Source: Phormidesmis sp.
GTDB taxonomy: Bacteria > Cyanobacteriota > Cyanobacteriia > Leptolyngbyales > Leptolyngbyaceae
DNA length: 64,000 nt
NCBI GenBank assembly: GCA_965248535.1
Contig: CBDFJR010000005.1
Coordinates: forward strand, 896,001-960,000
Reading direction: 5' to 3'
This document shows, in pieces, positions 1 through 64,000 of this stretch. Both the position numbers and the translations under genes were made by a program. The notes beneath the pieces were generated by a model. It did not search any database and was not told the origin of the DNA. It was given only the letters and a program-made list of their open reading frames with translations. How positions within the stretch are numbered: position 1 is the stretch's first letter; every line of letters begins with the position of its first letter.

Positions 1-957
1 GCGGTTTTTCTTGAGCACAAACGGCTCGGCTAGCCAGCGAATAATCTCTCGTCCAGCTACGGCCATGCGGTTCATGGTGCTGGCGTGAACCGATTGACCA
101 AAATATTGCCACAGCACGAGTTCAATCATTTCCCAGGCGTTGGCTGCCCCAAACTGAGCGCGCACATCGGGAGCTTCTAGAACCTTAAAGGCTTCGGCGA
201 GAGATTGGCTAGTTTCGACTCGCAAGACGTTGATATAGCCATAGGAAGAGTTCTTTAAATTGTTGCGTAAATCTAACCCGGCTCGACGCACGATCGCCAT
301 AGAGCCAAAGGTCGGATCAGTCGCATTTTGCCGAATCACTTCACTGATCCGTTTGTCGCGCCAAAACTTAGCGGTTTCCCCAATAAAGTGAGAAAAAAGC
401 CCATGAAACTCAGGATTGAGCCGAGCACCCGGGCCCGGATCGCGCCCATAGCCCAAGACGCGGGCATAGGCTCGACGACGATCGCGCTGGTGGTAGCGCA
501 AAATATTGTGCCGATCGAAGCGATAGAGTCCATAAGCGCCTTCGCCGTTAGAAATCCGCAGGGTTCCGGCTCGAAATAGCTCTTGCAGCTTGTGCATCAC
601 TTTAAACACCCCCAACAGTTCATGAATAGCGAGGTAGTAAAGGTCGGCTGTAGCCAGGATACGATCGCTGGTCACGGTGTCGTCATAATCAGCCACCCCG
701 GCCGAGACTTGGGTTTGTCCCAGATCAACAGGGGCATTGCTTCCCAAGCCAATCAGATCGGCGAGTCCGCCATCGGTCGGGGTTCCCTTGCCGTTTTGGG
801 CGGCATCAAATTTGTTCACCTGGTCATCGACCATGCGGTTGAGAACTTCGGCCAGTTGGGGGTTGGCGACGAGTTCCGGGCCTAGGGCCTCAATGGTGTT
901 TTGCAATAGTGCGGCAACGCGATCGTTGCGCTGATCATAATCTCGTGTGTTAGGCAT
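1..957 (-). CDS. Hypothetical protein of the uncharacterised operon (partial, runs off the window edge)
   Basis: Manual translation from ATG at 957 (AGGA upstream): MPNTRDYDQRNDRVAALLQ...DLYYLAIHELLGVFKVMHKLQELFRAG...; open to position 1; absent from the ORF track because no stop lies in the window. Confidence 0.85.
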   Translation of the reverse strand, partial: MPNTRDYDQRNDRVAALLQNTIEALGPELVANPQLAEVLNRMVDDQVNKFDAAQNGKGTPTDGGLADLIGLGSNAPVDLGQTQVSAGVADYDDTVTSDRILATADLYYLAIHELLGVFKVMHKLQELFRAGTLRISNGEGAYGLYRFDRHNILRYHQRDRRRAYARVLGYGRDPGPGARLNPEFHGLFSHFIGETAKFWRDKRISEVIRQNATDPTFGSMAIVRRAGLDLRNNLKNSSYGYINVLRVETSQSLAEAFKVLEAPDVRAQFGAANAWEMIELVLWQYFGQSVHASTMNRMAVAGREIIRWLAEPFVLKKNR

Positions 958-1008
958 AGCTCAATTTCTATCCTTCTAAAATCTCGATCGGTCAGAGGCT
1001 GTCAGTAG

Positions 1009-2418
1009 TTACTTAAAAGAATTAGAGAGTCCGGGGGATAGATCCGCCAGCACCTTGAGTTGGGAGAGTAACTCCCTGAGCGTTTGGTTGACCCGCTCAT
1101 AAGACAAGAGTTGCTTCAGTAATGGATTCCGCTCAAGTTGACTTCCTTCCCTCACATCGGCAGGGATACCAAACTGGATATAGTCCAAAATTAGACCAAT
1201 GACCCAAAACAGCGTGTCGGCTTGATCTGCAACAAACTCCAGCCCATATCGACCTGACGTTGCGAGGATATCAGGAGCCTCGATACTACTGAAGCGATCT
1301 ATCCAGTCAGTGAGGTCATTGACTGTGATTCTGGGCAGCACAAATTGAAGAGATAAGTCTTGACCCAAACCCAAGAACAGAGACTGATCTGGGAAATCCG
1401 ATAGGGTTGAAAATCGAGCCGACTCAGTTCGCCGTTCAGATTCGCTGAACCCGATCGAATCCATTGCTGCCATAAAGCTGGCATTGCTATCGGCAATCAC
1501 AGGCAACAAGACACTGGAACGAGAGAGCTTATCGCTGTAACTCCCTGACTCTTGCTCAGACACACTTGCTCCGAGATATTTCGTCCAAAAGCCGTTTAGC
1601 GTATCTACATAATTCTGAATCAACTCAAAAGCGGCAACTTGAGCTTCATCCTTGGTTGTCACGAGATTATCGACTAACCCAGTTCTAGTTAAAGAGCTTG
1701 TCCCTGGTTGCGATAGAGAAGCCAGCTTTGCTAGTTTGCCAAACTCTACAAGGTTTCTTTTTAGAGTGCTGAAGTAGATATCGACTCGACTGCGGCGGGG
1801 TTCATCCAATCGCCCAAACTCTTCAACTAGGCTCGTCATCTGGCTACGAACTAAAGCCCGTAGCGCTTCTACTGCATCTTGGTCAGCCGTTGGGTCAAAG
1901 GGAGCGATGCCTTCTAGCACTTGCAGAGCATCTGCCGTGATCAGGCTGGCTTGACGGTATAGATTTGCCTGTTCAACAGAGAGTTGCCCAATCAAGTCTG
2001 TACTATTGTTTCCATTGCCAGAGGTGGGAGCGTACATAGAAACAACGCTGCGGCTAGGCACGGTCACAATTTTGCCATCGGTTGCGCTGGGAAATGCGGT
2101 GTTTAGCGCACTCATGAATCCGTCAGAACCTCTTCCCGGTGACCGCCCTAATACTTGAGTCAAGGCGCGCTCCACCTGCCGTACTAGCAAATTTGTATTG
2201 CTTGTTGCACCCGTGCGAGCAATACCTTCCTCATAAGCAGTTGGCTCATTGTTTGCCTGTTGTCCCAAAAATTGAGCAATTTCAGCCAATTGTTGAGCCA
2301 CCTGATTGTCGGTATCTGGCAGCTTTTTTTGATAGAGCTTGTTAAGAAGGCGATTACGGAAGTCTTGAAGCTGTTGAAGTGTAAAGTCTTTTTGTTCTAG
2401 AAAAACTGGAAAAGCCAT
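1009..2418 (-). CDS. Hypothetical, probably helical protein (~469 aa)
   Basis: Long ORF co-oriented in the operon; GAGG precedes ATG at 2418. Confidence 0.8.
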   Translation of the reverse strand: MAFPVFLEQKDFTLQQLQDFRNRLLNKLYQKKLPDTDNQVAQQLAEIAQFLGQQANNEPTAYEEGIARTGATSNTNLLVRQVERALTQVLGRSPGRGSDGFMSALNTAFPSATDGKIVTVPSRSVVSMYAPTSGNGNNSTDLIGQLSVEQANLYRQASLITADALQVLEGIAPFDPTADQDAVEALRALVRSQMTSLVEEFGRLDEPRRSRVDIYFSTLKRNLVEFGKLAKLASLSQPGTSSLTRTGLVDNLVTTKDEAQVAAFELIQNYVDTLNGFWTKYLGASVSEQESGSYSDKLSRSSVLLPVIADSNASFMAAMDSIGFSESERRTESARFSTLSDFPDQSLFLGLGQDLSLQFVLPRITVNDLTDWIDRFSSIEAPDILATSGRYGLEFVADQADTLFWVIGLILDYIQFGIPADVREGSQLERNPLLKQLLSYERVNQTLRELLSQLKVLADLSPGLSNSFK

Positions 2419-2505
2419 TGTTATTAACCTCATCTACAGCATTAATCATTCACGAGTTGATTGGACTTATCCTACTCATTAGCCAGTCCGATCTTGGTGG
2501 TGTAC

Positions 2506-3861
2506 CTATCGCCTCCCTAAAATGCGATAGAAATTGTCGGTAATGGTTTGGGGGGTTGCAAGTTGACGGTCTAAGGCAAACCGAGCCGCACTGATCATGA
2601 ACCGAACCGGAACAGTGCCGGGATCTTGTCCGGCGGCCAGCCGTTGCCCCGCTAACTCCACCATTGCCATTTGCTTGGGCCCAAACTGCATCGCTTGAGC
2701 CAGAGATTGATTTCCAAACTGGCGGTAAGGCTGAAAAACCATTGTATCCACGACCATCTCAGCCGCCGGATAAAAGGTCTTCATAAACTCGGCAGGAATG
2801 TCGTTGGGCGTGACTTTAGGATAGAGCCGTTGCCAGACTCGCGTCAGATCCGCCGCCATTTTTTCAAACCCCATGCGGCGCAGCAAAATCAGGTTGATCA
2901 ACGTTCGCAGATAGGGAGTGGGATGCACAGACATGGCGCTAAAGCGAACGGTGCTGGACGGCGATCGCCCCACCACATCCATCAGTGATTCCACCGCAGC
3001 CGGGCCACCCAGAACCAAGGCAAACATATCAGCCATTGTTTCTTTGTGCCACAGCGCCCAGACTTGCGCCACATTGGTTGGAATGTTGCCCTCGGTGGTT
3101 AAACGCTGATAGATTCGAGCCGGAATTTCTTCCCACAAGCCTAAATCTGCCTGAAGATTGTGCGAGACTTCGTGCAAAATGCTCGACAGGGCCCACACAT
3201 TATCTAGCCGATGCTGAGGCAGCATAATCAGGGGAAAGGGATTGGGATTGCGCCGCAGCCGCATGATCGGCACCCCCCGTCGAAATGTGGCCGGACTGAA
3301 ACCACTGTTGGCATAGCTAAAGGGCAGCAAACTCGGAGTAGGTTGAGCAGTTCCTAGACCGACGTAGAGATCTTCATAGCAGTTGGCACAGATGCGATCG
3401 ACGGCCCGCAATCGTTCACCAAAGTTAGAAAGTCGCTGAATAAATAGATCGAAGTAAAAATCCCAAATGCCCTCGACATAAAGCACTCGGTTGCCGACCA
3501 CCTGCTTGCGCTCTAACAACACTTGAATGCGGCTAGAGGTTGGCTCACGGCGGGCTGCTGCTGCCGCTGCCTCGACCCAGCGCGATCGCTCAATCAACTG
3601 ACTGCGAAATTGGTCAATAAACCGATTCACCGCGTCAATATGGGCCTCACTCGGAGCCGCAACGCCTGTGCCAAACTCATCTTTGATGAATGGCCGCAGC
3701 GATTTTGCGTGACGGGTGAGATTAATCGACTGGATGTTGAGCCAGTTATCGAGCAAAAGATGTTCACCTGCGGTGGTTGCCCCTTTCATAACCTGAGCCG
3801 CAGATTTGGCATCGGCAGCAGGATGTTGCTTGGGTGGAGCAGAAGAATTTGCCATCGTCAC
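2506..3861 (-). CDS. HExxH zinc-metallopeptidase-like protein
   Basis: LHEVSH followed by WHKETMADMFA..GPA (gluzincin-like third Glu). Confidence 0.65.
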   Translation of the reverse strand: MTMANSSAPPKQHPAADAKSAAQVMKGATTAGEHLLLDNWLNIQSINLTRHAKSLRPFIKDEFGTGVAAPSEAHIDAVNRFIDQFRSQLIERSRWVEAAAAAARREPTSSRIQVLLERKQVVGNRVLYVEGIWDFYFDLFIQRLSNFGERLRAVDRICANCYEDLYVGLGTAQPTPSLLPFSYANSGFSPATFRRGVPIMRLRRNPNPFPLIMLPQHRLDNVWALSSILHEVSHNLQADLGLWEEIPARIYQRLTTEGNIPTNVAQVWALWHKETMADMFALVLGGPAAVESLMDVVGRSPSSTVRFSAMSVHPTPYLRTLINLILLRRMGFEKMAADLTRVWQRLYPKVTPNDIPAEFMKTFYPAAEMVVDTMVFQPYRQFGNQSLAQAMQFGPKQMAMVELAGQRLAAGQDPGTVPVRFMISAARFALDRQLATPQTITDNFYRILGRR

Positions 3862-3905
3862 AGCTTCCTAGTGAGGTGGGTGAAGCACAGCGGCCCTGAG
3901 AACGC

Positions 3906-5105
3906 TCAACGAAGGGCGGTAGCCCGGCTAGCACAGACGGGACACCGAGCATTAGTGGCTGCTGCTGCTCGACGGGGACTGGGCGGTGCAGTGCGCTGAC
4001 GTAGAACGGCATTTCGCACGATCGCTTGCTGCACGAGTTGCGGGTTACTCAACACTCGACGACTGGCCGATGCCATGGCTTTGACGGCCAGCGCGCCGTT
4101 GATCGGTTGACCTGCTTTAGAAGCCGCTTTGAGAGTTGCAACCGTGCGCCGTTGAATCGTGGGCACCGTTCGCAGCAGTTGCCGCCCGACGGGGCCTTGC
4201 TGGCGTAGCGTCTTCACGAGTTGACTGTTGGCTTGAGCCAAAATCGGCATCACCGGACGCAAGGCCCGCCGTCCGCCCATGATCGAAATTGTGATCGGTA
4301 AGGCTGCACCTAGCGTCGTTTCTGACTCAGCTTCGGTGGCGGCTTCTGCCGATTGCGCGGCTAGAAACTCTGTCAGGGCTGCTTCTTGAGCCGATTCAGT
4401 CTGACCCACTTCGGCTTCAGCTTCGTTGGTGCCAAAAAATTCTGCTTCCATCTGTCCGGCTTCCATTTCGCCTTCTTGCACGAGCGCGCTGGTGAGTTTG
4501 GCGGCTAGGGGTCCCGCGATCGGGCCAATGCCTGGAATCAAAGCAGCCAGTTTGCCCGCCACGATCGGAGCAAATCGCTTGGCCAAGGGAGCCGCTAGTT
4601 TGGCAACTTTGCCAATGCCTCGTTTAACCGCCCGAAACGCTTTCTTAAAGAAATATTCTCCCTCGTCTTCAGGATTGGAGTATGGATTGGAGTAGGGATT
4701 AGAGTACGAATTGCTGTAATGAGCAGCTTCGTGGCTAGTTTCCCACTCATCCTCAAACTCAGGATTGGAGTATGGATTGGAGTAATGAGCGGCTTCGTGA
4801 TTAGTCTCCCACTCATCCTCAAACTCATGGCTGGCTTGGGGATTGGAGTAATGAGCAGCTTCGTGGCTAGTTTCCCACTCATCTTCAAACTCAGGATTAG
4901 AGTAGGGATTGGAGTAATGAGCGGCTTCGTGATTAGTCTCCCACTCATCCTCAAATTCAGGATTGGCTTGGGGATTGGAGTAATGGGCAGCTTCGTGATT
5001 TGTTTCCCATTCATCCTCAAACTCAGGGTTAGAGTAGGGATTGCTGTAGTGGGCGGCTTCGTGAGAAACCGGGGCCTCAAACATTGCTTGGTGTTGCGTT
5101 GCCAT
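3906..5105 (-). CDS. Acidic-repeat protein with cationic amphipathic segments
   Basis: ATG at 5105 with GGAGAG RBS; 22-aa repeats HEAAHYSNPYSNPEFEDEWET, then FFKKAFRAVKRGIGKVAKLAAPL. Confidence 0.8.
   Translation of the reverse strand: MATQHQAMFEAPVSHEAAHYSNPYSNPEFEDEWETNHEAAHYSNPQANPEFEDEWETNHEAAHYSNPYSNPEFEDEWETSHEAAHYSNPQASHEFEDEWETNHEAAHYSNPYSNPEFEDEWETSHEAAHYSNSYSNPYSNPYSNPEDEGEYFFKKAFRAVKRGIGKVAKLAAPLAKRFAPIVAGKLAALIPGIGPIAGPLAAKLTSALVQEGEMEAGQMEAEFFGTNEAEAEVGQTESAQEAALTEFLAAQSAEAATEAESETTLGAALPITISIMGGRRALRPVMPILAQANSQLVKTLRQQGPVGRQLLRTVPTIQRRTVATLKAASKAGQPINGALAVKAMASASRRVLSNPQLVQQAIVRNAVLRQRTAPPSPRRAAAATNARCPVCASRATALR
4668..5063 (-). repeat. 66-bp coding tandem repeat, 5 full and 1 partial units
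   Basis: gcrgcttcgtg recurs at 4723, 4789, 4855, 4921, 4987 and 5053. Confidence 0.95.
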
Positions 5106-5229
5106 TTGTAAAACTCTCCGTATGAATTTAGGGGCGCAAATTGTTGAACTACGATCGTCGAAAGGTTCCAAGAAGCGTTTGGGCAACGATCGGGGCGAGA
5201 CGCTTGGCAAAGGGTGCAGTCATGGCGAC

Positions 5230-5484
5230 TTATCGGATGGTTTGAAGGACTTTTTGAACGGAGTCCAACTCCCACTCACGCGCCATTGTGAAATGAGTGT
5301 AATGCGACGCTTGCGGGATTTCCAGTTTGAATTTATGCCCCGGATGGGAATCAGGTCTAAAACTATGGGTTGCTCTGAACGTCTCCCGCTCATCTGAACG
5401 TTGCGGATAGGAATAGTGAATTGCTTCAACCGTTGCGCTTCCGATATTTACACCTTTTTTCTTACCATTCGCGTATCCGTTCAT
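5230..5484 (-). CDS. Small hypothetical protein, possible first gene of the operon
   Basis: 84-aa ORF; PQASHY...REWE echoes the downstream repeat. Confidence 0.4.
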   Translation of the reverse strand: MNGYANGKKKGVNIGSATVEAIHYSYPQRSDERETFRATHSFRPDSHPGHKFKLEIPQASHYTHFTMAREWELDSVQKVLQTIR

Positions 5485-5903
5485 TCGGATATTCTTCCAA
5501 CATAGGCGATCGAACTAATAGACTGTTCGTTCTCTATATAACCACTGCTATCTCTCAGAGTGCAGTCCCTTTTTTAAGGGTCGCTTATGTTTAGTAGCGC
5601 AAACGAGTGTCGTTCAAATAAGGGACGGGCGATCGGGCAGTTCCATGATTTCATTGAAACCAGAGGCAGGCTCAAAAAGTCAGCGTTTTTAGCCCATTTT
5701 GATTCTGACCGCCACTGCAAAGTACCCGTTCGGGCGATTGTCTTTTGGTCTTATTCATTGCACAATACAGGGTTTAGTATCAACTGAGTTCAGCTATCAG
5801 CATTCACCGAACACGGGTATCGCTAGTTTCTCTGCTCGCGCCATATTGTCTTCTTTCAGTTCGCTCTCGAAGCTTTCCGCTCCAGTAGCTTAAGGAGATA
5901 CTA

Positions 5904-6326
5904 ATGGATCTTGATAATAAAAAACCAACTCCAGAAATTCAGAATTCTGTGTCGTTAGAGCAAGAAGTTTTGCTGAACTGTTTAGTTAGAAAAGTGTCTC
6001 ATGTCGCCCCTCTAAAGCGTCTTCAAACGACTGAAGAGACGGTCAACGAAGTGATCATTGAATCAGATATTGATGGCACCCATTATTATCTAGTTCGCTG
6101 CACACCAAAGTTAGCCTGCTCGGTTAGTTTAAGTCCGCGAGAGTTAGCGATCGCTCGTCTGGTTTCTCAAGGGTTTCCCAACAAGTGTGTTGGCAGTCAA
6201 CTCAACATTAGCCCCTGGACGGTTGCAACTCATCTGCGCCGCATCTTTGGTAAGCTAAACGTCAACTCAAGAACTGCGATGGTGTCAAAACTTATGGAAA
6301 TAGGAATTCTATTGCAAAAAAGTTGA
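5904..6326 (+). CDS. LuxR-family HTH transcriptional regulator (no receiver domain)
   Basis: LSPRELAIARLVSQGFPNKCVGSQLNISPWTVATHLRRIFGKL; AAGGAG RBS. Confidence 0.9.
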   Translation: MDLDNKKPTPEIQNSVSLEQEVLLNCLVRKVSHVAPLKRLQTTEETVNEVIIESDIDGTHYYLVRCTPKLACSVSLSPRELAIARLVSQGFPNKCVGSQLNISPWTVATHLRRIFGKLNVNSRTAMVSKLMEIGILLQKS

Positions 6327-6427
6327 GCTATGTCAGCAAGTTAACTCGGTCAAGCGATCGAATAGTTTCGGACTCTTGCCCGTAGAATGGAGGAGCAAAC
6401 ACCAGCACTGCCAATTGAGCAAGCATT

Positions 6428-7027
6428 ATGGCGTATAGCGATTTCACTGTTGGTAAGGTAAAGCAAACCTTCGGAATCCAGACAATCGAAGGGAAACCTT
6501 TCTTTCCGACGATCGTCCCCGTTGCGCCTAGTTCTACTTTGATCGAAATCTTAGATGAAACCCTGCCGCTTGCGGTTGCACTGCCTAGTGAAAAGGCAAA
6601 ATCTGAACTCATTATTAGCCCAATTTTGGTTGAAGTGCGGAAATACCTTAAGCACCAAGTGAGCCTATTTTCAGGACAGGATTTTACGGTTGATGTGAAT
6701 GTAGGACTCTCTGGAATTTGTGATTTTCTGATTAGCCAATCGCCAGAGCAGTTAGAAATTGAGTCTCCGGTAGTCGTCTTAGTAGAAGCGAAGAGAGCAG
6801 ATATCAATAGCGGTATGGGGCAGTGTATGGCTGAAATGGTCGCTGCACAGCAGTTTAATCAGCAAGCTGGACAGCCACCGAAACCCGTTTATGGCTGTGT
6901 CACTAGTGGACTGTTATGGCGCTTTCTCAAGCTCGAAGGGAATCAGATGACGGTGGATCTGAGAGATTATTCCTTAGAGCCACTCTCAGACTTGCTGGGT
7001 AAACTGGTTTGGATGTGCGGCGTATAG
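6428..7027 (+). CDS. PD-(D/E)xK restriction-endonuclease-like cyanobacterial protein
   Basis: GICDFLI...VLVEAKR...GQCMAEM motifs. Confidence 0.65.
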   Translation: MAYSDFTVGKVKQTFGIQTIEGKPFFPTIVPVAPSSTLIEILDETLPLAVALPSEKAKSELIISPILVEVRKYLKHQVSLFSGQDFTVDVNVGLSGICDFLISQSPEQLEIESPVVVLVEAKRADINSGMGQCMAEMVAAQQFNQQAGQPPKPVYGCVTSGLLWRFLKLEGNQMTVDLRDYSLEPLSDLLGKLVWMCGV

Positions 7028-7083
7028 GAGAAGAGATACGATCGTGGTCACAAGCCTACCCAAATTGACAGCTTTAGTCTGGG

Positions 7084-7470
7084 TTAGGCAGGCTGATTTA
7101 GCTTCTCAGCAGGTTGTGTCAAGGCGATTAGTAGGAGAGCGATCGTAGCGGGCAATGCTTGCACAAACAGAATCGACAGCTTGACGGTAATGGCTCCATA
7201 TACGCCAGCGATGACTACGCAAAGTAGGAAAAACACGCTAATAGAAACATCTTCTCGTTTGGCAAATCGTGCCCAGAGCAATCCAATTGCGAGAAACCCG
7301 TTGTAAAACCCTTGATTTGCAGCTAAAGGTGCCGTGAAAATCGCCTGTTGTGGGGTGAGATTGAAGAGCGTGCTAATCGTTGGCGTTGTCCATAAGAACA
7401 TCTCCATGACCAGAAAGGTGAGATGTAATAGGATCACTAACCCGATCGCTGCATTGGTAATTTTATTCAT
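7084..7470 (-). CDS. DUF1304 membrane protein
   Basis: EMFLW, ANQGFYNGFLA and QALPA motifs. Confidence 0.85.
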   Translation of the reverse strand: MNKITNAAIGLVILLHLTFLVMEMFLWTTPTISTLFNLTPQQAIFTAPLAANQGFYNGFLAIGLLWARFAKREDVSISVFFLLCVVIAGVYGAITVKLSILFVQALPATIALLLIALTQPAEKLNQPA

Positions 7471-7491
7471 GATGAAAGCTCCTTTAGTTTG

Positions 7492-8469
7492 TTACGATTT
7501 TCTAATTATTTTGAGGCGAGTTGGAGCACCATTCTTAGCACCATCAAAGACAATCAGAACTTCGTAGTGGACTTCATTGCCTGACGTACTTTCCGCTAGT
7601 AGAGCAAGTCCCTCAGCCTTAGTATTCTCATACACGGGAATCTCTCCCAGAAGCTTGATTTGCCCAACCTTACCCGATGTGCGAGTACCCGGCAAACAGT
7701 CTTCACCATCCCAGAAATAAGCTTGGTATGAACCCGGCCCATCCCCCATTGGGCCAGCCAGAATCAAAAACCCCTCGCTAACTCGTGTAATATCCCGAAC
7801 GCCTCGCCCATCTAAGTTTATAAAAACTAAATCTGCTCCAGCTATTGGTTTGGAAAACTTGCACTTCAAGATCGGTACCCAGTTTTCCCGGAGCACTGGC
7901 CCACGGAAACCAATGTATAGCTGTTCATCACGAACTGCGATTCCTTCGATATCAACGCCGTTCTCCTTACTTGGAATGTGGCTGAAGCGATTTAGCAACG
8001 GATTGGTATCGATGATGGAACGTAAGTTAGTCTCCTCAAGTGCTGAGACATTGCCACCAGCATCTAACTGAAAGCGAAACAAACAATCGCGATCCGGTTC
8101 TGATTCTACTGCCCCCGCAGAGAACATAGTTTCCTGATTAGCTTGGTAAGACTTTTTTGGATCAATCTTCTTTCTTTTCCACGAGTGAGAACCTACCACA
8201 TAGACCGTATTATTCTCACGGGCGATCCCCTCGATATCTATCTCTTCTTTTGCGATATCTAGCTCGATACCACTGCCTACAGTTTGGTAGCTGCTGCCAT
8301 TAAGCTTTAGGATTTTCACCTTGTTCCCCTCATCAGCCCCAATGATCAGGAGCTTATCCATCACTTCAATGGCACTGATGTTCTCATTCTGATTCTTTTT
8401 ATTGTCGTCACCGTCATAAATGTTTCTGATGATGTTGACAGTCCCTAAAAATGAGATTGATGATGTCAT
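7492..8469 (-). CDS. DUF3616 family protein
   Basis: DIEG, GSHS, PSKENGVDIEG, GFRGP and KAEG motifs. Confidence 0.8.
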   Translation of the reverse strand: MTSSISFLGTVNIIRNIYDGDDNKKNQNENISAIEVMDKLLIIGADEGNKVKILKLNGSSYQTVGSGIELDIAKEEIDIEGIARENNTVYVVGSHSWKRKKIDPKKSYQANQETMFSAGAVESEPDRDCLFRFQLDAGGNVSALEETNLRSIIDTNPLLNRFSHIPSKENGVDIEGIAVRDEQLYIGFRGPVLRENWVPILKCKFSKPIAGADLVFINLDGRGVRDITRVSEGFLILAGPMGDGPGSYQAYFWDGEDCLPGTRTSGKVGQIKLLGEIPVYENTKAEGLALLAESTSGNEVHYEVLIVFDGAKNGAPTRLKIIRKS

Positions 8470-8630
8470 AATTTTTCCTGTTTTTCAAGGATTGCAGTTT
8501 TTCAAGGATTGCAGATCTTCTGTAGGTTGGGTTTACGTAGGGAAATCCAACCTACGGTGAGAAGCGATCGCCCTCAGCCCATAGCAAAGGGGCGATCGCG
8601 CTCAACAAGTGCTACAAGTTTACAGTGTGA

Positions 8631-9212
8631 TTAAACACGGAAGCGAATATATGGCTGATAGGTATTTGGCATAGAAACACACTTTTCGCGGGTGTGACCA
8701 GGATTTTTCCATGTGGGGGCCGGAACTTGCAAACATTCTGCCCGATTGTAGGTTGCTCGCCCTGCTTCAAGCGTAGTTCCTGCTATGGACAACCCAACCT
8801 GCTTACCGTTGAACGATGCACGGATAGCAGAGAGAAGTTTGTTGACTGTCAACTCCCGCCGTAGATTGGTTGCCATTTGTGGAGATTTCACGGCTGCTCC
8901 GCTAATCACTCTCTCCAGCGAACCACTTGCAAAGTTCTTAAAGTAGGCCGATGTTGCACCTCCTTTAGAAACGGCAACATCAGTAGCGATAACGGCTGCA
9001 AGTTTCATGTACTCAGCATGACTAAATTCTGTCGAGTAGACGACCGTCCAACCGTTATTAGCAAGGCTCTGTTCCACCTCTGGTCGATTGGTCTTGTGAT
9101 AAGCGGAAGCCTTGTCCGAGAAGCCTAAAGCTCCAGTCAATGAGACTCCAGTGATTAGAGATAGGGAAGCAAGTTTTGCAACAATTGATCGGGATTGAAA
9201 AATCGTTTTCAT
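8631..9212 (-). CDS. Secreted hypothetical protein
   Basis: Signal-peptide-like N-terminus ending in ASA; GAGG RBS. Confidence 0.65.
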   Translation of the reverse strand: MKTIFQSRSIVAKLASLSLITGVSLTGALGFSDKASAYHKTNRPEVEQSLANNGWTVVYSTEFSHAEYMKLAAVIATDVAVSKGGATSAYFKNFASGSLERVISGAAVKSPQMATNLRRELTVNKLLSAIRASFNGKQVGLSIAGTTLEAGRATYNRAECLQVPAPTWKNPGHTREKCVSMPNTYQPYIRFRV

Positions 9213-9298
9213 CCTGTTACCTCAGCGCGAGATGTAGTAGTGAACGCACCAAATTTAACCGCTCTAGATAAATCTTGGCGGTCGGTGAAAGGTCAGAT

Positions 9299-9512
9299 AA
9301 AAGTCAGATGACCTCTGTAAAGTTACTGAAAGTCTCTCCGAGCTTTATCTAGAGATGAGAATTCTTGGGTAAATATAATCGCTAGCCTTTGCCACTCGTC
9401 TCAACGATGACGATCGCCGAAACCATCCAAACGATCGCTCGCCTACTCCCGCAGGGACACCTGACCAAGATTCAGAAAATTGTGTCCTGGCAATCCTGAG
9501 ACAGGCGATCGC
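9299..9512 (+). pseudogene. Duplicated promoter and 5' fragment of the NB-ARC/WD40 gene
   Basis: Diverged copy of 11960-12172 (offset ~2662); MTIAETIQTIARLLPQGHLTKIQ...*; ends at GCGATCGC. Confidence 0.85.
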
Positions 9513-9611
9513 AAGCAAGGAAATTGAATGGGTGCCTTATTGCTATAAACGCACTCTACTGAAGCGACGATCGCAACGTGCGATTGGGTAAATCAGGGGG
9601 AGTCGATCGCG

Positions 9612-10719
9612 ATGATTTTGATTATTCAAGAACGTGCAACACCAGAGCAAATGCGGCAAATGCTTCTGGAGTTGGGGATTTATATTAAAATTGGGCGTTG
9701 CATAATGAGGGTATGAATTAGGGTGAATTGGCATGGAATGTCCCGAATGCAACTCAACTCATATCCGTAAAAATGGAATCAAGAAAAGTAAGCAAAATCA
9801 CATTTGCGTCGATTGTGGTCGGCAATTTATTAATGTTTACGCCCCGCCCCAAGGCTATAGTGATGCGATGAAACGGGAATGTCTCAAAATGTATGTCAAC
9901 GGCATGGGTTTTCGGGGGATTGAGCGGGTTAAAGGCGTGCATCATACCACCCTGATTACTTGGGTCAGACAAGTCGGCGAACGCCTGCCGAATGCTTACT
10001 CTCCTGACAAAATACCCGAAGTCGGTGAGTTGGATGAATTGGAAACCTTCATTGGTCAAAAAAAACAAAATCTGGATCTGGACGGCCGTTGACCACTTCA
10101 GCCAAGGCATTTTAGGTTGGGTCTTAGGCGACCATAGTGCGGATACGTTCCGTCCGTTATGGACTATTGTGGCAACTTGGCAGTGCTATTTCTATGTCAC
10201 AGATGGTTGGTCAGTCTATCCCGGTTTCATTCCCGACGGTGACCAAATTATTTGCAAGACCTACATGACCCGCGTAGAAGGCGAAAATACGAGATTGAGA
10301 CACTATCTAGCTCGATTACATCGCCAGACACTTTGTTATTCCAAGTCAGCAGAAATGCTAGCATACTCGATTCGATTGTTACTTCACTACCTAAAATTTG
10401 GAGATGTCCCCGTAGCCCCGCTTGATTCATACCTTTATTCAGCAACGCCAAAATTGCAGTGGATGTTCAGCGAAAGATTTTGGCCGGAGGCGGGGAACTT
10501 CATGCAGATTGTGAGCGTGTTTTACTTAAGCATGGCAGCCACCAAGCGGCGCTTTGGGGGGCAGACTGGTATCCACTGAAGCAGGCGATCGGCTACGAAT
10601 CGATTATCAATATCCGGTCTGGTGATCACAACTGTTCCATGGAAGTCCAAGATCCTAAGTTGCGATCGCAAATGCATCAAATTATTCATGCACTGATGGG
10701 AGGTGTCGCATGGCAATAA
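9612..10719 (+). pseudogene. DUF5674 family gene interrupted by IS1
   Basis: Removing the IS and one target-site copy restores MILIIQERATPEQMRQMLLELGIYIKIAVDVQRKILAGGGELHADCE. Confidence 0.85.
9694..10449 (+). mobile_element. IS1-family insertion sequence (756 bp), insA/insB joined by a -1 frameshift
   Basis: Terminal inverted repeats GGCGTTGC...GGTATGAAT; 7-bp target duplication AAAATTG (9687-93 and 10450-56); CPEC..CVDC zinc ribbon; A8 run at 10058-65; DDE-type TDGW and EGEN motifs. Confidence 0.95.
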
Positions 10720-11081
10720 ATTGGGAAATGCTGAAGACACGTTATTTACGAGCCGACCTAAGGGTGCAGCTAGAGAGTTTGGTGCTTAATCTCACGCGGA
10801 TTCAAACACTGGCAGAGAATCATGACGGGGAAGCGGTTGCAAAGCATTTGGTGCGGGAGAGTCAGTTTTTCATTGAATGGACAGTTTCGAGCTTGGATTT
10901 GGAACAGAACATCATCATGGCAACGGATCTGGTAGATCTTCAACGTCAGCTTAGTGGATGGAAGTTGGATTGGTCAGAGTGTTGGAAAAATCTTCAGCAA
11001 CGGCAACAAATTGCACAACTGTCGCAGCAGTGGTGCGATCGCCTGGGAAATCTCCCTATGCCGTTGATCCAAGCGTTGTAA
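10710..11081 (+). CDS. Hypothetical protein coupled to the DUF5674 gene
   Basis: Overlaps the upstream stop; GGAGG RBS. Confidence 0.7.
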   Translation: MAINWEMLKTRYLRADLRVQLESLVLNLTRIQTLAENHDGEAVAKHLVRESQFFIEWTVSSLDLEQNIIMATDLVDLQRQLSGWKLDWSECWKNLQQRQQIAQLSQQWCDRLGNLPMPLIQAL

Positions 11082-11280
11082 AGATAATTACGGGAAGGAA
11101 CGAAGCGATCGCGCTTCTAGCCATCAAAAAGCGATCGCCCTCTGGATGGGAAAGGGCGATCGTCAGACGGCCCAATCGACAATTACTTCGGCAAACGGAT
11201 CGTTACTGAATAGGGTGCGTTTGCAGCAACAAGGCATCCTACAAGATCGGCGATCGCAACGTGCGATTGGCAAGATGGTT

Positions 11281-11631
11281 TCATCCATAGCCTAGTGTCA
11301 GCAAAACAGTTTCTTCGAGTTGGGCGATCGTAAATGGAGAAAGCTGTCCGAGTGGTTTGATGAGGCGAGTTTTATCCAAGACACGAAGTTGGAAGCAGAG
11401 AGCAACAGATGCTTGGGTGAGTCCGCCTTCGCCTTTAGGAATTGCTAAACAGATCGGGAGGGAGGCTCGACGCTGGTTGATGGTAAGTGGGATGGTAAGG
11501 ATGGTGCTGGAATATTGGGAAACGAGATCATTTTGGAAAATGATGACAGGTCTGATGCCTGACTGTTCTGAGCCTTGGGTAGGGTTCAGATCGGCGATCC
11601 AAATTTCACCCCGAAGTATCCGTTGACTCAT
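11281..11631 (-). CDS. PemK/MazF-family toxin
   Basis: RGEIWIADLNPTQGSEQSGIRPVII. Confidence 0.92.
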   Translation of the reverse strand: MSQRILRGEIWIADLNPTQGSEQSGIRPVIIFQNDLVSQYSSTILTIPLTINQRRASLPICLAIPKGEGGLTQASVALCFQLRVLDKTRLIKPLGQLSPFTIAQLEETVLLTLGYG

Positions 11632-11858
11632 GATTCGTCTTCGTGAGCGAGGAGGATGGCGTAGTCACTCATGCCCGCTTCAGACATGGCTCGATCGTCG
11701 TCGGCAAATTCAGCCAGGGCAGCGAATTGATTTGGCTCGATCGATCGCGTAGCATGATCGCGAAATTGGAGGAAGGCGATGAAATCGGCAACTTGTTGAA
11801 GTTGATGGCTGTTGAGACGATCGATATCTTGTTTGAGGTGTTCGCGAGTGAGTTGCAT
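11628..11858 (-). CDS. Putative antitoxin (DUF2281-like)
   Basis: Small acidic ORF with ATGA overlap onto the toxin gene. Confidence 0.7.
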   Translation of the reverse strand: MQLTREHLKQDIDRLNSHQLQQVADFIAFLQFRDHATRSIEPNQFAALAEFADDDRAMSEAGMSDYAILLAHEDES

Positions 11859-12068
11859 AGCGATCGACGTGCGGATAGTAGCTCAATTTTATCGCATCGA
11901 TTGCTGGGCTTATGCCCAAAAAAACGATCGCTCTGAATAGTTAATGTGGCGATCTCTAAAAAAGTCAGATGATCTCTGTAAAGTTACTGGAAATTTCTCC
12001 AGGATTTATCTAGAGATGAGAATTATTCGGTGAATATAATTACCAATACCTTGTCATTCACCTCAGTC

Positions 12069-15000
12069 ATGACGATCGCCCAAACCATCCAAACGATCGA
12101 GCGCCTGCTTCCTCAAGGACATCTGACTAAAATTCAAACCCTTATATTGCAACAGTCCTGGGAAGGGCGATCCTACCTGGAAATTGCTAGAGAATTTGGC
12201 TACGATCCCGGCTACATCAAAGATACGGGTGCCAAACTGTGGCAGCAGATCTCTGGTGCTCTGGGTGAAAAAGTCACTAAGCAAAACTTAAAGGGGGTTG
12301 TGAATCGAGCCGTTTGGCGGCAGGGCAGCACTCAAACCTCACAGTCTTGGCTTGACTGGGGTGACGCGAAAACTTCGTGGGGAGACGCGATCGACGTTTC
12401 TATCTTCTACGATCGCACTCAAGAACTCGCCACCCTGCAAACCTGGGCTGTTCACGATCGTTGTCGGTTGGTGGCGCTGCTCGGCATGGGCGGCGTGGGC
12501 AAAACGTCGCTCTCCGTCAAGCTGGCAGAAGACATCCAGAGCGAGTTTGAGTATTTGATCTGGCGATCGCTGCGAGAGGCACCCCCGATCGACGAACTCC
12601 TGACCACCCTGATTCAGTTTCTCTCTCAACCGCAAGACACCGACTTACCCAAAAGTGTAGGGGACAAACTCTCTTGCCTGATCCGACTGTTGAAGCGATC
12701 GCGCTGTCTGCTCATTCTCGACAACTTTGAGACGGTGCTGCAAAGTGGCACCTATACAGGAACCTATCGGGATGGGTATGAGATGTATGGTGAACTGCTG
12801 AAGCGAGTCGGCGAGATCGCCCATCAGAGTTGCTTGGTGTTTACTAGCCGAGAGAAGCCCCAAGAAGTCTGTATCATGGAGGGCGATCGCGGCCCCATCC
12901 GGTCACTGCCCCTAGCTGGTTTGGATGTCACAGCAGGACAACACATTCTCAATGCTAAAGGTTTGGGTGGAGCAATAGACGATCGAGAACAGTTGATTGC
13001 TCACTATCGAGGAAATCCTCTGGCGCTGAAAATGGCAGCGACTTCGATTCAAGACTTGTTTTCAGGCAACATTGCTCAATTTTTAGAGCAGGGAACCGTT
13101 GCCTTTAATGGCATTGGTCACTTGATTAAACAACAGTGCGATCGCCTCACAACGTCAGAACAAACCGTGATGAACTGGCTGGCGATTAATCGGGAACCTG
13201 TGACGATCGAAGACCTTCAAACCGATCTAGTGACTAAACTGTCTCAGCCCAAGCTGATTACAGTGTTGGAGTCTTTGCGCTGGCGGAGTTTGATTGAAAG
13301 CAGCGCGAGCGGCTTTACCCAGCAGCCTGTCGTGATGGAATCTGTGACTGAATCGTTGATTGAGCAAATCGCCCATGAAATTGTTGCACAACAGCCGCAG
13401 GTCTTTCTCAGTCATGCGCTGATTAAAGCTCAGGTCAAAGACTATATTCGAGATAGTCAGATTCGGGTGATTTTGCAACCGTTGCTCGATCGTCTGCTGA
13501 CACAACTCGGCTCACCCAAACAACTAGAACACACGCTGCATCGTCTGTTGGCGCATTTGAGAGACAACATTGCTCCTTCACCTAACTATGGTGCAGGTAA
13601 TCTGCTCAATTTGTTTCGTCAATTAGAAACCGATGTGACAGGCTACAATTTCTCTGGCTTGAGTATTCGGCAGGCCTATCTGCAAGATGTCAATCTGCAT
13701 CAGGTAAATTTTACGGCGGCTGAGTTTATCAACTGTGCCTTTGCTTCTACTTTTGGCGGGGTCACGTCAGTTGCCTTCAGCCCCGACGGCCACCAACTAG
13801 CCACCAGCGATACCAACGGCAGCATTCAGATCTGGAGCGTGAAGGATGGTGAACAACTGGTTCTTTGCACTGGGCATAACAGTTGGGTGTGGAGTGTTGC
13901 CTACAGTCCCTCGCGGCCGATGCTTGCTAGTGGTGGTCAAGATCATCAGGTGCGGCTGTGGGATAGTCACACTGGACAATGCCTTCAACTGCTAGAAGGG
14001 CACACGGGAATTGTTACCTCGATCGCGTTTAGCGCCGATGGTCAGTGGCTTGCTAGCACGAGCGGCGATCAAACCATTCGACTCTGGAACGTTGGGACTG
14101 GGCAGTGTGTACAGACGCTCCAGGGTCATGCAGCCTGTGTCTGGAATGCAGTGTTTCATCCCGATGGCAAGACTCTTTTCAGTGCAGGAGAAGACAATAT
14201 TATTCGACATTGGGATCTTGAAAGTGGACAATGTGTGCAAACCCTAATAGGACATCAGAATTGGGTGAGAGCGATCGCCATCAGTCCCGATGGGCAACAA
14301 TTGGTTAGCGGCAGCTTTGATCACACCCTAAAACTCTGGGATGTCTCTAGGGGCAATTGTTTAGCGACTTTGAGCGGTCATCATAAACCCGTAACCTGCG
14401 TCACCTTTAGCACTGATGGCAGAACCCTAGCGAGCAGCAGCTATGACCAGTCTGTGAAACTCTGGTGCGTTGCTTCTCAACAATGTGTGCAAACGCTTAC
14501 AAGCCATCGGAACATTGTTTGGTCGGTTGCCGTTCATCCTACTCAGCGGCTGCTGGCTAGTGGGGGTGAAGACTATACCGCTCGTCTCTGGGATCTTCAG
14601 ACTAGACGATGCACCAAAACGCTGCAAGGACACAGCAACTCAATTTATACGATTTGCTTGGCAAGCCCTAACGGGAACGCTCTCAGCCCTCACCATCACC
14701 TACTGGCTAGTGGACACGAAGATCAAACCCTTAAACTCTGGGACTTCAATCAACAAACGCTGTCTCATTCCTCTCTGCCTCTCCCGTTTCGCACTCTGCG
14801 CGGGCATAGCGGACGAGTATTATCCGTGGCATTTAGTCCCGATGCTCAAATTCTGGCCAGTGCTAGCTCCGATCGCACCATCAAACTCTGGAACCCGCAT
14901 ACTGGGAAGTGTTTAAAGACGTTGCAGGATCACACTAGTTGGGTCTGGGCGATCGCATTCCATCCCAACAGCAAGCTGATTGCTAGTGCCAGCTATGACC

Positions 15001-15653
15001 ACACGGTTAGACTCTGGGACGTTGAGACGGGCGATTGTTTACACACGCTCAAGGAACATACCAGTTCAGTTTTGTCGGTTGCCTTTAGCCCTGATGGACA
15101 GTGGTTAGTCAGTGGTGGATATGAGCGAATGATTAAACTGTGGCACCCTAAAACTGGGCAGTGTCTCCAGACCTTGCAAGCCCATCTGAATCGCATTTGG
15201 GCAGTGACCTTTAGCCCAGATAGTCGGTGGCTAGCAACTGGGGGCGACGATCGTACCCTCAAACTCTGGGATGTGGCAACAGGGCGCTGCATCAGAACCT
15301 TTGAAGGCCATACAAGCCAGGTTTTATCACTGCTGTTTAGTAGCGATGGCGAAAATCTGATCAGCAGCAGTGCCGACCAAACGATCCGCATCTGGGATGT
15401 GGCAACAGGCCACTGCACAGCGATTCTGCAACACCACCAAAACTGGGTGTGGTCACTTACTCAGTCTTATGACGATGGCATTCTCTTGAGCAGCAGTCAG
15501 GATGAAACGGTCACAGCTTGGAATCTTGAGACGGGAACACACTTAAAAACCCTGCGCTGTCTTCGCCCCTATGAAGGAACCACGATCGCTAAAGCAGCAG
15601 GTTTGACAGCAGCCCAGAAAGCAACGCTGCAAGCATTAGGCGCGTCGCACTAA
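12069..15653 (+). CDS. STAND protein: N-terminal wHTH, NB-ARC, pentapeptide-like segment, WD40 repeats
   Basis: Walker A GMGGVGKT, Walker B LLILDNFE, GNPLAL, many GH...WD repeats. Confidence 0.92.
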   Translation: MTIAQTIQTIERLLPQGHLTKIQTLILQQSWEGRSYLEIAREFGYDPGYIKDTGAKLWQQISGALGEKVTKQNLKGVVNRAVWRQGSTQTSQSWLDWGDAKTSWGDAIDVSIFYDRTQELATLQTWAVHDRCRLVALLGMGGVGKTSLSVKLAEDIQSEFEYLIWRSLREAPPIDELLTTLIQFLSQPQDTDLPKSVGDKLSCLIRLLKRSRCLLILDNFETVLQSGTYTGTYRDGYEMYGELLKRVGEIAHQSCLVFTSREKPQEVCIMEGDRGPIRSLPLAGLDVTAGQHILNAKGLGGAIDDREQLIAHYRGNPLALKMAATSIQDLFSGNIAQFLEQGTVAFNGIGHLIKQQCDRLTTSEQTVMNWLAINREPVTIEDLQTDLVTKLSQPKLITVLESLRWRSLIESSASGFTQQPVVMESVTESLIEQIAHEIVAQQPQVFLSHALIKAQVKDYIRDSQIRVILQPLLDRLLTQLGSPKQLEHTLHRLLAHLRDNIAPSPNYGAGNLLNLFRQLETDVTGYNFSGLSIRQAYLQDVNLHQVNFTAAEFINCAFASTFGGVTSVAFSPDGHQLATSDTNGSIQIWSVKDGEQLVLCTGHNSWVWSVAYSPSRPMLASGGQDHQVRLWDSHTGQCLQLLEGHTGIVTSIAFSADGQWLASTSGDQTIRLWNVGTGQCVQTLQGHAACVWNAVFHPDGKTLFSAGEDNIIRHWDLESGQCVQTLIGHQNWVRAIAISPDGQQLVSGSFDHTLKLWDVSRGNCLATLSGHHKPVTCVTFSTDGRTLASSSYDQSVKLWCVASQQCVQTLTSHRNIVWSVAVHPTQRLLASGGEDYTARLWDLQTRRCTKTLQGHSNSIYTICLASPNGNALSPHHHLLASGHEDQTLKLWDFNQQTLSHSSLPLPFRTLRGHSGRVLSVAFSPDAQILASASSDRTIKLWNPHTGKCLKTLQDHTSWVWAIAFHPNSKLIASASYDHTVRLWDVETGDCLHTLKEHTSSVLSVAFSPDGQWLVSGGYERMIKLWHPKTGQCLQTLQAHLNRIWAVTFSPDSRWLATGGDDRTLKLWDVATGRCIRTFEGHTSQVLSLLFSSDGENLISSSADQTIRIWDVATGHCTAILQHHQNWVWSLTQSYDDGILLSSSQDETVTAWNLETGTHLKTLRCLRPYEGTTIAKAAGLTAAQKATLQALGASH

Positions 15654-15669
15654 TCTTTCATTAATCTCT

Positions 15670-16830
15670 TTAAAGCGCCGTTTCCATCCGGGCTTTCATG
15701 GCTTTGGCTGCTAGGGCATAGCCTCCATCAGCACCATCGACGAAGTGCACTTGTCGCCCATTGCGATCGAACACCAAACACGTTAGTAGGGCCCGATCGC
15801 TGACGTGCAGACCATAGACCAGCTTACCCGATCGATATTTCTGCTCTAAATAGCTGGTCAGTTTCTCTCGCTGGTGGGCATCTCCAGCGATCACCATTCG
15901 CAGCATGTCATCAAATTTGCGGTAATCAGTGGCGGCTGCCACCACGTCTTGATATTCACCCCAATCTGTTCCGCCAATGTTGAGTTTAAATCTCATGAAG
16001 AGCCAGCCGAGCAGATTTTCAAACTGAATTTTGATCAGATAGATGAGTTTGCTGAACCAGTGTTTGCTGGGGGCACGAATTTTAGTTTCTTTAATGAGTT
16101 TGTTGGGGCTAAAGGACAAAGAAAGACGATCGCGGGTGATGGGGTTGTGACTGTCGCCTGCTCCATAGATTTGTTGAATTTGTTCGATCACGTCTCGATA
16201 TTGTTCATTTTGAGTTGCCAACACTAATAAACTAATGGTTTCTCCATAGCGGCTGGGGATGTCTTGCCAACGACACTCTAAGCCCGAAAAGTTGGCTGGA
16301 GAATTGACCTTCATCAGATTTAGCGTGTAGAGGTGCGCCGTTGCCTGATCTTTGACTAAATCAGTGGCGTAGGTCAATCCGCCGCCCATAAAAACGGCCT
16401 GACTGTAGTTTTTAGAAATCTCTAGTTTGGCAATGTCAACAGGGTGCCCCGCTTGAGTCGCCACCCAGACCGGAACGATGCCCACTCGCAGGCTGAGAGC
16501 AAATTCATCTTTGGCGAGGGTTTGAATGGCGCGCAGCGATCGGGTGGTTTCTTCGAGCAACGTGGGCGGAATCAGCAGCGAAGCCCCATCGCCCCCAAAC
16601 ACAAAGGGAACATCAATTTCGTCGGCGACATTGAGAACCGAGACGATCGAGCAAGCCCCCAACAAATTGACATCTTTATAGCGCCCCTGCTCAATGGCAC
16701 GAGTTGAGCCGATAATATCAGTAATCACAATCAGCCAATCCTCCGGGACGGCCACAAAATTGTCATGATCAGTGATTTGCACAAAGTCGGTCAAGACAGG
16801 TAAATCGGAATAGAAATACCGAGTAGGCAT
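15670..16830 (-). CDS. DUF3095 family protein
   Basis: FGGDGA, SGLECRW, RKFDD and HFVDGADGGY motifs. Confidence 0.85.
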   Translation of the reverse strand: MPTRYFYSDLPVLTDFVQITDHDNFVAVPEDWLIVITDIIGSTRAIEQGRYKDVNLLGACSIVSVLNVADEIDVPFVFGGDGASLLIPPTLLEETTRSLRAIQTLAKDEFALSLRVGIVPVWVATQAGHPVDIAKLEISKNYSQAVFMGGGLTYATDLVKDQATAHLYTLNLMKVNSPANFSGLECRWQDIPSRYGETISLLVLATQNEQYRDVIEQIQQIYGAGDSHNPITRDRLSLSFSPNKLIKETKIRAPSKHWFSKLIYLIKIQFENLLGWLFMRFKLNIGGTDWGEYQDVVAAATDYRKFDDMLRMVIAGDAHQREKLTSYLEQKYRSGKLVYGLHVSDRALLTCLVFDRNGRQVHFVDGADGGYALAAKAMKARMETAL

Positions 16831-16898
16831 GGGGTTGGCTCACCGTAGGCTTTGTATACTTTAATACTGTTACGGAATTATCTCTGGACTGGATTTAG

Positions 16899-17291
16899 TT
16901 GTTTGATGTGAGTTTAATGAACCTTTTGCAAAGTCTTCAAGATGACTATCAGCGCTTCCCAGACGATCAAACCTATGGTCTCTACGCTGAAGATGTTTAC
17001 TTTAAAGACCCGTTGAGTGAGTTTCGGGGGCGCGATCGCTATCAGCAAACGATCGGCTTTATTAAAACCTGGTTTCTCAACGTCAAGATGGATCTTCATA
17101 CTATTCAACGCACGGGCGATCTGATCCGAACGGACTGGACGTTGAGTTGGAACACCCCCCTACCCTGGAAGCCTCGCATCTCGATTAGCGGATGGAGTGA
17201 GTTAACGGTGAACGCAGATGATCTCATCGTGTCACACCTTGATTATTGGCATTGTTCACGATTAGACGTGCTGAAACAACACTTTTGGTAG
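16899..17291 (+). CDS. DUF2358 (SnoaL/NTF2-like) protein
   Basis: YAEDVYFKDP...PLPWKP...HLDYW. Confidence 0.85.
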   Translation: MFDVSLMNLLQSLQDDYQRFPDDQTYGLYAEDVYFKDPLSEFRGRDRYQQTIGFIKTWFLNVKMDLHTIQRTGDLIRTDWTLSWNTPLPWKPRISISGWSELTVNADDLIVSHLDYWHCSRLDVLKQHFW

Positions 17292-17382
17292 AGATGCCCC
17301 ATCCCCAAAGCCTGTTTCCTATGGGAGAATGAAGTTAGGTAAAAGAATGTAAACAATTCTCAGGTAAGGACTTCGATCGACC

Positions 17383-18573
17383 ATGCGTGTAATCTTAATG
17401 ACCGGGAAGGGCGGCGTTGGCAAAACTTCTGTGGCCGCTGCGACTGGGCTGCGCTGTGCAGAGCTTGGCTATCGAACCCTTGTCTTGAGCACTGACCCCG
17501 CTCACTCGCTGGCGGATAGTTTTGATCTAGAGTTAGGCCACGAGCCAAAGCTAGTTCGTCCCAATCTGTGGGGTGCCGAACTGGATGCTCTAATGGAGCT
17601 AGAAGGCAACTGGGGTGCGGTCAAGCGCTATATCACCCAAGTTTTGCAGGCGCGAGGGTTAGACGGCATTCAAGCCGAAGAACTGGCGATTTTGCCAGGG
17701 ATGGATGAGATTTTTGGGCTGGTGCGAATGAAGCGCCACTACGACGAGGGCACCTATGACGTGCTGATCATCGATTCTGCACCCACGGGAACGGCGCTGC
17801 GATTGCTCAGTCTGCCCGAAGTCGGCGGCTGGTATATGCGGAAATTTTATAAGCCATTTCAAGGCATCTCGGTGGCGTTGCGTCCTTTAGTGGAACCGAT
17901 TTTTCGCCCGATCGCGGGCTTTTCTCTGCCCAACAAAGAGGTGATGGATGCACCCTTTGAGTTTTATGAGCAGATCGAAGCGCTGCAAAAAGTCTTGATC
18001 GACAACACTCAAACCTCGGTGCGGCTCGTCACCAATCCTGAAAAGATGGTGATCAAAGAGTCGCTGCGCGCTCATGCTTACCTGAGTTTGTATAACGTTT
18101 CAACCGATTTAATTATCGCCAATCGGATCATTCCTGAATCGGTCACCGATCCATTCTTCAAACGCTGGAAAGAAAATCAGGCGCAATATCGTCAAGAAAT
18201 TCACGACAACTTTGCGCCGTTGCCCGTCAAAGAAGTGCCGCTCTATTCAGAAGAAATGTGTGGGTTAGAGGCGCTCGATCGCTTAAAAGAAACTCTCTAC
18301 CCCAACAACGAAGATCCGGCACAGGTCTACTACAAAGAAACAACGCTGCGAGTGGTGCAAGATCAAGGTCAATACAGTCTCGAAATTTATCTACCAGGCA
18401 TCGAAAAAAGTCAGGTCGAACTCAGCAAAACGGGCGACGAGTTAAACGTCAGAATTGGAAATCACCGCCGCAATTTAGTCTTGCCTCAAGCGTTGGCGGC
18501 TCTAAACCCGGCTGGGGCAAAGATGGAAGATGACTATCTCAAAATCCGGTTTGCCTCTCCAGCACAGGTTTAG
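17383..18573 (+). CDS. ArsA/GET3-family ATPase with HSP20-like C-terminus
   Basis: [15 protein letters not shown] and DSAPTG motifs. Confidence 0.92.
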
Positions 18574-18576
18574 AGG

Positions 18577-19884
18577 CTATTCAGCTTCGACGGATAGGGC
18601 TTCTTCAAACGCGGGTTCGATCGTTGATTTGGGGTGTTTGCCATCTAGGAGACAGCTTACGGTCATGTCGCCCATGACATTGATGGCGGTGCGACAGCGA
18701 TCGAGAAACCAATCGACCGTCACCAAAATCGCAATATATTGAGTGGGCAACCCCACCGACGAAAACACCAGCGTCATCGTCACCAAGCCCGCGTTGGGAA
18801 TTCCGGCTGCGCCCACCGAGGCAAAAATCGAGGTCAAAATGACGATGATCTGCTGGGGGAAGGGCAGATTTTGGCCAATCACCTGAGCAATAAACAGCGC
18901 AGCCATCGCTTCATAAAGCGCGGTGCCGTCATTGTTGAAGTTGCTGCCGACTAAGGCACCTAGCGATGCAGAAGACTCTCGCAATCCCACTTTGGTTTGC
19001 AGCGCCTCAAAGGTGACGGGCATGGCCACCGTTGAAGAAGATGTCGAAAAAGCCGTGAAGAATGCATCTGATCCGCCCGATAAAAATCTTGCAGGACTGA
19101 CCCACGAGCCGAGCTTGACGCGAGTTAGATAGTAGCAGGCTTGCAAAAACAGAGCCAGCAACACGGCTAAAATAAATGCCGCAAGCGACTGAAACGGCGC
19201 AAAGCCTTCTAGAGCGATCGTTCTAGCCACGATGCCAAACACCGCTAATGGAATCAAAACAATCACCCAGGTGAGCACGCGAATAATCGCTTCATATAAA
19301 AACGTGATCACTTGCTCTAGCGGCTTATAGTCAGCTTTACCTGCCTTGGTCTGCTCTGATTTGAGGGCGCGCAGGGCAATGCCAAAGGTCAGCGCGATTA
19401 CGATTAGCTGAATCACGTTATTATCAACCAAGGGTTTGAGCACTGCATCAGGAACGCTGCTTTGCACCAGCGACCAGGGATCGACCGTTACACTGCCCGT
19501 GCTGCCTCCGGCGGGTTTGTTGATCTGCCCCCAGGTGCCGGGTCGGACGATATTGGCGACGAGCAAGCCAATCACGATCGCCACCGTTGTGTTGGTCAAC
19601 AGCAGCGCCGTTAATTTGCGCCCCGATCGACCGGGAATATTAGCGGTCATAAAGGTGTGCAGCACGGCCATCAAAATCAATGGAGTCGCCAAAGCACGGA
19701 GGGCTTTGAGAATCAAATCGCAGGGAACCGCCAGATTATTAATAATCGCTTTGTTATTGGGATCGGGATTTCCAGCACCGAAGAAAATGCCCACGACGAT
19801 CGCTAAAATCAGCGCCACTAAAATTTGCACATAAAGCGGAATTGATTTGCCAAACAAACGAATGCCCGATTCAGCGTCACTCAT
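18577..19884 (-). CDS. Dicarboxylate/amino acid:cation symporter
   Basis: FSTSSS, NNDGTALY and DRCRTAINV motifs. Confidence 0.92.
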   Translation of the reverse strand: MSDAESGIRLFGKSIPLYVQILVALILAIVVGIFFGAGNPDPNNKAIINNLAVPCDLILKALRALATPLILMAVLHTFMTANIPGRSGRKLTALLLTNTTVAIVIGLLVANIVRPGTWGQINKPAGGSTGSVTVDPWSLVQSSVPDAVLKPLVDNNVIQLIVIALTFGIALRALKSEQTKAGKADYKPLEQVITFLYEAIIRVLTWVIVLIPLAVFGIVARTIALEGFAPFQSLAAFILAVLLALFLQACYYLTRVKLGSWVSPARFLSGGSDAFFTAFSTSSSTVAMPVTFEALQTKVGLRESSASLGALVGSNFNNDGTALYEAMAALFIAQVIGQNLPFPQQIIVILTSIFASVGAAGIPNAGLVTMTLVFSSVGLPTQYIAILVTVDWFLDRCRTAINVMGDMTVSCLLDGKHPKSTIEPAFEEALSVEAE

Positions 19885-20029
19885 ACCTTCGCCCCGATAG
19901 TGTAATCAATGGTGCATTCACAGTACTCTTAGAATCTTCCCCATGATTGGATTCTTTAGGATTTGAGAAAGTGTCCTGCAATCCCGTTTCTAAAGGATTA
20001 GGATCGGTTTTCTAAGAGAATTTTAGATT

Positions 20030-20419
20030 ATGCCTCAGTGGAAACTCACAACCGAATTCACATTTAATGCGGCTCACTCAATTCGTGACTATGACGGCCC
20101 CTGTGGGCGACTGCACGGGCACACCTACACCGTGCGGATGGAAGCGACGAGCGATCGCCTGCACGCTTCAGACTATTGCCCTCACGCGGTCATGGTGGCA
20201 GACTTTAGAACGCTCAAATGGGCCAAGCGCGACGTGCTCAAAGGCGGACTCGATCACTGCAATCTCAATGACGTGCTGCCAGATGGCTATGAGTCAACGT
20301 CAGAAATGATTGCTCAATATATCTACGATAAAACTAAAAAAACTTTACCTGCGGGCATCAAGCTCAAAGTCGCCGTGTCAGAATCTCCCCACTCGTGGGC
20401 GGAATATGAAGATGATTAA
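20030..20419 (+). CDS. queD: 6-carboxytetrahydropterin synthase
   Basis: FNAAH, CGRLHGHTY and LDH motifs; adjacent to queE. Confidence 0.9.
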   Translation: MPQWKLTTEFTFNAAHSIRDYDGPCGRLHGHTYTVRMEATSDRLHASDYCPHAVMVADFRTLKWAKRDVLKGGLDHCNLNDVLPDGYESTSEMIAQYIYDKTKKTLPAGIKLKVAVSESPHSWAEYEDD

Positions 20420-21047
20420 CGTTAAATCTAGCGATCGCATCTCCATCGGCCAGACCACCCTGCCGATCGTCGAAACCTTTCACTCGGTTCAAGGCGAAGG
20501 TGCTTGGGTGGGAACCAATGCCTTCTTTATCCGGCTAGGAGGCTGTGATGTGGGCTGCTGGTTTTGCGACACTAAAGAATCTTGGAATCTGCGCCGACAC
20601 CCGCAGCGAGAAATTGCAGACTTAGTGGCAGCGGCGATCGCGGCCAATCCGGCGATCGTGGTGATCACAGGCGGCGAACCGTTGATGCACGATTTAACAG
20701 AGTTGAGCGACTTGCTGCACAACGCAGGTCTACGAGTCCATTTAGAAACGTCGGGTGCCCACCCTTTTAGTGGTCAGTTCGATTGGGTCACGCTGTCTCC
20801 TAAAGTCTCTAAGCCCCCTCACCAAAGCGTTTATGCCCACGCTAGCGAACTCAAAATCGTGGTTGCAAACCCTGATGATTTGACCTGGGCAGAACAGCAA
20901 TCGGTCAAGGTGTCAGCCGCCGTGATTCGCTATCTGCAAGCAGAATGGACTACGCCAGACAGTCGCGACCTGATTTTTGACTATGTGTTGCACCACCCCC
21001 AATGGCGAGTGAGTGTGCAAACTCACAAGCTGCTAGGAGTCCGATAG
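20412..21047 (+). CDS. queE: 7-carboxy-7-deazaguanine synthase (radical SAM)
   Basis: SVQGEG, CDVGCWFCDT, TGGEP and QTHK motifs. Confidence 0.92.
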   Translation: MINVKSSDRISIGQTTLPIVETFHSVQGEGAWVGTNAFFIRLGGCDVGCWFCDTKESWNLRRHPQREIADLVAAAIAANPAIVVITGGEPLMHDLTELSDLLHNAGLRVHLETSGAHPFSGQFDWVTLSPKVSKPPHQSVYAHASELKIVVANPDDLTWAEQQSVKVSAAVIRYLQAEWTTPDSRDLIFDYVLHHPQWRVSVQTHKLLGVR

Positions 21048-21692
21048 AGCGGCGATTTGCTCTCTGACCCACTTCCGAAATGCTTTGAGTGCAGCCCCTC
21101 TGCCTTCAGATTTGCTTTGCCCAATAAAGCGGGATATTGCTTCTATGATCAAAAAGTTTGGAAACGTCGGGCTAATTTGAGATTGAACATATTGATTGTC
21201 TTGAAGACGATCGATTCTCAAGATTCCGGCTTCATATCGCCAGAGTTCTGCGACACCTAGGGCTTGATAGGCATCTAATTGGGTTTTAGAGGTGACATCG
21301 ATCTCGATCGCTAAATCGGGTGGAGGGTCGATCGACAAATCGATTCTAGATTTTCCTCGCATCTGTTCAGGGTGCTGGATGTAAAAGCAGTTATCTGGCT
21401 CAATTCCTTGCCGCATCTCTGGTCGCTTAAAGGTGGTCGAGCCGAAACATTCACAGTCAATATCTAACTCTTCAAGCAATATTTTTACCAAATCTCCGAT
21501 GATTTCTTTGCTGACTTCATGCTCTGGCAGGGGAGCCATAATTTCTAACGTTCCTTTGCTGTAGGCCAATCGCGTGTTGCGGCGATCGCCCAGTTCTTCT
21601 AAAATCGCCTCAAACTCTGGCCAACTGACCTCTTCTAGCACCACTCGCTGCCCTGGCAAGACTCGAATTTGTCTCAGTTGAAGGGTGACCAT
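21033..21692 (-). CDS. Uma2 (DUF820) family endonuclease-like protein
   Basis: EIMAP, EPDNCFY, PPDLAIEID and GVAELWRY motifs. Confidence 0.9.
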   Translation of the reverse strand: MVTLQLRQIRVLPGQRVVLEEVSWPEFEAILEELGDRRNTRLAYSKGTLEIMAPLPEHEVSKEIIGDLVKILLEELDIDCECFGSTTFKRPEMRQGIEPDNCFYIQHPEQMRGKSRIDLSIDPPPDLAIEIDVTSKTQLDAYQALGVAELWRYEAGILRIDRLQDNQYVQSQISPTFPNFLIIEAISRFIGQSKSEGRGAALKAFRKWVREQIAALSDS

Positions 21693-21864
21693 TTTGGCTG
21701 CTTTGTCCTTACTTTCAACAGAACCTGAGTTTAGTTTGACACTCTCACCCTGCGCCCTTCCCGTCAAAGATTACGTTTTGTCAAGACAAATGAGAAATTA
21801 CTCTTCCTTTAAGACCCCGAAACTCGGTACACTACAAGATGAATTCTGAGATACCGCAATAAAT

Positions 21865-22350
21865 ATGAGCGTAGTTAGCCAAGTTATCCTTCAAGCCGAC
21901 GACGAACTCCGTTATCCCACGACTGGCGAGTTGAAAGGCATAAAAGAATTTTTTCAAACCGGGGTGCAGCGCACTCGCATCGTCGAAACTCTCTCATCTA
22001 ACGAGAAGAAGATCGTCGAGCAAGCTAGCAAAAGCCTTTGGAAAAAGCGCCCCGACTTTATCGCCCCTGGTGGCAACGCCTACGGCAACCGTGAACGCGC
22101 CCTCTGTCTGCGTGACTATGGCTGGTATCTCCGCCTGGTCACCTACGGTGTGTTAGCGGGTGACAAAGACCCGATCGAGAAAATTGGTTTGATCGGGGCC
22201 CGTGAGATGTATAACGCTTTGGGCGTTCCTGTTCCGGGCATGGCAGAGGCGATGCGCTGCCTTAGAGATGCGTCTCTGGCACTGTTGAGCAGTGAAGATG
22301 GGTTAGCAGTGGCTCCTTATTTTGACTACCTGATTCAGGGGATGTCTTAG
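21865..22350 (+). CDS. apcD: Allophycocyanin-B alpha subunit
   Basis: ADDELRYP...PGGNAYG...[12 protein letters not shown]. Confidence 0.92.
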
Positions 22351-22613
22351 GGCTGAGTCGCAAAAACTGAATAGGTTTGACTTCCCCACGATCGTGAGAA
22401 GTTTCTGGCTTGCTTTTGTCAGGATTTCTTGGATTGTGGGGTAATTTTTTATCGGTGCGGTTCCGAAACGAAGAGAGTCGAGGCTGATTCTTAAAGGGCG
22501 ATGACGCAATTGGCGGGATTTTCCCATTGCCACCTGCTTTTCGGAGGCAGCGCTCTGCCAGAAGACGCTAAATTTCTCACGCAGCTAGGGCCATCTTTGT
22601 TAAGGACTCACTA

Positions 22614-23792
22614 TTGATGAACACTCCACTCTCTGTTGCCCCGACGCTCGATCAGATTGCTCAGACTAAGCAAGCGATCGACGCTTATATTCAGACCGTT
22701 GCTGCCAACCCCGATCGCCGAGAGGGGGCTTATCCCTACTATCTGTTTCACGGGCCGGGTGAAGTGATTCGGGGTACGGTGATGCTATTTCATGGCTTCA
22801 GCGCTAAACCGCATCAGATGTGGAGATTGGCAGATTATCTCTTTCACAATGGGTTTAATGTTTATCAACCCTCGATCGCGGGTCACACGCTGATTAACCC
22901 GGCTAAAAACTGGTGTCAGGTTGATCTCAAGCCTGAATATGCCGATCCGCTTAAAAAAAGAGTTCAAGAAGACTCTGTTTTAAGCAACTACTTTAAGAAT
23001 TTGGCCGAGAATCCGACGGGCTTTTCTCGCCCTAATCGCTTGCAGCAAATGGCGCTGATGGCGCGTCTGCTGGTGCTTGAGCCGCGCTTGCCCGATATTG
23101 TCAAGTCTCTAGAAGTGCCTGACGATCCCGATTTTGACAAATATTTCATCTCGTCTCACGATCGCTATCTCACCGAAGCTCAAGCGCGACTCGCCGAACT
23201 GGATGCCATGCCCGGTGAGGTCTACACTGTGGGGCTGTCGGTTGGGGGCGCGGTGGCTTTGGGGTTGGCGGCGGCGCGACCCGATCGGGTGCGGCGGGTG
23301 GTGGCTTATGCGCCGCTGCTCAAGATCTATGGGCAAGAGCGCAGACAATATGTGAATCTAGCGGGGCCTTTGGATATTAGCGAATCGGGTTGGGATGCAA
23401 ATCTCCGGTTCCCGATCGGGGCCTTAACGGCCGCCGATCGCTTTGGCAGCAGCGTGGTTTTGGGAGATCAATCTATGCGATCGCTACAAAAAATGCCCAC
23501 GTTTTTGGTGTTGACCGAAAACGAAGATGCGGCAGATATTGACACCAACAAGGATTTCTACCAAAAAATTGGCGGTGAAGCTAACGGCAATGCTTTCTGT
23601 CTCTATGAAGCAAAAGACATGGTGCCTCACCCGATGGTTGACCCGACCGAGGTTAGCCAAAATATGAGCAACCGCTATTGGCAAAGTCTCTATCAAGAGA
23701 CGCTGCGCTTTTTAACCCAGGGTAAAGTGAGCGTGACGAATCTCAGCAGCGTCGAGCAGGATGCCGATCTGCCGATTGTGCCGCCTGTTTAG
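22614..23792 (+). CDS. Alpha/beta hydrolase
   Basis: FHGF and GLSVGG nucleophile elbow. Confidence 0.8.
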   Translation: MMNTPLSVAPTLDQIAQTKQAIDAYIQTVAANPDRREGAYPYYLFHGPGEVIRGTVMLFHGFSAKPHQMWRLADYLFHNGFNVYQPSIAGHTLINPAKNWCQVDLKPEYADPLKKRVQEDSVLSNYFKNLAENPTGFSRPNRLQQMALMARLLVLEPRLPDIVKSLEVPDDPDFDKYFISSHDRYLTEAQARLAELDAMPGEVYTVGLSVGGAVALGLAAARPDRVRRVVAYAPLLKIYGQERRQYVNLAGPLDISESGWDANLRFPIGALTAADRFGSSVVLGDQSMRSLQKMPTFLVLTENEDAADIDTNKDFYQKIGGEANGNAFCLYEAKDMVPHPMVDPTEVSQNMSNRYWQSLYQETLRFLTQGKVSVTNLSSVEQDADLPIVPPV

Positions 23793-24066
23793 AGGGCGTT
23801 TGGCAGAGGCGCAAGGGTTGCGCCTCTGGGTCGCAGCCGGATTTTTTTAACGTCAGTTCGGCAGAGGTAGTTCGCTCCGGTTATAAATCTAGTGGGGGAT
23901 TTGGGGGACTTTGAAGGGGAAGTCTTGGCTCAAAGTCCCTCACTCGTGGGGGATTTGGGGGGCAGAATTTGCTGAGAACGAAGCGAAAAAACTCGTCGAA
24001 TTCACGTTTCTCTATAGCCCTGATTTGTTGGCAAAGGATTCTTTGTAGAAACAATTCCACCCATCA

Positions 24067-24837
24067 TCAAGCTGTTTTAAAGAAGCGAATGATCTCGCGC
24101 ACATGGTCGAGAAACTGTCCGTCTGTCGTGAGTTGGGCGATCGCTTGTTGGGCCTCGCGAGATAAGCGATCGTGGTCGGCTTGATTGGTCGATCTCAACG
24201 TCTCTTGACTCGCCGCCACGCTAGTTAAATCATGACGAAGCGCCTCTGACTGACGCTGCTGACTAGAGACCCAAGAACTTGGATCTTCGGGATCGAGTTG
24301 GGAGGCTAACCGCTCTACCGTTGCTTCTAATTGCTGAAATCGGCTCCGCAGTTCCATCACATCTTCGCGGGGGTAGTGAAACTGCTGTCTCAGCATCGCA
24401 ATGCGAGCGGCAAAATATTGGTAAGTTCTCACCGCCGGGCGCAGCACCGTCAACAGCAGCGCCGCTCCAGAACTGACGTAGCCCACTTGACTGATCCCCG
24501 CAGCCGCCAGCCCATACAGTCCGATCGCTGAAAATAGGTGCAGCGCAATGATCACCCAGCCCGATCGCTGGGCAACAACTCGAATATAGGCAACTTGCCG
24601 CTGATCAACCGGAATGCCGTTTTCTTCTGAGAGAGCAGCTTCTGAGAGAGCTTCTTTGGCATCAAAATAAATGTTCCAGGGAATGGTGACGATCGCCAGC
24701 AGCCAGCCAAAACTTGCGGCAGCGATCGCCCAATCTACAAAACTCCCCGTCGGAATCTGCAACCAGTGCAGCCCCCCAAACAGCAGCAGCAAAAGGGTCA
24801 CAAATCCAAAACTCAAGCTCAAATAGCTAGAATACAT
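24067..24837 (-). CDS. Membrane protein with C-terminal coiled coil
   Basis: Several hydrophobic segments followed by heptad-like sequence. Confidence 0.7.
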   Translation of the reverse strand: MYSSYLSLSFGFVTLLLLLFGGLHWLQIPTGSFVDWAIAAASFGWLLAIVTIPWNIYFDAKEALSEAALSEENGIPVDQRQVAYIRVVAQRSGWVIIALHLFSAIGLYGLAAAGISQVGYVSSGAALLLTVLRPAVRTYQYFAARIAMLRQQFHYPREDVMELRSRFQQLEATVERLASQLDPEDPSSWVSSQQRQSEALRHDLTSVAASQETLRSTNQADHDRLSREAQQAIAQLTTDGQFLDHVREIIRFFKTA

Positions 24838-24920
24838 CGCGGTCTCCCGAAGATCGTTGTCTCGATCGTGATCAGAAAAACCGGGATAGTTAAAGATTTT
24901 GTGCCACTTCTGAGAGTTTC

Positions 24921-25148
24921 CTAGTCAATGGAAATTGACTGAGGCCCGTTGCCGTTGCCGCTGTGAGCACCACTGCCCGACGCGGAATAAGACGCTGTGC
25001 CTGTCTGCTCGTCTAGCCAACCTTTTACTGGGTCATCAGCCAGACTCAGGCGCAACAGCCCTGACACCAGCCCGCCAAAGAAGGCAACTGGCTGCTGAGT
25101 GATCTCTTTGATCAGGGGTGAGAGTTCATCAAAGAACATAAGCGACAT
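24921..25148 (-). CDS. Small conserved cyanobacterial hypothetical protein
   Basis: QPVAFFGGLVSGLLRLSLADDPV...GPQSISID. Confidence 0.7.
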   Translation of the reverse strand: MSLMFFDELSPLIKEITQQPVAFFGGLVSGLLRLSLADDPVKGWLDEQTGTASYSASGSGAHSGNGNGPQSISID

Positions 25149-25273
25149 TCCTTTAGGGTTGACCTTGAGATTCTTTCTGGATGGTAGCGCGTCTGCTAGC
25201 TGAGTGGGCGATCGATCAATTGGCTAGCTTTTCAAACAGTTGGTCAAAGCACTCGGCAGACAAACCAAGCGAG

Positions 25274-26661
25274 TTGACACTCCTCGGCGTGAACGCAGGA
25301 GGATTCTTCTCTCTACGATTCAACTTGCCCAAGCAGGATTGCTCCAGCTAGAGTAGCGGTCAAATCTCCAGAAGCGTTGCTTGCATCGAGTGCAAAGGTT
25401 CCAGTGTGCCCCACCGTACCCAATCCTGAGTGAAGGATGTTTATTCCAGCGTTGTGATCTCGGTCTAGAACGCAGCCACACTGACAAGCGTGAGTGCGAG
25501 TAGACAAAGACTTCTTCACGATTGCGCCACAGTCAAAGCATTCTTGAGACGTGTAGGCAGGATTCACCGCAATGGTGATTCTGCCAAACACTTTCCCGAA
25601 ATACTCTAACCAAACTCTGAACTGATACCATCCCGCGTCATTGATTGACTTTGCGAGACAGTGGTTCTTGACCATGTTCTTGATCCTCAAGTCTTCGTAG
25701 ACGACTACATCGTTAGATGTGATGACGCACCTTGCCAACTTCACGGCATGGTCTTTACGCTGTCTACTTATCTTGAGGTGAACTTTTCCAAGCAGGGTTC
25801 TCGCTTTCCGTCTGTTGCTAGACCCTTTCGCCTTGCGAGAAACGAGACGCTGTGAGCGCTTCAGCTTAATTGCACCGTTCGGTAGAATCGAGGATTCGGG
25901 GCTTTGTTGCCCAGGGAATCGGTGTAGAAGCTCTCTAGCCCAACATCTAACCCAATGGTTTGATGGCTGGGTGCAATCACTTCTACTCGGTCAACCGACA
26001 CGCAGAATTGAACATACACGCCATCGGCTCTCTTTACCAATCTGACCCGTTTAATTTGGTCAGACTGATAGAAATGCAGGTCACGAGTACCTTTCAGCTT
26101 GAGGGTTCCAATCCCTTTTTTATCGGTGAATGTGATGGCTTTCCGGTTCTCAGCCAGCTTCCAGCCTGACGACTTGTACTCAATGGAACGGTTGTCTTTC
26201 TGGAATTTGGGAAACGCTTTTTTGCCAGGAATCTGCTTCTTGCAGTTGTTGTAAAACCGAGCAATGGCTGACCAAGCTCGTTCTGCACTGGCTTGTCTTG
26301 CCATTGAGTTGAGTTCATCGGCAAAGGGAAACTCTTTTGCCAGGACAGCACAATATTTGTTGAGGTCGTACTGAGTCTTGCCCAACCCATCCATCCAAAA
26401 GCGCAGGGCTTTGTTGCGAATGAATTGAACGGTTCTTAACGCCTCGTCAATGGCGCTGAACTGCTGTGATTTTCCGTAAGCTTTGAACTCCAAAACGAGC
26501 ATGATTGGTTCCTGTTTCAACCTGGTTTTATGTTATCACGGCTGACATAAAACGTATTGAGCATCTTTCTGTGGGAATCATTGAGAGATGGGGCGCTGGA
26601 TTGAGCGCCCACGGCTTATATCCCTGCCCTAAAGGGATCAGGGTTTTACGCCTGCTTTTCG
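25274..26661 (-). mobile_element. IS200/IS605-family TnpB-only (IS1341-like) element
   Basis: Right-end hairpin ending GTGTCAA at 25274; left-end hairpin ~26622-26643 with TTAT just outside; no tnpA. Confidence 0.8.
25313..26502 (-). pseudogene. tnpB: TnpB RNA-guided nuclease with a frameshift near 25875
   Basis: GLDVG, YEDL, TSQEC..C, CQCG..DRDHNA; one added base restores FYRTGAIKLKRSQR. Confidence 0.88.
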
Positions 26662-26704
26662 ATAAGATAGAAACTGGTCTATCGTGCCACAAGGGGTGTC
26701 ACCT

Positions 26705-27496
26705 GTGCTGAAAGCGCTGACTGCTGACTTTAGAATCATCTTCGATCGTGACCCTGCCGCCCGCAATTGGCTAGAAGTCTTGTTTTGCTATCCGGGTTTG
26801 CAAGCGTTAGTTCTGCATCGTTTTGCCCACTGGCTTTATTTATCAGGATTGCCGTTTGTGCCCCGGTTTATCTCTCATCTGGCTCGATTTTTTACAGGAA
26901 TTGAGATCCACCCTGGCGCGACGATCGGGACGGGTGTTTTCATCGATCACGGCATGGGGGTTGTGATTGGCGAAACGGCGATCGTGGGTGACTATGCGCT
27001 GATCTATCAAGGCGTAACTCTGGGCGGCACCGGAAAGGAAAGCGGCAAACGCCATCCCACTTTGGGCGAAAACGTTATCGTCGGCGCAGGAGCCAAAGTT
27101 TTAGGAAATCTGCAAATCGGCGACAATGTGCGAATCGGGGCTGGGTCGGTGGTGCTGCGAGATGTGCCCTCTGATTGCACCGTGGTTGGCGTTCCGGGTC
27201 GGATTGTCTTTCGCTCAGGTGAGCGCGTCGAGCCGCTAGAGCACGGGCGACTCCCCGATTCTGAAGCTCAGGTAATTCGCGCTCTGGTTGATCGCATTGA
27301 GTCGTTAGAGCAAACCCTGCAACTGGTGCAAACTCGCCAATCACTGGCAGATTGCTATGCAATGGCGGCAGTGAGATCTCCAGAAGCCTCTCAAAGTTTG
27401 ATCTCTCCTCCCCCCGCAGCCGGGACGGATGCACCGTCAACCTGTCGATTGAGCAACCGGGCGATCGAAGAATTTCTAGACGGCTCAGGGATCTAG
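26705..27496 (+). CDS. cysE: Serine O-acetyltransferase
   Basis: [24 protein letters not shown] and GKRHP motifs. Confidence 0.95.
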
Positions 27497-27498
27497 TG

Positions 27499-27531
27499 AG
27501 ATCTCCGGCTTCTCACAGAAGCCGGAGATCT
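27499..27531. repeat. 15-bp-arm palindrome between convergent genes; related copy at 30773-30805
   Basis: AGATCTCCGGCTTCT-cac-AGAAGCCGGAGATCT versus AGATCCCCGACTTC-tccag-GAAGTCGGGGATCT. Confidence 0.75.
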
Positions 27532-27535
27532 TAAT

Positions 27536-28111
27536 TCAAGGGTTTACTTCTTGCTTGCTCCAGCTACGATCGTTTGCCTGGTGATAGAGAAACCGATTTT
27601 GCGGGTTTCCTCTCAGTTCTAAATGGTCAACCTGAGTGGGATCTAATAGCAGCAAACAAAAGTGCGGTAATGGTTCGGTTTGGCTTGGGGTCGGAGGTGA
27701 CAACGCTTCGGTTTTGGGTTTGCCAGGGTGCGCCCAATCAAACTGCACCCGCGCACTGTCAGACAAGGTTTGCCACATCGATCGCCGCGCCTGCTGTAGC
27801 GCCTCGTCGGGAGTGTCATGTTTGGCGATCGTCAACGTTCCTAATAATCGAAACTGCTCACGAGTGTTAGGAAAATACCAGCAGACTTCTGCCCAAGGAG
27901 AGTGAGCGATCTGCTCAATTTTTTCGCTGCGATCGTCGGCAATAAACTTCAGTTGATTGGTGTCGTCTTGAAAGCCTCGAAACACAACGGTGCGGTTGGC
28001 AGGTTTGCCGTCAAGACGCACTGTGGCAAGCTGTAGATAACGGGCATAGACGAGAGAACGATTGCGGTGAAGAGCACGAGCGATCGGCGATCGCCAGGGG
28101 GCAAGAGACAT
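27536..28111 (-). CDS. Pyridoxamine 5'-phosphate oxidase-like FMN-binding protein
   Basis: QLATV..P.NRTVVFRGF, EQFR and VDHLEL motifs. Confidence 0.85.
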   Translation of the reverse strand: MSLAPWRSPIARALHRNRSLVYARYLQLATVRLDGKPANRTVVFRGFQDDTNQLKFIADDRSEKIEQIAHSPWAEVCWYFPNTREQFRLLGTLTIAKHDTPDEALQQARRSMWQTLSDSARVQFDWAHPGKPKTEALSPPTPSQTEPLPHFCLLLLDPTQVDHLELRGNPQNRFLYHQANDRSWSKQEVNP

Positions 28112-28289
28112 TGACGCTAAACCTTAAGAGAACAGGAACGGTTCACAAAAAACCGTGGGCATTAGCGTCATTATAGAAGTCTTAAAAAATGATTTTAGGG
28201 GTCTCGATCAAGGATTAAATTGCGTCTGTGCTCCTGTCGATCTCTGGATAATTTATTTGTACTATAAAAAGATTGATTGTCAAAATCAG

Positions 28290-28305
28290 ATACTAGATGT
28301 AGAGT
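28290..28305 (+). promoter_or_regulatory. Candidate NrdR box
   Basis: ATACTAGATGTAGAGT resembles the acaCwAtATaTwGtgt consensus; lies upstream of nrdJ. Confidence 0.55.
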
Positions 28306-28387
28306 GTATGAACTTATTTTTATCATAACCACGCAGCGTATAGCGTTAAGTCATTTCAGCGATCACCCCTGACACACGGAGTCACTC

Positions 28388-30712
28388 ATGGTTCGAGACA
28401 TTATCAGACCCAAAGATATTTCTGACTCAAATCGTCAAGATATCGGTCAGTTCGATGGGCAATTTCCGGTTTCTGCTCCGGCTGCCAATCCGGTTTTTTA
28501 TCGCACTTATAGCCGCAAGCTGAGTGACGATCGCCGCGAATCATGGCAGCAAGTCAGTCACCGCACCATTCAGGGTATGACTGAGCTAGGGCAATTTACC
28601 CCAGACGAGCGGGCACTGGTCGAAAAAATGCAGCAGACCATGCGCTGTTTGCCGTCGGGTCGCTGGCTGTGGGTCGGCGGCACAGGCTGGATCGAGAAGC
28701 CCGAAAACTTCTCAGGGGCCTATAACTGCACCAGCACCAACGTCATCGACTGGAAAGCCTTTGGGCTGATGATGGATCTGGCTATGATGGGCTGCGGCAC
28801 CGGAGCCGTGCTTGAGGCGAAGTATACCCATCAGTTGCCTGCCATCCGCCATTGCCTAGTGGTCAAGCACGTTAGCGATATTGGCACCACGCCCGTTGAG
28901 CAGCGTCAAGAAAAAACGCAGGTGACAGTGGATGGGCACCAAGTCACTATTCGCGTCGGTGACAGTCGTCAGGGCTGGGTCGCGTCTTATCAAAGCCTGT
29001 TAGAACTCTGCACCGACGATCGCTTCACAGGTGAGGTCGAGGTGACGATCGATCTGAGTCATGTTCGCCCGGCCGGAGAGCGGCTTAAAGGCTTTGGCGG
29101 CATGGCAAATCCCGTTCGCCTACCGGGGCTGTATGAACGCTGCACCAAAATTCTCAACCGGGCGATCGGGCGGCAACTCACCTCGATCGAGACCTGTTTG
29201 CTGATCGATGAAGCGGCTGCCTGCGTTGTTGCTGGAAACATTCGCCGATCGGCAGGGATGCGTCAGGGCGGCAGCGAAGACACCGAGTTTGCAGGCGCTA
29301 AAGAGAATCTGTGGCAGCAAGACGCTAAGGGCAATTGGCGCATCGACCCCGATCGTGATGCCCTGAGAATGGCTAATCACACCCGCGTTTATCACCATCA
29401 GCCCACGGCTCAAGAATGTGTCGATGCCGTGCGTAAGCAGTTTTATTCAGGGGAAGGGGCGATTCAATATGCGCCGGAAGCGATTGCCCGATCGAATGCA
29501 GACATTCTTACCACCCCTGAGTTGAAAACCGAGTTTCTACGAACTTACAACGTGGGTCAAGGGCAACAATGGATACAAGAGAGACATCCAGAAATGTCTA
29601 CTCAAGAATTGGAGCATCGGTTAGGACGCTATGGTCTAAACCCTTGTGGAGAAATAATCGGCGAAAACTTCCACTGTAATTTGTCTGAAGTTCACCTTAA
29701 TCAACTTGATCCGTTTGACCACAAAGAGCAAGAAGAAGCATTTACCGCCGGGGCGCTGTCGGTTGCGGCACTGCTCAACCACACCTTTCAAGAGCCGCGC
29801 TATCAATATTCTCGTGAGCTTGACCCGATCGTGGGAGTCTCCTTCACGGGGCTGTTTGACTTTTTTGTCAATGCCTTTGGCGTAGAGTGGCTGCACTGGT
29901 GGGAAGCGGGCAGACCCGATACGGTCAATGGCCTGGAGTTTCGGCAAAAAGAGCAAGATTATCTGACTCGCTGGCGCACGATCGTGCATCAAGTGGTGTG
30001 GGAGTATTGCGATCGCCACGGCATCAAGCGTCCTAATCGCTGCACGACGGTGCAACCTGCGGGCACAAAGTCGCTGCTGACGGGCGCAAGTCCGGGGTGG
30101 CATCCCCCTAAGGCCCAGCGCTTCATTCGGCGCATTACATTCCGCAAAAACGATCCGGTGGCGATGGCTTGTTTAGATTATGGTTACAGCATTGTGCCGT
30201 CGCAGTCTGACAAAGACGAGACGGGCAGTTTGCTCAATGACCCGTTTGACCCGCGCTGCACTGAGTGGCTGGTCGAGATTCCGGTGGAGGTGCCTTGGGC
30301 GGTGTTGCCCGGAGCCGATCAGGTAGAGATTGAAAAATTCTCTGCGGTGGCTCAAATGGATTTTTATATGCAGGTGCAGCGGTTTTACACCACCCATAAC
30401 ACGAGTGCGACGATCGAGCTTCGAGAAGACGAGATCGATGCGCTGGCGGCAAAAATCTATCACGCGATCGAGCATCACGAAGGCTACATCAGTGCTGCTT
30501 TGTTGGCCCGATTTGATGCGCCGTTTCCACGGTTGCCCTTTGAAAAGATCGATCGTGAAACCTATGAGCAGCTTCAGCAAGCCGTCAAGGATCGGCAAAA
30601 GACCGCAGATTTTTATGGGGCGCTGACTCGCTATGATTCGGGTGAGGTGGCGGCTGAAGGCCCGGCGGGTTGCGATAGCGACAAATGCATGATGCCTGAA
30701 AAGCAAGGATAA
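28388..30712 (+). CDS. nrdJ: Class II B12-dependent ribonucleoside-triphosphate reductase, intein-free
   Basis: RTYSR, AYNCT, LNPCGEI, TTVQPAGT and C-terminal GCDSDKC. Confidence 0.93.
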   Translation: MVRDIIRPKDISDSNRQDIGQFDGQFPVSAPAANPVFYRTYSRKLSDDRRESWQQVSHRTIQGMTELGQFTPDERALVEKMQQTMRCLPSGRWLWVGGTGWIEKPENFSGAYNCTSTNVIDWKAFGLMMDLAMMGCGTGAVLEAKYTHQLPAIRHCLVVKHVSDIGTTPVEQRQEKTQVTVDGHQVTIRVGDSRQGWVASYQSLLELCTDDRFTGEVEVTIDLSHVRPAGERLKGFGGMANPVRLPGLYERCTKILNRAIGRQLTSIETCLLIDEAAACVVAGNIRRSAGMRQGGSEDTEFAGAKENLWQQDAKGNWRIDPDRDALRMANHTRVYHHQPTAQECVDAVRKQFYSGEGAIQYAPEAIARSNADILTTPELKTEFLRTYNVGQGQQWIQERHPEMSTQELEHRLGRYGLNPCGEIIGENFHCNLSEVHLNQLDPFDHKEQEEAFTAGALSVAALLNHTFQEPRYQYSRELDPIVGVSFTGLFDFFVNAFGVEWLHWWEAGRPDTVNGLEFRQKEQDYLTRWRTIVHQVVWEYCDRHGIKRPNRCTTVQPAGTKSLLTGASPGWHPPKAQRFIRRITFRKNDPVAMACLDYGYSIVPSQSDKDETGSLLNDPFDPRCTEWLVEIPVEVPWAVLPGADQVEIEKFSAVAQMDFYMQVQRFYTTHNTSATIELREDEIDALAAKIYHAIEHHEGYISAALLARFDAPFPRLPFEKIDRETYEQLQQAVKDRQKTADFYGALTRYDSGEVAAEGPAGCDSDKCMMPEKQG

Positions 30713-31001
30713 CTTGATTGCGCCCCTTCAATACCGTCTCTGTGTCGCCCTTCTAACCCCCACGAAAGGCTAAGATCCCCGACTTCTCCAGGAAGTCGGG
30801 GATCTGGTTTTCTTACTTCTTGATCTGGGATTAATAAAACCACGATCTGTGCGATCGTAGAGGACTGCCCAAGATTTTCGTAAGGGCATGGCGTTGTTGT
30901 GCCCTTTGCCTGGGCTAGTCATCGATATTGGTTAACTCACAATCCCAATCTGATTCCAGGTTTGTCTCAACCGCTCCGTCACAGTCAATCTACAAAAATT
31001 T

Positions 31002-32105
31002 ATGACCGCTACTCCTGCCGAACGCTTGATTACGCAAGCAGAATACGCAAAGCAATTGCGCCCCCTGCTGCCGCCAGAAGCGTTTCTCCCTGACCCCAAC
31101 AAAGTCTTGATTTTGTTGATTAACGCCGCCATTTTAATCTTAGGCTGGGGAATTGCCGATCGCTTACCTGAATGGAACTGGTATTTTTTGTGGCTCTATT
31201 TGCCCCTAACATTAGTGATGGGAAATAGTGTAATTGTGTTGTTATTTAGCACTCACGATCTGCTGCACAGCCGCACCATTAGAAACCCGTTTTTGAGGCG
31301 TGTGATTAGTCTATTAGGGCTGACATTATTGTGGACTCCTCCCACGTTTTGGAAAGCAGTTCACAACCGAGAGCATCACAACAAAACCAACTCGCTGCAC
31401 GACCCCGATCGCAACTATCTATCTGAGCAACCCAAAACCTGGGGCAAATGGATTCAAAATCTCTTCGTTCCGTCGGCAGAGGTGCACCTACTCTGGTTAG
31501 TGGTTGGAACAGGCTATGCCTGGGGGGTTCACACCTTTCGCAATTTGACTTCGGTGCTGTTGTTTAATCACGGTCAGACAGAATATCCGGCGACTTCCTT
31601 TAGGGTCAACTCCAAAGAACGTAGAGCGATCGTGCTTGAGTTCCTCATTATCTTAGGCATTCATCTGAGCATTTTAAGTTATTTGGGGCTTCATCCCATA
31701 AAGCTGATTCTCAGTTATTTTTTGCCTATTTGGATTGGCTATGGCGGCATCATGTTTTATGTTTACACTAACCATATGCTGTGCCAAATGACGAACGTTA
31801 ACGATCCGTTAATCAATAGTGTCTCAGTTCGGGTTCCTAAGCTGTTCAATCTGCTACATTTTAACTTTTCCTATCACACAGAGCACCACGTTTTTCCGGG
31901 TGTCAACTCAGACTATTATCCAGCCGTGCAAAAACTGTTGAAGGATCAATATCCTGAGCGGTTTAATTTGTTGAATGTTGGAGAAGTGTGGCGGTTAATG
32001 TTGCAAACGCCTCGCCACTATAAGACTGAGAACACCTTCACCGATTGGTCAGGAACAAAGTCGGTTCCTTGTCCCCTTTCTCGCGCCGATGAGCGTCTGA
32101 GTTGA
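31002..32105 (+). CDS. Fatty acid desaturase family protein
   Basis: His boxes HDLLH, HNREHH and HTEHH. Confidence 0.85.
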   Translation: MTATPAERLITQAEYAKQLRPLLPPEAFLPDPNKVLILLINAAILILGWGIADRLPEWNWYFLWLYLPLTLVMGNSVIVLLFSTHDLLHSRTIRNPFLRRVISLLGLTLLWTPPTFWKAVHNREHHNKTNSLHDPDRNYLSEQPKTWGKWIQNLFVPSAEVHLLWLVVGTGYAWGVHTFRNLTSVLLFNHGQTEYPATSFRVNSKERRAIVLEFLIILGIHLSILSYLGLHPIKLILSYFLPIWIGYGGIMFYVYTNHMLCQMTNVNDPLINSVSVRVPKLFNLLHFNFSYHTEHHVFPGVNSDYYPAVQKLLKDQYPERFNLLNVGEVWRLMLQTPRHYKTENTFTDWSGTKSVPCPLSRADERLS

Positions 32106-32150
32106 GGATCGCTGAGAGTTTGACCAAGACGGACGGGTCAACTCTCAGGG

Positions 32151-33839
32151 TCAACTCTCAATGCCATGACTTTTGCCAATCACCCAATGGCGACGAAAGA
32201 AGCGTGCCAGCGAGGTCTCTTCTAGAGAGAGATGAATCGGGCGACCGTGAGGGCAGGTGCGCGGGTTGCGAGTTTGCTGCCACTGATCTAACAGGGTTTG
32301 CATCTCAGTCAGGCTGAGAGGCGTTCCATTGCGAATGGCGCTGCGGCAAGCGGTGGCAACTTGGGCAGATTGCAGATCACCTCCTAGGCTGAGTTCTAGC
32401 AAGGCTTCGGCACAATCGTCTCGATCGACCAGCATTGCAGGCGCAGTCCGAACGGCCCAAAGTTGTTCACCAAAAGGCTCGATCGCTAACCCCAAACGCT
32501 CTAACTGCTCAAGTTGAGCCGTTGATAAATGGTTGAGAATGATGGCAGGCTCTAACGACGTGAGTTGCCAGCGATCGCATACCTGTTCATAAAGCACTCG
32601 TTCGTGAGCGATGTGTTGCTCGACCAGCCACATGCCTGCTGGGTGTTCTGCCAAGATATAGCGGTTGTGCACTTGAGCGATCGCCCGCACTGGAGACAAA
32701 GCCGAAGTCTCTGTTGGGGGCTGATGCTGGATCGCTCGATCAACGGTGTAGCCTCCCTCTGATTCGGCGGTTTTAAGCAGTTTGCCAACGCGCTCTGAGT
32801 AGAAAGGCTCAGACAGTGACTCAGGCTTGAGGCACAAGGTTTGCTCAATGGCCTCGGTGATCTGCCGTTGCCAATGGCTCAGGTGATGGAGATAAACGTC
32901 TGCTTTGGCGGGGTGACGGTTCCAGTCAATGTGCGCGGGCGGCACCTGAAGATGCACTACACAGACGGGATGGCGCTCTCTCGGCAGAGTTTTCCGAAAG
33001 GCTGAAAAAATAGTCTGTTCTAACTCTGGTATGTCGATAAATCGACCGTTGATCGCGACTCGCACCCAGTCGGGGCGGTGCCGATGACAGCGATCGGGCA
33101 ACCCCAACAGCACATAGACCGCCGCTAAAGAGTCGCTTTCTTCAGAAACGGGCACCTCTAGAGTGGTTTCTTGCAAGTCTCCAATCTGCACGCCTCGCAG
33201 AATTTGGGGCAAGATTTTGCGAGCCGTGTCGCCCGCCCAAACGTTAAACCAGTCTCGATCGCTTTGCTGGACTTGCCAGGTGACTTGGGGGTGACTCAGC
33301 GCAATTTGATGAATGATGGACTGAACCGAGCGAATCTGCTGCGCGATCGGGGGCAACCCCTGCCGCCGGGCCAACCAATGGCCAAATAACTGATCGACTG
33401 TGACGATCGTGCCGGGCGCGATCGCGGCTGCCTCAATCTGAAGGGGTGATCCTTCCGGGCTATAAAGCAGTCGCCAGCCTTGAGTTGTCGCGACGGGACG
33501 GCTGATAATCTCTAGTTGCGATAGCTGTGACAGGCTGTGGAGCGCTTCGCCCCGAAAACCGAGGCTGCGAATATTCCACAGGTCTTGGCGATCGTGAATT
33601 TTGCTCGTGGTGTGGGGCAAGGCAGCTTGTTTTAGTGTTTCTAGATCCATGCCTGCTCCATTGTCGGCGACGCGCACGCGCCACTGGTCAGCCCAGAGCG
33701 ACACCATAATCCGAGTTGCCCCAGCGTCGATCGAGTTTTCTACCAATTCGCGCACCACGGCAGCCAGAGAGTCGATCACTTCTCCGGCCGCGATTAAATG
33801 CACGACTTCAGTAGGCAATGGCTGAATGTTAAACCCCAT
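32151..33839 (-). CDS. mutL: DNA mismatch repair protein MutL
   Basis: IAAGEVI, GFRGEAL, QHIAHER and CPHGRP motifs. Confidence 0.96.
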   Translation of the reverse strand: MGFNIQPLPTEVVHLIAAGEVIDSLAAVVRELVENSIDAGATRIMVSLWADQWRVRVADNGAGMDLETLKQAALPHTTSKIHDRQDLWNIRSLGFRGEALHSLSQLSQLEIISRPVATTQGWRLLYSPEGSPLQIEAAAIAPGTIVTVDQLFGHWLARRQGLPPIAQQIRSVQSIIHQIALSHPQVTWQVQQSDRDWFNVWAGDTARKILPQILRGVQIGDLQETTLEVPVSEESDSLAAVYVLLGLPDRCHRHRPDWVRVAINGRFIDIPELEQTIFSAFRKTLPRERHPVCVVHLQVPPAHIDWNRHPAKADVYLHHLSHWQRQITEAIEQTLCLKPESLSEPFYSERVGKLLKTAESEGGYTVDRAIQHQPPTETSALSPVRAIAQVHNRYILAEHPAGMWLVEQHIAHERVLYEQVCDRWQLTSLEPAIILNHLSTAQLEQLERLGLAIEPFGEQLWAVRTAPAMLVDRDDCAEALLELSLGGDLQSAQVATACRSAIRNGTPLSLTEMQTLLDQWQQTRNPRTCPHGRPIHLSLEETSLARFFRRHWVIGKSHGIES

Positions 33840-33866
33840 CCCTCTAGTGTATCGAATTGATTAATC

Positions 33867-34397
33867 TTGTTCTGCATGAACTGGCTTCTTATGATCAAAT
33901 CGAACAGTTACGCAATCATCAAATCGATATTGGCTTTTTCCATAAACACAACTTACAAAACGCTTAAAGAGGATAGCGAGTCTTTTTCTGACACTCTGGT
34001 TCTTCATGAATCACTCGTGCTTGTCCTCCCGGAGAAGCATTTCTTAGCTAAAAAGACGAGTGTTTCACTCGCAGAGCTTAACGGCAAGGAGTTTGTTCTA
34101 CCACCGCACACCTTACTTCGTGGCTTACGCGATAAAATTGATCAACTTTGCATCAGCGCTCACTGTAAGCCAGTCATTGTTTAAGAGGCAGCCTGGATAA
34201 CAACTGTGTTGAGTTTGGTCGCTAGGGATGGGTGTTTCAGTGCTTCCAGCTAATGTGAAAAACCTTCGACGGACTGGGTCGTTTACCGCGATATTCAAGA
34301 ATTCTCTCCAGTGTTAGAAATTGTTGCTGTTAGGAGAACTCACAATCAGTCAACCGTTCTAAGGAATTTCCTCGAAGTTGTTGAGGACTTATCCAAG
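33867..34397 (+). pseudogene. LysR substrate-binding domain remnant
   Basis: ESLVLVLPEKHFLA...; stops and frameshifts; no HTH domain. Confidence 0.6.
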
Positions 34398-34753
34398 TAC
34401 ACTCACCGCTTCTAAGAAATGGACTTTTAGGTCTCCGATCGCGTCAGCGATATGATGAAGTTATCCACTTCACGGGACAGGGGGACTGTTTGGATGATTC
34501 AGGTTGAATTTACTGAGCAGATGATTGAGGAGTTGAAGTACTAACGCGCATTTGAACTTAATCGAACGGTTATGGCGATTTGTGCGTAAAGAATGTTTGT
34601 ACTCTAGATATTATGCTGATTTCTCTGCCTTTAGAAGGGCCATTTCAACCTTGATGGACACAGCGCACATCAACAAACACGAGCAGCTCAAAAGCCTGAT
34701 GAGTTGGCAGTTTCAGTCCTTTAAGAAAGTCCAATTCTTAGCCGAGTAGGGTA
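34398..34753 (+). mobile_element. Internally deleted IS630-family remnant
   Basis: MIQVEFTEQMIEELKY abuts LNLIERLWRFVRKECL; imperfect inverted ends CTAAGAAATGGACT / AGTCCAATTCTTAG. Confidence 0.65.
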
Positions 34754-34838
34754 CATCAGGGTAATTAGCCTCAATTTTTCAGGTACTACAACACTCAATC
34801 AAAAAGCTTGAATACCCTGCTCACACTGGATTTCGGCG

Positions 34839-34926
34839 ACATAACGACCCCGTTCACCCGCCGCTAGGAACCTTTTGGACTCACCGACTCACTTGATACG
34901 GTCGGTGTGCAACGGGATTGTCATTC
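34839..34926 (-). other. attC-like site A (one core degenerate, GTCATTC)
   Basis: ACATAAC..CCCGTTCACC..GGTGTGCAACGGG..GTCATTC; arms nearly identical to site E. Confidence 0.8.
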
Positions 34927-34933
34927 GATGCTT

Positions 34934-35236
34934 CTACTCAATTTTGGATTGTCTCCAGTGCTTCATCTCCTCATCAGTAAAGTGACTAACTAAATCCCGA
35001 TACATTTTTTCAATTGCATCTGCATTTAATCCTTCCTCTTCTGCCCAGACTCGACGCTGCCCTAACATTGCGTGAAAGCGTTCAGGTGCTTTAACGGTAG
35101 TTTCACTCGTCTTGAATTTAGAGGCAGCTTTGACATATGCGAAACGCTGACCAAGTAGAGCAACAACTTGACGATCTAACCGATCAATTTCGGCTCGAAT
35201 ATCCGCCATATTTCCACATTGATTAGGTGTCTTCAT
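34934..35236 (-). CDS. pchB: Isochorismate pyruvate-lyase / chorismate mutase type II (cassette gene)
   Basis: MKTPNQC..MADIRAEIDRLDR...AASKFK..APER. Confidence 0.8.
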   Translation of the reverse strand: MKTPNQCGNMADIRAEIDRLDRQVVALLGQRFAYVKAASKFKTSETTVKAPERFHAMLGQRRVWAEEEGLNADAIEKMYRDLVSHFTDEEMKHWRQSKIE

Positions 35237-35364
35237 AGTTTGCAAAGTTGAGTGATGAGGCTAGTTTTCAACTTGAATCGAGAGTTCACACAACACTGGA
35301 AAATTCACCTGTGTTTTGAAGACTACCCCAACCCGCAAACTTCGCCTTCATGAAGTTCGGGGCA

Positions 35365-35697
35365 TTATGATAAAGCAAGCAGCGATAAACTTTCATCTGC
35401 ATGAAATAATTTGATCGCTTCAAAACTCTGACGTATAAAATTCTCAACTTGCCATGTTGAACAGTTTCCCAAGCGAAGCCAAATAACTTTTGGTGGATTG
35501 CCAAATACTAAGCTCAAATCGTGCATATCCGCCTCTTTTGAGACAATCATCAAATCGTTGTCTTTTGCATAATTCCAAACGATTGGATCGATTGTTGCCT
35601 TCATTCCCACATCTCGAACCTGAAGCGAATTTAGGAAAAGATCGTCCAGACGGTTCGGTAACTTTGGCGACAAGTTTTCATCAAAAAGTAATCTTAT
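35365..35697 (-). pseudogene. DUF5615 PIN-like toxin with start codon mutated to ATA
   Basis: (I)RLLFDENLSP...GNPPKVIWLRLGN. Confidence 0.75.
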
Positions 35698-35924
35698 GCA
35701 GATAATGGAGGAATCATTAACCGACGCTCACGGGCAGCAGCATAAGCAATACAGGCTTTTAAGTCTTCCCGCGTCAGATCGGGAAAATCGTCAAGAATTT
35801 CTGCTTCAGTCATCTCGGAAGCTAGGTGCTAGAGTACCTCATAAACCGTAATTCTTAAACCACGTACACAAGGTTTCCCACCCCGTTTATCAGATTCAAT
35901 TGTGATAAAGTTTTGGTAGCTCAT
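35694..35924 (-). pseudogene. DUF433 antitoxin with premature TAG
   Basis: MSYQNFITIESDKRGGKPCVRGLRITVYEVL*HLASEMTEAEILDDFPDL; stop at 35829-31. Confidence 0.85.
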
Positions 35925-36084
35925 AGTTAAAATCACCTTCATTAAATAGCTCTATTATAAGGCTTCGTCAGTCACAATCAGCACCAACAGAGGCTTTTTA
36001 GACTACTGCCCCAACCAACAGCCTGAGCCGCTGAACGTTCCGGTTGAGCGGTGACAAACCGAACTGGAACGAAGTGCAAAAGCT

Positions 36085-36622
<538 letters not shown>

Positions 36623-36640
36623 TTAGCAGTTAATTCTTCC

Positions 36641-36883
36641 TCAGTTAGCTTCAGGATAAGTTTCCTCTTTACGTATGACTTTAGCAAAACGTCCTGAAGT
36701 CCGCTCAAACAGAACGTCAAATTCACTATTTGGCATCCTCAAATCAATCGGAACTTCTTGAACAGGAAGTACTTCTTGACCGCCATCGTCCGCCAGTCCA
36801 ATACCAGCACAGAGAATTACCGTAATTTCTCCGTCTCGCAAACAGCCCAGAACTCTTGCTGGATAACGCCAGTATTTAGACAT
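36641..36883 (-). CDS. Hypothetical cassette protein
   Basis: 80-aa ORF starting just inside the cassette 5' core. Confidence 0.6.
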   Translation of the reverse strand: MSKYWRYPARVLGCLRDGEITVILCAGIGLADDGGQEVLPVQEVPIDLRMPNSEFDVLFERTSGRFAKVIRKEETYPEAN

Positions 36884-36954
36884 TTTCGGCAGCCCAAAAT
36901 ACTTGAAACTTACAAGCAGCTTCTAAACCACTAGCACAACCCGTAAACGAAGCA

Positions 36955-37739
36955 GGCTAACGCATTGTTGTGCGGCGGCAGATAAGCTTGGACTCTCACC
37001 GATAAGCTCTGTTCCGTCCGCACCAACGCATTGTGTACGCCCAGCATGGGTGTGAACTAATGGGGTGAAAGTCCCCTGTCGGAGAACCAACGTCCAAATG
37101 ATCCCAAAAGATCCGAGTGACGACAACGACTAGCTTAAGGTAAGGGCGTTTCCGCGAGGAAGGGTCTGAAGGAAGCCAGCGGCAAATCTGCGAGCTGACG
37201 GACAGAAACGTCATAGAAGGCTGAGATTCCTGTGGCAAGTGAGCACAACATCATGAAGCCTTTTGGTTCAGGGAACACAGTAAATGACGCAGTTGTGCAG
37301 AGACAGTTCACGTTCTTATCTGGGGAGATCTGCTCAAAGGGCGGTCTGAGGGTCTACGGGAGTCTGATTGAGGTCTAGCGGGAAACGGCTAGGGAGCCAC
37401 GGAACCCTAAGGACATTCAGGCAGCGTGAGTCATGGCAACAGGACTCATGATTGAGCAGAAGTCAGCAGAGGTCATAGTAGCCAAACACTCACCGTAATG
37501 GGTGAGACAGGGTGAAGGGCTGAACCTTAGAAAGCAGGGAGGAGTTGCAAAGCTCGACTGGGCGATGAACCCGAACGGGGGAGCTATTTTGTCGGCGCTT
37601 AACTGCACAACCAGCCCTGGATATTCAGTTCTATTGAACTGGCTTGTCTAAAACTTTTCTGGGGACGCGCCCCGTGCGGAGCCGCACGCGGGGTGCCGTG
37701 GGGACTGGGGGAGAAAATCCCCTGGTTACCCGATTGGGC
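36955..37739 (-). other. attC-like site D, split by the intron (36955-37034 plus 37735-37739)
   Basis: GGCTAAC..GTTGTGCGG..CCGCACCAAC..TTGT|TGGGC. Confidence 0.88.
37035..37734 (+). mobile_element. ORF-less group IIC-attC intron (700 nt)
   Basis: 5' GTACGCCCAGCATGGG; short IIC-type domain V GACGCGCCCCGTGCGGAGCCGCACGCGGGGTGCCGTGG; domain VI ending ACCCGAT; inserted at TTGT/T; no RT ORF. Confidence 0.88.
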
Positions 37740-37746
37740 TGCGCCG

Positions 37747-38130
37747 CTACATGACGCTGACTGGATAAGCACGGACTGCTGCATCTACCGTCGCAATGGT
37801 CAAGCCGTTTTGTAATGCTTGGCAGATTAGCATCCTGTCAAATGGATCACGATGTAATGGCGGCAGTTTAGCCAGTTGAAGCACACTATTTTCATTAAGG
37901 TCAAGACTGGCAATCTGATGAAGATTGCGCTGTTTGGGCAAATACGTTTCGGGATGCTCCGGCAAAGGTAGCTTGCCCAACTGATATTTGACAATCGCTT
38001 CCCAGACTGAAATTGCGCTTAGATAGACCTCGTTGTCTGGATCGCGAATGGCATCTCGAACATCTGGTAACAACTGGGTATCCCCACTGATGAACCACAA
38101 GAAGATATGTGTATCCAGCAGAATTCTCAT
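37747..38130 (-). CDS. VapC PIN-domain toxin
   Basis: LLDTHIFLW, SVWE and HRDPFDRMLICQA motifs. Confidence 0.92.
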   Translation of the reverse strand: MRILLDTHIFLWFISGDTQLLPDVRDAIRDPDNEVYLSAISVWEAIVKYQLGKLPLPEHPETYLPKQRNLHQIASLDLNENSVLQLAKLPPLHRDPFDRMLICQALQNGLTIATVDAAVRAYPVSVM

Positions 38131-38366
38131 TTGCCCTCAAATGCACGGAGAAGATCTTCCGGCAAAGGAGCATCGAAATTATCTGGCACGGTAAACGCTC
38201 CTGCACACAAACCGAATGGTCGCAGCTGCTTACCGCTTGATGAGATCGGTCTTAATTCGGCGATCGCTTTATCTGCTTGAACAATCACAATTGTTTGACC
38301 TGCCTCCACTTGGCGCAGATACTTTGAAGGATCGCGCTGAATTTCATCAACTGTCACACTTAGCAT
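38127..38366 (-). CDS. Phd/YefM-family antitoxin
   Basis: LRQVEAGQTIVI..AELRP..VPDNFDAPLP. Confidence 0.88.
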   Translation of the reverse strand: MLSVTVDEIQRDPSKYLRQVEAGQTIVIVQADKAIAELRPISSSGKQLRPFGLCAGAFTVPDNFDAPLPEDLLRAFEGK

Positions 38367-38374
38367 AAAAAGCC

Positions 38375-38854
38375 TCAGTATAAGCTCAAGGGATAATACT
38401 CTGCTTGATTCAATTGTATATGATGAGTCGTATGCTCCCAGCTAGGATGCGTCTTGAATCCCAACTTCTGATAAAACTCGGCGGCGGCTGGGGTATCGGT
38501 TCGCAACGTCAATAGTTGGTAATGCTGCTTGGCTACGTGAATAAGCTGAGTGACCAGCAAACGTCCCACTCCACGCTTCCGCCAAACTGCCTCAACATAC
38601 AAGTGTCGCAATCTACCAACTTTAGAATCATTCAAATATGGATCTTGATTCAGCCCACCGATTCCAACTATCGCACCGTGTACCGAAGCTGTAAGTAGGA
38701 TTTCACCAGACCGATCAAAGCAATTTAAACCACTACGGTACTCTCGAATCAGTCTTTCAACGAACCAAAACCCCTGGGATAAACTTTCCTCAGCGAGATG
38801 ATGAATTGATTTTGAGTCAAGCTCTGAAATGTGAGCGATCACAATCTGTTGCAT
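38375..38854 (-). CDS. GNAT-family N-acetyltransferase
   Basis: LYVEAVWRKRGVGRLL and FYQKLGF motifs. Confidence 0.9.
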   Translation of the reverse strand: MQQIVIAHISELDSKSIHHLAEESLSQGFWFVERLIREYRSGLNCFDRSGEILLTASVHGAIVGIGGLNQDPYLNDSKVGRLRHLYVEAVWRKRGVGRLLVTQLIHVAKQHYQLLTLRTDTPAAAEFYQKLGFKTHPSWEHTTHHIQLNQAEYYPLSLY

Positions 38855-38943
38855 GAGCCTTGAGAGAATATTGCAAGATTCGATCTTAGCTTTGAATCCC
38901 GACAAGTAAAACTGAAAGACAATCACAGCCAAAAATTCAAGCA

Positions 38944-39031
38944 GCCCAACGACCCCGTTCACCCACCGCTAGTAAACTATCGGATTTACCAACCAACTTC
39001 ATTCGGTCGGTGTGCAACGGGATTGTTATGC
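38944..39031 (-). other. attC-like site E
   Basis: GCCCAAC..CCCGTTCACC..GGTGTGCAACGGG..GTTATGC. Confidence 0.9.
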
Positions 39032-39037
39032 GGTACT

Positions 39038-40249
39038 TCATGTTGCTGATTTAATGTTATCTATTCCAGAATCGGGATGATGAAAGCCACTTGTATCTAA
39101 TGCTGGAATAAGAGTGTAGCCATTATCGTTAAGTATTCCCTTTGCACGTGAAGGCTGAATATATCCTTTGCCATTCATAAAAGTGAAACCATGACAGTTG
39201 TATTCTGGAGTAAGAAGTTCAACTTGCCGAGGTTTCATATTAGGAGGAAAGGTCATCTTTAGATAGGCTTCTGTTCTCTCTTTCTCACCAGGTTCAGCCC
39301 TAAGCCCACTTTTCTGAATAGCAGTTGACCACGCTACAGCATTACCATTTGTTTCATCAAGAGTCCCATCCTGCTTTACTGCGGCATCTGTAAAATAAGC
39401 ATCAACACAGATTATCGTCACACAATATCTCCCACTTCTCAATAGATTACTCCTACTACCATCTTTACGCTTTGCACGGTGTACAGTCCATGATTTTCCA
39501 TAGATACTGTAGTTTGGGTGATGAAGATATAGTCCTTGAGCGCCCCACTTACTCTTAATTTGAGCGACAGTGCCATCTGGATGAACGCCTGTGATGACAC
39601 CTGAGTGAGTAATCGTTCCATCACTTGCTCGATAAATTACAATATCTCCTTGCATCGGTAGAGATTTGTTTACTCTCGTCCAAGTAAAAGTGCCTTCGGT
39701 TACTATAGAACTAGTTGAGGGTTTACAGGAAATCTTGCCTTCTTTTATAGTATTTCCATCACTACTAATAGTCCCAGTATACGTATTAGTATATCCCCAG
39801 CCCACACTTGTTTCTCCAGCCGTTTCAGTAAACTCAACAGTATTATCAGAGTTAACTTTACCTGAGAAGAAATAAGTCAAACTGCCACCTGTCCAAACAA
39901 CCTTACGAGGAGAACTTTTAAGCTGACTACCATCCTGGGTGATCACTATTTCGGATGACTCCCTTCCAGTTTTACCACCAATAGAAGTCACCGAAGGACT
40001 ACCGGGATTACAGCGATCTCTAGTTACCGTAAATCCATCTCGATCGTTTATCCAAGTACCGGTCAAGTCTACATTGCGTGGCACAGACGCAATGTAGACT
40101 TCATCTTTAGGTAAGAAACTATAATAATTGGCTGAACTAAAGCCAAGAAGACCACAGAGGAAAACAGCGATCGTCTTTCGCCAAAAAGCTGTGCTGACAA
40201 CAAGCAGAGAAGTTAGGAGAAAAACTAAAATAAAGCGTAACTGTCGCAT
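39038..40249 (-). CDS. Exported cassette protein with putative Cys/His (papain-like) catalytic motifs
   Basis: Hydrophobic N-terminus, beta-rich domain, GDIVIY..THSG..SKWG, then YNCHGFTF. Confidence 0.55.
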   Translation of the reverse strand: MRQLRFILVFLLTSLLVVSTAFWRKTIAVFLCGLLGFSSANYYSFLPKDEVYIASVPRNVDLTGTWINDRDGFTVTRDRCNPGSPSVTSIGGKTGRESSEIVITQDGSQLKSSPRKVVWTGGSLTYFFSGKVNSDNTVEFTETAGETSVGWGYTNTYTGTISSDGNTIKEGKISCKPSTSSIVTEGTFTWTRVNKSLPMQGDIVIYRASDGTITHSGVITGVHPDGTVAQIKSKWGAQGLYLHHPNYSIYGKSWTVHRAKRKDGSRSNLLRSGRYCVTIICVDAYFTDAAVKQDGTLDETNGNAVAWSTAIQKSGLRAEPGEKERTEAYLKMTFPPNMKPRQVELLTPEYNCHGFTFMNGKGYIQPSRAKGILNDNGYTLIPALDTSGFHHPDSGIDNIKSAT

Positions 40250-40456
40250 GATTCAAGCCTATTGATAGAATGAGATGCCTTAGAAGCTGCTGAGATAAGA
40301 GTTATAAAATCAAGACTCAACCTCACTCTGCTGTATAGAACAGGAGATAAAATGAATCAGCTTATTAACATAAGCTCTGCAATTTAGGAAATGATTGCTC
40401 TCTAGGAGTAACTGAATCAAAGTAGAATTACTACCTTGGAAACCTTGTAATACCAA

Positions 40457-41005
40457 TCACCAGTCCTTCCTTGGAAACTCAAGATCATGTGTTGCATGGC
40501 TTGGATCTTTGTCTAGATATCTTTGTTGTTTTATTCGTAAGTCATTTTCCCTAGATGGCTCATCAGTCCTCAATTGACTATCCTCTCCACTTTTAGAGTT
40601 TCCCCCTCCCATGTTTCTAAGCATAAAAATCAAGCCTGAGGACAGGAAAGAGAACGGCTGCTTCAGAAAAGTTTTAACTATTGCTCCAAGAATATTAGCT
40701 GGAGATGGTTCAATGTTTTCATAAATTAGGCTTTGCCTTATGAAATAGACAACAAACACAATAGCAGCTAGTAGCCCAATCCAATGCCAATTAGCCCATG
40801 CCTGGATAATCAGAAAGATATAGAAAATCCAACGTGTTTTGTCGCTAAATGAGCTTAATACCCAGAGACCAATAACAAAAAATGCAGCGACAACATTACC
40901 GTGTGGAGCAAAGGCGTTATAAATTACGCTGTACACAACTAATGCGACAGCAGCGCCAATATGCAGGTTTCTTCGTATGATTTTCATGATTAGGTAGGTA
41001 AACAA
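40457..41005 (-). CDS. Hypothetical membrane protein (cassette)
   Basis: Several transmembrane-like segments; AT-rich DNA. Confidence 0.6.
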   Translation of the reverse strand: MFTYLIMKIIRRNLHIGAAVALVVYSVIYNAFAPHGNVVAAFFVIGLWVLSSFSDKTRWIFYIFLIIQAWANWHWIGLLAAIVFVVYFIRQSLIYENIEPSPANILGAIVKTFLKQPFSFLSSGLIFMLRNMGGGNSKSGEDSQLRTDEPSRENDLRIKQQRYLDKDPSHATHDLEFPRKDW

Positions 41006-41190
41006 ACGCTAGTTTGACTGGTATCAAGAAAAAATTATTCGGCTTGATTCTGATGTCACGGAACCGATAGCAGGTGTGTTCTTCAATACAAAGTTCCTCA
41101 ATTTTCATCTAGCTGTCTGAGCATCTATGAGATTGAGTTTGGGCAGCGACAGATAAGCATCAATAACTGCCCCCACCGATAACTTAAGAC

Positions 41191-41275
41191 GCATAACGGT
41201 TGCAATCACCGGACTCAGATATCTTCTGCTAGCACCAGTATGCTTCAAAGTTCCGGTGCATTGCGATGGTTAGCT
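41191..41275 (-). other. attC-like site F
   Basis: GCATAAC..GCAATCACCGGA..TCCGGTGCATTGC..GTTAGCT. Confidence 0.9.
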
Positions 41276-41282
41276 TTCGCTT

Positions 41283-42599
41283 TCACAGGTACGGTTTAAG
41301 CTGCTTAAATATTTCATTGGTTTCATATCCGGGTAGTTCATGAATACGGCTCTTTAATATCTCAGATTGGTACTTTGTTGGTGTTGTAAAGCTCCGATTG
41401 TAATTAGAAATCCATCTTTTTACTTCCATATCCACTCTTTGAACAAGTTCAGCTGAATTAGGCGAATTTATTAACCAGAGAAGAAACATTACTTGATCCC
41501 ATTTATCCCGAACTCTATTGAGAGAAAAAGCACATGATTTCATCACAGGATTAGAATCAACAGAACACAAATCTATTAACTCTGGTTCGCTCAATCTCAT
41601 TCTAGCTTGCCGCATTAACCTTGCTGACTCCTTAGCTACACCTGGAGAAGTATCTCGTATCCCAATAGTAAGATATTGTTCAGATTTCTCTCTGTCTAGT
41701 CTAACTAATGCTTGTAGGCTGGCTTTTCGCAGACAAGAGTATTCACTTTTTAGATACTCTGATATAGCACTTATTGCCGCAATACAATTAATTTCAGACA
41801 ACCCTAACAATGCACTTCTCAATTGTCTTAACTTACTTTGCTTCGCAGATAGCTTTTGCAAATACAGACTCTGAACATCAACACTTATTTCAACTAATTT
41901 CTTGACAGCAATTTCTCTGATCGAAGCGTGACGGTCAAATGCAAATAATTCAAGAAGATTTTTAGAAGTGTCTGAAAATCGATTCAAAGACAATAATAAG
42001 GTTGTACGTCGGACGGGCATAAATGGATCTTGAAGACCAAATTTCATGACTTCTTTCAGTTGATCATCCGCAAGCAAATTAAACAAATTAGCTATAGTAG
42101 AGCGAACTACAATGTCATGACTGCCTATGCAGTGGAGTACGATTTGGTATGGCTGCAACAGCTGATGATCGATGGTTAAGTGCAGGCAACAACGCGCCAC
42201 AAGGGGATTAGCACTTGTGCACCCATCTACAACTTTCGCTTTATTCTCTCCACTAAGTAGAAACGATTCAACGGCTGTGATTAGCTCGCTATGATCGTCT
42301 CTATAACAATTCTCAAGATGATAAATATTGGGCAGCGCATCGATAAACGCCAATGCGTTTTCTTCGATTAACAATTCTTTAAGTGCTGTATATGAAGCAG
42401 ATCTTACCTGTGGAACCCAATCATTTGCCCGTTTAATGAGTATAGGAAGTGTGATCGAAGTGCCAACCAGCCCCAATTGACGAACTGCCTTTTCTCGTTC
42501 ATAGCCGTTCCAACTATCTGCCAGTTTCAGAAGCTCATCGATACTCTTCTGCTTGTAGAACCATTGATGCCACTTTTTCAAAAGCCCTCCTCGACCCAC
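41283..42599 (-). CDS. HEAT-repeat protein (first cassette)
   Basis: NGYEREKAVRQL..RANDWVPQVR and further HEAT-like repeats. Confidence 0.75.
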   Translation of the reverse strand: MGRGGLLKKWHQWFYKQKSIDELLKLADSWNGYEREKAVRQLGLVGTSITLPILIKRANDWVPQVRSASYTALKELLIEENALAFIDALPNIYHLENCYRDDHSELITAVESFLLSGENKAKVVDGCTSANPLVARCCLHLTIDHQLLQPYQIVLHCIGSHDIVVRSTIANLFNLLADDQLKEVMKFGLQDPFMPVRRTTLLLSLNRFSDTSKNLLELFAFDRHASIREIAVKKLVEISVDVQSLYLQKLSAKQSKLRQLRSALLGLSEINCIAAISAISEYLKSEYSCLRKASLQALVRLDREKSEQYLTIGIRDTSPGVAKESARLMRQARMRLSEPELIDLCSVDSNPVMKSCAFSLNRVRDKWDQVMFLLWLINSPNSAELVQRVDMEVKRWISNYNRSFTTPTKYQSEILKSRIHELPGYETNEIFKQLKPYL

Positions 42600-42611
42600 T
42601 GATGTTGAGAA

Positions 42612-42773
42612 AGCTAACTACTATTTCTGCCGTTTGAACTCCTATCAAACAGGATAAATGCCTCTCTCAGGGAAATTATGCTGTATGCAAACCGGATAAC
42701 GCCCATTATTTTAGGAATTATACTGAATTTCCACAGGATAACTCTCCGATTTCGGGTAATTATACGGAATGGC
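42612..42773 (-). other. Candidate attI-like site with three 42-bp-periodic repeats
   Basis: Core AGCTAAC at 42612; GGATAA at 42652, 42694, 42736; ATTAT at 42675, 42717, 42759. Confidence 0.55.
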
Positions 42774-43193
42774 ACTCAGGTTTTTCGATTCTAAGGGAGC
42801 CAAAAGTAAATTGTCTCGTTCCGATGAATCAGTCATGGCGCTGAGTCGATCGAGTCCCTGCCGTTGCTCGACTGGAACATAAATTAGGGAGAAGTTACGA
42901 TCGCGTCCCTCTCCCTCAAAAAGTCAGCATTCCAAAAAACAAAAAACTCTTGTACAATACACCGCAGTGATGGAGTTGTGCCCCGGAAATCTGATCGGCT
43001 AAATCAGACTCCGAGGACTTCCATCCCTAGTTAGACCAATTAACTCAGGAGGCGTTCATGATTGTACACCGTCGGCTTTGCTATGGGATCTTGAAAGGCT
43101 GGAATCAAGATCCTGCATACAGTTTTCACCCCAACCAAATGTCTGAGAGATCCGTGTTTTTGTCCTCTTTAACTTAACTAAGAGGACAAAAAC

Positions 43194-43565
43194 ATGGGAG
43201 TTAGGACGATCGTGCCTAGCTCGATTTCGTTCACCGTTGAGTTGCGATGCTCAATCGAAAAGCGTTATCGAGTTAGCGTGGTTTTGGATTTACAAGAGCG
43301 TTATCTTTTTGTGCCGTCTGGCATTCTCGTGAATGTTGGCGATCGCATTGAAGAGTTCGTCTCAGAACTGAGTGAGATTGCGTCTAATCAACTGGCATTT
43401 CTGAAGTGGGATGACACCAGTGATTTGACCACAGAGTATCAAGTTGTTCGAGTGTTGCCTGGTTATCAGGTTGAACGTTCTTTAATGAAGTTCAACATTG
43501 TTCTGGGTAATGGTGCACTGATTCAAGTAGAGGAGTTGCACAACAAAACGACGATTCAACTGTAG
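43194..43565 (+). CDS. Hypothetical protein preceded by a structured leader
   Basis: 123-aa ORF, AGAGGA RBS, hairpin downstream at ~43573-43612. Confidence 0.6.
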   Translation: MGVRTIVPSSISFTVELRCSIEKRYRVSVVLDLQERYLFVPSGILVNVGDRIEEFVSELSEIASNQLAFLKWDDTSDLTTEYQVVRVLPGYQVERSLMKFNIVLGNGALIQVEELHNKTTIQL

Positions 43566-43745
43566 GACGGTGAGTTAGGGAGTCGTCAATATTTGAGAAA
43601 CGCTCCCTAACTTTAGACTTCTCGTTTGGTCATCATCAGATCGTGAAGTGACCTTAGCATCGCACGCTCTGAGCAGAAAATTTGATTCCTGACTTTTGGG
43701 GTGAATCCAGGTTTATACTGACAGGCATCGTGATCGGTTTGCCCT

Positions 43746-44447
43746 GTGAGTTCGACTTCAAACCCTAGATTAGCGCTTAAATGGAGCATCCAACCCCGGT
43801 TGCTGTTGTCTATCTTTTTGGCGGGGTTGGTTGCTGTCTTGCTGCCAGGCTGGTTTCATTGGGCAACTCGCCTACTGTGCATTTGGGACACGGGCATGAT
43901 TAGCTTTTTAGGCTTATCTTGGTGGCTGATGCTGAATGCCACCCCTGATTCGATGCGCCGTCATGCTCAACAAGAAGACGCTGGGCGTTTGATGATTCTC
44001 AGCTTGATTACGGCGGCGGCTTGTGCAAGTTTGTCGGCGATCGGGTTCATTTTGCACGACAAAGGGGTTAATAACCAACTGCTAGTTTTGCATCTGGCCC
44101 TATCAGTTACCACAATTGTGGGGTCTTGGCTGTTGGTGCATACCATTTTTGCTTCTCACTATGCCCACGCCTACTATAAAACCGGAAAATCGCTGAACGA
44201 ATGTAAAGAAGACGGCTTAGATTTTCCGGGAGATATTGAGCCAGACTATTGGGATTTTCTCTACTTCTCGTTTGTGATTGGGATGACGAGTCAAACGTCA
44301 GATGTAGAGGTGACCTCTCGCCAGATTCGACGGCTCTCACTGACAATCAACATTATGCATGGTGTGCTGTCGTTTTTCTTTAACACGACGATCGTGGCGA
44401 TGACCATCAATATCATATTGCGGAACCGTCTCATGGGTTTCTGTTAA
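43746..44447 (+). CDS. DUF1345 membrane protein
   Basis: FPG..EPDYWDFLYFSFVIGMTSQTSDV. Confidence 0.88.
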   Translation: MSSTSNPRLALKWSIQPRLLLSIFLAGLVAVLLPGWFHWATRLLCIWDTGMISFLGLSWWLMLNATPDSMRRHAQQEDAGRLMILSLITAAACASLSAIGFILHDKGVNNQLLVLHLALSVTTIVGSWLLVHTIFASHYAHAYYKTGKSLNECKEDGLDFPGDIEPDYWDFLYFSFVIGMTSQTSDVEVTSRQIRRLSLTINIMHGVLSFFFNTTIVAMTINIILRNRLMGFC

Positions 44448-45836
44448 TCTGGGAGCTTGCCCCCCGATCCGGTTCGCCTTGTAGGAGATCGGGGTTTTGT
44501 TCAGAATATAACGGGCAGGTAGGATGCTTTGGCTTTCATCTCTTGGGAAAGATGTGATGAATATCGAAGTCGGTTTCGGCAAGTTTGGGTGCTGACTAGC
44601 AGGGCAGCACTGTTACGTGGAAATGCCCGAACCTGCCCTTAACCCACTTGGCTGCCATGCGGGTTTCAACGGCTCCTCCATAAAGCTCTCCCAGAATGCC
44701 ACACCAAAACCAACGGGCAAGTTTGTCATAGATCTTGGGCTGAAGCCAGTCGTCGCCCAATAGAGCTAAAACGGCAGCAAGCGGCACAAGTTGAGTGCTA
44801 TAGGGCAGGTCGCGGGTTGAAAAGAAGGATTCTTTACGGAGAAACTTTGCGGCTTTCCAAAAGCCCTCAGTGAGCTTGGGTTGCCATTGCTGGTAGGCAG
44901 CTAAGGGTAGAGACAGAACTGCTTCACGCTTGGCGCTGACCCCTGTGACTTGCTTGCCTGTTTTGCCTAATAGAAGATCTGCTTGACGCTTTTCCCAAGT
45001 GTGCAGCAGAGACAGCGCTTGCAAAAATTCAGTCGGCTGCACCTGCCCTAATAGTCTCTGCTTTGAGAGTTTCCGGTGAATGCCTTCGATCTTCTCTTTT
45101 ACGTTGCCATACCACTCGTCTCGCATGTTGACGTTATCGGCAGCGTAGGTGGCTGTGACAATCAAATACAGAAAGAGCAACGCCTCCAGTATTGACCTTC
45201 TCGAAGACGAGACAGACGGCTTCCTTCTTGTTTTCCTTGCTGGTTCATGATGGGGACATTATATTGCGGAACTCATTGAGAACCACTGGAATTGCGCGTA
45301 CCGCCCAAACTTACATTGTAGGCAAGTAACCCTTCCTCCCAATCGTCAGAGTTGAGGATTTGATTGCAGGGGAAAAAGAAGTTCTCGTATTCTTTCTCTG
45401 AACTGAGATCGAGTTTAATATCGCGACCGAAGTTTTCTTTGATGACTCGATTTTCGTCTACGCCGATGATGGCGTTTTCATAATTCTCCTGTCCTTCTAA
45501 TGCCTCGATATCAATGTAGTAATAACGCTTGAGTGATTTTCCTGTACTATCTACAGGCTGCTTGAGCATCAGCACTTGAGTTGAGGCGTTGTCATCAAGA
45601 ATGAGTTGCTCTGTGTCTTCAGGTTTGATTTTGGTTGCATCTAGTCCTCGACGGGGCGCACTTTAAAATCGCCGCCTGCTTCTGATCATGACGGCTCCGA
45701 TCGGGAAGGCAAGCAATGCTCACTAACAGAGATTGAAAAGACCCATCCTCGCTGAAAGTCGGGCAGTTGGTTTGCCGGAGACAATATCACGGAGCAAATC
45801 AGCGAGGCGTTTTTTGGTGGAGTCGAAGTTAGACAT
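44420..45836 (-). pseudogene. Decayed GmrSD-type (DUF262 plus HNH/DUF1524) restriction gene
   Basis: Fragments QLPDFQRGWV, PYSTQLVPLAA, WCGILGELYGGAVETR, DIHHIFP and NKTPISYKANR across several frames. Confidence 0.8.
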
Positions 45837-45971
45837 ACTGCTTCTCTACTCTGGGTCTGGGTCATTTTAACAACAGATTGCTGTTCTACAGAGTGCCCAC
45901 AACTTTATGAAGTGTGACCTCAAACGCTGGTGTTGCTGGTTGATAGGTCTCGATCGTAGCTTGATTCTTCT

Positions 45972-46139
45972 AAACCAAAGGGCGTTTGCTGCAAACCAAC
46001 ATGCATTTGCTCCAAGCCAACATGTATTTGCTGCAAACCAACATGCATTTGCTCCAAGTCAACATGCATTTGCTGTAAATCAAGATGCGTTTGCTCCAAA
46101 CCAAGATGCATTTGCAGCAAGCCAACATGCATTTGCATA
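45972..46139. repeat. 21-bp tandem repeat, 8 units
   Basis: Consensus AAACCAACATGCATTTGCTSC. Confidence 0.92.
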
Positions 46140-46287
46140 AATCTCATCCGAAATGTTACCTAGGGTCTTCGTGTAGTCACTATTCATGACCCTTGAATGC
46201 CTCACCGGATCATGATCTGCCAAGGTTAGATTTTTTCTGATCTGTGAAGGGATTAATAAGGTCACCTGTTTTTTACTATCACCGTTT

Positions 46288-46872
46288 ATGCACTATCCGT
46301 TAGAACTCAAATTTAAGCTGTGGGCATTTGCTCCCCAACTGTCGGTCACCGATAGCCAAGGCAACCTCGCCCTCTGCGTTCGTCAAAAACTCTGGAAGCT
46401 CAAAGAAGCGATCGACGTGTTTTCTGACATTGAGCGCACCCATCAGCTTTACAGCATCAAAGCCGATCGCATCATTGACTTTTCTGCTCGATATCACTTC
46501 AGCGATCGCACAGGTCACTCTCTAGGTGCCGTCAAACGTCGCGGCATGAAGTCTCTCTGGAAAGCTCACTACGACATCTTTGACGGTGAAACAGTCGTCT
46601 TCACGATTCAAGAAGAAAACCCCTGGATCAAAGTGATGGATAGCCTCTGTGCCGAAATTCCGATTTTGGGACTGTTTACAGGCTATGTGTTTAACCCAAC
46701 CTATCTAGTCAGCCGATCTGATGGCAGACAAGTAATGCACCTCTCAAAACAGCCCACCTTTTTGTCTAGAATCTTTTCGATTAAAAAGGTGGATGGGATG
46801 AGCGATCGTGAAGAAACTCAAGTCGTGTTAAGCCTGCTGATGATGCTCTTATTAGAGCGCAATCGTGGTTAA
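46288..46872 (+). CDS. LURP-one/scramblase-like protein
   Basis: RQKLWKLKE, IKADRIIDFSARY and KRRGMKSLWKAHY motifs. Confidence 0.65.
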   Translation: MHYPLELKFKLWAFAPQLSVTDSQGNLALCVRQKLWKLKEAIDVFSDIERTHQLYSIKADRIIDFSARYHFSDRTGHSLGAVKRRGMKSLWKAHYDIFDGETVVFTIQEENPWIKVMDSLCAEIPILGLFTGYVFNPTYLVSRSDGRQVMHLSKQPTFLSRIFSIKKVDGMSDREETQVVLSLLMMLLLERNRG

Positions 46873-47007
46873 AACTCACGAGATCCCCCTTTAGAATCTT
46901 GCCAGTCACCCCAGTGCCATCAAGCATCTATGCCCACCCAAGGCAAAGTTTGATGAATCAAACGTCACAAAGTTTAATAAAATAACGTTACTCACAGATA
47001 AGTATTT

Positions 47008-48655
47008 TTGCCTATCATGCTGCTAGCCGATCGCTTCCCCTGGCTGACCACGATTGTTTTGCTGCCGCTCATTGCTTCGCTGGTGATTCCCTTTCTGCCT
47101 GACAAAAATGGCAAGATCATCCGCTGGTATGCCCTTGGCGTAGGCTTTGCTGACTTTGCTCTGATGTGCTATGTCTTTTGGAAGCACTACGATGCCAGCA
47201 ATCCGGCGCTGCAACTCGTAGAACACTATGCCTGGATACCGCAGTTGGGGTTAAGCTGGGCGGTCTCAGTCGATGGGTTATCGCTGCCGTTTGTGCTGTT
47301 GGCAGGGTTTGTGACGACGCTCTCAATGTTTGGGGCTTGGCAGGTCGATCGCCGACCTAAACTTTTTTACTTCCTCATGTTGATGCTTTATGCCGCACAG
47401 GTTGGCGTGTTTGTCGCCCAAGATCTCGTGCTGCTGTTCATCATGTGGGAAGTCGAATTGATTCCGGTCTATCTATTAATCTGCATCTGGGGCGGGCAAA
47501 AGCGTCGCTATGCAGCCACTAAGTTTTTAATCTACACAGCCGCCGCTTCTATCTTTATTTTGGTCGCTGCTTTGGCAATGGCGCTCTATGGCGATCGGGT
47601 CACCTTTGATATGGTCGAGCTTGGTTTAAAAAACTATCCCCTAGGGTTAGAACTGTTCCTCTACGCAGGATTGTTGATTGCCTTCGGAGTCAAGCTTGCC
47701 GTGTTTCCCATGCACACCTGGCTTCCTGATGCCCACGGTGAAGCGTCGGCTCCCGTGTCGATGATTTTGGCTGGAGTCTTGCTCAAAATGGGAGGCTATG
47801 GCTTGATTCGTCTCAACATGGGGCTGCTGCCCGATGCCCATGTTTATTTTGCGCCGCTGCTGGCAATGTTGGGCGTGAGTCAATATTGTCTATGGGGCGT
47901 TTAACTCGTTTGCTCAATCTAATATGAAGCGCCGCCTAGCCTATTCGTCGATCTCTCACATGGGCTTTGTGCTGCTGGGCATTGCCTCTTTTACTGATTT
48001 GGGCATCAGCGGGGCGATGTTGCAGATGATTTCTCACGGGCTGATTGCCTCGGTGCTGTTCTTTTTAGCAGGGGTGACCTACGATCGCACCCACACCATG
48101 GCTATGGATGACATGGGCGGCATTGGTCAAGTTATGCCCAAAGTGTTTGCGCTGTTTACGGCAGCGTCAATGGCCTCACTAGCCCTACCGGGAATGAGCG
48201 GGTTTGCTAGTGAAATCTCAGTGTTTGTGGGTTTGACCACGAGTGACGCTTACAGTTCGCTGTTTCGCGCTGTGACTGTGTTTTTGGCGGCGATCGGGGT
48301 CATTCTTACGCCAATTTATCTGCTCTCAATGCTGCGCCAAGTCTTCTATGATTCAGGGGCTGCCCCCGACTGCGATGTGACCAGTGAAGGCTTAAAAGCG
48401 TTAGAAAATCAGGGAGCCGTTTGTTTTGGCACCAACTGCGTTTTGCCTGCCGATGCCGATTTTAGCGATGCTAGACCTCGTGAAGTGTTTATTGCAGGCT
48501 GCTTTTTGGTGCTGATCATCGGCTTTGGGTTCTATCCTAAGTTGGCGACTCAACTCTATGACGCGAAAACAGTCGCGATCACGGCTCAAGCTCGTCAATC
48601 TTATGTTCAAATCGCTCAAACAACCCAGCGATCGTCGTTTAGTCCACAATCCTAA
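47008..48655 (+). CDS. ndhD: NAD(P)H-quinone oxidoreductase subunit 4 (NdhD1/D2 type) with an apparent +1 frameshift at ~47878
   Basis: [19 protein letters not shown] and [13 protein letters not shown]; removing one A restores [16 protein letters not shown]. Confidence 0.9.
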
Positions 48656-48731
48656 GGAACGTGGATTGACTATAGAAGTCAAGATAATGCCTAATACCAA
48701 TTTGATTTGTGAATGCGACAGATCCGCAAGA

Positions 48732-48787
48732 GGGCACGGCATGCCGTGCCCGTACAAAAAGCGTAGGGGCATGGCATGCCGTGCCCC
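48732..48787. repeat. Pair of REP-like palindromes
   Basis: GGGCACGGCATGCCGTGCCC and GGGGCATGGCATGCCGTGCCCC. Confidence 0.75.
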
Positions 48788-48854
48788 GTCGGATTGAACG
48801 ATCAGTCGCAATTGCATCCGAAATTGGTATAAGAGCAGAAGTTATGAGCAAGAG

Positions 48855-49073
48855 TTGATGGGTTATCTACAAGACTCTGAACGGGCCGTTGCCTATCTAA
48901 ATGCGGCGTTAGAGGAGGAAGATTTGGAGTTGTTTTGGGTGGCGTTGCAGAATGTGGCAAAGGCGAGAGGGAAAGGAGATGATTGGTTTGAGCGATTGTC
49001 GGTTCAAACTCCGGCAGTGGAGGGCAAGGTAGAGCAGTTGTTTTTCTTGTTGAAGGAGTTAGGCTGGGGTTGA
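48855..49073 (+). pseudogene. Addiction-module antidote-like remnant
   Basis: YLNAALEEED..F..ALQNVAKARG. Confidence 0.55.
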
Positions 49074-49221
49074 AATCAATGGAATCATCCCAAACGTCCT
49101 AGTTCGGTTAAGTCTCTGCGATCGCGCCCTAAATCAAAACTTTCTAACTCTGAAGCCCGATTGCGTCCCTCTTCTCTAGGCTAGATTAAAATCAAACCAG
49201 CAAAATTCTTATCTTCAAATC

Positions 49222-49491
49222 ATGACGCTCTCGTTTACTCCAGAGATTGAGCAGTTCATTCATAGCCAAATTTCGAGTGGTCGATATGCGACGATCGAGG
49301 AAATCATTTTGGCTGCACTGAAACTGTTACAAAACCAAGAAGCTCTTTATCAAGGACGATTTGAGGAGCTTCGCCAAGAGGTTTTGGTGGGAGTGGAGGA
49401 GGCAGATCGGGGGGAATTAATTGACCAGGAAACCGTGTTTAGTCAGTTACAAGCCAGATTAGAGCAGCGACGTGCCCAGGCAGAAGAATGA
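49222..49491 (+). CDS. ParD-like (ribbon-helix-helix) antitoxin
   Basis: FIHSQISSGRYATIEEII..AL..L. Confidence 0.8.
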   Translation: MTLSFTPEIEQFIHSQISSGRYATIEEIILAALKLLQNQEALYQGRFEELRQEVLVGVEEADRGELIDQETVFSQLQARLEQRRAQAEE

Positions 49492-49565
49492 GCCTTTGTC
49501 GGTTTACGCCCACTGCGAGTCGAGATATTGAAGGCATCATTGATTATGTTGCTCGATGGGGATGA
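49488..49565 (+). pseudogene. Truncated ParE toxin
   Basis: ATGA overlap with the antitoxin; MSLCRFTPTASRDIEGIIDYVA..*. Confidence 0.7.
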
Positions 49566-50046
49566 GAACTGAGCAGCGTAGGTAGGCGATCGAGAGATTC
49601 AAAGCCCGAACATTTCACTCTCCGAAGTGGCGGTTGCCTAAAAAATGCAGGATGTTCTCACTTCAGATGGGAATGTTTCTATTTTGAATGGCGATCACAT
49701 TTGAAGAAGGCATAATTTCACCTTAGATTAAGATGTTTTTGGTCAAGATAGAGTGAAATGCTCACTTCATGAAGGAGCAATCGCACTTTGGATCAATTAC
49801 TTAAGACAAATAAATACCCGGAAATAGACTGGTTAGATCTGTATGGTCTATGACAGGAAGAAATTACCTACCATGCCTGATGCATGGAATACATTGCTTA
49901 AGGAGTTCCTATATCGCAACAACCCAACAGCCAAGTCTGCTATGAGTCGAGTGATGGGTGTCCAAAAAGTCTAGAGGCTGTCTTGGAACAAGCCAAGCTG
50001 TGCATAGAGCAGCATTTAGAATCTATTGGAGATGAATACAAACTAA

Positions 50047-50622
50047 TTGGACTTTGTGTGGGATATGCCTTTGCCACGCCCGATGTCAAAAGCAGCGATT
50101 CCTCCACGGGTGCAAGCGCAGCAATATCAACTGATGGCAGCAGATTACCGCGATCGCTGGAACCAAGACTTCCCCATGAAGAAATTTGCCGAAGCGCTCT
50201 ATCAACTTCGCCTCAACGACGAGAAAGCCATTCCTCCCAATGAATTTCTGCAAGAACTGACTAGCATGGAAGACGAACAATACAAGATGGTCGTCAGTCG
50301 CCAATGGAAAGATGCCAAAGGAGAACCCCAGCATGAATGGTATTGTCGCCACGACAAGATCATGGAGTTCTTTATTGTGCAAACGTTTTTGGGTGATGGT
50401 GAAACTGCACAGAATCGTCTCATCGATCACATGGGAGATTCCCGTTTTCGAGGCGTTTACTTCTTATTAGCCACCTTACTTTCTCTCGACGCAGCCGCCG
50501 ACCTGCGCGAAAAGCTCATCCTCTATGCTGCAAACACTAAAGATCACACCGTCAGCGACACCTTTGTGCAACTCTTCCACAGCCGCGCCACCTTAAACGC
50601 CGAGGTTGCGAGTTTGATCTAG
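50047..50622 (+). pseudogene. C-terminal fragment of a NACHT-like NTPase protein
   Basis: WYCRHDKIMEFF resembles the post-NACHT F.H...EFF motif; no P-loop. Confidence 0.5.
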
Positions 50623-50680
50623 ACCGATCGCTCCTTTTTCCCCACATAGGCGATGTCAGATAGCAGTCTCGATCGCGCGT

Positions 50681-53140
50681 TTAACGGCTCAACAGCCCAT
50701 AAATGGCCCAGATCGCCATCGCTCTTAAATAATGACTAGCTCGAAACGTTCCGGTTGCCGTAATCGCTTCGGGAGTGCGAAACTGCAAGCCGTTGTCATA
50801 AATTTGCCGAACCACCGCTTCGGTTAACGTCATCGCTTCAGCCGTCATCCCCATCTGCACCAAGAATGCCGCTAACCCAAAGTTAATGCCCGTCCAGACT
50901 TCGAGCGGATGAGTTGCATTAGGATTTTCAGGAGACCCATCGGGACGAACCCCATTAGCTGCCCCGATCGCCGCCTGTTGAATGCCCAAACCCTGATCGT
51001 CAATCCACTGATTAAATTTGATAAAGCAAGCGTCATACACAGATCTCAGGGCCGACTCAGCGCACTCAGCAGGCACAACATCGGGCAACCCCAGCAACCT
51101 GGCATAAAACTGTCCACACAGTTGATCGGCCATGACCACATCAGAGCCACTCTGACTATCGAGGCGATAATAGTGACCATTCCACAGAGTAGTTTGATAA
51201 ATCCCACGGGATTGATCCAGCCAATCTTGAAACGTCGCAACCGATTGATGAATCGATAAAGAATCGCTGTTGAGAATGAGAAGTTGCCCGATCGCGATCG
51301 CTGCCTCCAACGCTGCAATCCACAATCCGCCACAGTAAGCGCTCACTCCCTGCAATCGCCAATCATCAAAGGTTTGATCAGGTGCACCAGCGTTTTCAGG
51401 AATGCCATCCTGATCCAAATCAAACGTTTTGAGATAGTGCAGCGTCTCAACCACAGCATCCCAGCATTCACTCAAAAATTCCACATCCGTTGCACCCGTG
51501 AGAACGTAATCGCGATAAACCTGCAACACAAAATCTGATCCTAAATCTTTCCAAAGATTACAGTCTTGATAACTGGTGTAATTGGTTTTCTCCCAAACGT
51601 GCTCGTTAGGCGCACCCAAATCGTGAGGAGTCGCACCCGCCGCTTTGCGAATCGCCATCGGACTCTCTGCCCCGGTTGCCTGGAAGTTGCGCTCTGCGTT
51701 AAGCGTGTAGTAATAGCCAATCACCCGCGTTTTTTGATCGCTAGCCGGAATCGATCGAGCAAACGCTCGCATCACCGATTTTTCTAACTCAGACCACAGC
51801 ATTAACAGCCCAAACGAGCCATATAGCCGCACATCCAGACTTTCATACCAGCGATAATCAAGACACTCTAGCACCGCAAATTGCCCGATCGGGTCGCGTT
51901 CATCGGCGGCACTCCACAGCGCTCCGCCATCGGTGAGATCATAAAGCTCATTAAACAACGCCATTTTGAACCAGTCAGGCAACTCGTCGCGATCGAGAAT
52001 CGGCTGCTGCCAAGCCTGAATTTTTTCCTGCCAGGTTCGATAATGTTTCAACGCCGTGCGGGCGATCGTCCAAGCATTGCGCCCCGTGCGCCCAAAAAAA
52101 TCGGTGTAGCGTCGAAAATAGTTGACCCCAGCGGCAAACTCCGTCACCGGAAAATCCCAACTCAAAATAAACGGAATTTTGAGAGTCTGTCCCGGTTTGA
52201 GAGTGAATCGAACCGCGATCGCGCTGCCAATGCGCTCTCCGGTTTTGGCTGGGGTTTCATCATCTCGATCGCAGAGTGACCCATCTCGCGCAAACGGTCG
52301 CCACACATCACTCCCATCCCCCACCGGGTTCCAGCGAGTATGGTAAGAAACCTCCCAGAGATACGGGTTGAGCAGGGTCGCGATCGCCCACTGTCCATCT
52401 CCCTCTAACGTCTCTTCAGCATCGCTCCCCATGACTACGCCAATTCTCTGTTCGTCGCCCGTGAGCCGATTAAAATTTCCGGCGCTGTCTCCTAGCCGAG
52501 GCTGATAGTCATAAAACGGGCTACCGTCATCTCGCATTTGCACATCGGGCGACCTGAGCGAATTGGTAAACCAGCCCGTCATATTCTCCCAGGTCAGCAT
52601 GATGCTGAGAGTCATCGGCTGATCGGTGGGATTGTGCGCCGTCCATTCAAAAATCGCAACGGGGTAGCTGGTTTCTTGATAATTGTGGGCCACGATCGGC
52701 GAAAACTGCTCACAGGTCAGATCGGCTTGAAAAACATGCTCATACGCAAACCAACTGCGCGGGTAAAGTGCCGAATAGGTTCCGGTTGACTGTCCTACTT
52801 GACTCGCGGGGTAGCGATTCCAGGTTTGCAGGCACTCTGCCGCCTCTGTCGTCAGCGCATAAGCCTGCGTTTGAGTTCCAACTTGCTCAAACACGCTAAA
52901 CTGGCAGGCTGGCATCGTCTGAAAAACGTGTTCGCCGCCGTCAATGTGCCAGAGATTAAAATCGCCTCGCGACGATCGCCCCACACATCCCGCCCCAAAC
53001 CCGCCGAGCGGCATCCCGTGCCACGGCCCATCATCTAAATTGCTGGCATAGCGGACGGTGTAAGGCGTTTCCCAACCCAGCCCGATCGGGCGGCTCCAAG
53101 CACACGCGGGAATGTTGACGGACGGCTGCTGTTTTTTCAT
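50681..53140 (-). CDS. GH116 glycoside hydrolase (GBA2-like)
   Basis: GMPLGGFGAG, TPHDLGAP, WKDL and PDQTFDDW motifs. Confidence 0.92.
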   Translation of the reverse strand: MKKQQPSVNIPACAWSRPIGLGWETPYTVRYASNLDDGPWHGMPLGGFGAGCVGRSSRGDFNLWHIDGGEHVFQTMPACQFSVFEQVGTQTQAYALTTEAAECLQTWNRYPASQVGQSTGTYSALYPRSWFAYEHVFQADLTCEQFSPIVAHNYQETSYPVAIFEWTAHNPTDQPMTLSIMLTWENMTGWFTNSLRSPDVQMRDDGSPFYDYQPRLGDSAGNFNRLTGDEQRIGVVMGSDAEETLEGDGQWAIATLLNPYLWEVSYHTRWNPVGDGSDVWRPFARDGSLCDRDDETPAKTGERIGSAIAVRFTLKPGQTLKIPFILSWDFPVTEFAAGVNYFRRYTDFFGRTGRNAWTIARTALKHYRTWQEKIQAWQQPILDRDELPDWFKMALFNELYDLTDGGALWSAADERDPIGQFAVLECLDYRWYESLDVRLYGSFGLLMLWSELEKSVMRAFARSIPASDQKTRVIGYYYTLNAERNFQATGAESPMAIRKAAGATPHDLGAPNEHVWEKTNYTSYQDCNLWKDLGSDFVLQVYRDYVLTGATDVEFLSECWDAVVETLHYLKTFDLDQDGIPENAGAPDQTFDDWRLQGVSAYCGGLWIAALEAAIAIGQLLILNSDSLSIHQSVATFQDWLDQSRGIYQTTLWNGHYYRLDSQSGSDVVMADQLCGQFYARLLGLPDVVPAECAESALRSVYDACFIKFNQWIDDQGLGIQQAAIGAANGVRPDGSPENPNATHPLEVWTGINFGLAAFLVQMGMTAEAMTLTEAVVRQIYDNGLQFRTPEAITATGTFRASHYLRAMAIWAIYGLLSR

Positions 53141-53230
53141 CTCCCGATTTTACGAGACTTGGGACTCCTAGAATCAGCTTACAAAAACATCCGCGTCGTT
53201 ATACGATCGAAGCTCACAACGGTGAAAAAA

Positions 53231-53554
53231 ATGGGCATTAAAATCATTGAGAACTTTGACAGCAGTTTTTCTCTCGATCCAGACACCAAAACTGCGTTGT
53301 TTGAATTATTGCGCGGCGAGGCGTTTTTGCAGCAGGTTGCTCAGGCCCTAAAGTGCCAGCGAGTTGAGTTTACAGAACTGCTGTTTCAGCCTGTTCCCTA
53401 CACGATGGCGACTCCTAAAGGAATGCCTGCGGAGTTTGAAAAATTTCACAACTCTGCGGATCACGCGATCGTCAACGTGCCCCCCAATTTTATGTTTAAA
53501 GCAAAAGTCTTTAAACCCAGTCGATTGTGTGCAATTTATAGAAACGCGATTTAA
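53231..53554 (+). CDS. Hypothetical protein
   Basis: ORF co-oriented with the next gene. Confidence 0.6.
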   Translation: MGIKIIENFDSSFSLDPDTKTALFELLRGEAFLQQVAQALKCQRVEFTELLFQPVPYTMATPKGMPAEFEKFHNSADHAIVNVPPNFMFKAKVFKPSRLCAIYRNAI

Positions 53555-53583
53555 ATCTATCAAACTTTTCTAAGCAGTTCAAA

Positions 53584-54129
53584 ATGACTTCTCAAATCAA
53601 CATTCCGACGCTGGCGAGTTTAGATTACATTTCCTATATCAACGATCGGGGTCAACTGCCCGAAGAACTGCGCGGAAAAGTCGGAGCCTACGCTGTTTTT
53701 GACCAATCTAAAACCCTACAATTTGTGGGTTTTTCTCGCGATATTTTTCTAGGGTTAAAGCAACATTTAGTCCGTCAGCCTCAAGGGTGTTATTGGGTGA
53801 AGTTTAGCCCCGTCGATCGCCCCAGTCGCACCCTGCTCGAAGGCATTCGAGACACTTGGATTTCTGAAAATGGCTCGACTCCCCTCGGCAACGGCATTGA
53901 CGAAGCCAAATGGAACCAGCCCATTCAAGTTAGAGGAATGATGACTCCTGAAGAAGAGGCAAATTACACGAAGACCACGATCGAGGAGATCACCCAAATC
54001 AAAATTCTCAAAAATGTAGCGCGACGCGTTGAAGCAGAGATCTTAACGCAGCTAAAAGCTAGAGGCATTCAAGAAGAAATTCGCTTCAATCCAAAATTAA
54101 AAGAAGAGGGATTATTAGACTTGAAGTGA
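53584..54129 (+). CDS. GIY-YIG-like domain protein
   Basis: GAYAVFD..LQFVGFSRDI..LKQHL. Confidence 0.75.
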   Translation: MTSQINIPTLASLDYISYINDRGQLPEELRGKVGAYAVFDQSKTLQFVGFSRDIFLGLKQHLVRQPQGCYWVKFSPVDRPSRTLLEGIRDTWISENGSTPLGNGIDEAKWNQPIQVRGMMTPEEEANYTKTTIEEITQIKILKNVARRVEAEILTQLKARGIQEEIRFNPKLKEEGLLDLK

Positions 54130-54239
54130 TCACGCATAAAAAACACCCTTTGATGTCAGAGCGCGATCGCTCCAATTGCACAAAGGGTGTTCTTCTAATC
54201 ACTTCTATAATGGTTTGGTTGACCCCTCTAGCGATCAGA

Positions 54240-54536
54240 TTAGCCAAATAACGAACTCTGCATCCCGGCTGTGACCTGCACTGACTCCAGCGCACTTTTG
54301 AGCAATTGCAGAGCCAATATCGCCAATATCGCAGAGAAGTCAAGCCCGCCGAGAGGGGGAATAAACGATCGAAAGATGTTGAGATAGGGGTCGGTGAGTT
54401 GGCTTAAAATCGAGAAGGGAGGGCTGGCCCAATCAATAGAAGGAAACCAACTGAGCAAGATCCGAATAAATAGCAGCACTAGATAAATGCCGACAAAGCC
54501 GCTAATCGTGCTGATGAGCAGTTGCAAAGGATTCAT
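54240..54536 (-). CDS. YggT (YlmG/Ycf19) family membrane protein
   Basis: LLSWFP, LTDPYL..FR..IPP.GGLDFS. Confidence 0.92.
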   Translation of the reverse strand: MNPLQLLISTISGFVGIYLVLLFIRILLSWFPSIDWASPPFSILSQLTDPYLNIFRSFIPPLGGLDFSAILAILALQLLKSALESVQVTAGMQSSLFG

Positions 54537-54630
54537 AAAATCGCAGATTCCTTGATTGAAGTTTAGGGATGGGATCGATAGATAGGCGATCGTCGCTTAA
54601 CCACGATCGCGCCTACCCAGCATTCTAGCG

Positions 54631-54957
54631 CTATGGCTCTTCAGTGAAAGATCGTTCTCGATCGCTCTCGGTTGCCCGCCCGTTGACGCTGCTTAACTGC
54701 TGTCTCACATCGTCGATCGCGTCATTAAGTTGAGCAATCTTATCTTCTAAACTGCGTCGAGATAGCTCAATATTTTGCTCAGTCGAGCCGCGAATCGATC
54801 GCTTTTTTTTGCCATCTTCGGGCTTTAACAGAGGTTCTTCGGTCGTGCCTTCAAGTCGCTGCGCCGTCAGCAGAGACCCCAATGCGCCGCCGATCACACC
54901 GCCGACGATCGCGCCCAAAACAAACCCACCTGCAAAATTATCTGGTTGACTCATCAC
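54631..54957 (-). CDS. Conserved cyanobacterial protein with glycine-rich TM segment and coiled coil
   Basis: GFVLGAIVGGVIGG; RRSLEDKIAQLNDAIDDVR. Confidence 0.75.
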   Translation of the reverse strand: MMSQPDNFAGGFVLGAIVGGVIGGALGSLLTAQRLEGTTEEPLLKPEDGKKKRSIRGSTEQNIELSRRSLEDKIAQLNDAIDDVRQQLSSVNGRATESDRERSFTEEP

Positions 54958-55027
54958 TCACATTGCTCATTTAACTGAGTCTGTTTCTACAGCTTACCGC
55001 CCTTCGACCAAAACGATAACCCTTGTT

Positions 55028-55678
55028 TTAGGTTCCAAAGGTGCGATCGCCTGCGTCACCTAGCCCTGGCACGATGAAGCCTTTTTCGTTTAGGCCTTCA
55101 TCGATCGCGGCGGTATAGATATTGAGACCGGGATAGGCCGCACTCAAGGTTTGCAGGGCCGGGGGAGCGGCCACCACTGACACAATTCTCACTAGAGACG
55201 GGTCAACGCCTCGCTGCGTTAATTCTTTCATCGCGGCGATCGCGGTGCCGCCAGTTGCCAGCATGGGGTCGGTGATCAACACATGAGTCTGGGGGCTAAT
55301 CTGCTCAGGAAGACGGTTGAGATAGCAACTCGCTGCCAGCGTTTCCTCGTTTCGCACTAGCCCCAAGTGATAGATCGAAGCTAGAGGCAAGATCGCCTGT
55401 GCGCCGTCTAAGAGAGCGAGTCCGGCCCGCAAGATGGGCACCACGACGATCGGCACTTCTGGGTTAATAAACGTGGCCGGACAGGGCGCTAAGGGAGTGT
55501 TTACGGTCGCGTCAACCGTGGGCAGCCATTCACGAATGGCCTCATAGGTGAGCCATCGCCCCAACTCGGTCATGGCGCTGCGAAATAGGGGGGAGGGTGT
55601 CGCAGCATCACGGGCTACGCCCAACCAGTGTTTGATTAAAGGGTGAGGCGGAACATAAACACGCAGTTGAAGAGTCAT
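55028..55678 (-). CDS. upp: Uracil phosphoribosyltransferase
   Basis: PILRAG, DPMLATGGT and IVPGLGDAGDR motifs. Confidence 0.97.
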   Translation of the reverse strand: MTLQLRVYVPPHPLIKHWLGVARDAATPSPLFRSAMTELGRWLTYEAIREWLPTVDATVNTPLAPCPATFINPEVPIVVVPILRAGLALLDGAQAILPLASIYHLGLVRNEETLAASCYLNRLPEQISPQTHVLITDPMLATGGTAIAAMKELTQRGVDPSLVRIVSVVAAPPALQTLSAAYPGLNIYTAAIDEGLNEKGFIVPGLGDAGDRTFGT

Positions 55679-55845
55679 AGGCGATCGCGGCAGGCCATCC
55701 AGTCAAAAGGTTGACTCATCATACTCCTTTCCCGTTTTTGAGGAAGAGTTTGAGGTAATGTTTGTGGTTTTGCAGATAAAAAACAATTGTCCAGTCTGAT
55801 GGGAGCGATCGCCATCAGATTTTTGGCAAATTTATTCGCCGCTAT

Positions 55846-55876
55846 ATTGACAATTATTCTCAATTAAATTTATAGT
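55846..55876 (+). promoter_or_regulatory. Sigma70 promoter overlapping a Fur-box-like palindrome
   Basis: TTGACA (55847)-18 nt-TATAGT (55871); ATTGACAATTATTCTCAAT. Confidence 0.75.
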
Positions 55877-55881
55877 GTTTT

Positions 55882-55942
55882 ACGTGTTCTCCTCTCTAGA
55901 GGAATCGGCAAGGGGCTGGAAGTTCTAGTCCCTGTTTTTTTT
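55882..55942 (+). ncRNA. isaR1: IsaR1 iron-stress-activated sRNA homolog
   Basis: GTGTTCTCCTCT...ATCGGCA 5' part, terminator hairpin with U-tract, Fur-like promoter, adjacent to upp. Confidence 0.8.
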
Positions 55943-56000
55943 GAGAGTCTTTTGGAGACTACGATCGTGGCTGAACAGTTCGTTGCATGAGCAATTCGCT

Positions 56001-56576
56001 TCAACTAACAAGTTTCACCAAACCATCATTTAAGTCATATCGCGCTCCGACAATTTTGACTTTTTCTAACCTCACCAGTTCGCCTAACACAGGTTCAGAG
56101 GTCTTGATCCGCTCTACGGTTAGCCGAATGTTGGCAATCACGGCTGCATCGATTGGGTCATGGTCAGACTCATTTACCTGGGATAGGGCAGGCTCGATCG
56201 CGATCATCAGTGCGCTAATGTGTCCAGGAACTTTAAGATGCCTGACTGCTGCCGCTACTGCACCACAGCGCTCATGTCCTAGCACCATCACCAGAGAAAC
56301 ACCAAACTCCCCAACGGCATACTCAATGCTGCCTAGCACTACATCATCAATTACATTTCCCGCCACTCGAATCACAAACAGATCTCCTAGCCCGTGATCA
56401 AAAATGACTTCTGGAGGCACCCGCGAATCTGAACAGCCCAGCACGATCGCGATCGGGTGTTGCCCTGCCGCGATTTCATGAATTCGCGCCGCGTCTTGAT
56501 GTTGATGAGTGAGTTTTTTGGCAACATAGCGATCGTTGCCCTCCAACAGCACTTGCAAAACTTGATCCGCTGTCAT
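56001..56576 (-). CDS. Beta-class carbonic anhydrase
   Basis: GCSDSRV, RVAGN and HERCGAV motifs. Confidence 0.93.
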   Translation of the reverse strand: MTADQVLQVLLEGNDRYVAKKLTHQHQDAARIHEIAAGQHPIAIVLGCSDSRVPPEVIFDHGLGDLFVIRVAGNVIDDVVLGSIEYAVGEFGVSLVMVLGHERCGAVAAAVRHLKVPGHISALMIAIEPALSQVNESDHDPIDAAVIANIRLTVERIKTSEPVLGELVRLEKVKIVGARYDLNDGLVKLVS

Positions 56577-56722
56577 AGTGGTTTATCAGTTAACAAATAG
56601 ATCGGGTCATAAAATCGTACTGGAGAATAAATCGTACTGGAGATCCCCGTTTGTGCAGCAACTTTCTGGACTCTGGGCAATCTCTCATGATTATCTAAAG
56701 ATAGGTGTGAGGGAAACTCAAG

Positions 56723-59149
56723 ATGTCTAGACAGAAGCGTTGGAAATGGCTGCGTCAAGGTGGGGCAGCGCTGGGATTGTTGGTGATGGTGTCGGCAGAT
56801 TTGCCGATCGCTCAACTAGCGGCTGCTCCTAATCAAAAAATACCGTCGCCCGCAGAGGCTGCAAAGCAGGCAGAAGGGCTGTCTCCAAGCAAGCTGACTG
56901 AGGTTGAGGTGGATGACGTGATCCGCGATCGCCTTCGGTTTGACCCACAGTGGCAGCCGATTTTGCAGGCCGTGCGGCAAGATTTGATCGAGGTGAAGTG
57001 GGGAGACGGTAACCTCACCAATCCGGTTTGGAAGCAGTATGGCGCAAAGGCTTATCCCTTGCTGGAGTTTTATGCCCGATCGCGGGATCAAGTTCGTCAA
57101 GCCTATGGAATGGCGGGAATTCGCAGTTTGGGCAAGCCCTATACAACGCTTTGGCTGACGAAACAGGTGCAGCGACGAGCCTCTACCCCAGACTTTTCTC
57201 TTCTCACGAGCAAATTAAATACCCTATTGCTCCAGTCAGGCTCTGAATCAACCGACTCAAAAGCCTGGGAGAAAGAATTTGGCTTAGATGATCCGCAGGT
57301 GAGACAGCAACTAGTTCAACTCGCCAAACAGCATCTAGAGCCGCGCAATTCTCCGAGTTATTATGACCAGTTCAATTTTGACTTTTTGGTGAATGTCGTA
57401 GGGTACGACCAGGTTTTTCCGCCCTATCCGACTCACGAAAAGCCCGTTCCCAATTTGTCGGAATGGACGAAATTTGAGCAAATCACTCGACCGAATCCTG
57501 CTCAGATTCAGGCGGCGATCGCTTATTATCAATCGCTACCCGCCTCATCACGCGACTATTTATTAGTCAACCGTTTAGGAGCCATTAAAGCAGGTCAAAT
57601 TTCTCCGATCGCCAAAGCGCTATTCAAATCGCTGGCTGCCGACGAGCGATCCCCCGATCGGGTTTGGGCGATCGCCGAACTCGATCGCCACCACGATCCC
57701 CAAGGCTCCACGCTGCTGCAACAAATGCTCAACGGAGATTCTCGGCCGCTCTATAGCCTGACCCGCAGCGTGTTTTATGGCTTTGGCGGCGACGATGGCG
57801 ATCGCGGTTCCCACGCTTATTATCTGCTGGTGGGCATGGCCCAAAACTATCCGCAGTCAAAATTTATTCAGGGCTGCCGCGAGTATGGAGATTTAACCGG
57901 ACACTCCTACTTTGGGGGCGAACCGCGGAATCAAGCCTTGCTCGATCGCAACGCTAAAAAAACTGCCGCCGATCGGGTTCGAGATTGGCAGCAGTGGCTC
58001 AGTCGCTACCCTAACCATCCGGGAGCCGACGATGCCACCTTTTTATTGGCCCATAGCCTTCAGGATCAGGGCGACATTATGGGCGCGATGCGCCTCTGGC
58101 TGAAGATGATGACGACCGAAATCGGCGATCGTGATGCCCTTTATCTCGCCTATCCTCACGTCAGAACGTTGCTCGATGTCGGACTCTCGGCCGAGCAGAT
58201 TCAGACGTTGTTACAAGAACCCGCTTATCAAGAGATCACGCCCTTGTTGCGCTATGCGCTGGCGGTCAAACAAGCCCGATCGCACGACTATGCCCAAGCA
58301 CTGCAAACCTCTGAAAATTTGAATCTGACGGTCATGCCTGCCAAAATCCTCGATCGCTACTACAAAGCAGGCTGGTCATGGTGGGAAGAGGGCAAAACCA
58401 CAGAAGTTCAGCAAGAAATGCAAACGATGCTGACCGAGCAGCGTCAACGCTGGCAGCAGCTTCTCGCTTTAAAATCAGAAAACACGCCAGACTCGCGCTA
58501 TCGCCTAGCATCCAATTGGGCGGGCGAAGGCGGCTGGAAAAATGGCTATCTCGCAATTTGGGACGGGTCTAGAACCTATCACTTGCCCACGAGCTACAGC
58601 ACGAGTCAGCGCTATCCCGTCGAGGCAAACGATCGCTGGGATTGCCGCTATTGGTGGGTTTGTGACCTCTCAAAACGCGGTGAGTCAGCCGTGCGCCAAG
58701 CTTATCAAGGCGCTAGCCAAAACGGGATTGCTCTGTCTCTCTATCAGCAGTTATTGGATGATCCTAAAACGCCGCCCCCCGTGCGCGAGAAGACCCTCTA
58801 TATGGTGGCCATGACGCTGCTCTGGCAATGGGAAAATCACGACCCAGGCGAAACGACGCGCATTCACCCTCCGGCTGGAGTGCCGATTGGGAGACCCCGC
58901 GTTGATCCCTACACAAACGAGACGGCTCCTGACATCGGCTCTGCTTATCAAAGCCGCATTGATGGGATCTTAACGGAGATACAAGTCAAATTTCCCAAGA
59001 GTTCTTATGCGGATGATTTGCTGTTTTCGAGCTATTTTTTGAGTAACCAGCCTCGCTATCTTCAGCAACTCGTGCAGCGATATCCGACCAGCGATCGCGT
59101 CGCCGAAGCCCAGTTCCTTTTAGCGCACCGAAAACCCAAGCCAGAATGA
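56723..59149 (+). CDS. Exported helical-repeat (TPR/HEAT-like) protein
   Basis: Signal peptide; TPR-like YPNHPGADDA and FPKSSYADD motifs. Confidence 0.6.
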   Translation: MSRQKRWKWLRQGGAALGLLVMVSADLPIAQLAAAPNQKIPSPAEAAKQAEGLSPSKLTEVEVDDVIRDRLRFDPQWQPILQAVRQDLIEVKWGDGNLTNPVWKQYGAKAYPLLEFYARSRDQVRQAYGMAGIRSLGKPYTTLWLTKQVQRRASTPDFSLLTSKLNTLLLQSGSESTDSKAWEKEFGLDDPQVRQQLVQLAKQHLEPRNSPSYYDQFNFDFLVNVVGYDQVFPPYPTHEKPVPNLSEWTKFEQITRPNPAQIQAAIAYYQSLPASSRDYLLVNRLGAIKAGQISPIAKALFKSLAADERSPDRVWAIAELDRHHDPQGSTLLQQMLNGDSRPLYSLTRSVFYGFGGDDGDRGSHAYYLLVGMAQNYPQSKFIQGCREYGDLTGHSYFGGEPRNQALLDRNAKKTAADRVRDWQQWLSRYPNHPGADDATFLLAHSLQDQGDIMGAMRLWLKMMTTEIGDRDALYLAYPHVRTLLDVGLSAEQIQTLLQEPAYQEITPLLRYALAVKQARSHDYAQALQTSENLNLTVMPAKILDRYYKAGWSWWEEGKTTEVQQEMQTMLTEQRQRWQQLLALKSENTPDSRYRLASNWAGEGGWKNGYLAIWDGSRTYHLPTSYSTSQRYPVEANDRWDCRYWWVCDLSKRGESAVRQAYQGASQNGIALSLYQQLLDDPKTPPPVREKTLYMVAMTLLWQWENHDPGETTRIHPPAGVPIGRPRVDPYTNETAPDIGSAYQSRIDGILTEIQVKFPKSSYADDLLFSSYFLSNQPRYLQQLVQRYPTSDRVAEAQFLLAHRKPKPE

Positions 59150-59608
59150 AGCCTCTATTTCTGCCCACGGCAAACGCAACCCACCAGCTAGGCATTCAGC
59201 TAGGGCAGAGGCTCTCGGCTGGCAGTGTGCTGCTGCTAGAAGGTGACTTGGGCAGTGGGAAAACCACCCTCGTGCAGGGCATCGGGGCAGGGTTGGGCAT
59301 TCAGGACTCGATCGACAGTCCCACTTTTACGCTGATTAATGAATATCTAGACGGACGGGTGCCGCTCTATCATCTAGATCTCTATCGTTTGAATCTATCG
59401 GAGACCGCCAGCCTCTACCCAGAGATCTATTGGGAAGGAGTCGAAGCCGAGCCAGGAGTTGTGGCGATCGAGTGGGCAGAGCGTCTCACCTACAAGACCG
59501 CAGAGTTATTTAGAAATTCGGCTGGAGTACGATCGTTCGTCAGGTCGCCAAGCCATCCTCAATCCCGTTGGTGACTTTAACTTAGAAGCACTGATTTCTG
59601 TTTTATGA
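59146..59608 (+). CDS. tsaE: tRNA threonylcarbamoyladenosine biosynthesis ATPase with an apparent +1 frameshift at ~59497
   Basis: GDLGSGKT, SPTF, HLDLYRL and IEWAER; removing one base gives KPQSYLEIRLEY...RQAIL. Confidence 0.92.
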
Positions 59609-59705
59609 AATGTTCTATTGGGGATCAAATACCCTCAAACGATAAAGCATAAGCCCATGTTAGGATTTCCGAAACCAGATCATTCTTTCAATGCGAGATG
59701 AATCC

Positions 59706-59960
59706 ATGAAGGCGATCGAAGTCACGGGCAGAATTGATGCTCAAGGAAACCTAGTGTTGGATCAACCCATCCACGGAACTAGCTATCCCCATCTGGTACG
59801 AGTGATTGTGTTGGTTCCAGAGGAGATAGAAGCAGTAGATGACTCAGACGATACCCCGATCGAGGAGGTAAAAGCCAGTCTGAGAAGGGCATTGAAGCAA
59901 GCCAAAGCGGGGCAGCGCATCCCGATGTCTAAACTCTGGGATGGGATCGATGCCGAATGA
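59706..59960 (+). CDS. Putative antitoxin
   Basis: Acidic small ORF, LKQAKAGQRIP..LWDG, overlapping the toxin gene. Confidence 0.7.
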   Translation: MKAIEVTGRIDAQGNLVLDQPIHGTSYPHLVRVIVLVPEEIEAVDDSDDTPIEEVKASLRRALKQAKAGQRIPMSKLWDGIDAE

Positions 59961-60312
59961 GTTGCCCTCAATATCCATCGATTCATCTCCTGAATATCAG
60001 CAAAACTTGCGTGATCTTGCCAAGCGCTATCGCAGTATTCGTTCAGATACCCAGGCGGTGATTAAACAGTTGCAGTCTGGGGATTTTGTAGGAGACAAGA
60101 TAGGTGGGATTGGTGAGGGCTATTTTATCTATAAAGTCAGAGTTCGCAATCGTGATATCCAAAAAGGAAAGAGTGCTGGCTATCGATTGATTTATCAAGT
60201 TGAGTCACCCACTAGCATTTTACTGCTGACGATTTACTCAAAGTCCGACCGAGAAGACATCTCTGCAAACGAGATTCAAGATATTCTTGCAGATGTGGAT
60301 CGTGAGGAGTGA
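59950..60312 (+). CDS. RelE/ParE-superfamily toxin
   Basis: YKVRVRNRDIQKGKSAGYRLIY..LLTIYSKS. Confidence 0.88.
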   Translation: MPNELPSISIDSSPEYQQNLRDLAKRYRSIRSDTQAVIKQLQSGDFVGDKIGGIGEGYFIYKVRVRNRDIQKGKSAGYRLIYQVESPTSILLLTIYSKSDREDISANEIQDILADVDREE

Positions 60313-60382
60313 AGACCTCTGTCTCCTTAGGATTGTGGGTTCAATAACCTACTGAGAAAGAGTGGAGCCGGAGCCGGGAAAC

Positions 60383-60467
60383 CGATCGTCCGTCAGGTCG
60401 CCAAGCCATCCTCAATCCCGTTGGTGAATTTGACTTAGAGACGCTGATTTCTGCTTTACGAAACGTT
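60383..60467 (+). repeat. Diverged duplicate of the tsaE 3' end (59530-59614)
   Basis: 85-bp direct repeat beginning at CGATCG. Confidence 0.92.
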
Positions 60468-60582
60468 AATTAACGTTAGCGAAGTGACCGCAAATACACA
60501 GCCGAAATCTTTCATTCTCAGTACTCTTCTAACTAAGCTAGATGTTAATCTCTCCATCTAGCTTTTGAAGCGCGATGCTACT

Positions 60583-61197
60583 TTAATAGTCGTAGATGTT
60601 GAAACGACCCACGCCTAAAAATAGACTAGAGCTATTGGTGCCGATCGGGTAAGCAGTGACCCCATATTGATAAACGCCTCCCGCCCTTGGGTTGTGATCC
60701 ACCTCTAGAGCAATCGTCACAGTTTGACCCGGAGCGATCGGGGGATTAAACACAAAAGTCGCCTCGCCCGGAGTCATTTCTCCGCCAATAGAAGCCAGAG
60801 GCACCGCCCTGCCTCCCCCAAAGCTGTCACCCAAGAAGGCATAGCTCTGACCGATATTGAGGGAGAGAGTTTCTGTATTTTTCTCCTGCGATACCTTGAT
60901 CGCTTGAAGCGGAGCACCCGCATCTTCGGGAACTCGAATCGTAAATTCATAGCTAGAAGGGACATCGGCTGCCGCAAAACTAGCCGCCGTGCGGATCAGC
61001 CGAGGGGCGTGATCAAAATAGCTTTGCCCTCTTAGCTGACCTGCGCTAGCAGACATTGCCACAAGAGCACCCGGAACCACACTGCTTAGGGCGATCGCGA
61101 TCAGACGTGAAGCGATTAAGCGAAGTTGAATCTGTATCGTTTGATTAAACATCTTCATGACCTCCAGAAGAAACGTTCTGGTTACCCATCTAGGCAA
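60583..61197 (-). CDS. DUF2808 family exported protein
   Basis: F...PRL, VPEDAGAPL, PPIAPGQTVTI and NP..GGVYQYGVTAYP motifs. Confidence 0.8.
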   Translation of the reverse strand: MPRWVTRTFLLEVMKMFNQTIQIQLRLIASRLIAIALSSVVPGALVAMSASAGQLRGQSYFDHAPRLIRTAASFAAADVPSSYEFTIRVPEDAGAPLQAIKVSQEKNTETLSLNIGQSYAFLGDSFGGGRAVPLASIGGEMTPGEATFVFNPPIAPGQTVTIALEVDHNPRAGGVYQYGVTAYPIGTNSSSLFLGVGRFNIYDY

Positions 61198-61312
61198 TCA
61201 GTGAATGAGAAGCGTCAAGTTACCGGGCTAAATCCCTATCTAATCTATTCTGTCTGTATTGTAGATAACTATTTTCTGGCAGTTTAGAAAAGAGAGAAAC
61301 CTTAATGGCGCT

Positions 61313-62635
61313 TTATGCGTCAAACCGCAGAGCTTGACCGCGCACATCGGTCTGAAGTTTGCCGTGGTCATAAACGACTTGCCCCCCCACGATCGTCACC
61401 TGGGCCCAACCCGTCAGACTCCAGCCCTCAAAAGGGTTCCAGCCACATTTAGACAGCACTTCCTCTCGCAGCACCGGGTGATAATTTTCTAAATCTACCA
61501 GCACCAAATCGGCATCATAGCCCGGCGCGATCGCCCCTTTGTTGGGAATCTGATAAGCCTTAGCAACGGCACTCGACATCCAGTTTGCAACTTGGGCCAC
61601 GGTGCAGCGTCCCTGCACGGCTTGGGTCAACATCAGCGCTAGAGAGGTTTCAACTCCCGGCATCCCAGAAGGCGTGTTGGGGTAAGCCTGGGCCTTTTCT
61701 TCAAGGGTGTGGGGGGCGTGATCGGTGGCGATAAAATCGATCACTCCATCTAACAGGGCTTGCCAGAGAACATCATTATCGTGGGGCGATCGTAGCGGCG
61801 GATTCATCTGCGCCATCGTGCCGATCGTCGCGTAGGCGCTTGTGTTTAACAACAGGTGTTGAGGCGTGACTTCTGCGGTCACCCACGCGGGTTTTTCGTG
61901 CCGTAAAAGCTCGGCTTCTTCGCCCGTAGACAGGTGCAAAATGTGGAGACGACGGTGATATTTTTTAGACAGTTTTAGCGCTAATTGAGTCGCATTTAGA
62001 GCAGCTTGATTGTCTTGAATCTGGGAGTGAACGGCGGGATCGGTCTGTCCGGCAAATTGAGCGCGGCGATCGCGAATGCGAGCTTGGTCTTCAGCGTGAA
62101 CAGCAATCAAGCGATCGCCCTTGGCAAAAATTGGATCTAACGCGGTTTCTTCATCCACCAGCAAATCACCGTGCATCGATCCCATAAAAATCTTGATGCC
62201 CGGTGTTGGATTGGCTTCTAATAAGTCGGGCAAGTTTTCAGCCGTTGCGCCGATAAAAAATCCATAATTGACCAGGCATTTCTCAGAGGCACGTTTGAGT
62301 TTGTCATCTAGTGCAGATTGAGTAGTGGTCAATGGTCGCGTGTTGGGCATTTCTAAGAATGAGGTGATGCCGCCTCGCGCACAGGCACAACTTGCTGTAA
62401 ATAAGTCTTCCTTATACTCCAGTCCCGGTTCTCGAAAATGAACTTGAGGGTCAATCACGCCCGGCAACAAAGTTAATCCGGCTGCGTCAATTACCTTAGA
62501 GCGATCGTCAAGGGGCGAAAGATCTGCCCCAATCTCAACGATTTGCCCGTCTTGAATTTGCACTGCTCCCAGCATCAATTCACCACTGGGCAACAAAATT
62601 TGAGCGTTTTGAATCACCAGAGAGGGAGAAATCAT
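61313..62635 (-). CDS. Dihydroorotase-family amidohydrolase
   Basis: DPQVHFREPG, EMPNT, NPPLR and ATDHAPH motifs. Confidence 0.88.
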   Translation of the reverse strand: MISPSLVIQNAQILLPSGELMLGAVQIQDGQIVEIGADLSPLDDRSKVIDAAGLTLLPGVIDPQVHFREPGLEYKEDLFTASCACARGGITSFLEMPNTRPLTTTQSALDDKLKRASEKCLVNYGFFIGATAENLPDLLEANPTPGIKIFMGSMHGDLLVDEETALDPIFAKGDRLIAVHAEDQARIRDRRAQFAGQTDPAVHSQIQDNQAALNATQLALKLSKKYHRRLHILHLSTGEEAELLRHEKPAWVTAEVTPQHLLLNTSAYATIGTMAQMNPPLRSPHDNDVLWQALLDGVIDFIATDHAPHTLEEKAQAYPNTPSGMPGVETSLALMLTQAVQGRCTVAQVANWMSSAVAKAYQIPNKGAIAPGYDADLVLVDLENYHPVLREEVLSKCGWNPFEGWSLTGWAQVTIVGGQVVYDHGKLQTDVRGQALRFDA

Positions 62636-62818
62636 GATAAAAAATACTGATTTTGAGTGGACTGGAAGAATCTAGATTATAGGGGGATAGTAGAGGGTAG
62701 AAATGCCCCGTAAACTTTGGATCATCCCATCCGACTCGGTTCGATTTGACATTTATTGAATAAACTAGATAGGCAGCCGTTGCCCAACCTCCTGCTTTGA
62801 CTCTGCACTTAAAACCCT

Positions 62819-63412
62819 ATGACTCGCGTAGACAACCCGGCACCTGGTGACAAACCTCAGCCAAAAGATGAAAATCCCTGGCTTGAAGGACTGAAGACCA
62901 TTGGACTGAGCGCAATTTTAGCCATTGGCATTCGTCAGTTTGTGGCAGAGGCGCGCTACATTCCTTCTGGCTCAATGCTGCCGACGCTGCAAATCAACGA
63001 TCGCTTAATTGTTGACAAACTTAGCTATCGGTTTAACACGCCTCAACGGGGCGATATTGTCGTCTTTTCGCCCACCAGCACTTTAGAAAAGCAGAACTTT
63101 CACGATGCCTTTATCAAACGGGTGATTGGGCTGCCGGGCGACAAAGTAGAGGTCAAAGGTGGGCGTGTCTATGTCAACGACCAGGCTTTAAGAGAAAACT
63201 ACATTGAGGAAGACCCTCAATATCAGTGGGGCCCACAGACGGTGCCACCTGGCTCTTATTTGGTGTTGGGTGACAATCGCAACAACAGCTACGACAGCCA
63301 CTATTGGGGCTTTGTGCCTCGCGAGAAGATCATCGGCCGGGCTGTGGTGAGGTTTTGGCCGCCCAACCGTGTTGGAGAAATCACGCCAGAACCCAGCTAC
63401 AACAACAAATAA
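62819..63412 (+). CDS. lepB: Signal peptidase I
   Basis: [21 protein letters not shown] and [11 protein letters not shown] motifs. Confidence 0.95.
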
Positions 63413-63463
63413 ATAAAGTCGGGTTGCAGCCCATTGGTTGATCTTTCAATGTCTGATCTCTTT

Positions 63464-64000
63464 TTAGGGGCACCAAGTACGCAGGACTTGCCCGACTAGC
63501 GGCTTGCCCAGCCAAGGGGTGTTGAACGATCGTGATTTCAGACTCTGACCGTTCACCGTCCACGGCAAGTTTGGATCAAACAGGGTGAGTTCCGCAGGCT
63601 GACCTGGCGCGATCGCCGCCATTGTTTGCCCTAAACAAGCGGCAGGACTGGAACTGAGGCTACGCCATAGCTCCAAAGCTGACCACTGTTGGGTCGTGAC
63701 TAGAGTTTGCCACAGCAGGGGGAGGGCGAGTTCTAGCCCGATCGCTCCAGGGGGCGCTTCTGAGAAGGCGACGGTTTTTTCTTCATAGGTGTAGGGCGTG
63801 TGATCGATGGCGATCGCGTCAATCACCCCGTCTCGAACCGCTTGCAGGAGGGCAACTTGATCGCTTGGATTGCCTAAGGGTGGCTCTAGTCGCAGATTGG
63901 GATCGTAATGCGCGATCGCTTGGGTGTTGAGCAACAGGTGCATCCACGTCACGCTGGCCGAAATCGGTAGACCCCGTGCTTTGGCGGCTCGAATCAGTTC
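63464..64000 (-). CDS. Dihydroorotase-like protein, C-terminal part (starts beyond the window)
   Basis: PPLG, AIAIDHTP and KSRSFNTPW motifs. Confidence 0.8.
   Translation of the reverse strand, partial: ELIRAAKARGLPISASVTWMHLLLNTQAIAHYDPNLRLEPPLGNPSDQVALLQAVRDGVIDAIAIDHTPYTYEEKTVAFSEAPPGAIGLELALPLLWQTLVTTQQWSALELWRSLSSSPAACLGQTMAAIAPGQPAELTLFDPNLPWTVNGQSLKSRSFNTPWLGKPLVGQVLRTWCP

What the first reader, a model, noticed from the sequence alone, without database searches (positions are those of the whole stretch)
1..6326. Uncharacterised LuxR-linked operon: acidic-repeat precursor, HExxH peptidase and two large unknown proteins
Seen: at least four or five tightly spaced minus-strand genes (5484, 5105, 3861, 2418, 957 to beyond the edge), most with a clear RBS, divergent from a receiver-less LuxR. 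I cannot assign any to a characterised family. The set combines an acidic/cationic precursor-like protein, a zinc-peptidase-like enzyme and two probably helical proteins. Inference: a proteolytically matured membrane-active peptide or particle system, or a conflict module. This is a strong candidate for an undescribed system.
Basis: partly seen in the sequence, partly recalled or inferred. Interest (0 to 1): 0.82.

Follow-up and report, generated by a model that had tools for sequence, protein, structure and literature searches.

The report
Leader-tagged effector packaging operon, undescribed
A gene cluster found across many bacterial groups pairs four conserved proteins of no known family with a changing set of cell-wall-attacking enzymes that share a short front-end tag, which suggests an undescribed way of packaging and delivering antibacterial proteins.

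Summary
The operon is real and longer than the window shows. Order: LuxR | broken A1, A2 (Glu-rich), B (invariant HExxH..E), C, D, three variable genes, M20 dipeptidase, amidohydrolase. A-B-C-D lie in this order in 69 of 74 loci with enough flank, from at least eight phyla; no core protein matches Pfam, NCBIfam, PADLOC or PDB, nor PHROGs beyond a weak low-complexity hit. The slot after D holds polymorphic genes (46 in 28 clusters), often with peptidoglycan-binding, peptidoglycan-hydrolase or protease domains, no signal peptides and mostly no room for immunity genes. In this clade they share an N-terminal leader (M..QWLFEAP) with A2; a matrix from other genomes ranks the three slot genes and A2 first among 19,805 starts. 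One slot domain is often fused to the eCIS effector marker DUF4157, yet the operon shows no association with eCIS tube genes. A2 hides a cationic amphipathic helix between acidic stretches. Best reading (about 50%): a leader-directed effector package matured by B and released without Sec. Particle, cleavage and killing are inferred, not shown. The 84-aa ORF at 5484 is a pseudogene remnant.

The parts
5904..6326 (+). Receiver-less LuxR/GerE-type regulator (140 aa), divergent from the operon
   Evidence: Pfam GerE E 7e-17 at residues 75-128; a LuxR gene lies in 61 of 64 loci with both flanks; dN/dS 0.15
5560..5585 (-). Candidate LuxR operator: weak copy of an imperfect palindrome found upstream of the first A gene
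   Evidence: Significant (p<=0.01 against shuffles) in 51 of 68 upstream regions, 31 of them 59-64 nt before the ORF start; here only p=0.045 and not among the 142 genome sites over 8 bits; same position conserved in G003. Binding not tested.
5125..5484 (-). A1 remnant: pseudogene of the first A paralogue (84-aa ORF 5484-5230 plus untranslated remains)
   Evidence: Premature stop and about 580-nt deletion against G003; dN/dS 0.60; spanned by contigs of X1 and X3; two A copies in 65 of 74 loci
3906..5105 (-). A2 (399 aa): N-terminal leader, 22-aa acidic repeats, cationic amphipathic helix-hinge-helix, second acidic linker, Arg-rich helical C-domain
   Evidence: leader ranks 4th of 19,805 Met starts; dN/dS 0.056
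4476..4655 (-). Within A2: 60-aa segment, net charge +11, no acidic residue, flanked by Glu-rich stretches; candidate membrane-active peptide
   Evidence: hydrophobic moment 0.81, p=0.003, and p<0.05 in 31 of 34 homologues; only non-significant PDB likeness to a cecropin (E 0.1), a 'structural polyprotein' stretch (E 0.31) and LL-37 (E 3.5)
2506..3855 (-). B (449 aa): putative zinc metallopeptidase, N-terminal three-helix bundle plus helical catalytic-like domain
   Evidence: H228, E229, H232, E272, D276 invariant in 37 homologues; model pLDDT 82; no family or fold match; dN/dS 0.049
1009..2418 (-). C (469 aa): conserved core protein; relatives often carry, or lie next to genes with, Ig-like, prealbumin, TIG or collagen modules
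   Evidence: no family; dN/dS 0.14
1..957 (-). D (385 aa; runs on 200 nt left of the window to G000:C5:895800): all-helical marker protein of the system
   Evidence: 3,064 homologues among 8,000 scored; 764 representatives; model pLDDT 80; no fold match; dN/dS 0.043
1..1 (-). Placeholder for the five operon genes that lie LEFT of the window (minus strand, G000:C5): slot gene 1, 894577-895737 (386 aa, leader + unassigned domain + VanY); slot gene 2, 893581-894567 (328 aa, doubled leader + domain with HSGG motif, alpha/beta-hydrolase-like by recalled motif only); slot gene 3, 892382-893527 (381 aa, leader + helical domain + domain shared with DUF4157 proteins); M20 dipeptidase, 890986-892380; Amidohydro_2 enzyme, 890219-890989
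   Evidence: VanY E 3e-23, Amidohydro_2 E 3e-15; PRK08201 dipeptidase 519 bits, cut-off 441; leaders; 39 of 120 listed homologues of slot-3 residues 215-381 carry PF13699; Atlas leads DUF3289, DUF6402, Colicin_M in 11% of one cluster; no PDB hit; M20 downstream of D in 58 and amidohydrolase in 52 of 73 loci

Best explanation
A LuxR-switched system that packages polymorphic antibacterial effectors and gets them out without Sec. Shown: fixed core A(A)-B-(E)-C-D, a variable slot, and a leader shared by slot proteins and A. Inferred, step by step: (1) the LuxR protein binds the upstream palindrome and switches the operon on; (2) C, D and the Arg-rich domain of A assemble into a cytoplasmic body or particle, with C's variable Ig/collagen add-ons as target-binding parts; (3) slot proteins are recruited through their leaders, which may also keep them silent; (4) zinc peptidase B cuts at the acidic/hydrophobic junctions of A and the leaders, which frees the cationic helix of A and the effector domains; (5) the helix breaches a membrane (the producer's for release, the target's for entry, or both) and peptidoglycan hydrolases, proteases and other domains act on neighbouring bacteria; (6) the M20 dipeptidase and the amidohydrolase recycle the cut-off acidic peptides or the spoils.
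For: Synteny 69 of 74 over Cyanobacteria, Acidobacteria, Actinobacteria, Planctomycetes, Verrucomicrobia, Deinococcota, Proteobacteria and Binatia by record titles. Patchy presence: 21 of 90 genomes in the family, in several subtypes. Slot polymorphism: 46 genes, 31 loci, 28 clusters; of 40 downstream genes scanned, 14 have peptidoglycan-related and 8 protease domains, 17 no hit. Signal-like hydrophobic N-terminus in 0 of 56 slot ORFs against 50 of 558 background ORFs; acidic N-terminus in 29 of 56 against 62 of 558. Leader trained on 11 slot genes of five other genomes recovers exactly the three local slot genes and, as a start-anchored matrix, also A2. Leader profile hits 10 of 90 genomes, all 22 matches beside B or D, none in the 67 genomes with neither. 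DUF4157 fusions of one slot domain, 39 of 120; DUF4157 marks eCIS-associated toxins (PMC11297309, passages). Invariant HExxH..E. Amphipathic helix. A distant subtype keeps D, has a subtilase in place of B and peptidoglycan-directed genes beside it.
Against: No particle, cleavage, binding or killing was observed. No core protein resembles a known shell, tube or pore protein. Many loci show no gene in the slot (only 31 of the 93 gave a kept slot gene; some are cut by contig ends), so the core can exist without neighbouring effectors. No immunity genes follow the slot genes here (gaps 13, 57, 5 nt), unusual for weapons aimed at kin. The leader is clade-specific (13 of 23 B- or D-bearing genomes have no match), and the plain HMM did not list A2. 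27 of 56 slot ORFs lack a strongly acidic start. PDB likeness of the A helix to lytic peptides is not significant. A1 is broken and the small E gene is missing here, so this copy may be impaired. No ATPase or transporter is in the locus, so export is unexplained. Kin loci are not independent (most of the 80 fetched loci are Acidobacteria).
Confidence: 0.5

Rival explanations
1. Regulated self-lysis and recycling: B frees the A helix as a holin-like peptide, slot enzymes digest the producer's own wall and contents, and the dipeptidase and amidohydrolase feed the survivors; C and D hold the enzymes until triggered.
For: No signal peptides and no immunity genes; peptidoglycan-related domains are the commonest; catabolic enzymes close the operon in 67 of 73 loci.
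Against: Self-lysis needs one fitting hydrolase, not 28 kinds of swappable genes or six in a row (G391); sharing a domain with DUF4157 proteins and Ig/collagen add-ons on C point outwards.
Confidence: 0.2
2. Storage or dormancy structure: Glu-rich A is a nitrogen/glutamate (or cation-binding) reserve or coat protein mobilised by B, the dipeptidase and the amidohydrolase; slot enzymes remodel the wall at germination or regrowth.
For: A is 12% Glu at the median, with strongly opposite charges at its two ends; a gene that looks like glutamate decarboxylase (recalled likeness, not scanned) lies near 28 loci; collagen modules.
Against: The decarboxylase-like gene is confined almost wholly to Acidobacteria and lies upstream of the operator box; hosts are mostly non-sporulating (recalled); patchy spread and slot turnover fit conflict better; the conserved cationic helix is unexplained.
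Confidence: 0.13
3. A peptide (bacteriocin/RiPP-like) pathway only: A is the precursor, B the leader peptidase, C and D chaperones or immunity; the slot genes are passengers.
For: Acidic-cationic layout and invariant HExxH.
Against: No transporter or modifying enzyme family in the locus; the slot genes carry the same leader as A, which passengers would not; the part of A from the helix to the C-terminus is under strong purifying selection (dN/dS 0.066).
Confidence: 0.09
4. A satellite of a contractile injection system encoded elsewhere: the leader is an eCIS loading signal and the core proteins are adaptors.
For: This genome has two eCIS-like loci (C2 near 520 kb, C5 near 2,232 kb); eCIS cargo uses N-terminal signals and DUF4157 (PMC11297309).
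Against: Tube gene PF06841 in 13 of 21 D-positive against 41 of 69 D-negative genomes (counted by hand); not found in G012 (99% complete), which has leader-tagged genes; found in 1 of 5 acidobacterial genomes with slot genes, completeness unknown. The paper describes eCIS signals as slightly positive without a conserved sequence, unlike these.
Confidence: 0.08

Closest known systems
Extracellular contractile injection systems (eCIS/PVC/Afp) and their DUF4157 effectors
   Same: Signal-peptide-less effectors chosen by an N-terminal signal; a zinc-peptidase-type domain in the system; variable receptor-binding modules; one effector domain is shared (PMC11297309 passages).
   Different: No sheath, tube or baseplate family in the locus although tube and sheath models ring elsewhere in this genome; helical core; conserved, often acidic leader; no co-occurrence.
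Polymorphic toxin systems (PMC3482391)
   Same: Constant N-terminal trafficking part, swappable C-terminal domains, processing peptidase, patchy spread.
   Different: No immunity gene after the slot genes here; the trafficking part is a 15-45-aa leader shared with a core protein. The 10 passages read name no such system; the rest of the paper and its supplements were not read.
Precursors of cationic lytic peptides (cecropin, LL-37; birnavirus capsid-derived peptide by recall)
   Same: Cationic amphipathic helix-hinge-helix masked by acidic flanks; weak PDB hits 6iha, 2k6o, 9gg2 residues 449-474.
   Different: E-values 0.1-3.5, so likeness of pattern and not homology; the segment is internal, followed by a conserved domain of about 190 aa. 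That 9gg2 is a birnavirus protein is recalled; the call names it only 'Structural polyprotein'.
Gluzincin metallopeptidases (HExxH plus distal Glu)
   Same: Invariant H228-E229-H232, E272, D276 on predicted helices.
   Different: No profile or fold match to a known family; N-terminal three-helix bundle.
Encapsulin and microcompartment cargo loading (recalled)
   Same: Short terminal tag shared by several co-encoded proteins.
   Different: No shell family found; cargo is wall-directed, not metabolic.

Membership tests
eCIS / PVC | Sheath and tube genes in the locus | tested here: not met
   No Pfam or PHROGs sheath or tube hit for the locus proteins; PF06841 and PF04984 hit only other places in G000
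eCIS / PVC | Dependence on a tail-like system elsewhere in the genome | tested here: not met
   13 of 21 against 41 of 69; 1 of 5; incomplete genomes weaken absences
eCIS / PVC | Effectors with non-Sec N-terminal signal | tested here: met
   Conserved leader, no hydrophobic signal; that it is a loading signal is inferred
Polymorphic toxin system | Constant N-terminal part with variable C-terminal domains | tested here: met
Polymorphic toxin system | Cognate immunity gene directly downstream | tested here: not met
   Gaps of 13, 57 and 5 nt here; under 100 nt after 19 of the 24 slot ORFs printed
Polymorphic toxin system | Toxicity of the variable domains | not testable with these tools
   Only domain matches and the DUF4157 association
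Gluzincin metallopeptidase (protein B) | HExxH and a distal Glu conserved | tested here: met
   Invariant in 37 of 37 aligned homologues
Gluzincin metallopeptidase (protein B) | Zincin fold | tested here: inconclusive
   Best Z 9.2 (rmsd 3.5, 113 aligned) covers only the N-terminal bundle; the catalytic-like part was not folded alone
Gluzincin metallopeptidase (protein B) | Zinc-dependent proteolysis | not testable with these tools
   Needs an assay
Bacteriocin / RiPP cluster | Dedicated exporter or modifying enzyme in the locus | tested here: not met
   Pfam and NCBIfam scans of all 11 locus proteins
Encapsulin or capsid-like shell | HK97 or jelly-roll shell protein | tested here: inconclusive
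   D is predicted all-helical, no match in PDB or BFVD; C and A were not folded
ClyA-type multi-component pore-forming toxin | ClyA helical bundle fold | tested here: inconclusive
   Only E about 0.9, TM 0.17 rows for D
Anti-phage defence system (PADLOC 2023) | Match to a defence protein model | tested here: not met
   0 families for 8 proteins

The most novel reading that the evidence does not exclude
A new class of bacterial protein-delivery particle, unrelated to phage tails or capsids, built of helical proteins, that loads swappable effectors by a short leader and enters or exits cells with a protease-unmasked lytic helix, in the manner of non-enveloped viruses; present in hundreds of environmental bacteria, with a second subtilase-using subtype.
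Probability: 0.35. Interest if true: 0.95.

Novelty: categorically new. Interest (0 to 1): 0.85.

Why it matters
The known routes by which bacteria deliver signal-peptide-less effectors are mostly derived from phage tails or membrane secretion machines (own knowledge). This locus has the genomic marks of such a system (constant core, tagged and swappable cargo, processing peptidase) but none of the known machine parts, and it is spread over abundant, little-studied environmental phyla. If confirmed it adds a delivery or lysis mechanism, possibly new folds (B, C, D), a short testable loading tag, and a pool of new wall-directed antibacterial domains. It is directly testable in cultured hosts or by expression in laboratory strains.

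Tried and rejected
Family scans of the core proteins: nothing in Pfam, NCBIfam, PADLOC; PHROGs only a low-complexity hit on A2. PDB sequence or profile searches for D, B, A, C, E and the slot-3 domain: only designed helical repeats, coiled coils or non-significant rows. Fold searches: D best Z 6.8 over 57 residues of the N-terminal hairpin, B best Z 9.2 on the N-terminal bundle, none by Foldseek; this does not prove new folds. C is not detectably homologous to D or E by profile comparison. C-D complex prediction: no answer, score 0.20, neither for nor against. Atlas search with a D homologue: no usable hit. D not found in 50,697 phage records; 5 plasmid records. Longer fusions of A's C-part: none scored, weak evidence. 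Expression: no RNA holder listed. The exact-motif DNA scan gave 9 matches in 4 of 41 genomes, all D-positive, but its reversed control gave 12 in 10 genomes, so it counts little; two matches in G016 lie away from the locus and were not inspected. Genome scan for the operator gave no usable regulon. Colicin M likeness of slot gene 3 remains a lead (no Pfam or PDB support). The idea that type II loci hold DUF2589 proteins is recalled; Pfam did not confirm it. Paper searches found no description of the system; they cover open-licence PMC and bioRxiv only, and with no name to search for, a description could be missed. Earlier scan findings: none.
Full report
OBSERVATION. The host is a cyanobacterium: named close homologues of D are from Nostoc, Phormidesmis, Stenomitos and Alkalinema. 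The window is G000:C5:896001-960000. Reading left of it completes D (385 aa) and adds three variable genes (C5:894577-895737, 893581-894567, 892382-893527), an M20 dipeptidase (890986-892380; NCBIfam PRK08201 over its cut-off) and an Amidohydro_2 enzyme (890219-890989), with gaps of 57 nt or less between the slot genes and the next gene. The 84-aa ORF is the remnant of a first A paralogue: premature stop and a deletion of about 580 nt against G003, relaxed selection (dN/dS 0.60) while A2, B, C, D, LuxR, M20 and the amidohydrolase show 0.04-0.15. Contigs of two runs span the break without gaps (one may be the source sample).

DISTRIBUTION AND ORDER. D has 3,064 homologues among the 8,000 candidates scored and 764 representatives at 50% clustering. 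In GTDB contigs 337 of 385 pattern-matching stretches encode a D relative; the best 80 were fetched, mostly Acidobacteria but also Actinobacteria, Chloroflexi, Planctomycetes, Verrucomicrobia, Deinococcota, Proteobacteria, Binatia and others. With 12 cyanobacterial loci that makes 92 besides this one. Of 74 with at least 7.5 kb upstream, 69 have A, B, C, D in order and 65 have two A genes; the five exceptions are two loci with diverged A-like genes seen by eye (L018, L023), one type II locus (L019), and L025 and L080, which look frameshift-ridden. Of 73 with at least 4.5 kb downstream, 67 have the dipeptidase or the amidohydrolase; 61 of 64 have a LuxR gene. A 186-aa gene E usually lies between B and C and is absent here. 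Within the host family D is found in 21 of 90 genomes and B in 17 of 90; in a phylum-wide draw D is in 7 of 301. An imperfect palindrome lies upstream of the first A gene in 51 of 68 loci; the copy here (5560-5585) is weak, p=0.045.

CORE PROTEINS. None matches a library family. B keeps H228, E229, H232, E272 and D276 in all 37 aligned homologues, the pattern of gluzincins (established knowledge); its model (pLDDT 82) finds no zincin in fold searches, which only tested the N-terminal bundle well. D is all-helical (pLDDT 80) with no fold match. C, or a gene just before it, often carries Ig-like, prealbumin, TIG or collagen modules: 10 of the 37 type I proteins scanned had such hits, several under the curated cut-off. 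A has an acidic front (median net -32), a basic last 120 residues (median +24), and within it a segment free of acidic residues, +11 here, amphipathic in 31 of 34 homologues (34 of the 56 segments printed were chosen, favouring the cationic type). Its PDB hits to a cecropin, LL-37 and a 'structural polyprotein' stretch are not significant. Median hydrophobicity peaks are under the usual transmembrane level for all five families.

THE SLOT. Between D and the dipeptidase or amidohydrolase lie 56 same-strand ORFs. Dropping 10 likely passengers or fragments leaves 46 genes in 31 loci and 28 sequence clusters. Of 40 downstream genes scanned, 14 carry peptidoglycan-related domains (PG_binding_1, CHAP, VanY, M15, OmpA), 8 carry protease domains (trypsin, M35, S8) and 17 have no hit; further loci add Amidase_2 and DUF2272. 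None of the 56 has a signal-like hydrophobic start (background 50 of 558) and 29 have an acidic start (background 62 of 558; kin not independent). The C-terminal domain of slot gene 3 has 139 homologues; 39 of the 120 listed carry DUF4157 (counted by hand), which PMC11297309 treats as a marker of eCIS-associated toxins (12 passages read).

THE LEADER. In this clade the slot proteins begin M-x(4-6)-WLFEAP, often followed by SNPY or E-x-EWE, much as A2 does; an exact-motif scan finds WLFEAP in G000 only at this locus. An HMM from 11 slot genes of five other genomes hits the three local slot genes (E 2e-4 or better; next 0.56) among 24,665 frames but does not list A2; a start-anchored matrix from the same 11 ranks the three genes and A2 first to fourth of 19,805 Met starts (26, 24, 20, 15 bits; next 8). 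A 14-row profile (including the local genes) hits 10 of 90 family genomes, five of them outside the training set; all 22 matches lie beside B or D and none falls in the 67 genomes with neither; 13 of 23 B- or D-bearing genomes, mostly other subtypes, have no match. G391 has six tagged genes in a row. In Acidobacteria the slot leader reads differently (ELELEAELEEL-type), as do their A proteins: leader and core seem to change together (seen by eye, not tested on a tree).

RIVAL TEST: eCIS. G000 has two eCIS-like loci, but the tube family is as common without D (41 of 69) as with it (13 of 21; hand count), and was found in 1 of 5 acidobacterial genomes with slot genes.

A SECOND SUBTYPE. Longer D relatives (about 510-960 aa) lie, in the loci read, next to an S8 subtilase in place of B, with other unknown genes and peptidoglycan-binding or amidase genes (Tolypothrix and Burkholderia plasmids, G009). 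D plus a protease thus looks like the deepest shared unit.

MECHANISM. Shown: core order, slot polymorphism, shared leader, conserved metal-binding motif, masked amphipathic helix, purifying selection. Inferred: assembly, leader-directed loading, cleavage by B, membrane breach, action on other bacteria, recycling by the two hydrolases. I give this 0.5; self-lysis with recycling 0.2; storage or dormancy 0.13; peptide pathway only 0.09; eCIS satellite 0.08. The strongest points against are the lack of any direct sign of a particle, the many empty slots, the lack of immunity genes and of an export machine, and the damaged A1 in this genome.

KNOWN OR NEW. It works like an eCIS or polymorphic toxin system in genomic logic but fails membership of both on defining parts. 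Seven paper searches (listings and abstract starts only, plus passages of PMC11297309 and PMC3482391) found no description; supplements were not read and may list these genes. Earlier scan notes held nothing.

VERDICT. Observation confirmed; system real, widespread and apparently undescribed; function inferred. Novelty: categorically new as far as searched. Interest 0.85.

Noticed in passing
L019 (G009), L104:11515-21686, L105:6269-22426, L134 (G360): Type II loci: S8 subtilase, long D (sometimes a second short D), several paralogous unknown proteins and small genes, with peptidoglycan-binding, amidase or EndoU genes; possibly a sister system worth its own study.
   Followed up: partly
L018, L023, L133: Third subtype: two or three Asp-rich A-like genes, diverged B, a 630-660-aa gene in C's position, D, a 290-aa unknown, a DUF4438 gene and LuxR; one has a collagen-repeat gene before D.
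   Followed up: partly
28 loci, e.g. L041:2229-3644: A gene that looks like glutamate decarboxylase (recalled likeness) stands just upstream of the first A gene, nearly all in Acidobacteria.
   Followed up: partly
L012, L013, L014, L129, L131 upstream of A: In part of the cyanobacterial clade the divergent LuxR is replaced by a same-strand pair: a 250-aa GerE protein and a 129-aa protein that looks receiver-like by eye.
   Followed up: no
G000:C2 near 520-523 kb and C5 near 2,231-2,253 kb: Two eCIS-like loci (sheath and tube matches) in the same genome.
   Followed up: partly
L001:6486-8491 (left of the window): AAA_21 ATPase followed by a small protein with Cys/His motifs, like a Septu/retron-type ATPase-nuclease pair (pair type recalled; ATPase); next to it a HerA-like ATPase gene (recalled likeness) that seems frameshifted (4691-6422).
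   Followed up: no
L015 (G003:C6:47161-48311): D is split by a frameshift in G003 although A1 is intact there; mutation or sequencing error not resolved.
   Followed up: no
window 9733-10579: IS1-like transposase in two frames (recognised by recalled motif), followed by small toxin-antitoxin-like genes at 10710-11858.
   Followed up: no
window 7492-8469: DUF3616 protein (E 8.5e-44); beside it a secreted-looking 193-aa unknown (8631-9212).
   Followed up: no
G016:C52:2966 and C103:1015: Two leader-like motif matches away from the operon; orphan cargo or chance.
   Followed up: no
proteins P0285-P0327: Many stand-alone homologues of the slot-3 domain begin with a short MYL-x-E-x-P start, perhaps another loading tag of another system.
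   Followed up: no

Follow-up and report, generated by a model that had tools for sequence, protein, structure and literature searches.

A 64,000-nt stretch of a Phormidesmis sp. genome (the window, to which coordinates refer unless a contig is named) carries a 700-nt element at positions 37035-37734 that we identify, close to certainly, as an ORF-less group IIC-attC intron. The element is a derivative of the group IIC-attC lineage rather than a standard member, and it has no IEP of its own in domain IV. It combines a complete ribozyme and no RT gene with multiple copies in the genome, which bears out the non-autonomous derivative proposed in an initial annotation made from the letters of this DNA. 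We consider it probable that an IEP provided in trans mobilised the intron recently. The uncertainty in this explanation lies with the trans helper, because that helper is broken.

Both ends of the element carry conserved group II termini on the plus strand, with 5' GUACG of the GUNCG type (GTACG in the DNA, at 37035) and 3' GAU of the AY type (ACCCGAT, at 37734). An Rfam search found three families on the plus strand, all passing the curated thresholds: RF02001 (group-II-D1D4-3, 127.8 bits), RF01998 (group-II-D1D4-1, 63.7 bits) and RF00029 (domains V/VI). The RF00029 match, obtained by searching this stretch alone, reaches 43.5 bits (gathering score 40), covers model positions 1-77 and stops on the final base of the element. 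The boundaries are exact, because six copies in this genome are 100% identical over exactly nt 1-700. Ends, family matches and identical copies thus agree with the initial description of a 700-nt antisense element with IIC-like domains V and VI, for which Rfam group II models had been suggested as a check. The parts of the intron are as follows.

37035..37734 (700 nt), plus strand: ORF-less group IIC-attC intron, GUACG to ACCCGAU; three Rfam matches, six identical copies, consensus fold
37040..37324, plus strand: domain I (approximate limits, from RNAalifold); holds the RF02001 region, 37148-37314
37243..37250, plus strand: EBS1 loop GCACAACA with ACAA at 37245-37248; 8-nt hairpin loop in the RF02001 model
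37325..37520, plus strand: domains II and III with the J2/3 linker (approximate limits); holds the RF01998 match, 37425-37520
37525..37664, plus strand: domain IV stub; Shine-Dalgarno (SD) sequence at 37537-37543, former RT start ATG at 37565-37567, hairpin core at 37550-37600
37667..37696, plus strand: domain V; 8-bp lower helix with CGC triad, 2-nt bulge and short upper helix, from the RF00029 alignment
37700..37731, plus strand: domain VI; 13 pairs, four with compensatory change

The longest plus-strand reading frames overlapping the intron measure 48, 49 and 40 aa, none exceeding 49 aa, and whole-genome profile searches with PF00078 (RVT_1), PF08388 (GIIM) and TIGR04416 gave no match inside it. 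What is left of an RT gene is an SD sequence, a start codon and about 27 first codons' worth of sequence, kept as a hairpin. The earlier statement that there is no RT ORF, at most a short remnant, therefore holds. Relative to a full-length intron of 1998 nt elsewhere in this genome, the element lacks about 1.3 kb of the coding part of the IEP gene, beginning just past the domain IV hairpin.

A consensus structure was predicted with RNAalifold from an alignment of six ORF-less sequences, of which this genome and genome G010 contributed two each and G014 and G047 one each. The consensus comprises 213 pairs, laid out as domains I to VI. Counted on the five distinct rows, 96.8% of paired cells can pair, where shuffles average 91.0 and sliding the partners leaves 37-46%. 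Both partners have changed in 51 pairs, a count that averages 21.8 in shuffles and falls to 4-13 with slid partners; none of 500 shuffles reached the observed values, and the structure was predicted from the same small alignment, which flatters these counts. The concern raised at the outset, that domains I-VI might not fold, is thus answered by a six-domain fold with covariation. The three Rfam matches are independent of the six-sequence alignment.

Individual helices follow the same pattern. The ACAA at 37245-37248, initially put forward as a candidate EBS1, proves to lie in the loop of a hairpin of the RF02001 model; the loop is invariant in all six aligned sequences, and two of the four pairs in its closing stem have changed on both sides. 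A hairpin in domain II/III (alignment columns 398-422) has both partners replaced in six of nine pairs. Domain V contains 12 pairs, two of them with compensatory change, and its lower helix starts with GCGCC at the place where the Rfam consensus has GAGCC. Domain V of class IIC introns carries the catalytic triad CGC in place of AGC. The predicted fold of domain VI leaves an A bulged out at 37728, 7 nt short of the 3' end, and this A is the candidate branch point.

In the domain IV stub, all nine pairs of the hairpin core (helix 26) are invariant among ORF-less copies. A global alignment of ORF-less and full-length introns is meaningless past nt 450. Anchoring on the SD sequence resolved one homologous hairpin common to five ORF-less and four full-length introns, and a plasmid-borne IIC-attC intron has a hairpin of the same construction. 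It extends from the SD sequence to a CCAGCC box about 85 nt downstream, which pairs with the SD region, and the start codon lies within the hairpin. In the full-length relatives and the plasmid intron, the RT gene begins with this hairpin. In Ll.LtrB, the primary binding site of the IEP is the domain IVa hairpin with its SD sequence and start codon. By analogy, the hairpin may be what a trans-dependent intron would retain, and it is a candidate docking site for the IEP. We also considered that the stub might encode a conserved small peptide and rejected this, as the G047 copy has lost one nucleotide and is out of frame after codon 7; it is therefore the RNA, and no peptide, that is under constraint.

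The intron splits an attC site. Group IIC introns typically insert directly behind a hairpin and use a short IBS1 in place of a long homing site. IIC-attC introns have the consensus TTGT/T (IBS1/IBS3) in the R'' box of the attC bottom strand, opposite to the direction of cassette transcription (available text of PMC7923331 and PMC3001079). All of these elements can be placed around the window copy, and the 5' exon supplies the upstream hairpin that IIC introns need.

36949..37034, plus strand: 5' exon, an attC bottom strand (complement of R', L', variable loop, L'' and the first two bases, GT, of the R'' complement), from the attC model and fold
37031..37034, plus strand: IBS1 TTGT, last four bases of the 5' exon, complementary to EBS1 ACAA
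37735..37741, plus strand: 3' exon, the remaining R'' complement TGGGC and bases beyond; its first T is IBS3
34833..41280, minus strand: integrase-less cassette array (CALIN) hosting the intron, with five attC sites whose bottom strands lie on the plus strand
34833-34932, 36024-36120, 36949-37046 (split), 38938-39037 and 41185-41280, plus strand: attC sites (bottom strand), from the covariance model
Cassette genes, minus strand: chorismate-mutase-like, DUF5615, BrnT, Phd-like plus PIN, GNAT and a 403-aa ORF

The left junction reads CATTGT and the right TGGGC, as expected for TTGT/T insertion just after an attC hairpin, and excision gives GTTGGGC, the core that the initial annotation expected to be restored. 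Once the intron has been taken out in silico, the strand can form a hairpin with R box, spacer and bulged L box (dG -16.8). The stop codon of the PIN-domain gene lies at 37747-37749 on the minus strand, so that the intron sits 12 bases beyond the stop and antisense to the gene.

Detection of attC sites relied on a covariance model (R1) built from seven intact attC sites of this same genome, which matched 36949-37046 with 33.3 bits (E 1.8e-06). It was used instead of scans with regular expressions, which returned 0 sites when strict and then 13, and of a fold-based AAC...GTT scan, which returned 0 under a strict threshold and later 72 sites, most of them spurious. Its five plus-strand sites in the array, the split one included, sustain the idea that the intron independently supports the attC calls. 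The genome encodes two integron integrases (C2:161487-162425 and C2:1131581-1132513; 468 and 466 bits, cut-off 265), and both genes adjoin arrays on contig C2 that also hold intron copies. The window array is a CALIN, because no integrase is found there and both integrase genes are on another contig.

Genome-wide, the model gave 53 matches, seven of which are the opposite strand of another match, leaving about 46 sites. Seven of the modelled sites are split by an intron, and two more split sites fall under the threshold, for nine in all. With its R'' 700 nt away from the rest, a split attC would no longer be able to fold into a recombination substrate. About one fifth of the attC-like sites of this genome are thus split and probably disabled for cassette recombination. 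A promoter and terminator scan of 36500-38000 found no more than shuffled sequence did: one weak promoter-like site outside the intron, no terminator-like site and, inside the intron, no promoter-like site on either strand. The window also contains 55 HIP1 octamers against 1.39 expected, in keeping with a cyanobacterial host.

A blastn search of the 5.03-Mb, five-contig genome with the 700 bases of the intron returned ten matches, on contigs C5 (which includes the window) and C2.

C5:44914-45613, C5:793639-794338, C5:933035-933734 (window copy), C2:156856-157555, C2:1133221-1133920 and C2:1136164-1136863: six copies, 100% identical over nt 1-700
C2:609290-609979: copy 98.6% identical, with a mutated 5' junction and small deletions, decaying
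C5:1939398-1940095: copy 84.9% identical, 698 nt
C2:378132-378261: 130-nt fragment
C2:1673018-1675015 (1998 nt): related full-length intron in an attC, IEP gene broken; 79% identical to the ORF-less form, over nt 1-447 only

The genome search suggested initially has thus turned up six identical and two diverged copies, and the element is not the single-copy relic that had been feared. All eight ORF-less copies are antisense to the cassettes, are preceded by an attC-type imperfect palindrome and are followed by T at +1. The tetranucleotide directly ahead of the intron is TTGT in six of them and ATGT in one; the remaining junction is that of the decaying copy and is mutated. What the junctions share is limited to NNGT|T of the R'' box, and the full-length relative is likewise inserted in an attC bottom strand. 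Folded as DNA after in silico excision, the site of each ORF-less copy takes the shape of an attC bottom strand with R box, spacer, bulged L box and variable loop. The flanks differ between copies, and the genome contains no paralogue of the sequences flanking the window copy, from which we conclude that the copies are independent insertions and not duplicated cassettes. The identical copies mark a recent multiplication of the intron in this genome.

One 275-nt contig of sequencing run X1 passes directly from 37033 to 37734, leaving out exactly 700 nt. The shorter side of this joint measures only 27 nt, and the left-flank contig ends 30 bases before the junction. The contig hints either at filled and empty sites coexisting or at ligated exons. 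RNA-library contigs from ice metagenomes also contain ORF-less intron sequence of 90-100% similarity, which is no proof of transcription; the four runs used consist of contigs and are uninformative on strand and level.

The annotation had suggested an RT acting in trans, and this part fared unevenly: a related full-length intron is present in the genome, but its RT gene is split and there is no other group II RT. In the full-length intron, an imperfect tandem duplication of 68 nt and three extra bases break the IEP gene into pieces of 172 and 325 aa. Across the genome, TIGR04416 gave no match over its cut-off, and the sole other RT, considered as a second helper, is retron-type. A second domain V (C5:1439336) was rejected as a helper source since what remains there is the 3' part of an unrelated intron of the endonuclease type, without the RT part.

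We searched the order with a 255-nt probe spanning the ORF-less junction (37480-37734), requiring a contiguous match. The probe matches 15 of 90 genomes, in nine of 27 genera. G010 carries at least nine ORF-less copies and G047, a genome of another family, carries another; in the other genomes, all five copies with a complete 5' end are preceded by NNGT. The ORF-less form is therefore a lineage of some age and spread. The option that it was deleted in place does not survive, as the same ORF-less architecture and domain IV stub recur in the six identical copies and in other genera.

Most of the cognate RT genes are decayed. Intact cognate IEPs in relatives measure 444-457 aa and have RVT_1 and GIIM domains and no endonuclease domain, a class IIC feature read here from the intact cognate IEP of G018 (444 aa). 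With an intact cognate IEP as query, 19 of 90 genomes gave matches of at least 58% identity, and full-length, stop-free genes are confined to five of them (G018, G102, G035, G074 and G016). The remaining matches are fragments or contain stops or frameshifts. A conserved in-frame TGA, which would point to recoding, was considered and rejected: the stops fall at differing codons (240, 372, 431, 75 and 42/280/282). Because they differ from genome to genome, we conclude that the genes underwent ordinary independent decay. Traces of the cognate IEP occur in seven of the 15 carriers and in 12 of the 75 other genomes, counts in which related genomes are not independent samples. Just one carrier, G035, encodes the cognate IEP intact. 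Draft assemblies, of which there are many in this set, may lose 2-kb repeats; the near-complete assemblies G000, G010 and G109, the last two of them carriers, also contain no intact cognate IEP. Intact group II IEPs of other kinds are encoded by all five carrier genomes checked.

We propose that the intron would be transcribed from the plus strand, antisense to the cassettes, and would splice. The excised RNA could then reverse-splice into single-stranded attC bottom-strand hairpins, with the target recognised through the hairpin, the EBS1(ACAA)/IBS1(TTGT) pairing and T at +1, and the inserted RNA would be copied to DNA by the IEP of a full-length relative, acting in trans. Since the helper gene is now broken, the burst would either pre-date the break or have used another RT source. 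Several observations speak against mobilisation in trans. There is no intact helper here and the cognate IEP is intact in a single carrier, the full-length intron is only 79% identical to the ORF-less copies within nt 1-447, and there is no promoter-like site on the plus strand. The identity of the six copies could also owe something to gene conversion.

The main rival, which we regard as rather unlikely, is mobility without a cognate IEP. The ORF-less RNA would cleave single-stranded attC DNA, or reverse-splice into it, unaided, like a HYER, and the insertion would be fixed by a non-cognate polymerase such as another group II IEP, a retron RT or a host DNA polymerase. This would account for six identical copies in a genome with no intact group II IEP and for the 14 of 15 carriers in the same position with respect to the cognate IEP, and the group II IEPs of other kinds in the five checked carriers could provide the polymerase. 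ORF-less IIC introns are moreover reported to hydrolyse DNA protein-free (available text of PMC11754743 and PMC12990946). Copying the insert from RNA to DNA would nevertheless still require an RT, and the strictly conserved domain IV hairpin, common to the full-length introns, suits an element that depends on an IEP. The co-occurrence of IEP remnants with carriers is as expected if helpers decayed, the scattered stops indicate ordinary independent decay, and draft assemblies can lose a 2-kb repeat such as an intact helper. A broader version, in which an old RT-less IIC-attC lineage keeps multiplying and spreading without a protein of its own wherever the cognate RT has decayed or is absent, is similarly doubtful in our judgement; it could proceed by HYER-type attack with a non-cognate polymerase, or the intron could be a hyperparasite of passing group II RTs.

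Two further explanations carry little weight beside mobilisation in trans. That the intron is an immobile relic, a dead deletion derivative spread or homogenised by cassette duplication, integrase recombination or gene conversion, is very improbable. It would fit the lack of an intact helper RT and the decay of the copy at C2:609290-609979, and in a cyanobacterium, repeats of 700 nt could plausibly undergo gene conversion. The eight copies, however, occupy eight different attC sites in different cassettes and break the same R'' base. We saw no extended flanking homology and no differing breakpoints, and the flanks of the window copy lack a paralogue. The junction is also not the crossover point of the integron integrase, which lies in R', and the ribozyme helices have been maintained by compensatory changes across genera. 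We give equally little credence to a domesticated lock, kept by the host to immobilise cassettes (here a Phd/PIN toxin-antitoxin) or for an outward promoter. Nine intron-split sites against about 46 attC-like sites would agree with such a role, and outward promoters are documented for integron-borne IIC-attC introns (available text of PMC3001079). Against it, the intron has no promoter-like site on either strand, the occupied cassettes have no evident common theme, and the copy numbers follow the pattern of a selfish repeat.

An intron of this kind is already known, and what makes this one worth following is the pattern of decayed helpers together with the conserved domain IV hairpin. With its exact ends, covarying six-domain fold, strict target rule, recent six-copy burst and a lineage that extends over many genera, it offers a natural system for asking how non-autonomous group II introns get mobilised and which RNA element is kept to borrow an RT, for which the invariant domain IV hairpin is a candidate. 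The intron also marks attC sites independently of attC-finding software. Were spread independent of an RT true, integron attC sites would be natural targets of HYER-type ribozymes.

The closest known systems are the group IIC-attC introns of the S.ma.I2 / Kl.pn type (Quiroga 2008 and Leon & Roy 2009-2010, as cited in the available text of PMC3001079 and PMC7923331). For comparison we used an intron on plasmid NZ_CP031121, located between catB3 and qacEdelta1 in an intI1 (class 1 integron) array and antisense to the cassettes. It matches the same three Rfam families with 132.7, 62.2 and 48.6 bits, shares its first 16 bases after ATTGT with the window intron, has the same CGC in domain V, and is 68.8% identical over domains I-III and 79% over domains V-VI. 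Both follow the rule of IIC-attC introns, with insertion at TTGT/T in R'' of the attC bottom strand, antisense to the cassettes, and the domain IV hairpin has the same construction. The G018 IEP is 52% identical to the ltrA product of NZ_CP031121 over 97% of its length. When the same IEP was searched against plasmid records, at least 5000 of which matched, 39 of the 40 matches listed are annotated as group II RT/maturase, at about 52% identity, and in the one record examined (H12) the RT gene lies inside a class 1 integron array. Judged by this sequence similarity, the IEP of the full-length relatives likely falls within the IIC-attC clade. Unlike IIC-attC introns, the window element has no IEP gene and measures 700 nt instead of about 1.9-2.0 kb, is multi-copy, and resides in cyanobacterial chromosomal integrons and CALINs rather than in a clinical class 1 integron. 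The promoter scan also detected no outward promoter in it.

The HYERs of Liu et al. (Science 2024) are said to propagate in multiple copies. Compared by description only, they resemble the window element in being class IIC ribozymes of about 0.6-0.7 kb without a coding region, present in several copies in a genome; the window element differs in keeping a domain IV hairpin of the IEP type, a sign that it depends on a protein rather than functioning protein-free. ORF-less class IIC introns have already been published as HYERs, and in the available text of the two papers (PMC11754743, PMC12990946) they are not linked to attC sites or integrons. A literature search, with subscription papers outside it, found neither an ORF-less IIC-attC lineage nor a link between HYERs and integrons described.

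The ORF-less introns known from cyanobacteria as mobilised or spliced in trans are chloroplast-like (IIB) introns homing to gene sites. As in the window genome, ORF-less copies exist there beside a related ORF-containing intron, whose IEP has been proposed to act in trans (available text of PMC4424553). The window element differs in being a IIC intron that targets attC hairpins and in that the related IEP is broken. The same source, in its available text, calls ORF-less derivatives rare and short-lived (PMC4424553), whereas the lineage described here spans nine of the 27 genera sampled.

The cassette array of the window (33425-43339, about 10 kb) is a HIP1-poor island, with a single site for the HIP1 octamer GCGATCGC (at 38260) versus 54 in the remaining 54 kb. 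This scarcity is consistent with horizontal acquisition of the cassette DNA. The cassette whose attC is split by the ORF-less group IIC intron carries an antitoxin-toxin pair:

window 37750-38366, minus strand: cassette with intron-split attC, antitoxin and toxin genes

The antitoxin is Phd/YefM-like (79 aa, a weak match) and the toxin is a PIN-domain protein of 127 aa. Just upstream, 9 bases from the pair, is the end of a GNAT acetyltransferase gene. No attC was detected between this gene and the Phd/YefM-like and PIN genes, and thus all three may form a single three-gene cassette.

Public sequencing runs also bear on the intron. In run X1, which has the same organism label, one contig connects the flanks at 37033 and 37734 and omits exactly the 700-nt intron; this contig may reflect either splicing or an allele whose site is empty. 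The ice metatranscriptome runs X9 and X13 yielded contigs with ORF-less intron sequence 90-100% similar to that of the window. One of these contigs, 2200 nt long, covers domains I-VI without a break, matching 37198-37741 of the window apart from 7 differences. The presence of such contigs in RNA libraries does not prove transcription.

The genome that includes the window (G000) encodes two complete integron integrases, both on contig C2:

C2:161487-162425: integron integrase gene, complete
C2:1131581-1132513: integron integrase gene, complete

The array adjoining the latter comprises six attC sites predicted by model (1132822 to 1140404), and identical copies of the ORF-less intron occupy attC no. 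2 and no. 4.

Other group II introns and reverse transcriptases (RTs) are encoded elsewhere in G000, on contigs C2 and C5 (positions in the extracted stretches in brackets):

C2:1673018-1675015 (L010 1-1998): full-length IIC-attC intron in an attC site
C5:1439030-1439412 (L045 3030-3413): unrelated group II intron, 3' fragment
C2:2381100-2382221 (L012 1309-2430): retron-type reverse transcriptase, 373 aa
C2:378132-378261: orphan ORF-less intron fragment, 130 nt, end of domain III and domain IV hairpin

In the full-length intron, a 68-nt imperfect tandem duplication breaks the RT gene in two; some 730 bases downstream lies the start of an IS-type transposase ORF. The C5 fragment consists of an HNH-type endonuclease remnant followed by domain V (RF00029, 45.9 bits); the RT part and matches to domains I-IV are absent from it. 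The 130-nt fragment lies outside any attC site and is nearer to the 85%-identity subfamily of ORF-less introns. The top NCBIfam matches of the 373-aa RT are retron families, every one below its cut-off, and a 279-aa ORF is located directly upstream.

In the related genome G109 (9 contigs), a different group II intron-encoded RT gene, coding for 460 aa, is present in about 15 near-identical copies, alongside two ORF-less attC-type introns. The 460-aa gene copies represent an intron burst that is separate from the ORF-less attC-type introns.

Follow-up and report, generated by a model that had tools for sequence, protein, structure and literature searches.

Phased palindromic units at the attI site of a cyanobacterial integron form a putative accessory array for integrase binding

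Three 34-bp palindromic units in exact 42-bp register stand at the head of an array of gene cassettes in a 64,000-nucleotide stretch of the genome of Phormidesmis sp. (the window). We propose that these units make up the accessory region of an attI belonging to a sedentary chromosomal integron, with their half-sites as putative integrase-binding elements, and we estimate the probability of this reading, which was reached by sequence comparison, at about 60%. The assignment of the site itself as an attI is secure, because its position, its junction, its polarity, its linkage to intI and its lineage-wide conservation all agree. Binding of the integrase to the units is proposed because the half-sites are similar to the R boxes found in attC sites of the same genome, because the integrase is the sole protein common to all array-bearing loci, and because attI1 offers a precedent, its accessory repeats (DR1 and DR2) being bound by IntI1 and favouring recombination of attI with attC, as described in sections of PMC8946536.

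The repeat units and the cassette junction

Direct reading of the window revealed the pattern C-N-GGATAA, 18 bases, TTAT-N-C-N-G on the plus strand, with units starting at 42650, 42692 and 42734. Unit 1 (42650..42683) is an imperfect 34-bp palindrome made up of CAGGATAA, 18 bases and TTATGCTG; unit 2 (42692..42725) contains CCGGATAA, 18 bases and TTATACTG, and unit 3 (42734..42767) contains CAGGATAA, 18 bases and TTATACGG. Spacing is exactly 42 bp both among the left half-sites (42650, 42692 and 42734) and among the right half-sites (42676, 42718 and 42760). All three units were defined from sequence and pattern statistics, together with the conservation profile for unit 1 and a scan with a matrix of R' boxes for unit 3. 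The composite pattern CNGGATAA-N18-TTATNCNG matched three times in the 64-kb window, always within the array, against a chance expectation of 0.01, and none of 100 dinucleotide-preserving shuffles gave three matches. GGATAA alone showed no enrichment in the window (27 matches, 25.4 expected), and the signal therefore lies in the arrangement of the half-sites. Tandem Repeats Finder, when run on the window, did not call the array, because the units are alike at their ends only and their interiors differ. With a period of exactly four turns, all left half-sites lie on the same side of the helix, and the right half-sites, which are 26 bp (∼2.5 turns) off, on the opposite side. Such phasing suggests a scaffold rather than a series of independent operators. 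The three 42-bp-spaced units with their six half-sites, and the absence of a plus-strand attC after AGCTAAC, were all present as the original prediction had described them.

The crossover-proximal block of the site, TAACTACTATTTCTGCCGTTTGAACTCCTATCAAA (42615..42649, plus strand), is its best-conserved part over 26 copies, and holds an imperfect palindrome in which 42630–42637 pairs with 42645–42652. A 53-aa ORF on the minus strand (42614–42775) coincides with the array. An origin of the repeats in coding sequence was nevertheless rejected, because single-base indels separate the copies (alignment columns 52, 57, 80 and 142), conservation falls in blocks and is not codon-like, and the ORF has no Pfam match. 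An Rfam scan of 42400–43800 returned two sub-threshold miRNA matches, attributed to chance, and no family. DnaA boxes, CsrA-type GGA hairpins, type III toxin-antitoxin repeats and iterons were set aside; the integron context accounts for the array.

The sequence AGCTAAC lies at 42612–42618 and is not followed by an attC on the plus strand. Read on the minus strand, it is the attI/cassette junction core GTTAGCT (42612..42618), recognised from the loss of homology in nine copies and from complementarity to the R'' box of the first attC. We place the crossover between G42618 and T42617, so that positions up to and including 42617 would belong to cassette 1. The minus-strand edge of the array reads AGTAG|TTAGCTTT, preceded in its longer form as ...AAATAGTAG|TTAGCTTT. 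The junction GTTAGCTTT (42618–42610, minus strand) is the reverse complement of the R'' box AAAGCTAAC of the first attC at 9 of 9 positions, and the second cassette follows the same rule of complementarity (GTTATGC and GCATAAC). Taking agreement at six or more of seven bases as the threshold, this rule held at six of nine arrays; at the other three the R'' box of the first attC is replaced by an inserted element.

Cassette 1 (41192..42617, minus strand) consists of a HEAT-repeat gene at 41283–42599 (Pfam HEAT_2, E 1.4e-13) and an 80-bp attC at 41271–41192, which reads AGCTAAC...GCAATGCACCGGA...TCCGGTGATTGC...GTTATGC on the minus strand. An iterated nhmmer search seeded with this attC identified 43 attC-like sites in the genome, and their alignment showed the canonical R''-L''...L'-R' order over about 80 bp. 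Five of the sites belong to the window; each is on the minus strand, and none is on the platform side of the junction. Four of these nhmmer matches (39027–38948, 37033–36972, 36111–36034 and 34921–34840) belong to the further cassettes at 34840..41191 on the minus strand, whose genes were assigned by Pfam to GNAT, PIN, BrnT, DUF5615 and chorismate mutase, and are typical cassette cargo. The attI position claimed for the repeats is thus corroborated by the junction at 42617|42618, its complementarity to R'' and five attC sites on the cassette strand. Genome-wide, 28 of the 43 attC-like sites fall within 15 kb of the nine arrays and of two junctions next to intact intI genes. All 28 are on the TAAC side and on the strand reading away, with none on the other side or strand; five of the other 15 adjoin other copies of the 123-aa gene module described below. 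On the right flank of the platform, where an attC body would be a sign of insertion into an existing array, none was found at any array.

Two features of the cassettes themselves deserve mention. An ORF-less group II intron at about 37040–37750 (plus strand) lies antisense in the attC at 37033–36972 and replaces its R'' box; Rfam matches were obtained at 37148–37314, 37425–37520 and 37665–37734 (RF02001, 127.8 bits; RF01998, 63.7; RF00029, 43.5). The replaced attC end ATGCTGGGCGTACAC is found at seven of the 43 attC-like sites, and a one-base variant of it at an eighth. Group II introns antisense to cassettes are a known habit of attC sites, and the window intron presumably resembles the attC-targeting group IIC introns of other integrons. 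First cassettes at G000:C2:1675295, C2:2140385 and C2:1132935 are homologous to one another (83–86% identity over 220–350 nt) and contain no obvious long ORF; they stand at two window-type arrays and at the attI of one intact integron.

A dispersed platform and its deleted integrase gene

When 16–20 bases were allowed between the half-sites, the relaxed pattern matched 21 times in the 5.03-Mb genome, all within nine loci that are copies of one element. This confinement of the unit pattern to platforms argues against a global regulator. BLAST of window positions 40000–46000 against the genome showed the array to be the outer ∼165 bp of a ∼1-kb repeat (about 42613–43611), hereafter the platform, present as seven full copies including that of the window, one copy split by ∼1.26 kb and one array-only copy. 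Ten more copies of the repeat begin near 42897–42947 and do not have the window-type array. Alignment of the left ends placed the boundary at TAAC|TACTATTTC: nine of nine copies stop matching just left of TAAC, and the sequences outside are unrelated. A contig from the run of another organism, spanning 42615–42981, diverges exactly at 42615. Alignment of the right ends placed the other boundary at a hairpin, GTTAGGGAG, 20 bases, CTCCCTAAC (43574..43611, plus strand), where homology among the copies stops at ...CTAAC. In three copies (C2:1677546-1677657, C5:798xxx and C2:1670xxx) the loop of this hairpin is enlarged by ∼70 nt, and the loop may itself be a target of insertion or recombination. 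The split copy (G000:C2:1675657-1676916) is interrupted at the position of the promoter of the 123-aa gene.

Because it forms one end of a 1-kb element that is dispersed in the genome and sharply bounded, the array might be thought to represent subterminal repeats of a transposon or MITE that bind a transposase, as at the ends of Tn7 or Mu. We consider this highly improbable: the two ends of the platform are unrelated in sequence and form no terminal inverted repeats, no ORF of the platform or of loci L002–L018 contains a transposase domain and none is encoded in or beside any copy, every copy abuts a cassette array bearing attC sites, and the recombinase gene of the complete form is that of an integron integrase. 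An IS200/IS605-type element, prompted by the subterminal hairpins and by TAAC at both ends, was likewise dropped after intI and attC had been found, because the 123-aa protein has no HUH motif, as judged by eye, and no Pfam match.

The complete form was recognised at locus L004 (G004:C1009), where a homologous array occupies −207 to −43 of an intact intI that begins 43 bp past unit 3 on the same strand as the array. Its 319-aa ORF is an integron integrase (TIGR02249, 439.9 bits). Window positions 42615–42880 align with 1–264 of L004, covering the array, the spacer and 57 nt from the start of intI; the remaining ∼930 bp of intI (L004 265–1195) are absent from the window, and homology returns at window position 42929, equivalent to L004 1196. 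The intI remnant of the window (42824..42880, plus strand), defined by this alignment, runs for 57 nt from the ATG and has an in-frame stop at codon 7. Adjacency to intI is thus a property of the homologous L004 site, and the window copy retains 57 nt only. One deletion end is common to all seven full platform copies. These alignments indicate that the window platform is an integron platform from which intI has been deleted. In the complete form, a cassette array would meet the platform at a G|TTA core, followed by ∼35 bp of highly conserved sequence, the three phased 34-bp palindromic units, 43 bp, intI on the same strand and, in this genus, the 123-aa gene; the window would be a derivative that lost all but the first 57 nt of intI, and the deleted platform would then have been copied to nine genomic places, each heading its own cassette array. 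The original prediction of a distinct stand-alone attI-like platform is consequently right as to its attI-like nature, but not as to a separate stand-alone kind, as the element is an ordinary platform with intI deleted, 57 nt left and nine copies.

The array had also been predicted to lie away from the integrase gene, in agreement with our finding that the window contains no integrase gene and that the only two intI matches in the genome are both on contig C2 (466 and 467.6 bits; TIGR02249 cut-off 265). One of them is directly followed by a copy of the 123-aa module. Both intact integrases stand behind another attI sequence type, and no intact integrase of the L004 type occurs in the genome of the window. 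The two intact integrons have in common a 190-bp crossover-proximal block (L030 1560–1745 and L029 3450–3270, minus strand) built of several GTT...AAC palindromes, for example GTTCCCAATGGGTAAC, and this block is a second attI type, distinct from that of the window.

The platform copies that lack intI may still be served by an integrase in trans. In favour of such capture, the seven full copies share one deletion, yet are followed by different first cassettes with correct junctions; a family of related first cassettes (83–86% identical) occurs at two such arrays and at the attI of an intact integron; and the genome encodes two intact integrases. However, these resident integrases belong to the other attI and are 55–57% identical to that of L004, which argues against present-day activity, attI being generally recognised by its cognate integrase only, as stated in parts of PMC8946536 and PMC2095811. 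The junction rule would be produced equally by insertion of the platform itself beside a cassette. The hairpin at its far end starts with GTTAGGG on the cassette strand, and movement of the whole platform driven by the integrase is therefore possible. A more far-reaching proposal combines these elements: the 34-bp palindromes at 40–42 bp would be an undescribed, lineage-wide attI architecture of cyanobacteria and a scaffold that serves intI-less platforms in trans, and the platform in its entirety, from attI through intI (where present) and the 123-aa gene to the end hairpin, would move as a giant cassette by recombination between the attI core and GTTAGGGAG, seeding new arrays. We regard this combination as doubtful; if true, it would provide a concrete origin for integrase-less attC clusters (CALIN).

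Downstream of the intI remnant, the platform contains a module (42929–43611) of promoter, leader, 123-aa gene and end hairpin, of which the genome has 17 copies including that of the window. A promoter-like sequence, TTCCAA, 17 bases, TACAAT (42930..42958, plus strand), was found by eye, the promoter scanner being silent, and the 17 copies share sequence from about this point. The conserved leader of ∼230 nt (42965..43193, plus strand) includes a 39-codon ORF (43058–43177) behind AGGAGG and a hairpin (43152–43197) over the start codon of the 123-aa gene; it is almost invariant among the 17 copies, its stems being conserved and its loops variable. The gene itself (ORF123, 43194..43565, plus strand) also lies downstream of intI in L029, L076, L078 and L097. 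Its product had no match in Pfam, NCBIfam or PADLOC. An AlphaFold model was confident (pLDDT 88.8) and gave no fold match, with a best Foldseek E of 0.067 and a best VIA Z of 4.8, and the best protein-atlas score of 0.77 is under the usable level. Relatives formed 13 clusters among 1.84 billion representatives, and the named ones are all from Phormidesmis. Contigs of an ice metatranscriptome cover the 123-aa module and a small segment of a related array, the contigs alone not being evidence of transcription or of start sites.

The conservation of this gene beside the array bears on whether the units could instead be operators for a dimeric regulator other than the integrase, either a host factor or the 123-aa product, that controls the intI and cassette promoters and has no role in recombination. 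Palindromes of 34 bp in fixed phasing between two divergent directions of transcription would suit such a regulator, the 123-aa gene remains with the array in this genus even after the deletion of intI, and intI is known to be under LexA-type control in other integrons, as noted in part of PMC3108266. However, the 123-aa gene follows intI in this genus alone, and is therefore not a general partner of the arrays: 28 of 32 intI loci lack it within 1.5 kb, and the same architecture stands upstream of intI at such loci. The motif was not found elsewhere in the genome, and the 123-aa model has no recognisable DNA-binding fold by the Foldseek and VIA scores given above. We therefore judge an operator array unlikely, and favour the integrase as the ligand of the units.

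Conservation, folding and promoters at the half-sites

Over 26 diverged copies, conservation was highest in the TAACTA.TATTTCTGCCGTTTG block and in the half-sites GGATAA and TTAT.C.G, and the interiors of the units varied. Among the seven intI-less copies, mean pairwise difference was 0.025 in the crossover-proximal block and 0.063 in the half-sites, as against 0.150 in the unit interiors and 0.119 in the spacers that separate the units. Divergence is likewise low in the intI remnant (0.052 over the same copies), so that low divergence alone is not proof of function and the comparison is suggestive.

We then compared the half-sites with the R boxes of attC. A matrix was derived from the 43 attC sites, using their R' boxes, and both strands of 42560–42900 were scanned with it; the six half-sites took ranks 1, 2, 4, 7, 8 and 10, with the junction core at rank 3. 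The best match in this region was the left half-site of unit 2, read on the minus strand as CGTTATCCGG. Scores were weak for four of the six half-sites (genome-wide tail 3e-3 to 9e-3), and most half-sites start with ATTAT, not GTTAT. Units of other arrays, for example that of L029, read GATAT rather than GTTAT, and the likeness to R boxes is therefore not universal.

Since integron integrases recognise folded attC strands, we considered whether the units fold as hairpins in single-stranded DNA or RNA, either as stem-loops resembling small attC sites or as a structured leader of intI. In a three-hairpin model, 72.7% of cells were paired, compared with 24–47% when the partner was slid. The 26 copies gave no sign of covariation in this model, however, as the observed values of all five measures were reached by 456–500 of 500 shuffles, and several pairs were mismatched at fixed positions in 18, 19, 20, 25 and 26 of the 26 copies. 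No Rfam family was matched, and the small palindrome beside the crossover gave no clear signal of the covariation type. Folded units are weakly refuted by this test and in our view very unlikely; the conserved mismatches suggest that the units behave as paired, non-identical, sequence-specific half-sites in duplex DNA, and not as selected stems.

A contribution of promoters has also to be weighed. The HEAT gene starts 16–19 nt past the junction, and a promoter is therefore needed inside the platform. Four promoter-like consensus matches were found in 42500–43700, all on the minus strand facing the cassettes (1.6 ± 1.2 expected), and one uses a perfect TATAAT that is the reverse complement of a unit-3 half-site. 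As TATAAT occurs within the half-sites on the cassette strand, promoter function could account for some of their conservation. The TTAT boxes might then be mainly tandem −10 elements of stacked, phased outward promoters (Pc) for the first cassettes. As the principal explanation this is improbable, since it leaves unexplained the inverted and equally conserved GGATAA half-sites and the inner CC...GG symmetry, and relatives read TATAAC or GATAAT at the same positions. It is compatible with integrase binding and does not exclude it, and promoter control is likely to be a second role of the units, or an alternative one.

In the mechanism that we favour, each half-site (GGATAAC or (A/G)TTATNC) would be an integrase-binding element, and six such half-sites, in register every four turns, would load integrase beside the crossover point. 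The loaded integrase might aid attI x attC synapsis, control transcription from the intI promoter and from the outward promoter of the cassettes, or both, as DR1 and DR2 do in attI1.

Occurrence in cyanobacteria and comparison with known sites

The array recurred at 68–81% identity in 6 of 40 related genomes, comprising five of the seven other members of the genus and one member of another genus. A conserved 19-mer of the site retrieved 26 loci from public genomes. The array is present at all 10 cyanobacterial loci among them and absent from the remaining 16, which are chance matches. At five of these 10 loci attC was found on the expected side and strand, and three weak attC matches (E 6e-5 to 1.2e-4) fell on the other side. 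The association of the motif with cassette arrays, which had been put forward as a check of the prediction, was therefore seen at nine of nine arrays in the genome and at half of the cyanobacterial public loci.

Integron integrases were detected in 53 of 81 genomes of the family at E <= 1e-40, and in 46 of 81 above the TIGR02249 cut-off. We computed autocorrelation over 300 bp (−330 to −30) upstream of intI at 27 loci, five loci being too short upstream. The best lag within the range 25–69 was 39–42 bp at 24 of the 27 loci, and at 14 of those 24 no more than one of 300 mononucleotide shuffles reached the observed value; inside intI, a best lag of 39–42 was seen at one of 27 loci. Family loci have three to six units of the form C(T/G)GNATAAC.CCC, loop, GGG.GTTATNC(A/C)G. 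Variants of this form precede the intact intI of L029 and that of the genus relative G002:C58. Beyond the family, intI was rarer, being present in 15 of 201 genomes of a phylum sample, the window's genome counted. Units were seen by eye at four loci of other families (L098, L099, L101 and L112); the best lag was 39–41 at 8 of 15 loci, and a strong 40-bp signal outside the family was obtained only at L112.

One relative deserves separate description. At L097 (G002:C58:1-10000), a complete integron lies ∼5 kb upstream of an orthologue of the DUF1345 gene of the window (43746–44447); its parts are an attC, a junction ...GCTAAC|, 42-bp units (three to four, and of a different sequence type), an intact intI and a copy of the 123-aa module. 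Presence of an integron near the DUF1345 gene may therefore be an ancestral state of the genus.

The DR repeats of attI1 fit within a site of ∼65 bp. The window-type site resembles attI1 in that it adjoins the 5' end of intI in the complete form (L004), has its crossover at the G|TT of a GTTRRRY-like core and, as attI1 is described in sections of PMC8946536, has additional core-like repeats beyond the crossover, towards the integrase. In contrast to the two direct repeats of attI1, there are three palindromic 34-bp units here (three to six in relatives), with six half-sites and a period of 40–42 bp over 120–250 bp, and intI, which shares the strand of the array, is directed away from the cassettes and is followed, in this genus, by the conserved 123-aa gene. 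Like attIA of Vibrio cholerae, this attI belongs to a sedentary chromosomal integron whose long cassette array includes toxin-antitoxin cassettes; unlike the large repeat array of the cyanobacterial sites, attIA is described in part of PMC8946536 as having no repeated accessory sequences and depending on host factors. An attI with accessory sites is as such already known. What appears to be new is the occurrence of palindromic 34-bp units at 40–42 bp, three to six per site, across a cyanobacterial family, as do the multiplied intI-less platform that still heads cassette arrays and the conserved 123-aa neighbour gene. A search of the main text of articles found no description of these three features, or of any attI repeats in cyanobacterial integrons.

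Outside integrons, loxP and FRT are core sites of 34 bp with a 13-8-13 arrangement. The units equal them in length, but their AAC...GTT ends face inward and are 16–18 bp apart, compared with an overlap region of 6–8 bp. The arms of the lambda att site and the ends of Tn7 and Mu place several phased recombinase-binding sites beside the crossover, as the units would, with the difference that arm sites are bound by different proteins or domains. Should integrase bind the units, theirs would be the largest accessory array known at an attI, and a good system in which to probe the roles of accessory sites in synapsis, as a topological filter and in promoter control.

According to sections of Cury et al. 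(2016; PMC4889954), no recognisable intI pseudogene lies near 95% of CALIN, and the attI of most integrons is unknown. Integron-finding software therefore has no means of searching for attI in most integrons that fall outside the clinical classes (PMC4889954, in part). Here attI can be read directly, because nine copies share the site and each abuts a different cassette, and the phased palindromic units provide a searchable attI signature for cyanobacterial integrons. The window locus is like a CALIN in that its cassette array has no nearby integrase and IntI is encoded elsewhere in the genome, but differs in retaining attI and a 57-nt intI remnant, so that its origin by loss of intI is directly legible. 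The genome also illustrates a route to integrase-less clusters, by a single deletion in intI and subsequent spread of the deleted platform.

Elsewhere in the window we noted two tandem repeats that are unrelated to the array. One (4696–5064) has a period of 66/132 bp, 5.6 copies and a score of 486–579; the other (45985–46136) has a period of 21/42 bp and 7.2 copies, and overlaps small ORFs at 45907–46147. In addition, two adjacent ORFs on the same strand (47008–47904 and 47924–48655) read like two halves of one polytopic membrane protein. By eye, the split pair looks like NADH dehydrogenase subunit 4, and it may represent a frameshifted gene or a sequencing error.
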